A DNA stretch of 64,000 bases from Hydrolagus colliei (Eukaryota). The position numbers were made by a program, and so were the translations under genes. Under the pieces are notes generated by a model that worked only from the letters and a program-made list of their open reading frames with translations, was not told the origin of the DNA and searched no databases. This document shows positions 1-64,000 of the stretch, piece after piece (positions within the stretch are counted from its first letter, which is position 1; each line of letters starts with the position of its first letter). The DNA lies in assembly GCA_035084275.1 (NCBI GenBank), contig CM068755.1, positions 7,564,001 to 7,628,000 of the forward strand, given 5' to 3'.

Positions 1-3000
1 CTGCACAAGTCTTATCTTTATAAATTGTATAAATGTCTTAAGCAGTACATTCAACCAAATCCCATTTAAAACTCTCAAAACCACATTGTTTTCTTCGCAG
101 TATTTAGATTAATCATAACAGCGCTCACCGACCCTCTGTTACTCCCTCACTTACCAGCTGCATTGAATCGTGGGAAACAGCCTTAATCCGATGATGCATG
201 CGCAGATGAACTTCATTTTCCACAATTCAATGCGATTCCAACACTTGCCGGTGAGTGGGTATCAGGTGACAGGTCACCACACATTGAATGGCCCATGCGC
301 ATTTACAAGCTGCAGTGACAAACTATAACGAGCGCCTTACAAGCTACATTACATTATGCATGTGCAGTATAGATTATTGATAAATCGGATTATCCACGAT
401 TTATACAATATACTGCACCTCGCACTTCAAGCAAGTCATATTAAATGTTATGCTCCCGTATGATATGACATACATGAGTTTTACTGAAATTACAATAAAT
501 GTGGACATCCTTATTTATGGAGAGGACTCTCCCAACAAAACACAAAATTGAGCAAAAATACACTTAGTTTCACTCATTCTTGGGAGGTGAGTGCCCTTGA
601 TGTGGGCAGCATTTATTACACATTTCTAACCGCCTCCTTCCTATGCATCACCGTGTTGGTTCAGGGGATGCATACAGGCAGCGCATCTTTCACTGCATCT
701 GTTCAATGAGAACAGATTTACACCATGGATTTTAAACAAACAAAGTGTTAGATTTATATCTATAATTTTCTCGTCCAAATTGGTTGATCTCAGACAATTC
801 AGCATTAAGTTGCCCTTGGATCCTCTGGGTTTGGGAATGGCAGATCAGGCAGCGTTCCTCCTGCTGATCCCTTTGTGTGGACCTTCTCTTCGAAAGGACA
901 AGTATGGCAGTTGTGTGTAGGCATGATCCACCATGTTATTGAGTGCGTTCGTCAAATACTCTGCCAATGTATCTAGGCTCACACATGAAAAATTTCCATC
1001 GGGTCTGAGTATATTTGGAGCGGCACCCCTGTACAACTAGAAAGGTGTTGGAACACATTTGGGGAGGGGAATTGATTGGTGAGAAGAGTGAAAGGGAAAC
1101 TTTTCATTTTCAAATATGTATAAATTATTCTTACTCATTTCAAGCAAAGCCAACCTCTTCGCTGATCCTCCGTGTGGAAATATGACACATTGTAATCCAC
1201 TCAAATTTGCCATTGCCTGTGTTCTCTTTCATTTATTAAACCAAAGAGGCTGCAAACACTTTGAACACACTTAACAGAACTAATCTCTCAATGAAATTGG
1301 TTCAGAAATATTGATTCAAATCTTTATTGCACAACTATATTTAATCTAAAAGATGGTTTTCAGCTTATGTGCATGATCCTAGGTAGGTCGTGGGTCACTT
1401 TTTCTATTTCATTTTGGTATTAATACTCTCTGGAATTAGATAAGCAGGGTGCGTCCCTCCAAGCAGAGAGTTTGCATTCTATTCCAATAAATATTTCTGG
1501 AATTTCCATGTGTAGGTGGGAGGTGTCCAACTCTGTTCAGTTTGATACTCTTAAACATGGTGAAGGGTTTCCATATGTATTTTTTCTAAATCTCCCTTTC
1601 TCTCCCAAACAATTTTTTTTAGCATATTATTTCACCCTAGCCAACCTACGCCTGTGTATGTGTGTGAGTGAGACACAGTTGCATTCGCAAATGAGATCAT
1701 GCATACATTCACATATTCCACATGTTCCAGCATTGGATCACTGGATAGCAATAAGGAAAGGGAAACTTCTCACCCCTTTTTTGTAACTGGTTATACCAGT
1801 ACCCGCCAGTGCCATTCTGTTGATTGACTGTTAATTGGAATTGAACCAATCCGAGCTTTCTGGTGTGTGTGGCGCAGAAACTCACTGATCAATTAGGGCA
1901 GCCCAATCTTCATGTTTTGGACAGTGGGTATACAATAACTTTGACTACAATATTGAGCTCATATTTGTGCTGTGTTATGTAACTGACGTATTTTGCAAGT
2001 GTTGCGCAGTGCAAGTTGCCTGGGTTTTCGGGCTACACTGAATTCACTGTATATCCTGCAAGACGAAAATACTTCAGATTCATTGATTGATCAGTGCGAG
2101 CATAAGGATTACAGACATTTGCTTTGCTCCAGTGTGTAAATGCTTCCGGGAGTAGAAATCCAAATGAGAATTATGAGATTACCTTCAGCTTCAGCGCAAA
2201 TTTTTTTACATAAAACCCGTTTGATCTGCACTGTCATTCCTATCCTAGGCTGTTGATTCTCATCCAGAGGAAACAATAGATTTAGATTAAATTTGGGGTA
2301 GCAGGTGTTGTTAGACTGCTTGGAGTTGTATCATTTGTTGGCAAGTGAAGTAGGCTTTCTTCCCTTTGATCACTAAGTGTGTTTCAAGATTACTTCATCA
2401 CATGATGTGGAGTCAACACTCTGTGAGAACAAGATTGTATGGATGCTCAATGCTCTTGTGCATGCCAGTCTTCTCTGGTAAGATGATGCAGCAACTGGAT
2501 ATCAACAAAGTATTTTTTACAGTATTTGATATTTTATTACCATGACTCAAAAGCGCTTGTTGCATTTGTGAAATACGGTACATTGATTCCGGATCACTTT
2601 GATTTATTGGGGGCTACTCTAAACCTGTGGCATTTAATTTGAGGTATATCAAGGTTGAGGAACTTAATATTGTGTAAGCTGTACTGTTGAAATCCATTAG
2701 ATATTACATTGATGGTGGAGTTTATGCCACACCTAGAAACAATCAGCACATAAAACTGGATATTAACAGCACAGGCGATCGCAGTAATGTTATGTAAACC
2801 TCAAAGTGGTGCAGTTTGTATTTAACCATTTTTTAAAAAAGGATCCTTCACTGTGGTAATTGTAGCATGACTGGCTGAGACTGATTTACTATTTAGATGA
2901 TTTGTGGATAATTTAGTTACTAGGATTGTGTATCTGAGCCATTGTGCCCAACACCACCAACCACCTAGAGATTCTGCTTCAATTTCAATCTCTGCCATTC

Positions 3001-3291
3001 ATTGGCTGAGCTTAGTGTCCATCAAACTACATTTAAATATGAACAGATTGCCAGAAAAAGAAATGTGTTAGTTGGATACAGTTCAAGTACATGTTTTTGG
3101 GACATCCACCTGACCAGAAAGGCGCTATCCAAATGTAATTTTGTTGTTAGCTCTATATCTGTGGTATATTATTATTTCCTCTGATGTCTGAGATTCTTTG
3201 ACCAATTACAGTTGCACGTTTATAATTTTATTTATTGGTAACTGTCCTTTTGCTGTCTTTATTTTGTACACTACTGGTGCCCGTTCCCCAG

Positions 3292-3471
3292 ACCTGCTTG
3301 GTGATCATCACGTGGCCCAGTTGCTAAGATGGTGTTCAGCCGACAACAGTTTTGCCCAGAACTTTGCCCTTGACGGTGCCTTGGCCCGGCACCTCCACCA
3401 GTGCTCGTACCACCTCCGGCTCTTCAAGAACTGGCTGATCTCTGGGCAGGATGACTTTGACTGCCTCTACG
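3292..3471 (+). CDS. PPIP5K1: PPIP5K1 internal exon, probably a cassette exon (DLLGDHHVAQLLRW...HLHQCSYHLRLFKNWLISGQDDFDCLY-G)
   Basis: Pyrimidine tract + cag acceptor at 3289-3291 and G|gtatcg donor at 3471/3472. It is 180 nt, phase 1-1, and splices in frame to the GFEGCSMVP exon. The peptide resembles an insert recalled from fish PPIP5K1 isoforms. Confidence 0.8.
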
Positions 3472-4729
3472 GTATCGCGTGCTTGTTGCTGCACGGTTGG
3501 CTTTAAATGAATTTCTCAGGCCATTGCAGCTTGGAAATGTAGATGTGCCACTGAGCTTTGCCAAACACAGATTTGTTCTTGCCTCCATATACACTGTTAG
3601 GAGCCTGCAGCCACTGCTGTCCCCATAGAGGGAGAATTGCTGACTGCATTTGAAGCCTGGATATAAAATGTTTTCCGATAAAATAGATAACTTTACAGGT
3701 TAAAAATCAGACTACATATCACACAAGGTCTGCAATATTGAGTACTGTAATTTACTCACATTTCTGCATGCTATAGAAATATACATAGAAAATTAATAAG
3801 GCTATAAAACACAGAAATTGAACTTTGTGAGAACCCATCTGACTATCATCATTTCTAGGCACAGATCCAATGCTTTTACTTACCTAGCGATGTTTTTTAA
3901 GTCTGATTTTTAGCATGTAAAACCGTGTGCCATTGTCTGTCCAAGAATATTGACGCTGACGTTTCCTCTCTTCTGCTGGGTGCAAGCTACTCAGAGGTGT
4001 CTGGAGGCAGGAGTCTTGCAGCTCATTCTTGGCAGTGTATAGAGTAAGAGTCGAAATGCTCTTGTTGTTTGTGCCTGGCTTTTTTCCAGCAGGCTTTGCG
4101 CTACAGTGATCGAAATTAAACATTGGCGGATATCGAGAGTTGTTTTGCCAGTGATTTTGTGACCAGCAGACAAGTACACTAGATCACATTTAAAAAGGAA
4201 GGCAATGTCATAAAAATACAGTATCCAAACTTTAACTTTAGAGCAATAGAGCTCATCAAAATTAGGGAATATTGCTTTCAATCCATTTTGATTTTTTTAA
4301 GGTATTAAAAGTTTCTTAAATCGAAGCAAAGCAATCCCTTTTGTATTTATATCCGAGTTGGCTTCAGGCCATCCTAGCAATTGTAACATTGCAATAGTGC
4401 AAATGTGAAGATCAGGGACTATTTAAAATAAAATCCCTGAATAAAAACAATCTCAGTCACCCATGCTCTTACTCTCCATGCTCTGATGGGGTGGCTTGTA
4501 CTTTTTTTAAGTAAAATGGTTCCGTTCTGCTAACACAAAACGGGGTTGTACAGCTTGAAATGAAGATACCTCACAGATATTCTCTCCTGAGTGTCTGTGC
4601 TTCCCAATTAGCCAGCAGCCTCTTTCAACTGCAAGTGTCTATCATAATTTGCTTACAGCAGATTAAAGAGCCTTAGTTCCACTTGCATGACTCATTTGTG
4701 ATCTCTACACCTACTGAGGTAGTTGCATA

Positions 4730-5110
4730 AAATCATAGAATGTCACAGCAAACAAATGGTGATTCAGCCCATTAAATCTCTGGTTATCGCCACATGAACC
4801 AACTAATCTAATCCTACTCTCCTGGTTGCTTCCCATACCCTTTAATATTCCTCTATTCGAACATCTGTCTAATTCTCTTTTAAACTGTCTGGGCTTTGCC
4901 TCAACAGTTCGTGGCAGAGAATAAATGCTACATTCCAACCACCCACTGTGTGAAGGCACTTTCTCCTAACAATCCTTTTAAATCTTTTTGTAATTCTCTT
5001 GGATCCCTCGTCACCTTGCTGAATGTGTTTGTGAAGTGTAGCCTTGTTACTGCCTGATCTGCCTGATAAAAAGATATTGGATGTTTTGTATAGTTTTATT
5101 AATATTAGTG
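4730..5110 (-). mobile_element. CR1-type LINE 3' remnant
   Basis: SLPRTVEAK..FKRELD-like C-terminal peptide, with catagaa...ttcagccc marking the tail on +. Confidence 0.6.
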
Positions 5111-6662
5111 CAGTGTTGGTATTAGTGCACTCAGTTTGGCTGACCATTGTGTGAAAAGGAGAGTGATCACAGGTTAGGAAAACATGAAGTGCAATCGCCA
5201 GAAATAGGCTCTTATCCAGTCATTTAATTTTGAACTCTGTAGCTGGTGTATGAGCTCCAAGGCAACCATGGTTTATCTGTTGAGGTTTCCTTTTTGAGTG
5301 TAATGGCTGTATGAATGCCCAAAAATCTAGCATAACAAGCACGAAATGGGAGCAAACCAGCATGGCTTGTTTATTCATCTAAGTTTAATAAATTTTATTG
5401 TAAACGTCTATCATTTGTCCTGAGTTAGTGATTTGCAACATTCCCCATAATATTTATCAGTATTATTTATGCCTAGAAATGAATCCCATGTTGTAGACTA
5501 GTATAAAAACTTAAATATTGTATTGTTTTGGATGCTAAATTTAACGTTTACTGATAATCTGTTTCTCTCAAAAGCTGTATTGCATGGTAGTCTGTCACAC
5601 GATGTCTGATTTTCTGAATGATCTGTTTAGAAGTTGGATAAATAGAGGGGAGTGGTCCTTTGTTCCTTAGTGAGCAATAGTAATTCACAGATCAACAGAA
5701 CCAAATGGTGGACCTGTGAAATGGTTATATTGAGGATCCTTCTTTAATCAGGGTTGAATTATTCACCCAAGTGTGGGTCTGTGCTGATTCAGGAATTGTT
5801 TTGTTCATTTTGCTAATTACAGATAAGTTTCTAAAGCTGTTAACCTGGTGATGGTAATTTGATGTTTACTGTAGCTTTGAAGCAGAAATCCTCATTCCAG
5901 AAATAAAAATGAATGAAAGTTTATTTATTTTAATCAATGTCTGATTCTGCTGTTATTAAGAAACCAGTCTATTTCCGTAACATTTCCAAAATTGACCAAC
6001 ATAATATTCTGCTTGTAAAAGACTGTACCCATTGATCACTCCCCTCTCTTTTGGTATAAGAACAGTCTGTTGAAGAACTGCATAAAATATATAAAAGGTG
6101 CCCAAAATAAAGTCCTTTGCAGCTGATGAAAGAAAATAAATAGTTGTCTTTTTGTTAATGTCCATGAGCATTACAAGTTGATGATTTTCTCTATGCTTTG
6201 TGCTCTCTGGAATCATTAAGAATATGTGCCCGTAGTCCCTTATTAGCTATCAACAATAGTAGCCTATGAGCTGGGCTGGGTTACCCTGGTATAGCCCTGC
6301 AAACGAGAGAAACATCAATTTAAAATTTGAATCATTGAACATTACTGAAGAAGTTTAGCTGTTGTTTAGACAGAAAACGAAAACATTTTCATGTAGAATT
6401 TACAACAACCGCACAAACTGCCTGAGATTGAAAAGCGAGCGCAACAGGTCAGTCAGCTTCTCAAAGAGAGAAAGCCAGGTTAATGTCTCGGGAAATCGAG
6501 ATGATTCACTTCTGAAGTGTTGAGCCCTCTTTCTCTCTCCATTGCTGATTGGCTTGTTATACATTTTTATTTGATGCCTGAAATTTTGTGTAAAGCACTC
6601 TCCTGCTGAGAGGCAGTGTTGCATGTGGAATGCTAGTGGATTTGTAGTTTGTCATATACCAG

Positions 6663-6685
6663 TGTGTGTGTGTGTGTGTGTGTGT
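6663..6685. repeat. (TG)n microsatellite
   Basis: Seen directly. Confidence 0.95.
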
Positions 6686-8153
6686 TTTGCTCTGGTTTTG
6701 TTGCCATCACTTTTCTATTGATTCAGACGGTTGCCTCATTAGCGGCTTTGGGATTGCATGTGTCACATTGTGAAATGTTGTAGCAGACTTGTCTTGCATT
6801 GGAGTTTGCATTGATGTGAGCTTAGCCCAGTTTATATGGATTGTGGAGTGTAAATGCTTTGCAATGTATAGTTGTTGTTTGCTTTGTTCGACCTTGTCAT
6901 TGGTGTATCTTACCTGAAATATATATTTTTAGTCTTGTTGAAACATAACCTGAAGATATATCGTACATAATATACTTATTGTGCCAAATAATTGCGATGG
7001 TATATTGATATTTAGCTCCATTGTTTCTCATGTTATTTTTAAGTTGGTCATTTATCTAAATGCATCGCCATCTTAGGTTACAATCAGGCATTTGATACCA
7101 TAAATTTTGGCTAGTGCAATAAATTGTATGTGCATATATAATGTTACATCATTCATATTCTAGAACAATATCTTACTGGGCAATGTCTTGGTCCAAGTGA
7201 TAACCTTGGTATGCTTTCTTCACATTTCCTATAATTTTCATCAAGGGTTAGCAGTGAATTTCATGATATTATATTGCAATAAACCGATGGATCTTGCATG
7301 TAAACCAATGAGCGCCAGCTGTAAGCATCTTTGACTCAGTTACTCAGCAGCAAACATTGTTTAGCAGAATGTGTGTCCCATTCTCCTTTTCCTCACCACA
7401 ATGATTTAGGGACATTCAACTGGCTTCAAAAAATGTTAAGAATTTGGTACTCGCAGGGTACGTTTGTTTAGTTCTTTGGAATTGGCTGTGTTGGAGGAGA
7501 ACATTGACCTCTCTGGCAACATACCTTGAACATCAGAAAACATGGGATAAAAAAGATTATTCTAGGCAAACCCTACTGTCCGCTCCATATACTGTACCAT
7601 CATATGCACTTTATGCTGGCAAATAGCTTAGAAACTTCGCATTCTCCAAAGGCAAACAAACACCACAATGTTCCCCGTGCCTCATGGACAGTGAGATAAT
7701 TGTATCCCATAGACTATTTCAACCTGCAGTAATCTCTAAAATCTCCCTGCCAGTTAAGTCACTCCGATTTTTTAGAGTTAATTAACACAACATCATTTGT
7801 TTTTGATGGAATATGTTCCACACACCCATTATTATGTGGGAAGATTCCGCCTCCCTCTAAACCTCAAACTACTGTTTGAGAAGAATTTCCCACAGTATAT
7901 GAAGATTCAGTTATGTAGTTACTTAGAACAATTTCTGATTTATCTTCCACCTATGCTGCTTTCCTTCCTTCCCACTTGACACTGTTCCTTTTTTTAAACA
8001 AAGAAAATGTTCTTGTATGTTACTCGGCTACAATTATTGGAAGGTGGAAGAATTTAAATTGTTAAAAGTATTTTTTTTAAAAAAAGGTAAAATGAAACCG
8101 TGAATTCCTTCTGTATTTCCCCATGTTTATTATCTGGCCTCTCTGGCAACAAG

Positions 8154-8171
8154 CGACTAACCATAAACAAG
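8154..8171 (+). CDS. PPIP5K1: Candidate 18-nt PPIP5K1 microexon (A-T-N-H-K-Q-G)
   Basis: A long pyrimidine tract at 8105-8144 is followed by aag|CGACTAACCATAAACAAG|gtgagt, a consensus donor. Phase 1-1, stop-free and frame-compatible with both flanking exons. Confidence 0.55.
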
Positions 8172-9169
8172 GTGAGTATACTACTTATGGGCCATGGGGA
8201 GGCAAACTGGTGGTGTGGAGTGAAAACCTTTCAAAGGACGAGTATCCCTAGTGATTTTCTTCTGAAGGATCGCCCGTCTCTTACCTATGTGTATGTGAAG
8301 GAATACGTATTTCGGAGAGTGAGAAAGGCTGCGTGCACCAAGAGGTGAGTAGTGTACTTTCTGAACATGCCCTACAGTGCTTCATACAAGTGTGAAGCTT
8401 TCCTATTGATGTATGACTGCCTAAATAAAATATTTTTATTTCTGTCTTTAGTATTGAATCCCTGATAGAAAAATACTAGAAACAATGCAAAGATAAAACT
8501 AGAATGGGAGATTGAATAAGATTTAGATGTTCTTTTGTTCTTTTGCAACAATGGATCTATTATATGGAAAGGCAACCTGATCTAGCCACATTATTCTTTT
8601 GATTCGATAAAATTAATCTAGTTCTAAAGCTGGAAAAAAGCCGCCTGAGAATGTGACTTCCCAAGCCATCACATTGGATGTAGACTTTGGTGATATTACT
8701 TGTAGAGAAACGAAGGTCAGACTAGTCCTCTTATTCCTGCTATGAAACTAAACAAGTTGTTCAATTAAAACCACATCCGAATCTGAAACTGCTGCAGTAC
8801 TGTATATAGAATTGTGCTACATATTGTGAATTATTCATTACATTCCAAAAATGTCTAGCCATTTACTATCAACATCTACGAGTGGTCGGATGTGGAATGA
8901 TGCAACAGTGGAAGGGAAAATATTGGGCAATTACTGATTATGTCTACACTTCCTATTATACACATTCCTGTCACTGGGAGGTAGGCTGGCATGGTTGGTA
9001 TCTCAGTATGTCGGACCTCCCTTTGGTTCCCCAGTCTTGGAAACTTCAATATTTGCTTTCTGCGTTATTTTTAAATTGCTATGTCCGCTAATGTGCAGTA
9101 GTATACTGGCAAACATGGCTATTTCAAAATATATTTCACATAGTTTTATGAAACTTTATGTGAACTCAA

Positions 9170-9305
9170 TTGCACTATGGTTGGCTTCTGTCTTTCACCC
9201 ACAAAATATACAGTCAATTCACTTAACAGTATATTATGTGAAGCACTTTGAGATGTCTCGCAGACGTGATAAGGTGCAATATCAAATGCAAGGATTATTA
9301 TTATT
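9170..9305 (+). mobile_element. SINE 3' half
   Basis: cacaaaatatacagtcaattcactt...gacgtgataaggtgcaatatcaaatgcaaggattatt. Confidence 0.8.
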
Positions 9306-10837
9306 ACAGCTTTGTAATACACTCCTAGGCTAGCTATTCTTCCTGATGAGCTTCCCAGGGCGCAATCCGCACTTGCTGCTGAGAACGTTTGGGACAATGT
9401 GTCTGGACAGTGTTTTATACCTTTTGTCAAATCTGCTTTTTCAGACACTTTTCAAATCTTTACTCTGATAGAATCTGGAGATTTACAATATGTTAAGTGC
9501 TCTACTTGTCATCTGAATAACTTAATGTACTTAATATGCAATGTGTTAATCAGACTCTGATAATACCTGACACAATTTTGAATGTCTGCTGGTCATTCTA
9601 AAGAAAAAGTGGACCTCACACTGGCAACTGGTATAAAGCAAGACTGATACAGTAGTGGTGTGTAAGGTGCTTTTTTTGAAGGGGGAAAAAAAGCAAGCAA
9701 TCATTGCGACAATCTTCCATTACCTCTAATGGAAGATACACACTCCAGTGGTGAAACGTTGCCTCTCTGTCTGAAAGTGGCTGTCCCAGTGCCACTCTAG
9801 TTAGTGGGTAGTAAGGTCTGCTTCCTCCTTTGTGGCTGAGCAACTGCTAGTTTTCCCTGATGGTCCAAAGGATGTTGCTATCCTGGGGATCTGCCTCTAG
9901 AATTCTTTAGCACAGTGGCCTGCAAATAAATTGTATGGCTCTAATACAACAAGATTACTGTTTGTATTCAATCCTGTAATACTTTCTCAAAGCACTATCC
10001 CAACCATCTGTTCTGATTTGTGGTTAATGTCCCATTCTGACCTTCCTCGTGGAGTTAAATCACCTGATGCCGCATTTCAGATCAATTGCATTCAACCCCA
10101 AAATCTTCACCTCCAGTGTGAGGAGGAATGGAGCTCCAGTCTCAAAACCCATTAGCTCTGAGGTTTTGAAATTTTAGACCTACTACCACACAAAAAAAAA
10201 CTGCATTACTAGAAGCATCTAGTTCCAGAAAAGTATCGAGTATGCCTCCAATATCTGGACAGCTGCCAAAAATAAATGAGGCACCTTTTTTTTTGCTTGA
10301 GGGAATTGAATGGGTTGAAACACCCAAACTTAATGGAATGACCCTCTGATTTTAAAGTCCTTTGATTGTCTCCATAAGTTGATGATAACAGACCTTTACC
10401 ATAATAAGAGTTATTGGTTTATAAAATCTGCCAATTATTCAAGGGTTATGATTATGAATAGTCCTATAGGATTACCTTGTACACGAATCACATAATCAGA
10501 CATTTGTGCTCACAGCTGTTCAATCAATCTGCCAATGTTTCCTTTCGTTCTTCAAACTGACTTCTAGCCATTAATCACTTTAATGGTCTAGATCCATCAT
10601 TTTCCCCAAGCTCCTCACCCAAACTGATGAAAGTACAATGCAAATTTTCTGCCACAAAAGGCAGTAACCGTAATGTCACATCTGAATAGTGAAAATAAAT
10701 TGTATCCTCGATCATATCCTTTTACTGATTCAATAGGTTGATGGTAAAGGCAATAATAGGGTGAAATTTATAATCTGTGATATCACATAATAGTTTTAAA
10801 AAATATCACAAAATAGTTTTAAAAATATATAAAATAA

Positions 10838-10982
10838 TGTAGACAAATATTTGAAAAGGAAAAAATATAAGAGGTTTTGGAGAAGGGCAGGAAAGTGGAA
10901 GTAAACAGTTACTCTTTCAGAGAGTTGGTGGTGACATGATGAGCTAAATAGCCTCCTTCTTTGCTGTAAAACCCTCGGATTT
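10838..10982 (+). mobile_element. CR1-type 3' tail
   Basis: ggagaagggcaggaaagtgg...gatgagctaaatagcctccttct..gctgta. Similar tails at 32210-32365 and 34715-34848. Confidence 0.55.
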
Positions 10983-11038
10983 CAATGTGCTGGAATCTGT
11001 CACTTTGTTTTTTTCCCCTTTCCCTTTCCCACCTCTAA

Positions 11039-11070
11039 CCCCCCCCCCCCCCCCACACACACACACACAC
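11039..11070. repeat. Poly-C + (CA)n microsatellite
   Basis: Seen directly. Confidence 0.95.
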
Positions 11071-11814
11071 AAACAGAAACATACACTGATAGAAATGTTA
11101 GTGTTGCACACTTTTTCTTGCTGCTCTGATTAATAAGAAAGCAGATACACAGCAACGTACAGTTCTTTAAGTAGCTTTGTAATTTATAATTGTCATTTCT
11201 GAAAGGTTACAAATGGCATTGCCAATTTGAAGTAAATTCACAAGATTCAACCGCAGATAATATGTTGCTGACCTGTCGGTGAACAATGTTAATTGCAACA
11301 ATTAGCACATTTGCCTTGATCAGTTTAATCAGATTAGCTTTTGGAAACCTCTCCAACCAAACTAATGATCGAGAGAAAAAAGGAAGAGAAGGATTCATGT
11401 AACTTGGGGCTTCTTGAAGCACAAAATCAGCAATATCCGGGCTGCTCCTCAAATGAGTTAGATTTAAATGAACAGAACCATAAAATCTTGATGGATTTGG
11501 TCATAGACTCTACCCCACTACAGGGGATAATTTCTCTAATTTTTCTCCCCTATATAGGACCAAACGCCTATGTTCTTTTAATTTGCAACCCTTAAGTAAC
11601 CAGTGATGATTTTTAATAAAACTGCGATAAACTGGCTTCATGGACCCACACTATATTTTAAATTTAGCTCGTGTCTTACCCTTATAGTTTCCCTATAGAC
11701 TGGTTTAACGTTTTCTTTTTTTGACAAATTTGATATTCAAGATGTTCGAGATATTCAGAGCTATCACAAAAGGGTCAACTGACCTTTAAAGGAGAAACAT
11801 AATTTGGTGTGGTT

Positions 11815-11922
11815 AGCCACACAAATATATAATCAATTCACTTTGCAGCATATTCTGTGAAGTGCTTTGCGACGTCTCAAAGACGTGATAAGGTGCTACA
11901 CCAAATGTAAGGATTATTATTA
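11815..11922 (+). mobile_element. SINE 3' half
   Basis: Same family tail as 9170-9305. Confidence 0.8.
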
Positions 11923-12344
11923 TAGTGTTTTCTATACTGACAACAAATACTATTTTTAGAGTCCACTTGTCCATAGTAGGGAAGTGTGTTTTCACATTGT
12001 TAACTCATGTCAATGATAGCGAAGGTTGTAAGTGTATGCTCCTTCCAAATGATGTTTCAGAAGTTTGTTTCTACTGTTAAATGTAGGTATGTTCTTGAAG
12101 TGTGCTTATGGTGGTGTGATACGTGCAGCTTTGTATTCAGGCTCTCGCAACAGGTAATGTGCTGCATTTGCCTGGCTCATTTTGGTTTGGCTCATTGACT
12201 GCCTTTGTCTTATCAAATAATTCTAAAGTTGGGTTAAAAATATAGGTTTTAGTTTCAACCATTAGAGCTCTGATGAGTTGGATGGACATTTTGTAAAATT
12301 AGTTCATTTTGGGTATCATCTTTCCTTTTCCCTCCCTTATTTAG

Positions 12345-12482
12345 GTTTTGAAGGATGCTCCATGGTGCCTTCCATCTACCCCCTGGAAACACTCCACAAT
12401 TCTCTCTCCTTGAAGCAGGTGGATGAATTTCTCTCGTCCATTTCAAAAATTTGTAGCATGAATCGCACTGGATCTTCAACAG
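12345..12482 (+). CDS. PPIP5K1: PPIP5K1 exon ([32 protein letters not shown]...)
   Basis: ttag|G acceptor and G|gtaaat donor, 138 nt. The peptide matches the PPIP5K1 motif [26 protein letters not shown] (PPIP5K2 has GFELYSMVP). Confidence 0.93.
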
Positions 12483-12723
12483 GTAAATGATGCACTTTTA
12501 CTTGTGAACTCTGCTTGTGCTTTTCAATCTATTTCGCTGTGAAGCTTCACCCATCCTTATCTCTTAAGAACAATGCCCAGGTGTTTGCTTGGACTAGGAT
12601 CCAATGATTTAAATTACTGTACTGCCTTTGTATCATACTGCCAGGCATCTGCTAGTTTACTTAGTGGGGTTCAGTTGGTGAATAGTTTTGTTTGATTTCT
12701 GCATTTTATTTATATTGATATTT

Positions 12724-12787
12724 TGAAGCGCTCTGAGATGCCGTCCAGCGTGGAGGGCGCTATATAAATCTATGTTGTTGTTGTTGA
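12724..12787 (+). mobile_element. Short L2 tail just upstream of a PPIP5K1 acceptor
   Basis: gaagcgctctgagatgccgtccagcgtggagggcgctatataaatctat(gtt)n, the same type as 34068-34130 and 38815-38880 (-). Confidence 0.85.
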
Positions 12788-12809
12788 TGGAGCCTGCTTT
12801 ACCCTACAG

Positions 12810-12938
12810 CACTTTCATCTATGTTTGAAACCATGGGAAGTAGCCAGCCTGTGGTTGATGCCTACATACCTCAGCAAGTCCTGTCTTCATCTGTTGCCTC
12901 CTTGTCATTGCGTCCTCGCTCTGATAAACCTGCATGGT
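12810..12938 (+). CDS. PPIP5K1: PPIP5K1 exon (ALSSMFETMGSSQPVVDAYIPQQVLSSSVASLSLRPRSDKPAW-Y)
   Basis: tacag|C acceptor and T|gtgagt donor, 129 nt, phase 1-1. It ends RSDKPAW, like human RSEKPPW. Not in the ORF track. Confidence 0.88.
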
Positions 12939-13277
12939 GTGAGTAACCTTTTTTTAAAATCACAAAGCTTCTGGTGTAAATCATTCTGTCCGTAGCAGGT
13001 TTCAGCTACCAAATGTGTGGACATCAAAATTGGATTTGGGGATAGGAGAATTGGGACTCATTAAACAAAAAGGCTGGATTGGGAATCAGGGCATCAGTAC
13101 CCAAAGTGATGACTAAAATGTCTAAAATATTAGATTTGGGATTGATACCCTCTTTGTATAAACTAATGCCATCTTTGTATGGAAACAATATTTTAAATAA
13201 AACAATTGGCATTTTTTAGGTAGAATCTTGTGTTAGAGCATTGAAATGCGATGGAAAAGTCATCTTTATTCGGTTTC

Positions 13278-15968
13278 AGGAAGGTATTTCTCACTCCTCC
13301 CACAGTTCTTTCAAAATCCTACTAGTTTATCGCCCCCCCAAACCCTCCCCCACTTTCATTTCAGACTTTTCTTCACTTTTAGTTTCCCTTTGTGCCTCCT
13401 CTGATCGCCTTATTATTCTTGGCGATTTCAACCTCCATTTCACCCCCTCCTGCCCCATTTCCTCTGAAGTTTCCTCTTTACTTTCGTCTTTCAACTTCTC
13501 CCTTCATATCAACACTGCCACCCACACTCACGGCCATCCTCTCGATCTGGTGATCACCCGAGGCCTCAACGTCTCTGGCGTCACCATCACAGACAAGGCC
13601 ATTTCTGACCATTTTTTCATTTCCTGCAACACCTCTATCCCTCCCCCCTCCACTTCCAAACCCACCACCATCTTCTACCGGCCCTGGAAGAAGATTCCCC
13701 CTCAAACTTTCACCTCTGCCCTAGAAACCTCCGACCTCCTCCCACAATGGCATTCTTTTTGTACAGACCCATCCTCCGCCTCCACCGCCCTCCACAACAC
13801 CCTATCCACTACCCTTGACACCCTGGCCCCCCTCACCTCCAAAACCGTCTCCCATTCCCGATCATCACCGTGGTACACATCTCACCTCCGTTCCTTCAAA
13901 AGCCAAGTGAGAGCAGTTGAACGCACCTGGCTCAAATCTGGCCTCACGGTCCACCGGCAAATCTGGCTGGACCGCATCAAATTTTACCGCTCCGCCCTAG
14001 CCACCGCCAAATCAGCCTTCTATTCCAGGATAATCCTGGAAGCGAAGGACAACCACCGCCTCCTCTTCACCACCACCAACCAGCTCCTCCGCCCCCCCCC
14101 CCCGCCTCACCTCGCAGATCCTCTCCTCAAACGTTCGTTGTGAGGAGATGCTGGATTTCCTCGAGTCCAAAATTGAGAAAATCCGCTCTGCGGTTTCCTC
14201 CCCCCACCACTCCTCCACCTCCGCGCCCTGATCAGTTACTGCAACCCCTACTCACCCCCCATTTCACACTTTCAACCCCACCACCCCGCTTTCAGTCACA
14301 AAAACAATCACCTCCATGAAACCCACCACGTGCTCATTGGACCCCCTCCCCACCCCCCTCCTCCACACCCAGCTCCATTTGTTAGCCCCACTCATTTCTG
14401 ACACCATTAACCTTTCCCTCTTCTCAGGAACCGTCCCTACCTCCCTTAAAACAGCCACCATCACCCCTATCCTGAAGAAACCCTCCCTTGATGCGTCGCA
14501 ACCATCAAGTTATCGACCCATCTCCAACCTCCCGTTTCTATCCAAGGTCCTTGAAAGAGTGGTTCCCTCCCAGCTCCGCTCTTTCCTTTCAAATCACTCA
14601 CTTCTTGAACCCCTCCAATCAGGTTTCCGCCCTATCCACAGCACAGAAACTGCCCTGGTCAAGGTCACAAATGACATCCTAACCGCCTGTGACCAGGGCT
14701 CCCTCTGCCTCCTCGTCCTCCTTGACCTGTCTGCTGCGTTCGACATAGTCGATCACACCATCCTCCTTCAACGTCTTTCCTCCCACCTCAACCTTCAAGG
14801 CACAGTCCTTGACTGGTTCCACTCTTATTTGACCCATCGTTTACATTTTGTTTCTTCCAATGGCTTTTCTTCAAACCCCCGCACAGTTTCCCACGGCGTC
14901 CCTCAGGATTCTGTCCTCGGTCCCCTTCTTTTCACCCTTTACACGCTCCCTCTGGGCGACGTCATCTGCAGACATGGGGTAAATTTCCACATGTATGCGG
15001 ATGACACCCAGTTGTACCTTTCTGCCTCATCCCTCAACCCCCAGACGATCGATGTTCTGACAGCATATCTGTCCGACGTCAAATCGTGGACGAGGGACGT
15101 GAATAAGACCGAGGCCCTCCTGATTGGCTCAAGCCAGCGCCTCCGCACATCGGGCTCTGCCAGCCTCAACATCCAAGGCTGCACTCTCCACCTCACAAAG
15201 CCAATCAGGAACCTCGGCATCATGTTCGATCAAAAACTTTCCTTCCTCCCCCACATCCGCGCCTTGACCGGCACCGCCTATTTCCATCTGCGCAACATTG
15301 CCAGGCTCCGCAACTATCTTACCCCCCGCGCTGCCGAAACACTTGTGCACGCGTACATCACCTCACGGCTCGATTACGGAAATTCTCTCCTAGTCGGCCT
15401 CCCCAGTTCCTCCATTCATAGGCTGCAGGCCATCCAAAACTCTGCAGCCCGTGTACTATCCCGCACCCGCCTCCGTGACCACATAACCCCCACCCTCGCC
15501 CGTCTCCACTGGCTCCCCATCCTCCAGAGGATCAAATTTAAGATCCTCGTCCTCACCTACAAGGCCTTACACGGCCTTGCCCCATCCTACCTAGCCGATC
15601 TACTCTCCCCCTACACGCCCACCGGGACCCTCCGTTCAACAGGACTTGGCCTGCTCCAAGCCCCCCGCCCGAACCGCCCCATCATCGGAGGCCGGGCCTT
15701 CAGTTTCTCCGCTCCCACCTTATGGAATGCCATCCCTCAATCCCTCCGTTTCGCCTCTTCCCTTTCCTCTTTCAAGGCCGATTTGAAGACTTTCCTCTTC
15801 GATCGTGCCTTTTGTTCCACCCCGAACTCTTTTACCTCCCCTTCGTGTTTCACCCCTTCCCAAACACTCCCCTCCCAGCTCGGGTCACACGCCTCTTGTT
15901 TAGCGCCTTGGGACGTCCTCCCGACGTGAAAGGCGCTATATAAATGTAAATTGTTGTTGTTGTTGTTG
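13278..15968 (+). mobile_element. 5'-truncated L2-clade LINE, ORF2 (APE endonuclease + RT), disrupted
   Basis: APE motifs YRPP, GDFN, LDLV, SDH. RT motifs [24 protein letters not shown]. Frameshift and stops at about 14100-14230. 3' end ACGTC-CTCCC-GACGT stem-loop + (GTT)n tail. Confidence 0.95.
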
Positions 15969-16212
15969 TATTGGATAAGTATGCACATTGATCTTGTAAT
16001 TTGTATTATATCTTGAGTTTAAGACACATTAGGCATTGGCAGGGAAACATTAACAAAGCGTTTTCTGTCCAGAAAAAAAAGTGATTGTGTATATCTACAG
16101 AAAGGTATGGATACTTCAGGACATGGACAGATGCAATATTGTAGCTTTTAATAGTTATTTCCCTCTCTATTTGCTTTTCACTTATTTATATCTGTTGAAT
16201 CCTGAAATACAG

Positions 16213-16877
16213 ATAGCAGTGGTCCCTCAAGTACCGTGTCAAGTGCTGGCCCATCATCTCCCAACACGTCTGACAATTCCCCGAGATTTAGCTTCAGTGA
16301 GAAGTCATCACTTACATCTCAGAGTAGTGAAGAACAGCAGCACTGTGGACAGCAAATTACTCCAAGTCAACAGACGAGTCAGAGTCAATCAACACCAAGT
16401 ATCCAGGGCAACCAGGGACAAACCACACAATGCATCCAGAGTCAACCAGTAACTCCAAGTCTGAACCAACCTAAACACCGTGCTCAGGTCATCCAGGGGC
16501 AAGCAGTAGCTTCTAGCCCGAGCCAACCAACACTTGACACTCAGGAGAACCGGAGACATACAGTAACTCTGAGCCAGAGTCAACCATTACATGGTATGCA
16601 GGGCAGCCTGAGTCAACCAGTAACTCTGAGCCAGAGTGACAAAGATCAGCAAGGTGATAGACCCAGCCAGGAGCAACAGTCCACTGAAAGCCAACACCTG
16701 AGCCACAGTCAACCAACACAAGGTGTTAACGACAGCAAGACGCAACAAGCTACTCAAGATCAACAACTCGACCAGACTTGTAAGGACCCACAGGGTCAGA
16801 TAGGTTCAATGAGTAGTGGGAGCCCCAGTGGAGATCTAGCATCAACAACAACAACAACAACAAAATTACATTTATAG
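16213..16877 (+). CDS. PPIP5K1: PPIP5K1 terminal coding exon (YSSGPSSTVSSAGPSSP..., S/Q-rich disordered tail)
   Basis: tacag|AT acceptor. YSSGPSSTVSSAGPSSP matches the recalled human PPIP5K1 sequence. The ORF runs to TAG at 16875-16877. Confidence 0.88.
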
Positions 16878-16898
16878 AGCACCTTTCATGTCGGGAGG
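16843..16898 (-). mobile_element. Short antisense L2 tail overlapping the PPIP5K1 stop codon
   Basis: Reverse complement cctcccgacatgaaaggtgctctataaatgtaatttt(gtt)n matches the L2 end at 15917-15968. Confidence 0.9.
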
Positions 16899-19800
16899 CG
16901 CTCACACAAGCAGATCATTTTTCAGTTACGCACCACCAGTTGTAATGAATCAATGGTTTACCAGAGAGAGCATTGGTGTACATTTTATATTTAGTATCTA
17001 GTGGTATAGATCTGGTATTGGTACCACTGAAATGACTGACACTAAAGTAAGCCATTTGCACTCTCCAGATTAGATCTAATCAAGTATGGCTGTGAATTTA
17101 TACCTCTGACCTCGTGGTTTGTTTCAGTCTGATATTGGAATATGTTAGTATTGGAATGTGTAGATATATCTGTAATTTGCAAGTTTCTTATGCCTTTACC
17201 TGTGCACAGAAAACTTATTTCTTTATCCGGTATATTTTGTAAGTTTTACATAATTATTTAATGATGGTTTTGTGCAAATCTGAGATGAGTTTAAACCTTG
17301 AGATTGAAAGAACTTTTTTTCCAATTATATTCTACAAAAAGTAACCAATCACAGCAAAATATGAACGTGTGATGTGTGTCTATAATAAGGTGAACCATTC
17401 AAATTAAGATGAGGTTAGCAATTCAATGTTGCATCGATTTGGTGCCTATGAACTGAACAAAGTGAGGGTGAAAATGTTGGACAATGGAATATCCTTCCAT
17501 TATTTTGCACACGTGATCAGGCAAATTGTGGCTTGTGTGGGATGAGAGAAAGAACTGCATCATACTTGAGTGGCCATCAAAACTTTCCAAGAGCAATAAC
17601 TGAAAAATACTCTGAACATTTTGCATTTAGTTGCTGAAAACTTGTTTTAAAATGTGTTTTTGTACAAGTGCTACCAATACATGTTGATTTGAGTGTGACA
17701 GGAGTTATCTCACAGGTATGGACCACCATTTATCACCCCACAATGTGTGCTCTTAGAGATTGAGTAGCACAAATTACCCGTAACAAAAAAAACACAATGC
17801 AATGCATTTCCTCCAGTGAGCTCCTTACCAAAAACTTAACATAACTACTGATTCCAATATTGGTTTTGTAGTCAAGGCGTCATGTGAGATTAATTCAGCC
17901 TTTAGGAGCCCTCGAATGCTTCATGATAGTTGAAAACTTCCAGTAACTGTATTTTTTTTAAACCTATCGTATTGCTTTAGTTGGTACAAATTGCAGTTTG
18001 AGGTGATCAGTGTTATTTGATGTGGATGTTTAACTAAATTTGACGAGCTGACAAAAATCCTGCACTGGGTCCGTTCACTTGCCAAGTGCTCGTGATATAC
18101 TGCAAAACGTGTGGCGTTCCATACCTGTTTGGAAAGTATAAATGTTTTTGTTTTCAGTGATGAAATGCACATTGTTCTCAGGCACCAACTGAACTGATGT
18201 GAAACACACAGCAACAGTTGAGCTGGGTTAGGAGGTGAGGTTTTTCCTTCTACTGCAAGAGGTGATGGCTGCTTCATGGTTGGGACGATTGAAAATTTCA
18301 AAGGGACAGCTAACGGTATACGTATATCACAGTCAACACCCAGAGGTTTGACCACCAGCACTTCAATTCCCTTTTCGCTATTTAGCAGTTTTGTTTTGCA
18401 GTGTTTTTCTTTTCAGAAAAACTGTTTCAGAAGAGCTTAGGAAACTTGCTAAAAGCATCTGCCCTCCTACTGATCCTTGCTACAGCAGTGAATAAAAGTG
18501 AAAGTGGTGTGGTTTGAAGTTTAAAGAAAATACTGATGACGTTTCATAGGGTGATTAATTTCCATGTCTGGTTGGTCGACAGACTTCCTCGTTGCCCAGT
18601 GCATGGCGATTTATTTTAACATTCTAAAACAAGCATGCTACTTTTGACAATTCATACTGATTATGGAAGCAGAATTAATATTTTCTCTTTATACACAGCA
18701 GGAACCAGCGAGTACAGCAAAAATATGCAGCAATATTCAATTTGACTTCCTGCTCATGCTCTCATAGTCACACACACAATCGTATAATGGCATTATTAAT
18801 TTTTTATGTACACTATATTTGTTAAAATATTCAAGTGATTAAGGTTATTCTTGAGGCAATGGATGCTGCCTTTGCTGGGTATTAGCCACATCAAAAATAA
18901 TAATAACAATAATAATTTGGTCACTCAATCCACGACTGCTTGTGGGACACTGCTGTGTGCAGTTGGCTGCCGCATTTTACACATAAAATATACAATCAAT
19001 TCACTTTGTAGTATATTCTGTGAACCGCCTTGAGACTTCTCGCAGACGTGATAAGGCTCTATATCGAACGCAAGGATCATTATTATCAAGTTGTGATATG
19101 CTGTCCTCATTGCTGCCTAACTTTATTGAAATTGTGCTGCAATTGTCATAAAATGGGTGGGTCTGGGAGGGTGGGGTGGGGGGTGGATTAGAGTGTACCA
19201 TTCTAGCCTAAAACAAAAGTATGAATAAGGGAATTGCTGTTGAGTTTGTTTGTTTGGTTTCCTGAACCCTAGCTTCTTGAAATTGCCAGAATCCCCTATG
19301 GCATAATAATGACCTGGGTGGGTGGCATTAATCAAGGTCACATTATAAGGATGTCGTCACCTGTGTTTTTATGGTGCGGGGTCCGGGAGGCCCCCCCACA
19401 CCCCCCACAATTGATGTACAATTAGGTTTGTACAGTGCTGTTGAGTGAGTAGTCACAAGCAGTAACGTAAGATATGGAGTTGCTCCAGATTTCTAGACAC
19501 TCATTTGGTGCCTGATCTTGCACTCAAGCAGCACCTACACACATATCTTCCAGCAGGGGTCACCGAATCGTGATGAAGAGCTGGGACCCCAGCTGAGATA
19601 AGGCTGGCCACAGCGCTTTACATTAAATTTTCACAAAATCTTACCCATTGAATCTAATCAAAAGCTGAGACTCATAAGCACATAGAGTAGTAGCCAATCA
19701 AAACCACTCCCTCAGCAGTGAAAAAGCCAAGATTTAATGATTGATTTAGGGGACTATTTCCACAGTAAAACTACAAATGGATTATAGAATCATTAAGTAC

Positions 19801-21025
19801 AAGCATTGATAAGCGATTCGTATGTGGAAGCCAGTATGATCAAAGGAAACCAGATACTGCTTTGATGTTTGTTGTTAAATTGTATATATCAACAGTAATT
19901 GTTATGCTTTGGGCAGAATGCTGGTTATACTATTCACTGGGATATGGGTTGCAATATTGCACTGCTGTTTCAACACATGTACCTCAATGTCAATCACAGC
20001 GCATTCAATGAGTTGAAATTCATTCTCCCCAAATCAAATCAGCAAAGCCCCATGACTTTATTTTAAATAAACAGTGTTTGCAATTCAGTGTTTGTAAATT
20101 GGATTGGCAACATTTGTAATCATTGCACTGTTTTTATCAACCTAAAAATGTTTTGTTGCACTCTCTGCTACTTTCTCTTATGCTGGGATAACAATTATTT
20201 TGATACATTTTAGGTTTTTTTCCCCCAAGACAGCTGTGTTAATTTTGTACACTATGAATGTTTTTGTGTGTGTTGGATGACGGATGTGATATTAAAAACT
20301 TAACAATTCAAATCGAAGCGGAGTGGACACATCATCATTGTGCAATGGTCCCGCTCAGTATTGTGGCTGTATCACCTGGCTTCTAAATAAGCAATGTTAA
20401 AAGTGAATTTGCTTGTATTGTATGAATGGGATATTAGTGCCGTGTAGAGACCTTGCTTTTGACAGCTTGCTGTTGTAATTTTCAGCAGGGTATGGGAGAG
20501 AGGGAAGGAGGAAAGGTGCTTAGCAGATCACAAGTAAACGTTCCATTCAGCACACAAAATAGGTGCTTGAAACAAAGTCTTGTTTTTATAGAATAATCAA
20601 AACTGTAGATAAGTACACAATTGATTGGAAGAAAGCTTCCTTGGTGTGAACATGCCTCAGTCACATGCTTATATGCTTTGCACTCCAAGATACTGTATTG
20701 GAAAAGCTTCTGTCATTTTCACTGAATTTACCTATGACTTGTGCTCCGCCACTGTCAAGCTCTCTGGGATGCTATCCTGTGTGAGGGTGCAATGTAAATA
20801 CTGAACAAACTTGGTGGTGATGGGTCTACATTTGTGCTGATAGATGAGAGCAATCACTTTTTATAAACAACAAAACCTATTTTGTGATCTTTAAACAGAA
20901 GCTTGAGAAGATCTTCAAACATTGGGCTGTTTTTAGAATCATGCAATTATCTTAATTTATTGAAATATTTGCCATTGTGTTTTTTTTAACAAATCACTAA
21001 TAAAGCTTAACACAACCAAGTGTTC
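16878..21025 (+). other. PPIP5K1: Probable PPIP5K1 3' UTR
   Basis: AT/U-rich sequence follows the stop, with AATAAA near 18491, 20066, 20386 and 20999. The true end is unknown. Confidence 0.45.
18915..19086 (+). mobile_element. SINE 3' half
   Basis: ggtcactcaatccacg...gtgggacactgctgtgtgc followed by the family tail. Confidence 0.8.
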
Positions 21026-21334
21026 CTCCTCCCGACTACATGATTTAAAGTCGCCTGTCTTCGCTTGTTTTCATCTTTCTTATATTTGGTTCACCTTCAG
21101 CTGCACCCCATGGGACACTGTAAGTGGAGCAGGACATAAATGTGTTGTATGGTGCAGGGAATAGACTATAATTCCTGCTTTCCAGTCAGAAATGTAATGA
21201 ATATTAAATAGTATGTGAAATGTTTGGGACAGTTGCAGCCCAGGTCCTACTGGAAATGGGGAGGGGGGTCACAGCACAAAACAGCTCCTAATACTTAATT
21301 CAGCACTAACTTGGCCATCTCGCTGGAGGAGACC

Positions 21335-21598
21335 ATTGCATGTGGAGAATTAATAAATAGGAACTCGAGTTAGTCGATTGGTAGATAGATCACTTTCCGG
21401 GGGAGTAATAATCGCGCCAAACAAAAATGTGGTCACTCAATCCATGGCTGATTGACACTGCTGTGCTATTGTTTTCCACCCATAAAATGCAGTCAATTCA
21501 CTTTACAATATATTCTGTGAAGTGCTTTGAGAAGTCTCAACAATGTGATAAGGCGCTATATCAAATGTGAGTACAGTATTATTATTATTAGTATTATT
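21335..21598 (+). mobile_element. SINE body and tail
   Basis: Aligns by eye to the non-MITE part of 25077-25660. Confidence 0.8.
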
Positions 21599-22274
21599 TC
21601 CTATGACTGGGGCAGAGTAAAGTCAGCTATATTCTGACTGCTTATATTTGGGAGTGCTCAATGTTGGGAGACTTGACTGTAAAAATGGAAGACGTTTGTA
21701 CTCAACACAGGTATTCTTCATTATCACGAGGACCAAAATGTGGCACCCAACTCATAGGTAACTAAGATATGGGAGTTTGGGATTGTGTGGCTATGAGAGG
21801 TTTATGCATTCACTGTGAGGACTGGAATATTTCTGTCCTCTGAGTTCTGTCGATAGAGAGATTTCATAAATTATCCATGATATCATGTTTGTTTATATAA
21901 AATATCTGATCGGAACATTACTGTGGAGACTAAATATCCTGGGGTAATGCAAGCAGCTTGACTCGATGCAAGCCAGATGAAATGTGTTATAAATAATGCA
22001 GGGAGCATCAGACAACCAGAGATTCCACAGAGACACCAGGAAAATCACTCGTTAAGCAGCAAAAACATTTGATTGTTAGAAGTGTAACAGAGTGGTTAAC
22101 ATAATAACACTCATTCCAGAACTGGAGGAATTGTCAACTTTGCAATTTTTTGAAAATAAAACTATCCAAATCAACTTCATCAAACCATCCAGCCAGCCTG
22201 ACAAAGACTCTTGAAGGATCATTGGCAACGCTCCAACAATATTAACCCAGAGATCTGATAGCTATAATAACAAA

Positions 22275-23217
22275 TCAACAACAACAACAAATTACATTTA
22301 GAGAGTGCCTTTCACGTCGGGAGGACGTCCCAAGGCGCCACACAGGAGGCGTGTGACCCGAGCTGAGAGGGGAGTGTTTGGGAAGGGGTGAAACATGAAG
22401 GGGAGGTAGAAGAGTTCGGGGTGGAACAAAAGGTACGGTCGAAGAGGAAAGTCTTCAAACCGGCCTTGAAAGAGGAAAGGGAAGAAATGAGACGGAGGGA
22501 TTGAGGGATGGCATTCCATAGGGTGGGAGCGGAGAAACTGAAGGCCCGGCCTCCGATGGTGGGGCGGTTCGGGCGGGGGGCTTGGAGCAGGCCAAGTCCT
22601 GTTGAGCGGAGGGTCCGGGTGGGCTTGTAGGGGGAAAGTAGATTGGTTAAATAGGGCGGGGCAAGGCCGTGTAAGGCCTTGTAGATGAGGACGAGGATCT
22701 TGAACTTGATCCTCTGGAGGATGGGGAGGCAATGGAGACAGGCGAGGGTGGGGGTTATATGGTCGCGGAGGCGGGTGCGGGATAATACACGGGCTGCAGA
22801 GTTTTGAATGACCTGCAGCCTGTGAATGGAGGAACTGGGGAGGCCGACGAGGAGAGAGTTTCCGTAGTCCAGCCTCGAGGTGATGTATGCGTGCACGAGT
22901 GTTTCGGCAGCGCGGGGGGTAAGATAGTTGCGGAGCCTGGCAATATTGCGCAGGTGGAAATAAACGGTGCCGGTCAAGGCGCGGATGTGGGGGAGGAAGG
23001 AAAGTTTTTGATCGAACATGATGCCGAGGTTCCTGATTGGCTTTGTGAGGTGGAGAGTGCAGCCTTGGATGTTGAGGCTGGCAGCGCCCGATGTGCGGAG
23101 GCGATGGCTTGAGCCAATCAGGAGGGCCTCGGTCTTACTCACGTTCAATTGCAAGAAGTTCTCCCTCGTCCAGGACTCGATGTCGGACAGACATGCTGTC
23201 AGAACATCGATGGTCTG
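22275..23217 (-). mobile_element. 3' fragment of the same L2 family, inverted
   Basis: The translation is nearly identical to the C-terminal part of ORF 14316-15929, with the same tail. Confidence 0.95.
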
Positions 23218-23322
23218 ACAGCAAATCAAGAATATAATGAGTATTTACTCTGACTCGGTTTTCAACATTGTTGAGAATTAGCCTAAAAGTCCGTCTAGTC
23301 ACTCCAAAGACTGATGGGGCAA

Positions 23323-23515
23323 CAACAACAAATTACATTTGTATAGTGCCTTTCCCGTAAGGAGGATGTCCCAAGGTGCTGGACAGTTAGGGATCTGAGC
23401 TGGTGGTTGGGATCATTGGGGGTGGGGTAACAAGGGTGACTGAAGGCATGGTTGATGAGGAGGGTTTTCAGATGGAATTTGAAAGAGATAAGGGAGAGGA
23501 TGAGGCGGAGGGTAT
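23323..23515 (-). mobile_element. L2 3' fragment, second subfamily
   Basis: (CAA)n-aattacattt tail and FKFHLKTLL-type C-terminal remnant. Similar to 33150-33380 and 50728-51045. Confidence 0.8.
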
Positions 23516-24129
23516 GGTAATAAGCCTGGAATTCTTTTTGGTTGTCTACAAAACCCGATTGGATCCGGAGAAGAGATGCCTTGCATTCAGCAATAAGCAA
23601 CACTCCCTAATAATCTACAGTGTTTTATTAAAACAAGCCTGTAAAACCTTGACATAGTGTTAAACATGACTCTATAAAACCGATTCCATCGACCTGTTAA
23701 ATCCTTCCCCAACACAAAGAAAGGACTGCGGCTTCACAATCACACAGATCACTAACTTTTACGGCCCTTGCAAAGTCACAGTTTATTCACAAGCCTCAAG
23801 TGGCTCTTGCAGTGTCAACACTCGTAAAGTTTAAAGTGAGTGAACGCCAAAAATCCTGTCGTAGGGCCCTTTTACAAAAAGAATGTCCCCGTCCAATGCA
23901 GTCCATTTTTAAGCCAGAATGATTCAGATCAAGGCATATACAATATGGAATTTAGGATTGTCCCAAATTCTTTTCTGCTCTGTTGTGCCTTGTATGTTTA
24001 GGCCAATTATTGCACCTTTGTGCTATTCCCCATTCTTTCCTCAATATGTCTGCCTCCTGAGGACAGTTGGTGTTGGTCTCTAGGCAACGATTTCTGGGCT
24101 AACATTTTTTTCTCAGAGAGACCCAGGTG

Positions 24130-24455
24130 AGGAGGGACTGGATGGAGGTGCAGTCCTTCAGTTGAGATGTTAAAGCACTGTCCCATCTGCCTCTTCAAGT
24201 GGATGTCAAAAATCCCAATGCGCTACTTGAAAAGAGAAAGGAGTTTCTCCCAGTGCTCTGGTATACAATTCCCCAGATATAATTAGCCATTTACTCCATA
24301 CTGTTTGTGAGTCATTGCTCTGTACAAATTAGAGCCTTGTTCACCTTTTGTAGACAACCAAAAATACAATCACTGTGCTTTACACTAAATCCTGTAAGGT
24401 GCTTTTGAGATGTCAGCCTGATGTGAAAGGCTCTATCTTAAATACAAGGATTATT
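24130..24455 (+). mobile_element. Deu-domain SINE (SacSINE1/AmnSINE1-like)
   Basis: ggaggtgcagtccttcagttgagatgttaaa...gtggatgtcaaaaatccc...ggagtttctcccagtg resembles the recalled Deu domain. It has an L2-like tail. Confidence 0.7.
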
Positions 24456-25076
24456 TCAATACTCCAGTCAGTGAGGATTGGTGCAGCTCTGTCTGGCCTG
24501 AAAATCTGCCCAGCGAGCGGAATGTCCTACTTCTGTGGCTTTGTGATCCTATAATCTCTACAACTTTTTCAAGGTAAAATGATGAAGCGATTTATTACTT
24601 TGATGGAAACATTTCAGTATCTAAAAGTGTTTTACATTGTAAATGATCCCATGCAAATATAGATTGCAGCTCACAGTCCTGAAATGGAATAGAGTGAAGG
24701 CGGAATCACCGTAGTTGGAAATAAACATTAATGATTTGCTGCTGGGGATTTTTTTTAACAGAATGCAACAGAACAAAAGCAGCAACGTACTGAAACTTCA
24801 ACTGCAGCGGCAAACGGAAACCACCCAGGTGACTGCTCAGCGACTTCTGATCAGGAGCAGTGTGGAGCAGGATTCAAGCTTCTGCCCACCCCCCACTCAG
24901 GGGACTCTTGAATGTTAAAAGCACAGCAAAGCACCTCCAATCATTCATTACAAATTGATTCAACAACAGTCTTATTATCCACCCTTATTATAGTGTAAAC
25001 ATGGGATAATATATCCTCTTGGGAACGCATCCAAGAAAGGAACCATTAATACTGGTCTTTCTTCTATTATTGAATT

Positions 25077-25660
25077 TGCGTATAGTGTATTGGTTAGAGC
25101 ATTCGCCCCGCAAGTGAAGAACCTGGGCAGTGAATCAAACCCGGGAATCACCTTAGGCAAGATTCCATACTCCACATGTATCTTTTTATCTAGCAGTAAG
25201 TAACAACCCGGTTGCTAGTCAATTGGTAGATTAGTTTCTGGGGGTAATAATCACTTCAACTATATACAGTAAATGCCCGTTTATCCGGCACCCTCGGGAC
25301 CTGTCCAATGCCAGTTAAAGCGTGTGCTGGATATTCGGCCAAAAACCCCTTCCCCCACTCTCCTGCGCCCAAATTTTTTTAATGCATTTTTCCAGATAAA
25401 TTCCGGTTATTCGAATGTGGACCTTTTTTTTGTGATGCCGGTTATACTGAAGTTATGGTTGATCGGGTGCCGGATATACGGCTTTTACTGTGTATATATA
25501 TATATATTTGATCTGGTTACTCAATCCACGATTATTTGTGGGACACTTCTGTGTGTAATTGACTGTCCCTTTTTGCCCACACAATATACAGTCACTTTGT
25601 GAAGTGGTTTGTAATGTCTCAACATGATAAGGCACTATATCAAATGCAAGGATTATTGTT
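25077..25660 (+). mobile_element. tRNA-derived SINE with L2-like (ATT)n tail, interrupted by a MITE
   Basis: tRNA-like head (tatagtgtattggttagagcattcgcc), body shared with 21335-21598 and 39100-39399, and tail gataaggcactatatcaaatgcaaggattatt. Confidence 0.85.
25267..25490. mobile_element. Tigger/pogo-like MITE
   Basis: Imperfect TIRs cagtaaatgcccgtttatccggcaccc ... gggtgccggatatacggcttttactg, inserted in a TA run. Confidence 0.85.
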
Positions 25661-26914
25661 TAGAATCTCTGCACTGTGCTGCTACTATATCGATGGAACC
25701 TGTAATTCAATAGATGGCAACAATTCTCCTATAATGATCAAATTGCAGACAATCTCAGAAACCACTTCCAATCTCTGAGCAGGCATCTGCTAGTAGCAAA
25801 TTACATGTTAGCTACCCAGATGATATTAGTCATCCCAAACTTAATTTTTCTATATATATATCACATTTTAATTAATGGTTTAGTAAAGGCATTCAGATGC
25901 CAATGTTTGACATATGAACGTCTCACAGTATTAATTATCCTCCAGCATTTGATATCACTTAGAGAGGAGGCAACTTATTTTCACATTAATTAGATGGTGG
26001 TGGAGGTTCAGTCAGTGACCCACTTGTCTGTTTACTGCTGTTTCAAACCACTTTGTTAGTCATGCTTTCAGATTCTAAATTGTACTACATGTATTTGGCG
26101 CTTGCTGATGTAAAAAACTATGTCAGTTTCTTCAGTAAGAGCACAAATAATCTTGGATCTCAAGACTAAGCATACCTTGATCACAGTTCCCAATGCCAAG
26201 CCCAGATTGATGACTGATAATTGCCTGGGCAAAGACGCATCCTTGGTCCAAGGCTCAAAAATGGTCTGATCCCAGGGTGTAGCTTAATGCCAGATCCCAG
26301 CATCTGTGACTAGATGTACAATGTGTAGGATCTCAGGATCAGGGATAAACTGATCTGGGATAGCGTGACCATATCTGAGTTGTCATTTGATCCCAGAATT
26401 CTTGCAGGTCATTTCCTGGTGGTTCTTTGGATAAAAGCACCAAATAGAGTGGAAGGATCAGAGGACACCAGGAAAATCACAGATGTGAGTGGAGTTTGTG
26501 TACTTCTGCCAGGCAGGCATTAAGGCGATTACACTCCATCTTGATGTTCCCGGGCCAGGGAGGTGTCAGGTCACTCCGTTTTCCCCTTCTGAATATTATC
26601 TTGCGACCCTTTCTTAGAAAATAAGATTGGTAAAAACTAGGAATGGGAAATAGAGAATAGAAATAAAAAGGCATTTTACACAGAAGGTGCAGTGAAGTGA
26701 AGCGGTAAGGGGGAGGGTGAAAATGCTCCCACTGGAAGTGGGGTGGAGTGGGAGGTGGGGGGAAGGGAAGAAGAGCAGTGTGGTTAAAGAGTGCAGACAG
26801 TCCTTGACACAGGCTACACCACTTCAGAATCTTTTCTACAGGGCTCGTTTGTGAAGATACTGGCATCCAGCTCTGTGAGATATTCTGGGGAATCAGTTTA
26901 TTTCAGCGTGTGTG

Positions 26915-27055
26915 TGGATTTCCCGTAAGCAGAGCCAGCCATTGGAAGATGCCATCTTCAGATCATCGACTGACGGAAGCCCTTCCTATTAGAGCTGAGC
27001 AGTTACCCTGGTAACGACTCCAGAGATGCAACTCGAAGCACGTCTTGGAAAGCAA
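26915..27055. promoter_or_regulatory. Promoter/enhancer-like motif cluster with RFX X-box
   Basis: GTTACCCTGGTAAC at 27002-27015, ATTGG at 26941, GCCATCTT at 26951 (YY1-like), CGGAAG at 26974 (ETS), and locally retained CpGs. Confidence 0.4.
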
Positions 27056-30000
27056 ATGAGCTTTGCTTTGTGATTCTTGGGTCAATTCAAACTGCTTTTT
27101 TAAAAAAAAATGTCTAGCGCTCTGAATTTTCAATCAAGTCGCTTTGTACATCACAGCAACGTGTGTTTTGCCTGGTAACAGTAACTAGGCACATAGTAAA
27201 TTTTACCCTGAATCAGGAGGCACATAATCCAGGCCTCATAGGGAGAAGTTCAGAAGGGAGGAGTTGGGGAGAAGTTCAGACCTCTGTTAAAAAAACGATC
27301 ATCCAGTCTGTTAACCGTGATTGCATCATAAAACACTTCAATTTCCCCTCATTATTGCTTTACTTTTTATGAGGTTCATCCAAACCTGAATCCTGATCCC
27401 ATACCTCCACTCTCCGGTAAAACGTTGCCTGTTTACCCCTTCCTCTCATTCCCCTACCCGACTGGGTTGTAACGCTGTTTAATGTTAACAGGCCCAGCAA
27501 TATCTCCTCCAATACAGTATGTTTGAATTGAATGGTTTCCTGGGACCTTATTAATCCCCATCACTGTCTCCTTGGGTAATGAATAGAAGAAGCTGGGGGA
27601 GATTGCCAACAATAACTCGCACTTATATTGCTCCTATCATATAAACGTGTGTCATTGGGGAACACTGAGCCCAGAGGAGAGGAAGGAGAATTTAAGTGCA
27701 TTGACCAAAGGCACGCTTAAAGAGTGGTTTTCATGAGCAGTTTCAACCCATTCCTGCCATCAGTACAATCACTGAATCCAGACTAAGTCATTATACAACG
27801 AGCCTGAAGTTGGTCTCTCTGAGATGTCTGGCTCAGTCTCGCACTTTAATTCCATATATTTTGAGTGAGTGTTTTTGTTTTAGTGACATTTATAGCACTG
27901 GCTCCCCCTAGCTCATGATTAAATCTGGTATCACAAACATGACTGATCTCATGTGATTAGCTCATCCACTCTCTTAAACCCTGATGTGTCCTGCAATTTG
28001 GGCATTGACACGTTAGCCTGGCTTCCCAATTTAATTTGAAGGACATTTTATAATTTTACTACTTTTTCAGGGGGATTTGAAAGCAATATTAACACATTTA
28101 AAAGTATTTTTTTTTAAAAAAAGGTTGCATTGCCTTAGGTTTCCCTAGAAACTGCTTAAGTTCCCTGTCAATGCCTCACTTCCCAGGAGTGACTCTGACT
28201 TTATGTCTATCCTGCTCATTGAGATACGTTACATTCCGTGTCATGTACAATTCATTTGTTACAATAATTATACAACTAACATGTTATAAATCTGCATTAA
28301 TCATACAAATATGGACAGGTACTGGAACTTGTACTCTTTCATCCTCGCTCTTGCCTACTTTCACACCAAATTCTCCTGAAATTTAATTACTTTATATAAA
28401 TGAAAGATAAAGTCTGAGTTCACATTTGAAGAACATCCGCTTAATAACAGACGGGAAATGGGGGATACCTGTGGAGAGTTTTCAGCGCTTTGAAATCGCA
28501 AATCAATGCTTTCAGGAGAAGAAGGGCGAACATAGGAGGGAAAGGAAAAAAGGTATTCCCAATGTATTTTTTTTGATAATGACAGCCGCCAATGCTTCCT
28601 TTCTGTCAAATCTGATTTCTCCACTCCTGTGGAGCTTTTCAACACCACAGAATGGTTCCCTGTAGAATCCCCAGAAACAAATGCTGCCTCTCCAATTCTA
28701 ACATCGAGTTCTATAACCCATAAGAACTATGACAAGGTTTGCAGGGTGGATTGAGGTGCAGTGAGTCTGCGGATATTGCACCAACTGAATGCAAATTCGA
28801 GGTTAGATGATTGTATCCTGGAACAGGAAGTTGACATGTCTGTTGATGTGTATAAGTAGGATGTCCCTTGTCATTTGTCATTTTACATTAAAAGCCTCTG
28901 AAGAAAAGCGTCTGGGTCTTTCAATGTGCACTTGTTGCCAACCCCTCCTCTTCCTGACCCTGATGACTGAGGTAATTTGTGAAAGATGGTGATTTGCATG
29001 GTGCAGAGACAGTAGGTGTAACGGCTGGAGCAATGCCTAGTACTTGCTTTATACACTGGCAGCTCACTCTGCAGCAGGCACGGAGCTGACAGACTGCTAT
29101 CAACCTTATGAGAACTCATTGTTGGAAAAGTCAAAGACACAGTAAATATGTGGCTTGGGAAACCCCATGCCTCATCAGTGTTATATTTTTAGTTCCCATA
29201 ATTAATCTATGAGTAATTCTGCACAATGATCCCTGGGATCGGCCTATATGCTTTATAGACTTGTATAGCTTGACAGTCAGTTGATTGCTTCACTATGTCT
29301 CTGGGCAGTCGATGTATTTCTGTGCATCCAGTGTCTTTGGATGCTCAGCTTATTGTTCCACTAGGGCCAACACCTGTCAGTCCACATTGTGGCCAGTGGT
29401 AGGTTGCTCTTTATATAATAGTGTTGTTACTGTTCTGAATCCCCTGTGCCCAAACTCATGCCATTTACTTTAAAATAGTGTTGATTCATTTTGGATTCCC
29501 GTCCCCCCCACTCACCCACCCACACCCACCAACCCAATTAAAATGTAAACATGGGAACAGGAGTCACTGATCCAGTCCATTAAGGTTGCTGCTCTATATG
29601 TGTAATGAACATCTCCTAGTAGGTTGTACTATCCAATCGGTCGCTAAATAGTGGACTGGATTGTTCTCTGACAGTATTGCACTGAAAGGCTTAAAACCAC
29701 ACAGCGGATGTATTACTGCCTGTAGTAATTATACACTTAACGTAGAAGGTTCCAGAATTATTCCTCTGCAGGGACTGTAATTTGTGGTTTGCTGTATGTC
29801 ACATGATTTAGATAAATACTGGTTACCACAGTTGAGTTGCAGATGAGCTAAGAGGATGGTTTAGTTCCATCTCTAACATTTTTTTTCTGGGGGGGAAAAT
29901 AAATCTCTCCAGCAATTGAAACAAGATTTGATGGCAATTGCATTGTGCAACTGGGTCAGGCAGAACAGAAAGATTCTCGGGAGGGTAATCTCCGATCCAC

Positions 30001-31337
30001 TCCCTGAGTTATTTGCAAACTGTTCTCTCCTGAAGATACTGACTTGTGCTGGGGTCTTTTCCCTCACCCAGTCACCCCGCAAGATACGAGATTGTGTAAC
30101 AAGACAGTGTATCACCTGCATATTTGGCCAGGGGAATGTTGCACAGTGCACCGTCATGTAGAGCTATAGGTTAGTTCCCCTGGAACTAGGGAGAGATGTA
30201 ACGAGTATATTGCATGGCTATACTGAGCCATTTTTGGAGCGATTCTAAAATGCAAACCCTAAAGTACTACAGGTGGACGTCAAAGTCGAGCTTGAGCCCG
30301 TCTTGGTCTAATGTTCAATTTACTGCGGAAATTTCAATGTAATTATCAAAAGCAATAATCATTGATTCCCTCCCTTATCTCTACAGTCGTAGTCAGTTGT
30401 TAACACGGCCTGTTGCTCTGGCTGAGATCTGTTCATTCAGCACAAATTGAGAATTTAATTTGGGACCTCCGTAATATATGTGGCTCATTATCACACTCTA
30501 TCAACTAAGCTATTGTAAAGTGCCACTTCAGGGAATTTCTTTTTCAAAGTAAACCTTCCGTATCCTGCATCCGATCCAACCTGTAAAAGAGCAAAGAAAT
30601 ATTGCACGTGTGAGAGGAGTGCTTTTGCAGTTCTGTGCTTGTTGCTATAGCAAAGCCCAATGTGATGGAAAAAAAACACAAATGCACCTCGTACAGCTTC
30701 AGTCTCAGCCTGTTCATTCTCAGAACATGCCTCAAAACAACGAGTTGACACTTAACTATTAATGGGAGCCGGCTGTTTTGAATTTGTTGCCTAGATAGGG
30801 GCCAAGCTGTCCCCGAGTCAATTGGCCGTGTTCTCTCTGCAGTTGTTGGGATCGACTGCCTACTATTAGAGTTGTTCCTCTCTATACATATTTTTTTTAA
30901 AAAACTAATACTTACTGTCACTTGTCCTCTTTACTAGGAGGAACACATATAGATACATTATGAGGTGTACAAGGCTTTGTTTTGTGGAGTTTCTCCCCCA
31001 GAATGTGTTGGAGCTCGAATCTTCGGAAGTTTGGCTTTGGTTTGGAAGCAGAACAGTTTCCGCTCTGGCATTTTGCCTGAGTGACCACTCTTCATGGATG
31101 ATTAGAAGGTGAGTGCCAGCAATGCAATAATAGTGAGTGGCAGAATTGAACTGTTTTCAATACTGGAGTTGAGACAACAACAGTGGTGCCTGCTGCTAGC
31201 TCCACCCGGACATTCACACTTTTTTTTAATATAGGGGATGGGACAAAATAGTAACCCTGGTAGCTTTATTTTTCCTTCCCTAGCCTAAGAGTGCTCAGAC
31301 CAATTGCAGTTCAAACTGTTACCCCTACTTAATTCAT

Positions 31338-31468
31338 TAATTGGCTGCCATATTTTAACCACAAAATACACAGTCAATATTTTACAATATATTGTGAAGC
31401 TCTCTGAGGCGTCCCAAATATGTGATAGGGTGCTTTATCAAATGCAAGGCCGATTGATATTATTATTA
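31338..31468 (+). mobile_element. SINE 3' half
   Basis: Family body and tail. Confidence 0.7.
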
Positions 31469-31829
31469 ATATCTAACTCTGTATAGGACACAATTCAAAC
31501 CTACAGTAATGGTTCAGTTTCACACTGAGGAGTAAAGTGATCAAATGAGCTGCAGGAGGAATCCCTTGTTAATTGATTATCTCTACACTGTACAAGTTTA
31601 CCAATATGAAAATATATGAAGTTCTTTTCCATGAATGGACTGGTAAGTAAATGGTCTCATGTAGTACTGAGCCACACAGACCAGGAAAGCGCCTGGTTTG
31701 ATCACTGATGGCAACCTGAGTTTACAGTACTCTTGCCTCGCTGTCCAAAGGTTGTGGGTTCAACAACAACAGCAAATTATATTTGAATTGTGCCTTTCAC
31801 ATCAGGGGAATGACCCAAAGCGCTTGGTT

Positions 31830-32150
31830 CAGCTCCATATCCGGACTGTAAATTCATAATCTAGACTAACACTCCAATGCAGTGCTGGGGTAACAGCATT
31901 GTTGGAGGTGTTGTCTTTCAGGTGAGACATTAAAATGAACTCCCGTCTATTTCTCCAGCTGATATTGGCACTATTCAAAAACAAAGGAGAGTTTCTCCCA
32001 GTGTATCAGCCAACCAACCCCGAGATAAAAAGATACTGTAATTTTCTTCATGACTATTTGTGAGACATTGCTGTTTGTGGGACAATTTGCCTGCCACATT
32101 CACATTCAGATATACAGTCACTACACTTCACAGAAAACTGAAGCATTCTG
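31830..32150 (+). mobile_element. Deu-domain SINE
   Basis: ggaggtgttgtctttcaggtgagacattaaa...gagtttctcccagtg. Preceded by an antisense L2 tail at 31762-31825. Confidence 0.7.
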
Positions 32151-32919
32151 TGTGTTTCCTTGTGAGCACATGTGATCCGATCCCAGTCAACAGGATGTAA
32201 ACAATCAGATTAAAATGAATATTGGGTACTGAGTATCTGTAATTCAAGAGGAATAAATATGGGGAAAGAGCAGAGAAATTGGATTAGAGTGGATAGGACC
32301 ACATGAAACAATGGCACCAATTTTAGGCTGAATGACCTACTTCAGTGCTGTACTATTTATGTTCAGGAATCAGCCATGAATTTATGAAACTCATGAAAAC
32401 ATTAGCCAGAGCTTTGTTCAGAAGCCAGTCCCCCCCGAGGATAACATTCACAACTCATCTTTAAACAACTCCAGCTTCAGATGTTTAATAATTAGAATTT
32501 CCTCACAAATCTACAACCAACACTGAGAGCCCAATCTCCGAGGAGGAAACGCTGAGGGGCTGACAATTGAAGCAATTGGTGGAAAGAGCAATTGCAAGTC
32601 AGCGAGGGGCTCTTTTCAGGACTCTGAGAGATCGGCCTGCCAAATATGGCACTTAATTGGACAAAAACGATCTGTCTGGCTGTTGCAGTATTTATAGAGC
32701 TGTGTTAAGCAATATGTCTGTTTCTACCCATCAGTGTGCACTCACTGGCTTCACAATGACAGGTCAGACAGAAGCAGGGTAGGTTACATGAGGTCTCAAG
32801 AATGCTCAGTGATCTATGCAGTGGCAGCAGACTAGCAAAAATACAAGGCAAAGCTGTTGGAATATTAATATCAATTCTCAGGTTCCATATCTCTGCCATT
32901 TCAAGACTGTGTGTAGCAT

Positions 32920-33380
32920 TCACCTTCAAAGCCATCCACTGCCTTGCTCCTCCCTATCTCTGTGATCTCCTACAACAACAACAAAATTGCATTTATAGAA
33001 CGCTTTTCATGTTGGGAGCATGTCCTACATTCCCATTAACCCTTTCTGGCCTGCTTCAAGTCCTCCGCCCTGCCCACCCCATCCCACCATTGGTGGGTAG
33101 GCCTTTCAGCCTCTCTGACCCCACCCTCTGGAACTCCATCCTGCAGTTCCTCCGCCTTGCTCCATCCCTTGCCTCCTTCAGGAGCCATCTCAAGACTCTC
33201 CTTTTCGACCATGCCTTCAATCACACTGCTGCGCCTACCCTCCCTGCCCTCCCCTCCACCCCCTCCCCACCCACCTCCTGATCCCAACCACCAGCTTGGG
33301 TGTGGATCCCTGACTGTCCAGCACCTTGAGACATCCTCCTGACATGAAAGGCAGCGTGTAAATGTAATTTGTTGTTGTTC
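32920..33380 (+). mobile_element. L2 3' fragment interrupted by an antisense L2 tail (about 32972-33030)
   Basis: FKAIHCLAPPYL...PTLWNS...FRSHLKTLLF remnant with GTT tail. An internal caacaacaacaaaattgcatttata is in the opposite orientation. Confidence 0.8.
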
Positions 33381-33632
33381 AGGACTCAGTGGCCAATGCT
33401 ATCATTTCTATTTGGAAGAAAGTCAGTCACATATTCTATGCTTCAGCCTCCTTCCCCCACTGTCTTCGACCCTCTCCAAACTGTATCCCCAGGCTGGGTC
33501 CGGAATACTATCTGTCTAATGCCTTGGGACGTCCTCCCAACCTGAAAGGCGTTATACAAATGCAATTTTGTTGTTGTTGTCGTTGCATTATCATTTATAA
33601 TAATGCCAGGGTTTGATATAGTGTTTAATAAT

Positions 33633-34130
33633 AATTATCCAAAACTCTGCCGCCCGCATACTCACCTGCTCTAAGCTTCGCTCCCCCATTACCCCAGTCC
33701 TTGCCAGACTTCACTGGCTCCCTATCCCAGAGAGGATCGACTTCAAGATCCTCACCCTTGTTTTCAAACCCCTCCACTCCTCTGCAACCCCCTATCTCTC
33801 TGATCTCCTCTCCCCCCAACCCAGCACCCGCTGCCTTCGCTCCTCTGGGTCTGGCCTCCTCCATGTCCCCCGAATCCTCCGCTCCACCCTCGGCGGCCGT
33901 GCCTTTAGCCACTACGCCCCGAGACTCTGGAACTCCCTTCCTCACTCCCTTCACCTCACCCCCTCACTTCCCAGTTTCAGGTCACAGATGAAGACCTTTC
34001 TCTTCGACCAAGCTTTTGGTCACCTTTCTGCCCCTGCCCCTGGCTCGGTCCCTGGATCCGCTACTGTGAAGCTCTCTGAGACACCGCCCGGCATGGAGGC
34101 CGCTATATAAATCAAAGTTGTTGTTGTTGT
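33633..34130 (+). mobile_element. L2 3' fragment, third subfamily
   Basis: IQNSAARILT...LHWLPI..RIDFKIL-like coding remnant. Tail cggcatggagg..gctatataaatcaaa(gtt)n. Confidence 0.85.
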
Positions 34131-34384
34131 AATAAGCAGGGCTGTCAGAGTAGTAACCGTATTCATATTTATTCACTTTTAAAACAATTTTTATACTCTG
34201 CTCCAAAGAAGACAGAGAATGCTAACACATTACACAAAATATACAACCAGTACACTTTAATGTTAATCCAGGATAGTGTGTTGATATGTGTCAATGACGT
34301 AATAGCGCACTATGTAAAATGCGAGGACAATATAATGAATTCATTTTTGACAAAATGCTTTTAAACCCCCTTTAATTGCTCCTG

Positions 34385-34590
34385 ATGCTCTAGTGCAGTG
34401 CTGTGTGTGTGATGTGTTGCCAGAGGTGCTGTCCTTCAGATGAAACATATAGTTCCATCTGTCTGTCCAGACGGACATTAAAGATTCCATGTCATTATTT
34501 TAAAAAACAACGGAGTTTCTCCCAGTATCCTGGCCATCAAACTCCCAGATAAATGTGATCTCTCTTCATGCTTGTTTGTGGGACATTGGA
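34385..34590 (+). mobile_element. Deu-domain SINE fragment
   Basis: gaggtgctgtccttcagatgaaac...ggacattaaagattccatg...ggagtttctcccagt. Confidence 0.7.
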
Positions 34591-34714
34591 TATCATGTCA
34601 TGGTACAGATTGGGAGCTTGAACCCAGGAATCAAACCTGGGACATTTCAGCTCTGTATCCACTTTGTTCCATACTTAACAATGCATATATTTATTAGATC
34701 ACGGTATATTTTTG

Positions 34715-34848
34715 TGAGGTCAGGGCATTGCGGATGTGGGGCTAGGGCGGGTAAATGGACTTGAGGTACATATCAGCCATGATCTTATAACATGGCAGAA
34801 CAGGCTTGAGGTCTCAATAACCTACTCCTGTTTCTGTGTTTTTATGTT
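34715..34848 (+). mobile_element. CR1/HER1-type 3' tail
   Basis: atcagccatgatct....atggcagaacaggcttgagg...cctactcctgtt resembles the recalled shark CR1-family 3' end. Confidence 0.65.
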
Positions 34849-35437
34849 TCATTATCCCCCACTGAGCCACCAATGCAGTCTGAAAATTAATACTTTAAGC
34901 AATCCGGTTATCCGAGGTTGGAATGCAGTTAAGCAAAAGATTTTGTACCTTTAACAAACCAAAAAGCATCTGCAACAAACTCAATATGTCCTCACATTTC
35001 TCACCACGTGCTTTAACTGGGGAAATAATTTCGCATCCACATTTGCCGGCAGACAGTCCAGGAGTCTGGCCTCCTTCCAGATCAGTGTCAGAACACATTG
35101 GATGCCTTGCTAAGTACAGAAGGAAGAGCGGTCACATCAGTTCACATGAAATTTTTTTAAAATTTTAAATGACAGGCATTATCTGTAGTTAGTAGGATTC
35201 CGCAACATTTCTCTTCCATTGCTTGATTTTACTTGTCTCGTGGTGCTTGTACAGTATAGAGATAATCAATTAACAAGGGATGTAAGAGCTAGCTTCGGCA
35301 GCTCATTTGTTTACAATGTTTGCCAAACAGAAGGGAAGAAGTCATTCAGTCTATTCTAACTGTACTGGTGCTAGTTCCTCCACTGAAGCTAGCTATTCTG
35401 ACTCCAATACCTGCTCTTTTCCCGTACCCTGTAAGAT

Positions 35438-35562
35438 TATTGACTGCTGCCTTTCGCCCACAAACATACAGTCAATTCACTTCACAATATGTTCTGTGAA
35501 GCGCTTTTGAGACGTCTAGAAGACGTGGAAAGCACTATATCAAATGCAAGGATTATTATATT
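35438..35562 (+). mobile_element. SINE 3' half
   Basis: Family body and tail, immediately followed by the MITE at 35573. Confidence 0.75.
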
Positions 35563-35572
35563 AATTCTAGTA

Positions 35573-35722
35573 CGGTAAACCTCACATAAATCATATCAAT
35601 TGAAACTATACATTTAATATGAGTTAGGAAAATCTCAGTTATGTCAAAGAATATAAACACTTGAACGGGAATTGGGCAGATTTTATGATTTATACAGATC
35701 AGATTTATGCAAATGTTTACTG
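35573..35722. mobile_element. Second, older Tigger-like MITE
   Basis: TA|cggtaaacctcacataaatc ... gatttatgcaaatgtttactg|TA. Confidence 0.7.
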
Positions 35723-35739
35723 TATTCATCTAATTTCCT

Positions 35740-36150
35740 TCTAAATCTTAGATCAGTTTGAACAGACATTTGTGATGAGGTGTTTCATATTTTAACAACA
35801 GTGTGTTTAAAATAAATGAATCAAACCTCCCCTCTTTTTTTCTGGTGATGATCTTCAATTTATGCTCTCTCGAGATTGATTTACCAATAAACAGAAATAC
35901 CGGTCTCTTGTTATTTCTTTAATGGAAACTATTCAAAATAATTTTGAATACCTCTGTTAGATTCCTCCCTTAAGCTTCTTCGCTCCAGTCAAAACAATCC
36001 CAATTTTTCACATCTCCATATAATTATAACCTCCCATCTCTGGGATCAACCTGGTGAATCTCCACAGTAGTACCCTATTCAAAGCCATGATGTCTTCCTG
36101 TTTATAAAGTTGCCCCCATTATTATGCTCAGAGCTAACTATAATTCTCTA
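35740..36150 (-). mobile_element. Degenerate CR1 RT remnant
   Basis: aattttgaatacctctgttagattcctcccttaagcttct..ctcca pattern of antisense CR1 RT C-terminus. A similar piece lies at about 7660-7870. Confidence 0.5.
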
Positions 36151-36662
36151 ACTTGTTCTTTTGTTTTCTGAGACTGGAATAGTCTGATTTACCCATTAAG
36201 TGTTACCCAGCACAGCATTTTAATCTGATCATCTTTTAAGAATTACACGCTTAATAATACGATTCTCTTTTTTGTATTCATTACATTCTGTGTATTCAGT
36301 CAATTAACCTCTGCGTGATGCTGGGCCTTGGGCAGAGCTCAGCAGCGAGTGGTCTGAGGAGGATTAGCAGCACTGTTCTGGGGGTAATTCCCATCTGCTC
36401 CAACACACCAGAGACTCAGGAGAGCAGTGGAGATGCCAGCAACATCCAAGCTGTACCCAGACTATTTGTAACTGAGCAGCCATCAGTGGATCATCCTTTA
36501 TGTGGCCACTGAGGCTAATTGTGTGGTAAATGCAGGGTAATGGTGCTCATGTATACCACCCAAGTGGCAACATGTTATTTTGCATGTTCACAAAGATTTA
36601 CCCGCTATAGTACGCAATCCACTGTCATCTTTGCCCAGCTTGTTCAATGAAGTGATGGAGAG

Positions 36663-36815
36663 ATAATAATATTAGTAATAAGCCTTGCATTTGATATAAA
36701 GTTTCATTGAGACATCTCAAATCACTTCACTGTGCGTTAAGCGCTCAGAGTGAGTGTAAATGGAAGTTGTTGTTGTTGAATTGACTGTATATTCTGTGGG
36801 TGAAAGATATGTACA
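36663..36815 (-). mobile_element. SINE 3' half with a nested sense (GTT)n L2 tail at about 36735-36778
   Basis: The family tail on - is interrupted by aagcgctc...gtaaatggaagttgttgttg. Confidence 0.65.
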
Positions 36816-37297
36816 GCACATCAGTTTACCTGTTCCAGAATGTAAAATGATTAGCAGATTTGGCACAATATCACATGATGAAAGATGTCCAGCAGATGAG
36901 AAGCCTTCCCAAGTGTATAACTCTTCAAGGAGTTAAGATTGTTGTCTCCCTCCTTCCCCCCCCACTCCCCCACTCACCCTCACCATGTATTGTGATTTGG
37001 CAGAAATTATACTGGGATTTTTGCTATCAATCTGCTTCTCTATTGCAAATTGAAGAGTATGTAATATGTTTACATGGTGAAAAAATGGAGTAAAAGGATA
37101 TGTTTCAAACTCAAAAGGTAAGCAGATGGTTTAAATTCAATTATTGTACACAGAGAGTGATTAATATGTGGAACAGATTTTGAAAGATAGCCAGGGAAGT
37201 GGTGGAGGCAGATTGTGTTAGCAAATCGAAAGGGAATTGGTTACTTGGTAAAATAGAATCGTTTTTTTGAAAAAATATTTTACCTTTGGTTCTATGG

Positions 37298-37618
37298 TAA
37301 TAATAATAATCCTTGCATTTGATATAGCACTTTTCACAGCTTTCAGACATCTCAAAGTGCTTCACTGAATAAACTGTACAGTTTATTTGTGGAGGAATAC
37401 ATATATTTGTGGGGAAAACATGGCAGCCAATTGTGCATAGCAGTATCCCACAAACAGTTTGGATTGAAGTGACCAATTTATTATTGTTTTATTTTCTTGA
37501 GGATTATTATCAGGCATGTGGTGGAAGAAAACTTGTCCAAAGTTTGCCCTGCATGGAATTGAACCCAGGTATCTTACTTGTGAGGCGAGTTCTCTAGTCA
37601 CTGAGCTACAGGACTCCA
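37298..37618 (-). mobile_element. tRNA-derived SINE
   Basis: Minus-strand A-box TAGCTCAGTG and B-box GGTTCAATTCC, with the family tail ...tatcaaatgcaaggattattatta. Confidence 0.85.
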
Positions 37619-38007
37619 TGGTATTGTACGCCCCTCCCTAAACGTCTACTCTAATGTGGAAACTCAAATGTTGAGAATCCACATGTGCTGCAGGGTTTAT
37701 AGACACTTCACTGTGCTGCATTTCTGCTCTGTAATTACCATTCAAATTAAACTCAGTACTGTATATATAAACAGTCATGGATGAGACTATTCTCTCCAGC
37801 ACATGAACTCTTTCATCGTGGCACTTCTTTGTGTTGTATTTTATGAATAACCCCAGGCTTTTTGTTACTATTGCTTCACTTGGTACATAATTTGAAACCA
37901 AGATCAGTCTTTAAGAACCAAATTTGCTACCTGACTACCTAAATGCACTTAACACAAACTGTCATGCATGTAACTAATCCATTCTATGCCTGCTTTGAAT
38001 AATTCTA

Positions 38008-38127
38008 ATAATTATCATCATCATTGCATTTGATATAGTACCTTCTTACATTATTGAAACATCTCAAACCGCTTCACAGAATATATTGTATTGTAAAGTG
38101 GAGTGACTGCGTATTTTGGGGGTGAAA
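38008..38127 (-). mobile_element. SINE 3' half
   Basis: Family tail on the minus strand. Confidence 0.7.
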
Positions 38128-38814
38128 TAATTTTGAGGGTTTACATTATCAATCACTACATATACATAATTATACATTTACTATTGAATGTTCTACCTTT
38201 TTTCCTGTCGATGAATCTTAGCTAAGGTTCTCCACCCTTTACACTTGGACTCAGACTTGCTGCTTTTTTTCCACACTTTTAGTATTATATTTAAGATGGC
38301 AGCGTGAGAACTAGAAGGATCTCGCTTTATGCAGGTTTTATTCCTGATTTATGTATCATTCCAGGAGAACTGCTGATGAGCACAGTTAATGTCTCGTGAC
38401 CCTTTTCTCATCCGCCGTTACCATTTATTATACTTTGCTAGATAATTGCTCCACAATACACTGGAGTGATAGTGAATACACTGCTCACTGTTGGAAACAT
38501 ATTTACTGCTGCATTCCACATTTGACAACCATAACTGCTGTAATATAGTGGCTCTATTAAAATTCATAAGATGCATCGTAGCTTTATCCAACTCCCTGTG
38601 TGATTAGCATGTATATTAATAGAGGCAGATGGTGTTAATTTCTCATGTTTACTTAGAGGGCTGGATTGTTGGTGAATTTCTTTTCTGAATGTTCGTGAGA
38701 CTGGAGCTAAAGTTTGGAGCTCCCTTCCCCCATTTTACACACACGAGCGGTGTTGGCATCAGTGTTGCCTATGAAATTGGTCAAATGTACTGTTTGACTC
38801 CATATTGGCTTCAC

Positions 38815-38880
38815 AAACAACAACAACAACTTTGATTTATATAGTGCCCTCCATGCCGGACGACGTCTCGGAGTGCTTAA
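38815..38880 (-). mobile_element. Short L2 tail
   Basis: (caa)n-ctttgatttatatagtgccctccatgccggacgacgtctc. Confidence 0.8.
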
Positions 38881-39099
38881 ACCTCTTCAAACCCACTGTC
38901 ATGGTTATCACCTTCTCAGATCAGGAATCATTTCCCACCGTTTCATGAACTGAGCAGATGTTAGTGTAGGAACTTTAATCCAATCACTCGGAGGCTGTGT
39001 TATAAGCAAACAGTGAAAACACGTCTGACTTCTGGCCATTATTTGCTGTTGACATCGCTTCCTGTGTACTGTATATGTATTGTTTCCTGTACTATATAT

Positions 39100-39399
39100 T
39101 AATATAATAATCATAATCTTGCATTTGATATAGCGCTTTTCAAATCTTCTAGACATCTCAAAATGCTTCCCAGAATACACTGTAAAGTGAATTGACTGTA
39201 TATTTGTCAGCTAAATGCGGCAGCCAATTGCACACAGGAGTGTCCCACTGAAATGACCAATTTATCATTGTTTTTTTTGAGAGATTATTACTATGCATGT
39301 GGAGCGAGGAAACTTGCCTAAGGTTTTGCCCTGCCTGGATTTGAACACAGGCCTCAAGCTTCTAATGCAAGTGCTCTAACCAATGAGCTACAGGACTGC
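39100..39399 (-). mobile_element. tRNA-derived SINE
   Basis: Minus-strand A-box TAGCTCATTGG and B-box GTTCAAATCC, with the same body and tail. Confidence 0.85.
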
Positions 39400-42300
39400 A
39401 ATTGGAACTTATTAGGGAACTGAACAATTTCCCATGTTGCATAGCTTCTGACCACACCTAGGATTTACAGGACAGAGTCAGCATAGGTTAGGTACACAGT
39501 AAACTTCCTTTTACTCAGTATTAAAGTTCTGTTCTGATCAAAAAAGCACATCAGACAAATGCCATTTCCCATTCCCCACATAAGCAGCCTTTGATCCTCT
39601 GAGGGCCATTTGTCATGTGGTTCTCTGCACTGCCTCCAGAACTAATTCTAATCTACATAACATTTTTTCAACTGAATGACTGACAAGCAAAACGAAACCA
39701 GTTCTAATCTGTGCCCAGGCTCCACATGAGATTATAGAACTGCCCTCTCTACATACACTGAGTAATTAAATGTCTTAATCACACTTGTCATTCAAAAAGC
39801 TTAACTTGGATACTGAGGTCTCAGGCCAAATTTTGCATATCGATTCAACAATGTGCTACTTTACTGTTGTAACAAATTTTCAATTTTAATTAATATGTAA
39901 TATATCACCGTTAATGTGTCATTAATTTATTACGTTTTAATAATTTCACCAAGATAATTGGTGAAATTAAACAGTGTTTGAGTCTTTAGGAACCCTAAAA
40001 TATTTTGTTACACATTGAGCTCTTGGGAGTTTATTCTGCAATAAAAATGTCAATGGGACAGATTTAAGTGAAGACATCACTTTTAAACAGTAAATATTTA
40101 TATTTACCAAAAAAAAGCAAAGAATGATATGCATGGGACAGGAATTATATCAGAAATTAAATCCAAATTATTTTTTCAACTGCAGTAGAAGTAAATGCAA
40201 TGTAGGTGTCAAAATATATGAATCCATTTATTAATGATTTCTCTGGTGTTTTTAACATGTGAATAAACCAGTCTGGTAGATTTAACAGTACAGTATCTAT
40301 CCAGGTCCAGCACTTTCCTTTCAGCACCCCCATCTCTTTCCTTAATACTTTATGATAAGGCTCTATATCAAATGCAATGATTATTATTTATAGTCTGTTA
40401 GTCATTACTTTCTCTAAATTTACTTAAATAAAAAAATGTAATTGGCAACCACACAGCCCAATACTTGTCCATTGAGGACTGCCCAACTCGCTGAAGGGTT
40501 TGGGCCCCAGGATTCATGTCATATCTGTACCTTATCCATGAGACACTGGTTATGCACATTTTGTAAACCATGTCTTCTCAGTCAATTCAACCCAAGCAAC
40601 TTACATCCTTTTCTTCCCTCCCTGATGATTGTTTTGACCATTGCACCCATTGTATCAGCTTCAAAAAGTTTGAAAGGCTGAGTACCACCTGATTTTGGCA
40701 AACTTCCACTTATAATCCTCCCCCCCACCCCATACCCGACGCACCCCATCTTAACATATCTAGGTATTCACCTTTCGATTATGAATCTAAGAACCCAGTC
40801 AAGATCTTTTTTTTCCTACCCTCGCACTGTATTTTGACAATAATAATCCTTGCATTTGGTATATATTGACCGTATTCCCATTTATGACTATGGACTCCCT
40901 TTCATTTAGGCTGATACAAAATCTATGGTGATGTATCTATCCACTGCCCTCATTCAGAGAACACTCGCACAAGAACCAGGGAAAATTGCACAACTGAAAG
41001 CTGAAACCTTGTGATCCTCCAATTGAGAAACTGGCTTTTTTCAGGTTATACTGGGATCTGGCTCCTGCAGCTTCACATTCTTACTCTGCTCAGTGGGCGA
41101 ACCTGTATGTTCTTTACTACAACAGAAAATATGTGATTAGTCTCCTCAAAGGGGTATTGAGTCAGTGTGTACATAGCGTGATAAACCAGCTATCAGCATC
41201 TCTCCCAGTTAAAATCCATTACCCTGTGAAATTGTGTAACTCGTTAAGATTTTTTGTATTGAAGTGCTTTGGTGGCAATTCATCAACTGTTCATTAGAAT
41301 GTGAATGTGGCGAGCCCTCAGTGCAATCATTAGTTCTGAGTAAAGTCATTTGTTCCGCTTGGCTGAGGAGAATTGTTGGCAGTGTCGCCAATTTTATACT
41401 GAGCAAAGGCCTGGCCCTGAGAGCCCTTCTTTTGACTCAGCTTCTCCCTTCAACACAATGGCTGTCTTCATCAGCTGCCCTTTTGTAAAGATCAAGGACA
41501 ATTCCCTCTCTTTTCTCTTCTCTTCCACCCTCCCCCCAACATCTGCCTCTCCACAAACACAAAAAGAATGAGTCAACGTATGATGTCATTAAGTAATTCA
41601 GTGGGAGCCAGCACCATCGCTCATTCAGTCTTGAAGATTGCACAACCCAAGGAGTCAGACAAGTATACATCTTCATTCATAAGGGGCAGATTATTCTATT
41701 GTGATCAGAAATGAATATTGGTTTGTTGTAACTGGAATAAGGCCGTGTGACTAAGTAAATATTCAGAGGATTTTGCATTGTCCATCAGGTTGCTTGTGCA
41801 AGACAGTACTGATTCAGCATTAAGACAATATTCCTTTTGTGCATTTGAATAAACAAGCTCCACGTTCCCCCGTTACCCCCCTCCCCCCCCAACCAACCAC
41901 CCTGATTCCTCCACAAACAGTCTGCAATGCTGGAACTTTCGCAGTGATTAACTTGGAAATTCTTTGTCAATTGCAGTACACAGAAGGCCTGCATCAGTCA
42001 TCCTTCATCTAGTGATAGTAAATGTGTTTACTACAGGAGTGCACAGGGTCTTTGCTGCAATACTGAACAAAGTGGTAATTGATGCTGTTTACAGTGATGT
42101 AGAGTGGGATGACTGCACCACATGATATCAGACCTGTTAGACCACTTAGGACTGCAAAACAGATTTGCACATAATTGCTTTTACACAGTGAATACTGAAT
42201 ATGTGTGTACATGGATCAGAGACAACAAATTCATCAGGAAGCTTAATAGAATTTTAGTGATGGACATCAAGGGTATAAATATATGACGGTATGTCAGATT

Positions 42301-42919
42301 GGGCAGGTGACCAGCTGTGGTTATTTTTGGTTCCTTACAATTTTGTTTCTATAAATATTTGTGGTTGGAATTATTACTTGACCATCTATTACTAGGAGTG
42401 CATATATTGTAATGGGACGTTTCTGTAAGCATGTAGTACAATCAATTTCAGAATATGGGTGAGTTTGTGCACAAAAGTTAAACCCTTTTGTAAACATCTC
42501 TTCTCGGTACAAGTTTTGTCTTTGTTGGGACATATGGAAAAATATCTGACCATATTATTACACTAGGTCTGGGACAGTGTAGAGAGGTAGAATCATAAAA
42601 TTCTACAGCACAGAAGGAGACCATTCAGCCCAGTTATACCTGACTTGGTTCAGTTCCAAGTACAAAACTCACCAGAAAAAGACAACCTATTCTCAGTCAT
42701 TTGTTGATTCTCAATAGATGTATTTTATTGGCGATAATCAGGCTGTTCCCTTTTACAATTAATTTCAGTAGTTTGAGATTAAAGAGATACAGAATATTGC
42801 ACACAAATTCTGAAGAACTAAATATTAATTTTGTATGGAGATGATCACTACAGCATCTTTGGAACTCAAAGAAAAGCTTCAGCAATGTTTACAGGTCCAT
42901 TTGATTAAAGTTAAGACAA

Positions 42920-45900
42920 GTTTTTTTTTCAAATTTGCTTTTTTTAATGTTTTTTAAACTATTACATAGAGAGGAATATAACATATGAATAACATGCAAA
43001 AAACAAGCAAGAGCTTTTTAGGTGTTAAATCCCAATGGGCTACTCCAGCATGGTTCTGAAATGTAATATAGTGGTTTTATTAAATGCTCTAACCTTGTAT
43101 ACTGTACTTTTGTCTAAACCAATTAACTTTAAACCCAAAACTTAACCTTCTCGTTGAAATTTCCCACTCTGATCTTCTGAGATATAAAAGCAACACAGAG
43201 AAACTTTAGACATGAGTCGTTCACGAACGGTTAACAGAGAGGGGGTGGAGGGGTGGGGGTAACAGCATTGGCAGAGAAAAAAAATACAAGCATCCCTTGC
43301 AGGTTGTTCACATTATGTTCACATTTTTCTCAATAAAATATTCTTTAATTTGTTAGGAATCCTGTGCATTAGTTAACTTTCTACACCGACATGTACAGTT
43401 ATTTCTTGGTTCTGTTCAGGTAAAATGAACGCCATTGACTGAAATTCTAGACACTTTTATATATAAAGTCACACACTTGTCGCTTTAAGAATCTTAAAAT
43501 GTAGGAAGAGGCAAAGTTCAGTTTTGTAGTAAACATTCATCAGTGGCATTGCAAAACTTTTGTAGTGCACGATTGACCTTGCTCAATCTACCAGTAGTTC
43601 TGCAAGTGCATGTGTATGTGGTTCATCCAAATGAAAAAGGACTGAATGGGTTACTTTTTAATGTTGATTTTGATTGGTTTACTGCAAAGAGGAGCTGATG
43701 TTTGCAAATTGATGGCAAAACATTTGTTTTTTTTAAGTAGTTTGTCAGTCGTGTTTGAATGGATCTCGGTTGTTTGTAAATTTGTAATAATTGTGTAGAT
43801 TGTGTCTAGCAGGACGGCTCAAAAGTGATTTGGGGCTTTCAAGCAGTCATTTAACCTGTTAAGTGTGCTTTGGTAAACTGGGGGCAGAATAGAATACTTG
43901 CTGAAACTGAACCCCTTTGATAATACTGTTTAACAGAAACATTCAAAAGTCATAACCAAACAGTTACCAACAACTGAAGAAGGGAAGCTGCAATTTTTAA
44001 AACCATTAATGTATTGGGATCCAGGTAAACAGAGCTCACAGTTTGAGATTGAGGAGGTTAAAGAATGAGGAACAGGAAAAAAGAGGATGGTGACAGGTAT
44101 TAAATTTGGTAACTGTTAGGGCTGATCTTGCTAAGGTTAGTGGAATAAGGCCATCATAAAATATGGTAGAAGCTGTCCAAAGCTTACACTTGTGAGATGA
44201 TACCAGGACATCCACATTGCAAAATCTCTCAAACCCATTCGCCAATTTCCTACCAATGCTTGTCAGTTGTAAGATCTTTATTGCTGTGTAGACTCGCAAG
44301 CGACTGATTAATTTAAGGATTACAAAGGTCCTAGCAGCATATTGAACCCATTCCAATCTCCCCTACTTGTTGGAAAGCTTTTGCTGTGTTGTAGGCACAA
44401 AATCAACAGGTCCCCTAGACTGTTGCTCGTGAACCCTTTAAGGTTTCACAAACTTTTATTGCAATTAATAGAGCCTTAAGTTCCTTTACCTAAATACTGC
44501 CCTGAACAATCACAGAAAACTCCCGCAAATCCACTAAAGCATTGTTAAAAAGGTTTGAAGGATTCTATGCACATAGTGATTCAGGTCATCATTAAAAAAA
44601 AAATTCTACCCCTTTCTCTCCTCCCCTAAATACTGACTTGCATTAAACATGGGTGAGCCTTGACAGTGCTAGTCATAATCTCGCTCTAGATCTCTAGAGA
44701 CAATACACATACACAATAACGAGAGGAGAGAAAAGATCATCAGGTAACACTATAGAGCAGTAATCCAGCCATCTTTGTCCATCTTCTATGCAAATTGTAG
44801 CAATCATTTAAATCATTCAGATCAGGGGGGCTTCCTTGTCTGTTGGACAGCTGCTCATAGAGTATTAAGTGCAATGGGGGCAGATATCATTTGAAATAAA
44901 TCTATTGACTTAATGGGTATCACTTGAACCAACAAGTAGTAAGCAATCAAAATCAGTATTTACATGTGCCCAATTAGGAGAAGAAATTAAGATTTCTGGT
45001 TTCTCAAAGAAAATTGGAATAACTAGGCATTTGGTACTTTTTCACCACTGGGTTTGTTTCACAGTTTGGATGGATCAGCATTTCTTGAATTAATTCAACA
45101 CTCAAAACCTCAACCTTTTTTTCTGAAATCAGGTGGCTAGTGCAGTAAAATGGACTCTCGTGGGTTTGAAGAGTGTTTAGTCTTATTTAGTTTCGAACTC
45201 AAAAGCGAGGGCAAAAACCGAAGCTTAGAATTCAGGACTCATCAGTCATGAAGGTGAGGAACAACATTACAGTACGGTGAATACGGATACCAGGGGAGCG
45301 CACAAAGAAGCTGATCTTGCATAGGGAAGTAGTACTTTATATAGACAAACTTGGTTCATGGACTCACAGTGCAGGACAGTGTGGGGAAAATCAGGTCAAT
45401 CGAAACAGGGGTTAGGTAATACCAAATATGTTAACAGCCTGTTTACTGTTGTTGGCAAAGGGGAGAAATGAGGGACAGAAAGAGTTCTGGAGAAGGAAAC
45501 TAATTCCTTAAGATCTTGTAAGAAACCAGATATAATTTGGCCTAGTTTAAACACTAAGGTTCTCTGACAGCAAGACATTAATGCTGGGGAAAGATCTCAC
45601 AAGAAATCCATCGTCAGTGGCCTGGCATAAATGCAGCATCTAAAAATAGCAAGTGCAAATGAGTGTAACTGTAAACACACAATTTGCAGCCTTTAATACT
45701 GGTTAAAGTTGTGCTTATAAATTAAAAGAATATGAACTATAAACTCTATATAAAACATTGTTAATCTATTCTTTTTAAAACAAACTTATAAATTAAACCT
45801 TCCAATGAACCAAAGCCCTTATTTACCTGGCATTACACAATTATGGTTCCTCTTAATTAATAGCTGCATAAATATTCTGCTTTACCTAACAGTGAAATGA

Positions 45901-48900
45901 TAAATAAAAGTAATTTCAATACGAAGAATATAGTTCTCAAAATAACTGACATTGAAGAGGAATATAATGCAGAACGTTCTGGTGTAGTCATTTTGTGTGG
46001 AGAGCACTACACTAAGCACAACATAAACAAACACTTCATTTTAGTAGTCTACAAACACTTAAAATTCCCTTTTTTAAAAAAATATCTGTTTCTAATGTCA
46101 TCTCCCCCGCTCCAATATCACTACAGGCCTACCTGCCTTGGGGCAATGGGTTAGATGCAATAGATTAAACATGACAAACCTAGCTAGATTTTGGCAACTT
46201 ATTGGGATGCTGCCCTGTGTGAGGGGCACTATATAAATGCAAGTTGTTGTTGTATTAATTTTGCTTTTGATAGATATGCAGGGACTGTAGTGCAAAACAC
46301 AACAGGGAATCTCTGAGCTGCTAAACTTGTTTCCTTTGTTGAGCTATTAGTTTGAGTCCCCTTTAAAGGCTGCTTTTATTCCATATTGACCCTGGACTTC
46401 ACTACTGCCCACATTTCTTACCCCAATTCAACGACTAAATCTTCAGATGAAGTCTGTGTTGTCAATTGAAGCACAGCCATTTCATCAGCGTTAAGTACAC
46501 AATCCTATTTCTTTCTTGATCTTTCATGCCACAGCACAACGTACACACTCCTCTTACCTGTACAAGTTACCTAACAACAATCACTGCTCTACACACAAAA
46601 TAGTATCCTATTATAGAACAGCTATCACTTCTCTCCCTCATATATGCTAGCCATTGGAAATGGCTCACTTACTACCAACCAACACAACCAGAACCTTTAC
46701 TATCCAGAAAAGGAACAATATTAGATCAATCCAATATCACATACCATTAACCAACACCGGTCATTATCGGAGCATAAGAAAACTACAGACATTATATACT
46801 GTATTCATTAATGATTCCCCTCCCCACCCCACATGCAAATCTACATGCTTTGGGAAAGGACTCTTAGCTCAGTCCATTACCATCCTTCAAGCTAACTAAA
46901 TGCACAAAGTTTAAATACACACATACATGCACACATAAGCTGACCAGCTTCATATGCACACAGGTAAATGACTCGTATTCTACACCCCTCTGCTATACGC
47001 AATATAAAACCACACATGGATGGGGGAATGCTACACATGACTGACACTGCTATGCCGACTGCCTCTCATCACATTTTGATCGAACAGTTCCCATTCGACT
47101 CTCACTTCATAATGCCTGGTTTGGCTTTTCTGAGTCCTCCTATTGCTAAGTCTGCATTTGAAATTATTCACCATGAAATCCATCTGTGCTTGAATTCTTG
47201 TTAGATGCGATTCCCCAATGTGCTTGCTTGAACCATTCTGCCCATCTCAAACTGGTGTGTGTGCATTTGAAACTGTGCACAATTTCTTTTTACAAGTGAT
47301 GTCGCTATAGAATCTTTCCAGGGCAGCACTACTTATTAGTGTTCCCACATTAACTCTGACAACAGATGTACTTGGTAGTGAATCCGTTCTGCAGTCAGTG
47401 CAATAACATACCATTTGACGTCACAATGTGTGTTTGAAAATTCAGCTCTGGGTTATATTATGGTGCGGTAACTGTAAACCCTGAAAGTTGGTGATGGAAT
47501 TATGTTATTATGCAAAGTGTTAATACCTCTTGGGGGGAAATAGTTTGTTCAGTACAAGGGAGCTGCCTGGATGCCCTGCAGAAAGGATCATTTTTAATTG
47601 TTGTTTAATGGAATAGGAAAGAATAGGAGGCAATGTTCTGGCCAGCAACTTCCACCCTGTACGACTCCTGGGTGCTGACAATCATGCACTAAAATCATGT
47701 TCCATTTTTACCATCAATTCAAATTTCAAAGGATGCTGCTGGCTTTTGTTTCCCATCCCCATCAGGCTAACCTCTCCCAGCCTTAAAACTCTGAAAAATT
47801 TCAAAAGTGCATGAGATGCGCCCATGAGAGATGCAGTAAATTGGCAACACAAATCACAGCCAGTCCCAGCTCTGCAGACCTGCAGCAGTAGTGCATTGAA
47901 TATCTACATTCATCCTAATGTCTAAGGCAACCGCACTTGATATATTTAAGCTTAATAGGTTACTCACAGCTTCCTTTGGTTTGTTAAAAAGGCAATATCC
48001 AATTAAAACACTTTTTCTGTGATCACTCAAAAGGGTAATTATGCTGTGGTGAAACTGCACAATGTGCAAATTTTATACATTATGCATTGTCAATCTGCTT
48101 CTCTACCCTGATGTAGAAATAAGTTCATAGAGAAAATAGTGAGCATTAGCATGTGGATTTTGTTTGGTTACATTTTGCTGTTAGAAACCACTGTAAAACC
48201 TGACTCACAACTTAGTTATTTAGGTGTCTAACAGATTTACACATTGTAATGTTTCTATTAGTGATCTCTCCTCACCACGACACACAACAGTCAGTCTATG
48301 ATACAATAGAATCTTCTGTTTTAGTGCATAGTACATTAGTACACAAATACATAAGTATTCATTGTGAATGGTTCACCTCCAAAATCAGTACCAAAAGGGA
48401 ACCACTGCAAAGAAAAACACATACAGTAAGTAGTGTGCTTTGTACCAAGTATATGTCTAATTTATGTGGTTACAAGGTAGATGTACTATTTGAATTAGAT
48501 ATTGCCTTCTTAAAGAGACAGAGCCCCTTTGTTATTCGCCTTAGTAGGCTATGTTTAACAATTATTCCCTTTAACACAGCTTTTCATTTCAATGTCTTTA
48601 TACAATTCAGTGTTTCAAACAAATTAAGCAATATTAATATTATAAATAAAATTTAGAAGTGAACATTTATTTTCTCCTAAAATGTTCTTTTAATATATGA
48701 GAAATGAAATTATTGTGTGTGTTTCATTTTTCCTCTTGCCGGGATACCTATTGTTGTGCATTCTAAATTGATATGCACAAAATGGACACTATCTCTTTAA
48801 ATACAATGAATTCCGTTTTATTCTTACGTCTTGTTCACAGTTTGCAGAATAACCTGTGTTGAACATTTAAAGCATCCACTCACTTGCCAAGTGCCTGCCT

Positions 48901-50094
48901 GACAGACAGCAGATTTTTCATATGGATCATCTTGAACACATGCAGCAACTTACTTGGAAGAAGTTTGGGAAAAATAATCTCTTTTCCTTCCCTCTCCCAC
49001 ACCCCCGAAAAAAAAAGGTTGAGTTGGGAATTGACAGTGCCAGAAAATAGTGTCTTCATAGACAGTCCCGTAGCTCGCTGGGACACCTTCCTACCAATAA
49101 TGCACAAGTCATGTAGCCTTGAATTAAAAATAATTCACCTTAAACTTAACCTCTGCACCCATATAGCCCACAAAATGTTCATATTTGTTCCTCACTAAAA
49201 TAAGACCTCTTACAAAATCAAATGAGGTTCAGACTAAGAAGGACCTTTGGTCCATTCAATCTCATCCTTCCAGAATATCAACTCTTCAGTCTTTCCATTA
49301 AAGCATCAAGCCATTTCTTAAGTCCCATTGGTTTGGCCTCAATGACCAATGCTGGTGATACAGCCCACCTTCCTAATGTTTGTTCAGTTGTGTGCCATGT
49401 ACTTATCTACTGTGCAGAGTTGGCAGAAGTTCATTCAACTTGCCCCTCTTCAACTCTACTGTTTTCTGGAGCTTTTATCTGCCCTGCAAAATTTGAGGTT
49501 GCTGGGTTCTGCAGAGTTGCTGGCATTGGAAATTACATTATGTAATGAGTGACTCTTATAAGTAGACAACTATTCTTTAATAAGAGTAATTGTCTATTAA
49601 ACCATTGGCTCAGTCCATTGTACTATGCAACTTCAGGAGGATACTGGACTTTGTCATGTTTAGAATCACAAGGAATGTTGTCTTCCGAAATGCACACACT
49701 ACTCCAATGCCAAGTCCAACTCTCACTTCACAAATCTAGCTGTAAAACCTTGAGGTGATGCTGAAAGTATGGAATAAACAAAATGCGATTGTTCTAACTA
49801 ATTCCTACTTCCAAACCTCAATAGGCAGAAAAGCAAAAAACACACTCTACATGGGACAATTCATAAAACAACGACCATTGTTCAGAGCAGGTACGTCCTC
49901 CTGTGTTCACGGAGCCAATCGAGAGTCTTTCCCCCCCTCCCCCACCCTTTTTCTTAACAGTAAGCTGCAACTCTAACCTTAATGCGCTTTATAACTCAAT
50001 TAAGAAAAAAATGAATTAGTTTAACAATGGAATGGCAAAAGCATTTTGTTTTTGATCCTCAGACTTGTGGCAGGAGGCCTGGACCCTGCGGAGT
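42920..50094 (-). other. MAP1A: Probable long MAP1A 3' UTR
   Basis: TE-poor and U-rich on the minus strand. Minus-strand AATAAA/ATTAAA near 48817, 48666, 44455, 43076 and 42943. Extent is inferred. Confidence 0.4.
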
Positions 50095-50250
50095 TCAGAA
50101 CTCAATCTTGCACGCGGGGAATGACTCGTCCTGCATCACCACTGTGCTGCTGCTGGCCAGGACCATGATGTTCAGCTCTTGCTGCCGTTCGTGCGTCTGC
50201 TGATACCACTCCCGCGTCACCTCGGTGTCATGGGTTGGGATTAATGTCAC
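50095..50250 (-). CDS. MAP1A: MAP1A last coding exon (VTLIPTHDTEVTREWYQQTHERQQELNIMVLASSSTVVMQDESFPACKIEF*)
   Basis: ttttccag|GT acceptor. Canonical MAP1A C-terminus ...FPACKIEF followed by TGA. Confidence 0.96.
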   Translation of the reverse strand: MTLIPTHDTEVTREWYQQTHERQQELNIMVLASSSTVVMQDESFPACKIEF

Positions 50251-50417
50251 CTGGAAAAACGGGCGAATATTCTTAGCTAAGCAACACAGCTCTTGTGACA
50301 GCTGGAGGGAAAATTCTAATGCAATGCAAGTCCAGTCAAACCAGCTTACTTTCATGCTCAATTTTGGATTGATTTGTTTCAAAAAAAGAATAAAACCTAT
50401 TTGGTCAAACCACCACA

Positions 50418-50566
50418 ACTGTTTGTGAGACACCGCTAAGCACAATTGGCTGCCTCGTGTCACCTACAAAATATACAGTCATTCACTTCACACTATATTC
50501 TGTGAAACACTTGGGAGGCATCTTGAAGATGTGCTAAGGCTCTACATCAAATGCAAGTATTATTAT
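50418..50566 (+). mobile_element. SINE 3' half in the last MAP1A intron
   Basis: Family body and tail. Confidence 0.75.
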
Positions 50567-50727
50567 AAAAGGGATTTGGCTGAACTGAGTTCAGATGGCA
50601 AAGTCTGTGAATTTGAATGTTAGTGGATCCACTTTAGTTATTCACCCTTTTAAAGTCAATAAAATATCAGAAAACATTCGAATTGTTTGGCGATGCATCA
50701 CCAGCAATCGTAGTGTCCTAATGTGGT

Positions 50728-51045
50728 CAAACAACAAAATTACACTTGTACAGCGCCTTTCACGATGGGAGGACGTTCCAAGGCACTGGACAGTCAGTGT
50801 TTTGGACCTGAGCTGGGGATCGGAATTGGGGAGGGTGGAGGGCAGCGGGAAAGGAGGTTGGTCAAATCCATGGTCGAAGAGGGCCTTGAGGTGGACCTTG
50901 AAGAAGGCAAGGGATGGTGCAAGGTGGAGAGACTGTGGGAATGGAGTTCCAGAAGGTGGGGGCAGAGTGGCTGAAGGCCCACCCACCAATAGTGGGGTGG
51001 GTGAGGCAGGGGACGTGAAGCAGGCTGGGCCTGCTGAGCAGAGAA
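50728..51045 (-). mobile_element. L2 3' fragment in the last MAP1A intron
   Basis: PTIGGWAFSHSAPTFWNSIP / FKVHLKALF remnant and L2 tail. Confidence 0.85.
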
Positions 51046-51184
51046 GGCATCTAATTTCCTCAACAAATGTTGGCAGTGAATTCCACTTTCTAACCATCCT
51101 GTGTGATAAATGTTTCCCCTCTCTAACAAGGAAACCAATTTCCTTGCTGACAAGGGTGGAAAATAAACTGAACTGCTCACATAC

Positions 51185-51417
51185 CTGCAGATTGTTCCCC
51201 CATTGGGACTTTCCTTCCAGGAGAGCGTCCAACACAGTTCGACTTGGTTCCCCGCTTCCTGGGTCGTTCCCACTCACCACGTAATAGGAAGATCGAACTC
51301 GCTTGAAAAATTCCAGGTCGACATTCTTTCCACTGCAGTGGTTAGGAATGTATGCCAGGTCCACGTAGACTGGGGGACCCGGAGGTAGACCGGAATTTGT
51401 CTTTATATTGGTATGAG
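51185..51417 (-). CDS. MAP1A: MAP1A penultimate exon (LC2: PPVYVDLAYIPNHCSGKNVDLEFFKRVRSSYYVVSGND...WGNNLQ)
   Basis: gaaag|CT acceptor and CAG|gtatgt donor, 233 nt, phase 1-0. Conserved MAP1 C-terminal domain. Confidence 0.95.
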
Positions 51418-51699
51418 CTTTCAATAGAGGAAAATATCATTATAGGTTTAGCTGCATTTGGAACCACATCCTAAACAGTTAGGAAACACTTTGTTCAAGG
51501 CTACATCATCCTTTTTTTCCCTGATATTATCCCTGGAGTCCATTTCTTGTTTAAATGGAAACTAAGCAATCAGCAGCAATCCTGACCATTAATCAATCTG
51601 CGTGTTAAATCATGCTTCATAAATCTTCACATAGTCAAAAAGCTATTCAAGGCACAACTCCCAATGCTGCAAGTAATCACTATTTATAACATTTTTGGG

Positions 51700-51985
51700 C
51701 TTGGGCGCTGCTTTGCTGAAGGTGCTGACCTTCAAAAGAGTTTCAAACCAAGGGTCCATTTGTCTGTCCAGGTTAAAGATTCCCACCCATCAATCAGGGA
51801 ACAGGAGGGAGGACCTCCCAAATGTTCTGGTCAACAATCCTCCAGATCAACTGGTCATGGAGGGCACAAGCAGCCATGATGTGCTCCACCTTTACCTACA
51901 ACTATACAGCAATTATATATTTGACGGTAAAGATCCATGAAGTGCTTTGAGATGTTTGGTGCTATTTTAAATGCAAGGATCATTC
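51700..51985 (+). mobile_element. Degenerate Deu-domain SINE in a MAP1A intron
   Basis: gaaggtgctgaccttc...aaaccaagg...taaagattccc, and tail aagtgctttgagatg...aaatgcaaggat. Confidence 0.55.
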
Positions 51986-52135
51986 ATAATAATTAATGAT
52001 AAATGGTAATTAGGGTTCTTACCGCATGCATGTCTGAGTAAGAAAAAAAGGCACGTCAGTTTAACGTTTCATCTGAAGAATAAATCCGACCACTTGACAC
52101 GTAATTTAGGTTGTACACGGACATAGAATTCTTAC

Positions 52136-55100
52136 CCACGTTACTTTTGACACCATTAACCATGCCTTTTCCCATGCTGGGTTGACTGCATCTGGAGATG
52201 TCATCCTTGTCATCGATGCGGGATGAATGGACATCAGGAGTTTTGGAGGCTTTAATTGGTTTCTCCGCTGAGTCCTTCTCTTTCTTTTTTGTGGATGTTG
52301 TTTTTGGAGATTTTTCTGAATCTTTTTGAGCTGATGCTGCTTTTGTAGGAGTTGCTGGATGTTTACTTTTGGCATCAGATTTTCGCCCAGGGGAAGCCGA
52401 TTTCGATTTGTTCAACGCTTTTCTGGTGCCTTTGGTCTTCTCCTTTATGTCTTTCTTCAGCAGTTTATTGATGTTTTGCTCATTTGCGAGCACCTCTGGA
52501 TCCACCATGCACACGTCAGGGTGTGGAGGCTGAGGGTGAGGATCCATCATGGGGACAGGAGGTGGGTCATACCCAGGGCGTGAAGTCGTATGGTGGGACG
52601 TCCCTGTTGTTTTGTCCACAGGAAGGTAATCAGCATCTTCATCGGAGTCATTAGCTGCGTCTGCGGTTATAGATGGGCAGTCCTCAGTTTCTGGGGGAAC
52701 ATCTGAATCGGAGTGAGACGGAAGTGAGTCACTATCAGACGTGGGGGGAGTTTCCCCACCCACATTTTGATGAGGTTGACTACCACTAGTGTGAGGCGTG
52801 CTTATCTTCTCCACAGAGGTTGGAACATCTTGGGAGTTGTCGTCATCCGACAGCTCATGGGGACTTGGGTTTATGAAAGAAGGAGAAAGCTCATCTTTTT
52901 TGTGTTTGTATTCACTTGATGAAAACATAAGCTTGTAGTCAGATGTGGCTCCCAAGCATCCCTCCGGGTCATGTGCGGCATCCCCATGGTCATCGCCTTT
53001 GTGAGAATCTGAAAAAAATGATTTGAAGGTTTGATCACTCGATGCCAGAGAGGAAGGACGGACCAATTGCTCACTTGCCTCTTCCAAGTAAGATTTTGAA
53101 TGCTCAGAGTCTGGAGTGCTCTTCTCTGAAGATGAATAAACATCTGCCTCCTTTTCTGATGGGCTTTGCACCAGTAGAGGGCTGAAGCTCATTTCTGTTG
53201 GTCCATTTGCTGTGGCTTCATCCTCTTGTTCAGGAGGAGAGAATGACGTCAGCATGTGAGGAACTGTAGGTGCTTGTGATGGACCCAGCTCTGAGGGAGC
53301 AGTTTCTGTTCCTGTTTTGGTGTCTGCTGGGGTAGAGGAGGCTGATCTTTGGCATTCCACCCTGCAGGACAATGTGGAATCTTCAATGTCACAAAGATAA
53401 GCTGAGCTGTGCTCTGCGGGGGCCGCTGGCAGCTCCTCTGTCTCAGTGAGGTGAGAAGAGGCCATGGCTGCTGGGACTAGTGGAGAAACTTCATCCAAAC
53501 TTCTGCCTTTGTCTGATTCAAGTGCTGTAGAGTATGAGCACTCAGTTTGGGTCTGAGGAACAGGTGTAGGATGGCTATGCAAAGTCTCCCATGAAGTTGA
53601 CACAGGTGTATCATCTTTTAATAAGCTTGGAATTTTGCTGTCAGTAGTCATCTCTGGTGGGGACGGTGTCACTTCCTGAAAGGGACTCATTGGTGAAAAT
53701 CCTATGCAAGAAGGCTCAATGATAACTTTCTGAGCTACTTCCATATACTCATCCTGGACCCTTCGATCTTCAAACACTATACCTGAAACACTAGTTGGAA
53801 ACATTTCTTCTTCCGTGAAGGTGGAATACTCAAACTGAGCAATGGCAGGCTTCTCTTGCTTGGCTGTGACTGAATATCCAGGCTTGGCTGCCCATTCCTC
53901 TGGTTTAGATGTCAACATACTCTTAAAGTCAGGCATAACTAATTCTTTGACTTTGCTAAGAGTGCACATTTCAGGACTCTTCCCATTGTCTTCACTCATT
54001 TTTTTGTCATCATGTTTGGTTTTATCAGAATCTGCACATTGGTGTGACACAAATTGAGTTGTTATACCAGAATATTCAAACTCACCGGAGATGGGCCGTT
54101 CCATCCAAGATTCCTCTTGCTGTTTATGTCTTGTGCACAATGAATTCTCAACTTCAGTGTACTTGAGACTGTGGGACAAGTTCTGGGTTTCATCTAATGC
54201 TTCTTTATGCTCACTCATGCACAAAACATCCTTTTCTTCATGATAAGAGGCGAGTTGCTCCTTCTCCAATTTCTTAGGAAGAATTACTCCTTCAGTCCCT
54301 TTGCTTCCCTCTTGCTCCCGGGAACAACTTCCTGTGGCACTTGCTTTGGATTGTTCATCGGATGTGGACTGCTGTCCAGTGCTGGTGGGAAGAGATTTTC
54401 TGTCTACATCTGGGATTTCTGCATATGGATAACTCATTCCTTTTTCTTGATGTGTAATGTCGAACGGAGACTCTTTTTCCGATTTCTCAATAGCACCTTT
54501 CTCTAACTCTGATTCACTGGTACTTTCTTCATCTTCCTTCTCACAATACCCCAAAATGTTTGAATCGGTCTCCTTCTGTGTCATTTCTGTGTAGCCGGCA
54601 CCTGTTGAAAAAATGTCATCCAAGCGAGGCATTTCAGCGTATGGTACTGTGGTTGGACGGAATTCTGCTTGTTCTAGACCACTCTGAGGAGACATTTGCT
54701 TTTCTTCAGGAGAGGCACGAGAAGAGCTTTCTTCAGGTTTGCCTTCCAAGGAGGTTTTCAAAGTCATATCACTCAGCTTCTTATCCTCTTCTTTTGCATC
54801 ATATCCCAAAGGACTAAACTGAGAGGTTGTTAGTGTTAGAGAGGGAGCTTTGGGTAAATCTGGAATATCTGCATATTCTGCAGTACTTGCTGGACTCACT
54901 TCTTTTTCTCCAGATAAAGCACTTGTTGATGGCTCCTTTTCTGTTTGTGTAGAAAATAGTGACATGTCAGGTGTAGACTTCTTTTCCATCTTGCCAGTCT
55001 CCCATGTCATTTCAAATGGCAGCTCTTTCTGCTTTGACATGCAATCTAATCCTTTCCATTCTATTTCCTCCTGTGTCCTAGCCAGCTGTCCAAAGGCAGT

Positions 55101-58100
55101 TACTGTTTCATCTATCTCTGTGTAGGAAAAGCTTTTATTCTCAGGATAAGGTGTTGCCTCCCTTTCTTCCTCTTCGGACGAGAATTCATCTTTCAACTTG
55201 GTTCTGAATTCTTCTTCCATATAAAGTCCAGAACTGGTGAACTTGTATTCCTTGTGGGTCACAGAATGGTACTCTGTGTCTTCAGCTTGTTTGATGGGAG
55301 CAGGTTTGGGTTTTGTCAGAAATAAATCTTTCTCATCTAGATAAAAACCTTTGGCCTCACCTTCTCTCAAAACATCAGAGTATCCATACCCTCTTGACGT
55401 AGAGTGCATCTCCTTATCTTGTTCCAAAGACAATTTCCCCTCCTCTTTGCTGGTGGCATCACCAGTCTTCAGGTCCAAATGTTTTTCCTCTTTTGCTGAT
55501 TTCTCCTCCGTTGAATGCTTTATTGTTTCTGGAGTGGTCACAATGGGTGAAGTCGCTTTGTGCTCGGTGGTGGCCGGTATATCTGGATATAAATCGTGTT
55601 GTTTATCAAAGGCACTACTGTATTCAAATGGAGACATGCTGCTATCTTGCCCGCTGGTCCAGGGGTAGTCAATACCACTGGAAAACCCTTTTGCTTTTTC
55701 TTCAAAGTAAGTGTATTTCTGTTCACTTTCTACTGCCTCTAATTCCTTTTGCCCAGTTAATTTATCCTTCAGTTCCGGTACTTCAATTGCACTCTTCTCT
55801 GGAGAGGGTGAACGCTGAGATGTAAACGTGCTATCCTTGTCAAAAGGAGAGCCAGTGTAATAGGAAGTATGATCCCATTTACCAGATTCAAATGAAGAAA
55901 TCTCAGACTTTGCTTCACAACTCACATGTTCTGATTTTTTGTCTGAAAAGGATATTTTGTCATCAATGCATGGTTCACAAATCTCCTTCATTGCTCCCTG
56001 GGTGCATGTATGTTCAGCATCAGTAGTGAGCTCTCTCTGACTTTTAGTAGTGATGTCAACTTTGGACATTTCAACCTCCGCTGTAGTTTCATCTTTCTGA
56101 TGGAGAAAACGCTCAGACTGTAATAGATAACCTTGTAGCAAACTGCTGTCCATTTCTTCTACAGATTTCATCTTGTCTTCGATAATATTTTGATCTTTAA
56201 TTGGTGAAATGTCACCTGCATGTTGCTTTACGTCAAAATCTTTCTTACTGTCCGGCAACAATTGCTGCAGATTTATCTTACTGTCAGAAACAGTTTTGGT
56301 GTCTACGGTCTCAAGGGTGTGTTTGTCATCAGGTGAAAGTTTACTCTGCGTGTCTTGCTTTGCTGGAGACTTCAGTAAAGCATCCATCTCACTAATGTGA
56401 TGTTCCAAAGTATCAGTTGGTGAATGATCAAATCTGTGGGCAGCTGCATCCACCTTATCCATTGTCAATGTCTCCTTTTTGTCAATGTCTCTTTCTATTT
56501 TTCCAGTATCGCTAGGCTGCTTTTCCACCACATCTATTTTCTCTATTTCTGCATGTCCCTTCTTGAACAATTCTTCAATTTTCTCTGTCGCAATGGGCTG
56601 TGTTAGCTCTTTATCCACCTTTTCAGCCTCTGTTGGTTTCTCTGGGGCCTTTTTATCCAGTTTTTCAACTTCTGTTGGTTTCTCCAGAATCTCTTTATCC
56701 ATTTTCTCAGCCACTATTGTTTTTTGTGAGGTCGCCTGATCCATTGTTTGAACCTCTGTTGGTTTTTCTAGTGCTTCCTCTTTATCCATTTTTGGAGCCT
56801 CTATGGACTTTTCTGGAGTCCCTGTATCCATAGTTTTATCCATTTTTTCAGTCACTGTTGGTTTTTCAGAGGTCTCTTTATCTATCTTTTGAGCCTCCTT
56901 TGGTTGATCCAGAAACTCTTTATCCACTTTTTCTGCCATTGTTGTTTTTTCTGAGAGCTCTTCATCCATCTTTTGAGCTTCTTTTGGTTTTTCCAGAACC
57001 TCTTTATCCATCTTTTGTACCTCTGTTGGTTTTTCTGAGGCCTCTTTATCCATCTTTTGTGCCTCTGTTGGTTTTACTGAGGCCTCTTCATCTAATTTTT
57101 CAGCCTCTGTTGGTTTTTCCAGAACCTCCTTATCCATCCTTTCAGCCACTGTCGTTTTTCCTGAGATCTCTTTGTCCATTTTTTGTGCCTCTGTTGGTTT
57201 TTCTGGGGTCGTTTTATCTAGTTTTTCAGCCTCAGTTGGTTTTTCCAGAACCTCTTTGTCCATTTTTGGAGCCTCTATTAACTTTTCTGGGGCCTTTTTA
57301 TCTATGATTTTAGCCTCTGCTGGTTTTTCAGGGACCTCTTTGTCCATTTTTTCAGCCTCTGTTGATTTTGCCTCTAGAATCTCTTCCACAATTTTCTCTG
57401 CACCTGCTGGCTTCGTCTTGAAAACCTCCAGTTCGGTCTCTGGATATTTCTTCCTCTGGAATTCCATATCCATGCTCTCCACATCTGTGGGCTTTCTCTC
57501 CTGAAGAGCTCCTTCCACTTTATCTGGGGATTTCTGATCTAGGAATTCCTTATCCATGGTCACTGTTTCTGTTGGCTTCATCTCCAGATCCTCTGTATGT
57601 ATTCCTTCGGCTTTTGTGGCTTTCTCCTTTTGTACATCTGGAGATATTTTCTCCAGGATTTCCTTCCCAATTTTATCTGTATCTACCGGCTTCAAGTTTA
57701 GAATATCTTTTTCCACTTTCCCAGCCTCTGTGAGTTTTTCTGGAACTTTCTTTTCCAGCATTATCTTTTCATCCTGTGGAGGTTTTTCCAATAAGATTTC
57801 TTTCCCAATTTTCTCTGTATCTGCCAGCTTCATCTCTACATCCTCTTTTTCAGTCTCTGGAGATTTCTTCCCCAGGAGTTCTTTATCCTTGCCCTCTGCG
57901 ACTGTTGGCTTCCTCTCCTGAAGATCTTTTTCAATTTTTTCCGTAGCTGTGTGCTCTGTTTCCTGAACATCCTTCTCCATTTTCTCTGTTGTTGTATATT
58001 CTTGTTCATGTGCCAGTTTTTCTTTTGGTGTCAATTCAAGGTCATGAGCATCTGTGTCCGGAAGAGCAGGTGTTGAAGAAAGGAATGATTCTTGATCCAA

Positions 58101-61100
58101 TTCAGATCTGAGTCCTGAACTAGGTTGCACTGTGTCTTTGTCCTTAGCGGGTTTCTCAGTAGTCACGGACATTACTTGCATGGTCTTTTCCAACAGCTCG
58201 GTTTCAACAGTGTCAGGCCTTTCTTCAACTGGTGATTGATGGAAAGGGGTGTGCCCAGCACTGGTTGGTCCTGATTGAGTTGGTGAGGCCATTTTTACCG
58301 TGCTGTCATCAGGGCTGATGCACTTCTCATCGCTTTCAAGCAAACTAGAATCAAAATGCAAGGATGGCCTGAATTCATCATCGGTCTTTTGGCTAAATTC
58401 AACTGGTGAATCGGGAGCAGTTGTGCTCTTTTCTGGAAATAAGGCTGAATATTGCTCTTTATGCTTTTCTGGTATTTCTACAATAGGTGTTTGCTCTTCT
58501 TCCTCTTCTTCCTCCTGCTCCTCCGTCGTTTTAGTAATGACCTCAGCAATAGGGTGGAAGTCTTCCGATGGTGGGGATTTGAAGTATTTGTCCTCTTCCA
58601 ACGATGATGTGGGCGATATAGTACCCGCTGATGGGAGGTATTCTTTCCCTTGAGTGGCTTCTGTTCTGCATGATCCCATGCTGTTCACCGTGTCCAACAT
58701 AAGTGAGCTCTTGCCCGTCTCTTCCGTCTGAGGTGCTGTTACTGATGCCACAGACTGGTCTTCTGCCACTGACGTAGCAAATGAAGAGAGTTTATCACAC
58801 TCGGTGATGGAAGCAGCAGATGAAATGTGTTCCTCTTCAGCAAGCGGTGCCGCCAATATCTCAGAGGGATAGACCACAATCTCAGGCTCCACTCGGGCGA
58901 AGCCCTTGATACCAGCCTCGGTTCCAGACATTGCCTTCATCTCCTTCATTCCATGGACTGCGTCAAAGGACCTTGTATCGTCTGGCACAGAGATGTCATA
59001 TGTGTCCACTTCATATTTTAGGTGACCAATTCGATCTTCTTGTTCATCGTGAATTTCTTCATCAGAAATGGTTTGTTCAGTTTCAGAATAGCCAGGAATA
59101 GTTTCATCCTGAATGTAAGAAACTGGCTCTCCCACTGCTCCCTGTGTGGATAGCATTTGTGTTCCCACTGCCTCTGTTTTAGCCACAGTAACTTTCACTT
59201 CTTTTTCTTCAACCTCCTCTTTTTTCCCCACTGCTGATTGATACTTAAATAGATTTTGGTCTTGTTTTTCACTGTATTCATCCTTGTCCTTTAATTCATC
59301 TGAATATTTCTCTTTTTCTTGCTCCTTTGCTGTTAATTTTAAATCCTCCTCTACATCTTCTGTTTCTTCCACTTCTGCCTTTTCTATCACCTCTTCCCCC
59401 TCACTTTCTTCTACTTCACCTTGGTCCCTCATCTCCATTGTTTCAATGTACCTTTCACATGTCTCCATCTGTTCCTCCTCCTTTCTTCCAACTTCTTTTC
59501 CTGCCTTTTCTAGAGTCACAATATTTTCTTTGAAAAGGTCTTGTTCTTTTGCTTCATCGATTTGAGCCTTTTCTAATCCTTCCTGCAAAACTGGGCTTTC
59601 TTGTAACTCATCTTGTTCTTTCTCTGCCTTTTTCTCTAATTTTTCTTCCAATTCACTCATTTCTAACGATTCCTCCATTGCAGTTCCTTCATCTTCAAAC
59701 TTCTCTGCAACATCTGTAGTTGGCTGAGGTGGACAAATACCCTGTTCTTCATAAGGTGATTCGCCTTCTACATCTGTTGTAGTTATTCCTTCATCTGGCG
59801 ATTCAAGAGGAGCCTTTATGTCAGTGATAGTACGAGTCATTATCAGCTCTGGCTGAGGGCTGGGAACAAGTGCATCTAGTTGTTCCTCATTTACTTTAGC
59901 CATTTCTTCCACATCAACGGGACTTGCGCTTGGTTCTACACAAATTGGCTCTTTAGTCACATCTGTCTTGGTCGTCTCTTCTTGTTTCAGTTCCTCAAAG
60001 TCCTTAGTTAAGTCTTCAGGTGAAGACATTACAGATCTCTCTGCTTGCAAATCAATTGATATTTGTTCCTCTGCTCCAGGTTCAGTTGGCGGTGGCTCAT
60101 CTTTTTGTTCAACTTTGAACTCTTTTCCCACTTTTGCTTTAGCAGAATCTATTTTTCTACCTGGCATTTTCGCCCTGTGTAGAGTTTTTCTGACTTCTGG
60201 TGTAAATGGTTTAAAGTCGGTTTTGGAAAACTTCTTTATTTCTTTTTTCATGTCCTTTTCCTTCTTCTTCTCATCCTTTTTAGCTTCCTTTTTCTCATCC
60301 TTTTTCGCATCATCTTTCTTTACTTCTTTTTTCTCCCTTTTAATTTCCTTTTTCTCCTTATCCTTCTTTTCTTCAGACTTTGCTAGCTTGTCTTTGTTGT
60401 GTTTTTTCAGAGTTCTTTCTTTGATCAATTTTTTCTTTTCTGTTTTCATTGCATCAGCTGCGGATTTCTCTACTTCGCTCTTTACCTTTTTCTCTTCTTT
60501 CTTCTCTATCTTGCTTTCCTTTATTGGCTCAGGTTTAACCTCTGGAGGCTTCGTAGAGATCTCTTCTGGTGTTTCCTCCTTTTTCACAGGTTTAGCTGCA
60601 GCTGGCCTGGGTGAAGATTTGAGACTTTCTTTGCTATCTGTCCTCTGCCTTACTTTTGTCTGTTTCACAGCTGGTGGGGTCATGCCAGTAGAAAGGTCTT
60701 TTTGAGTAGCAACGGGGTATTTTAGGAAATCTAGGTGCTTTAATTTTTCTAGTCCCTCTAAGATTTTGTTCTGTGGTGCATTCCCAGGGAACAAGACACG
60801 GACTATTTTCTCTGTAGGGTTGGCAGGATGCCACACAACTAAAGCTGTAATGGAGGTTAGATAAGGGACCGAAATCTCCCCTTCTTTTCCATTGGGCAGA
60901 ATGATTCCAGTCTTTGCCTTGCTATTTCCTGCCCACTTCTGCATCAGAAACTGCATTTCCTTGCTGTCTTTTACTGGGTTGAGGATGTACATGTCTAGTC
61001 GTCCAACTCCCATCTTGTGGAACAATGGAATTGGATCGATAGTTGCCCCAACAACCCTGTTGAGAGGCTCTTGTTTGATGCTGAGTTTGGTTAAGTACTG

Positions 61101-61739
61101 TAGCGTTAAACAGGCTTCTTCAATGCTCCTTTTGACTTTCATAGACGACTCCTGCATTTTTAATTTCTCAGGAACGTTGAAGAATACTACTCCTAGCTCA
61201 GGAGAGATGAGATTTTTCATCCAGTCGCTGTACGTTGTGGAACCTTGCGATTGCTCCTCATCTTGCTCGGCTATTTTTCGCTGGAGGAGGCCGTTAATTC
61301 CAGGCAAATTGTCTGCACCAATGTGCGTCAGGAGTATGGAATCGATCCTGTCCAAATGACGAACAAGCTTCCAAAAGCAGGATTTCCTTTCAGAACCTCC
61401 ATCAATGAGGATGTTGAAGCCATTCACAGCAAATAATGCTGAGTCTCCTCTTCCCCCAGGGAAGATATAGCAGCATGGTTTGGACAGTTTAAGGAAACCC
61501 CCTGAGGTGGGAGGCTCTAGGAGGTCAAAAGGTGATGGAACCTCCACAGATTCAGAGAGGTATTCTGTAAACTCAGAGACTCCATCCATCTCTGGCAGGA
61601 CAGTTGCTGGGTTCAGATTAAGGTTGATGAACTCCTGGAGATTGTGTTGTTCTAGATTGTTCCAGTCCCCTTCTCCAGAGTGGCAGATGGTCAGAAAAGC
61701 CTTGGTGTCAATGTCCGTATTGCTCAGTAGCTCTGTAAT
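52136..61739 (-). CDS. MAP1A: MAP1A giant exon (9604 nt): heavy chain with KKE microtubule-binding region, plus start of light chain LC2
   Basis: tttag|ATT acceptor and GTGG|gtaag donor. MAP1A-diagnostic sequences include MDGV, THIGADNLPGINGLLQRK, MQFLMQKWAGNSKAKTG and GNAPQNKILEGLEK. Also a KKE-rich basic region, DSDVPPETEDCPSIT and HPDVCMVDPE. Confidence 0.96.
56530..57990 (-). repeat. Coding tandem repeat in MAP1A: 15-aa units followed by 14-aa (42-nt) units of type KMDKEVLEKPTEAE
   Basis: Repeated gcctctgttggttttt...tctttatccat on + and the periodic peptide in the translation. Confidence 0.85.
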
Positions 61740-61879
61740 CTAAATCAACAATTAAAAGGTGTTAGACAGACTTGTAATGGAAAACTCTTGCCTTAAACAA
61801 TAAATTGGTAAATATTTGTGATCCTATACTCTTATAACTTGTGATCCATCAATCACAATGCTATCGTTTGTGTAGTACC

Positions 61880-62090
61880 CATCATCCTCATACTGGTGAC
61901 CTATTGGAGTAGAACCAGGAGAGTGTGGTGGCTTGTAGGAAAGAAAGGATGGAGTGATTAATGGTGTTGAAGGCATGGAGGAGTCGATGAGCCTCAGGGA
62001 GTGGCAGAGACATTGAAAGGGTTCCATTGGTGACTTTGATCAAGAAGATCTCACTGCTTTGGGTGACAGGAACCAGACTATTGGGCTTGG
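61880..62090 (-). mobile_element. Old L2 RT fragment
   Basis: Degenerate IKVTN...AFNTINHSIL...LSWFYS, corresponding to RT motifs KVTND and AFDTVDHSIL. Confidence 0.6.
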
Positions 62091-62305
62091 AGGAACAAAA
62101 TGTGGTGTTTTTGATGTTGGTAGGGGTGGAGGATGATGGCAATTGTGGAGCATCCTTTAGTCAACTGATCCAAATCCTCCTTGCATGAATGAATCAAAAT
62201 TCCTTCTTGCATTACATTCATTACCCAGGTGTAGTGTATGCCATTTTGAAGCTTATACACCAAGAGCACTATCTGGAAATCAAAACCTCATCTAAAAATT
62301 CCTAC

Positions 62306-62446
62306 CTCAGGATCTGCAAAGGTTTCAGTGAATCTTTGAAAAGAATAAGTTCCGCTCTGCAGAATGAGGTCCCCTCCTTGGTCAGAGCTTTGCCCGCATA
62401 AAACCAATAGTTTACGGCGGGAGGAGTCAATCACCAATGAATGAAC
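62306..62446 (-). CDS. MAP1A: MAP1A exon (VHSLVIDSSRRKLLVLCGQSSDQGGDLILQSGTYSFQRFTETFADPE)
   Basis: ccag|GT acceptor and GAG|gtagga donor, 141 nt, phase 0-0. Homologous to MAP1 KLLVLxGQ...LILQSGxFSFQ. Confidence 0.92.
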
Positions 62447-63038
62447 CTGGATCAAAGTATGAAAAAAAACACAATTAACCACCTAATTAGCAACCATTTC
62501 TCCCTATTTCCATACAGCCCTTTAGTCACTCACAAACAATGTATCTAATGTATTAAATCAGCCTAAGAATCAAAGACATTCTCACACTCTAGACAGCCAT
62601 CTGTGATTGTCAGTTAAATCCAATGGCTCTCAAATGCTACAATTCATTTGTAAGCAGCACTGAGGATGATCATGAAGGACTTCTAGGAGCAAGTCATACC
62701 ATTGAAATTACTCTGGTGCAAGGAAATAATATGGGAGCGAAGGGCGAAATGCAAAAACAAAATATGAAACGAACAAAATCTGGGGAAGCTATGGGAAGTA
62801 AATAAGCCTATTTTATTGGTAAATCTACATGCATCGTAGATGTGATACTGCACTTAAAAAGCTAAGATATCAATGGAAGCCTTTTAAAAGAAAAAGGCAT
62901 CATAGCAAACAAGGGATCCTTCTTTCAACTATAATGAGGATCTGGTTCTGTAATACCAGACTTTGCATATATGACGCACATTAATAGGTTTTATGTAAGA
63001 CAGCCCAAACGTGGACAATTTCAGCAGTTCAGTTTTAC

Positions 63039-63121
63039 CTCTGAGGCAATTGTTTCTTCGGCAGGATTAACTAGCACCACAGTCTCAAGGACATCACTGC
63101 TGTGGTGAAGTGTCTTCTGGC
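63039..63121 (-). CDS. MAP1A: MAP1A exon (GQKTLHHSSDVLETVVLVNPAEETIASE)
   Basis: Minus-strand tttcag|GC acceptor and GAG|gtaaaa donor, 83 nt. Homologous to the MAP1 N-terminal segment GQKILHHRSDVLETVVLINP. Confidence 0.9.
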
Positions 63122-64000
63122 CTGAAATACAAGAACATTGGGATTATAGTCATTGTTTTGAAATGCCACCACAAAAGACACCTCACTTTCAGAGGAAGTG
63201 TGCAATGCTATTTGCCACCAAGAAAAGCTGGCCTTAGGCTATGAGTAGTATCTGCCAACCCTCAGAAAATGTACAACTGAGGATTCATACTAGTACAGGA
63301 GCCACATTCCTGTTCAAAATTCATGCATTTAAATTCATGCATTTGAAAGAGCACCCATAAGGTCAGCAAATCTCAAATAGTAATTTGGAAGCAATTGCTG
63401 TGAAACGTAGTGACTATGTATTTGTAGTATTCCAATGCAAATTTGGGTTCTGCACATCTACAGGACTTCTCCTAAATGAAATACTATTCCAATGCACCAA
63501 CTGATTGGTGCCCATGCCATTCTATCCCATAAAATGGAGTCACCTTTCACTGGCCTTCTTTTTATATTAAGCCAAAGGAAATCACATTTGTAATGCACTC
63601 AAACTGCAGTGATAATGAGAACACAACACATGTTCTATTTAACTGAAAAGGATGGAAGACTGTCTAGCACCTTTTCAATGAGCTACAGTAACGTGTTGTT
63701 GGAACACAAACCTCAGTACAAGATCAGGCTGATCTTCCCAACGCAGCCCAATTACTCAGCTCTGGCACCTCAATGACACTTCAGTTGAATTAGAAAACTG
63801 CCCCCAGAATAGATCTGCCCCTGCCCTGTCACAAGGGGTATATTCGGGTCAGGCGGCAGGCTACTTACAAATAATGGTTACTGCTGCATGACATCCTTCA
63901 TCTGCTCTGTCAGTCCTTCTCTGAAAGATGGCTAAATGTTTGTCCCAGTTTCTGGCTAAAGCTGCATCGTGTGATTTGAATTGCAATGGGGCTTCTGTTG

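Follow-up and report, generated by a model that had tools for sequence, protein, structure and literature searches.

In yeast, 45 of 54 C-terminal additions were due to upstream frameshifts, according to the accessible part of Andreatta et al. (2015, PMC4494051). Transposable elements are common in last exons, and the openly available sections of Sela et al. (2007, PMC2394776; 2010, PMC2879366) give 10,541 such elements in human genes, usually in a UTR, and an in-frame stop codon in 61–84% of exonized elements. Alternative C-termini from exonized elements are described in the available text on SMN exon 6B (PMC4969610) and on L1-derived exons (PMC12129022). As for the insertion process, excerpts of the respective studies describe 5΄ truncation, blunt joining and 5΄ microhomology for ZfL2-2 of the L2 clade (PMC2666801), and typically 5-bp duplications for ZfL2-1 (PMC4245944).

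Here we describe a LINE fragment in the last coding exon of a PPIP5K gene, encoding an inositol pyrophosphate kinase, of the chimaera Hydrolagus colliei, located in a 64,000-nt stretch of DNA that was analysed as a whole (the window, to which all coordinates refer). As in the frameshift-derived C-termini, a change near the stop codon exchanges the last residues of the protein for new ones; unlike the cases in the accessible part of PMC4494051, the residues and the stop come from a retroelement, the protein would be three residues shorter, and the allele is common to two species rather than polymorphic. The element lies in a last exon and brings an in-frame stop codon, as in the cases in the available sections of Sela et al. 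(PMC2394776, PMC2879366), but it is inserted in coding sequence, has no new splice site and appears to be constitutive. Like SMN exon 6B and the L1-derived exons, it provides the end of a host protein; whereas those are splice isoforms beside the original in the available accounts, the PPIP5K insert displaces the original end at the DNA level. Finally, it is 5΄-truncated like ZfL2-2 and ZfL2-1 insertions, among whose outcomes blunt joining and microhomology are described in the excerpts, and it differs from them in being truncated at the foot of a 3΄ hairpin with an internal loss of 11 nt; no 5-bp duplication was seen. Among the papers listed in literature searches outside subscription journals and supplements, none describes this locus.

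Results

The last coding exon and the identity of the gene

Four exons of the Callorhinchus milii protein were placed in the window (3279–3473, 12341–12484, 12806–12938 and from 16213 on). The penultimate coding exon (12806–12938, plus strand, start approximate) was found by tblastn with the C. milii protein (97.7% identity over 44 aa), and 14 RNA reads that enter at 16213 have their loose end at its 3΄ boundary. The coding part of the last exon (16213–16877, plus strand) is supported by the C. milii orthologue, by a splice acceptor (tacag/AT) and by these spliced reads. Its open frame, which runs from 16206, closes with a low-complexity Gln/Ser/Thr tail terminating in GDLASTTTTTTKLHL and a TAG at 16875–16877. 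No Pfam family was found in 16213–16877. The last-exon peptide was 83% identical to C. milii PPIP5K isoforms over 93% of the query, and aligned with shark, ray, coelacanth and teleost proteins over its first 25–65 residues only (120 of 1,138 matches listed). The chimaera last exon (16213–16842 in the window) is about 130 codons longer than that of sharks and rays and contains internal near-repeats (SQP-VT-SQ-like units); comparison of C. milii with the window gave +4 residues near 16795 and –3 near 16360.

The gene is likely to be PPIP5K1 rather than PPIP5K2, on the basis of features and synteny and not of trees. The convergent neighbour is a MAP1 gene, with MAP1A as its best Atlas match (0.95), followed by MAP1S (0.93), and the start of the last exon matches a primate protein fragment labelled kinase 1. 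Since human PPIP5K1 is, we assume, also next to a convergent MAP1A, these observations favour PPIP5K1. The NCBI label on most of the listed matches to the last-exon peptide is 'kinase 2'. The MAP1A-like gene has a single open frame of 3,200 codons (52059–61739, minus strand), within which a 42-bp coding unit is repeated in tandem 17.8 times (56607–57369).

An antisense LINE stub in the last coding exon

Our analysis confirmed that an antisense retro-insertion supplies a threonine run and a TAG in the last coding exon, as the first-pass annotation had read from the letters. Repeat matches, an empty site and trial deletions delimit an insert of 59 bp (16843–16901, minus strand) that comprises the 5΄-truncated 3΄ end of an L2-type LINE, namely hairpin, spacer and (TTG)n tail, antisense to the gene. 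On the gene strand, the tail is a perfect (CAA)x7 (16843–16863), which tandem-repeat analysis and frame reading resolve in frame as Ser followed by six Thr. The new stop codon (16875–16877, plus strand) lies within the element and is followed by the element's 3΄ stem-loop (16878–16902, minus strand), which now belongs to the 3΄ UTR and, by folding and copy comparison, has a 7-bp stem and lacks 11 nt found between two AGG in ordinary copies. Positions 16845–16898 were 90.7% identical over 54 nt to the reverse complement of 15917–15969 (E = 3.6e-15, search of the window), and eight or more further copies in the window also matched.

Among 1,120 trial deletions, the best was uniquely 16843–16901, with a score of 91 and 19 of 24 residues identical to the C. 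milii tail without gaps; it restores the old junction Ala-Phe-Thr. The length of 56 bp proposed at first pass must be corrected accordingly: its deletion scored only 74, with 12 identical residues, and left one residue too many relative to the C. milii tail, and the outgroup has 11 bases against 70 in the window. The in-frame tail predicted to emerge on removal of the element, TQADHFSVTHHQL followed by TAA (16943–16945), held good, apart from its junction, which had been given as Ala-Ser-Leu. The 5΄ junction shows a 1-nt overlap, T16902 being assignable to host or element. We saw no target-site duplication, since the 59-bp length and the Ala-Phe-Thr fit leave no duplicated target bases (the 11 letters of the outgroup were counted, not read). 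We also weighed a 2-nt 'TC' duplication and discarded it, as it would require a 60-bp insert.

The displaced C-terminus and the empty site

The former C-terminal codons now lie out of frame in the 3΄ UTR (16902–16945, plus strand), where they close with the old TAA in another frame than the present end of the gene. This old tail is intact: 11 of 13 residues are identical to the end of the C. milii protein, which terminates in GDPAFTPADTFSVTHHQL in 5/5 clusters (one member from UniRef V9K810), and the old stop is kept. In an outgroup, organism C, bases 3–336 of a contig correspond to 16510–16831 and bases 348–587 to 16902–17141, so that the site is empty. Over eight listed pieces, 224 of 2,161 letters differ between organism C and the window. 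Three of the listed differences yield exactly the C. milii residues and two are silent; two further ones lean to C. milii residues, a second change being needed that is absent from the rows shown, and a gap of 12 letters coincides with an insertion of 4 residues. The C. milii tail and the empty site support the proposal, already made at first pass, that the ancestral C-terminus gave way to a retro-inserted sequence; the codons of the old tail are still present 3΄ of the element. Read from the frame, the protein would end in STTTTTTKLHL, with 11 new residues in place of 14 old ones (three fewer). No chimaera protein with this end was present among the matches listed for the last-exon peptide and in a second protein search (121–385 aa; 60 matches among 801 candidates), and the latter contained no chimaera fragment with either tail.

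Transcription, sharing and age of the insert

Four of 22 sequencing runs were examined, and these represent one outgroup and, apart from the source, two individuals; X1–X4 (a possible source sample), X7–X11 (shares 0.22–0.41), X12–X15, X17–X20 and X22 were left out. No RNA run was listed for organism A. Repeat masking hid 16832–16876 in the read mapping, and a joint row at this repeat, reported with organism C, was dropped. From organism B, a second species, 27% of an RNA run was read and 544 records mapped, with all first mates on the minus strand, as expected of a plus-strand transcript; 14 of the reads splice into 16213 from the upstream exon. Depth was unbroken to 18700, with 9.2 in the half-masked bin vs 23.4 and 19.4 on either side. 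No splice joint was listed across the insert at a threshold of 10 reads in 100, although joints ending in the masked letters could be dropped; likewise, transcripts splicing out before 16843, an outcome that had been named as a check, were not seen in this RNA within the same mask. The element is transcribed in the mature mRNA of organism B, with 45 letters masked. We infer that organism B uses the same stop codon, the first two letters of the TAG and the repeat frame lying in masked letters. The insert is inside an old exon without a new splice site and is not a case of splice-mediated exonization. In the 3΄ UTR of organism B, a 9-base deletion (18372–18380) was found in 13 of 30 RNA reads and is possibly an allele.

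A single contig (16877–18700) from a second organism A individual joins the insert to its 3΄ flank without a break at 16902; the depth of this contig, 42.9, equals that of the left flank (40.5) and the summed depth of two allelic contigs on the left (22.1 + 19.2). A contig of organism B (16877–17012) showed 0 differences from the window, and two CpG-type changes of the insert (16881 and 16889) are therefore common to organism B. No empty-allele contig was listed in either the second organism A individual or organism B (X5, X6), and the insert is apparently on both chromosomes in organisms A and B. The second organism A individual had three listed differences from the window, and organism B had 38 across the roughly 2,440 letters covered by its RNA (1.6%). 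The former individual is heterozygous at 16726–16831, where one allele carries three differences, that at 16810 being common to organisms B and C.

We place the insertion later than the divergence from Callorhinchus but earlier than that between organisms A and B. The available text of PMC11521621 gives a crown age of 173 Ma (148–214). Scaling the 1.6% divergence against the 9–10% of organism C and this crown age yields an uncorrected minimum age of, very roughly, 25–35 million years. The view that the insertion is recent does not agree with its presence, including both CpG-type changes, in species about 1.6% diverged.

The LINE family and the origin of the stub

An exact 34-letter pattern of the ordinary tail had 11,604 matches in the genome (reversed control, 0), and the family thus has at least 11,604 tails, as counted by one exact pattern. 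A longer copy in the last intron (14232–15969, plus strand), a relative of the insert and not its source, contains a reverse transcriptase frame (14232–15926; Pfam RVT_1, E = 2.3e-26), indicating that the family's parent encodes a non-LTR reverse transcriptase. Atlas matches to the LINE gave RVT_1, with no clade named. A short tandem-repeat tail in place of poly(A) is a feature of L2-clade LINEs, and a (TTG)n tail is present in the insert and in most of the 45 copies examined. We take the family label to be L2, and the LINE likely belongs to this clade, as judged from features rather than trees. Two copies, L040 and L047, have four-base (TCAA)n, that is (TTGA)n-like, tails instead of (CAA)n. 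Two LINE copies of 91.5% identity flank the last exon in opposite orientation (15042–15965 and 22276–23217), one in the last intron and the other 5 kb downstream, and could pair if transcription extends there.

With the junction seen in the insert, an 11-nt-shorter form, the same pattern occurred in 15 genome copies (loci L031–L045), all without the 11 nt that ordinarily separate two AGG inside the 3΄ hairpin. Six of the 15 continue into the body of the element and fall into two subfamily types, whereas nine, including the insert, end no more than about 4 nt from the stem foot (partly by eye). Occurrence of the loss in at least two subfamily types suggests a template slip that recurs. Among ordinary copies, for which the first 30 on contig 1 were taken (L046–L075, a non-random set), 18 run on, 7 end at the stem foot and 5 are of other kinds (partly by eye). 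On the basis of these 7 of 30 copies, stubs of about 70 bp are a frequent product of this LINE family. The ordinary hairpin folds at –23.6 kcal/mol (z = –3.98, equalled by none of 200 shuffles), whereas that of the insert folds at –8.8 kcal/mol (z = –0.57), not above shuffles, with the 7-bp stem retained. A 3΄ UTR stem-loop is described for stringent-type LINEs in the accessible part of PMC3747384.

These data can be arranged into a possible course of events. The LINE enzyme would have primed on the (UUG)n tail in a target-primed reaction, copied about 55 nt, slipped between the two AGG across the inner hairpin with the loss of 11 nt, and arrested at the foot of the outer stem. Joining, with one shared nucleotide and without duplication of the target, would then have placed the TAG in frame 14 codons before the old stop, giving the STTTTTTKLHL end. 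Part of the four-letter junction in the nine short copies could be chance host sequence; at this locus, three of the four junction letters are, by count, absent from the empty site. Fold-back synthesis was considered as the source of the last four letters and set aside, as the six copies that extend into the body of the element point instead to a jump along the RNA template.

Discussion

We consider it probable that a 59-bp antisense LINE stub put a TAG in frame and that the change was fixed by drift, with neutrality judged from poor conservation and not from a selection test. In the accessible part of PMC5857911, the C-terminal region of PPIP5K1 is a non-catalytic disordered domain. Chimaeras, sharks, coelacanth and teleosts have unrelated residues at the extreme C-terminus: 49 of 50 elasmobranch-type matches (P0006–P0055) end in LVET, the coelacanth protein in SEEQQ and that of C. 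milii in HHQL. In a tail that is both disordered and unconserved, the cost of the change was likely small, and neutral fixation is likeliest given the lack of conservation across fishes. An mRNA with its stop codon in the last exon should escape nonsense-mediated decay, and this would apply here. Moreover, assuming 20,000 genes, the 11,604 copies predict about 10 such insertions per genome in the last 45 coding bases by chance. The only points against neutral fixation are the shared allele and the intact old tail, and neither tests selection; slow evolution explains the intact old tail but does not prove it.

Another explanation is that selection would have retained the Thr-rich, KLHL-ending tail, perhaps for a modification site or for a binding motif within the part of PPIP5K1 that contacts its partners. 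The insert is common to two species and apparently homozygous, and the C-terminal disordered domain binds the exocyst, according to a title in the reference list of PMC5857911. In addition, the coding part of the insert is unchanged relative to subfamily copies, and two changes in its 30-nt core (16881, 16889) both follow the stop codon. However, both fall on CpG sites, of which the coding part has none, so that this contrast between coding and post-stop letters is empty. Taken with the unrelated C-termini and the ten or so chance insertions per genome, this makes retention by selection unlikely. The stronger form, in which the stub would have been co-opted as a constitutive C-terminus, with a poly-Thr length that could change without breaking the frame and a KLHL end that would alter partners or turnover, is more doubtful still.

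It is also conceivable that splicing, frameshifting or read-through gives part of the protein its old end, which would explain why the old codons are intact (11 of 13 residues as in C. milii). In organism C, the piece 16902–17141 has 15 differences in 240 letters, a lower rate than in the eight pieces together (224 in 2,161). On the other hand, the RNA of organism B contained no joint at 10 or more reads in 100 (those in masked letters could be dropped), and the depth of 9.2 between 23.4 and 19.4 fits full read-through of the insert by transcription. As the old tail is in another frame, ribosomal read-through alone would not restore it, and we regard such a bypass as very unlikely.

The first-pass annotation had favoured a recent, possibly segregating 56-bp insertion copied from the neighbouring L2 (15917–15968), a history that would suit the perfect (CAA)x7 and the 91% match to a copy 0.9 kb away. 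This copy departs from the insert in its A-run, spacer and subfamily letters; since other genomic copies match better, one being identical over a 37-nt core, the neighbouring copy was not the template. With an insert of 59 bp that a second species carries with 0 differences over 16877–17012, and no empty-allele contig listed in X5 and X6, we find this history highly improbable. An assembly artefact, to which repeat-derived sequence at a microsatellite might give rise, is scarcely credible, as the junction of the insert with its 3΄ flank was found in independent samples of two organisms (X5, X6), the other junction lying in masked letters.

This locus is a clean new case of a known process, probably not an exaptation, and leaves the general view unchanged. 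As an enzyme end written by a transposon, it is unusually legible, with the insert, the displaced tail with its old stop and the empty outgroup site all visible. The insert also preserves a snapshot of a copying failure of the LINE family at its 3΄ hairpin, and it provides a ready presence/absence marker for chimaera phylogeny. For the kinase itself, the finding means that its extreme end tolerates replacement.
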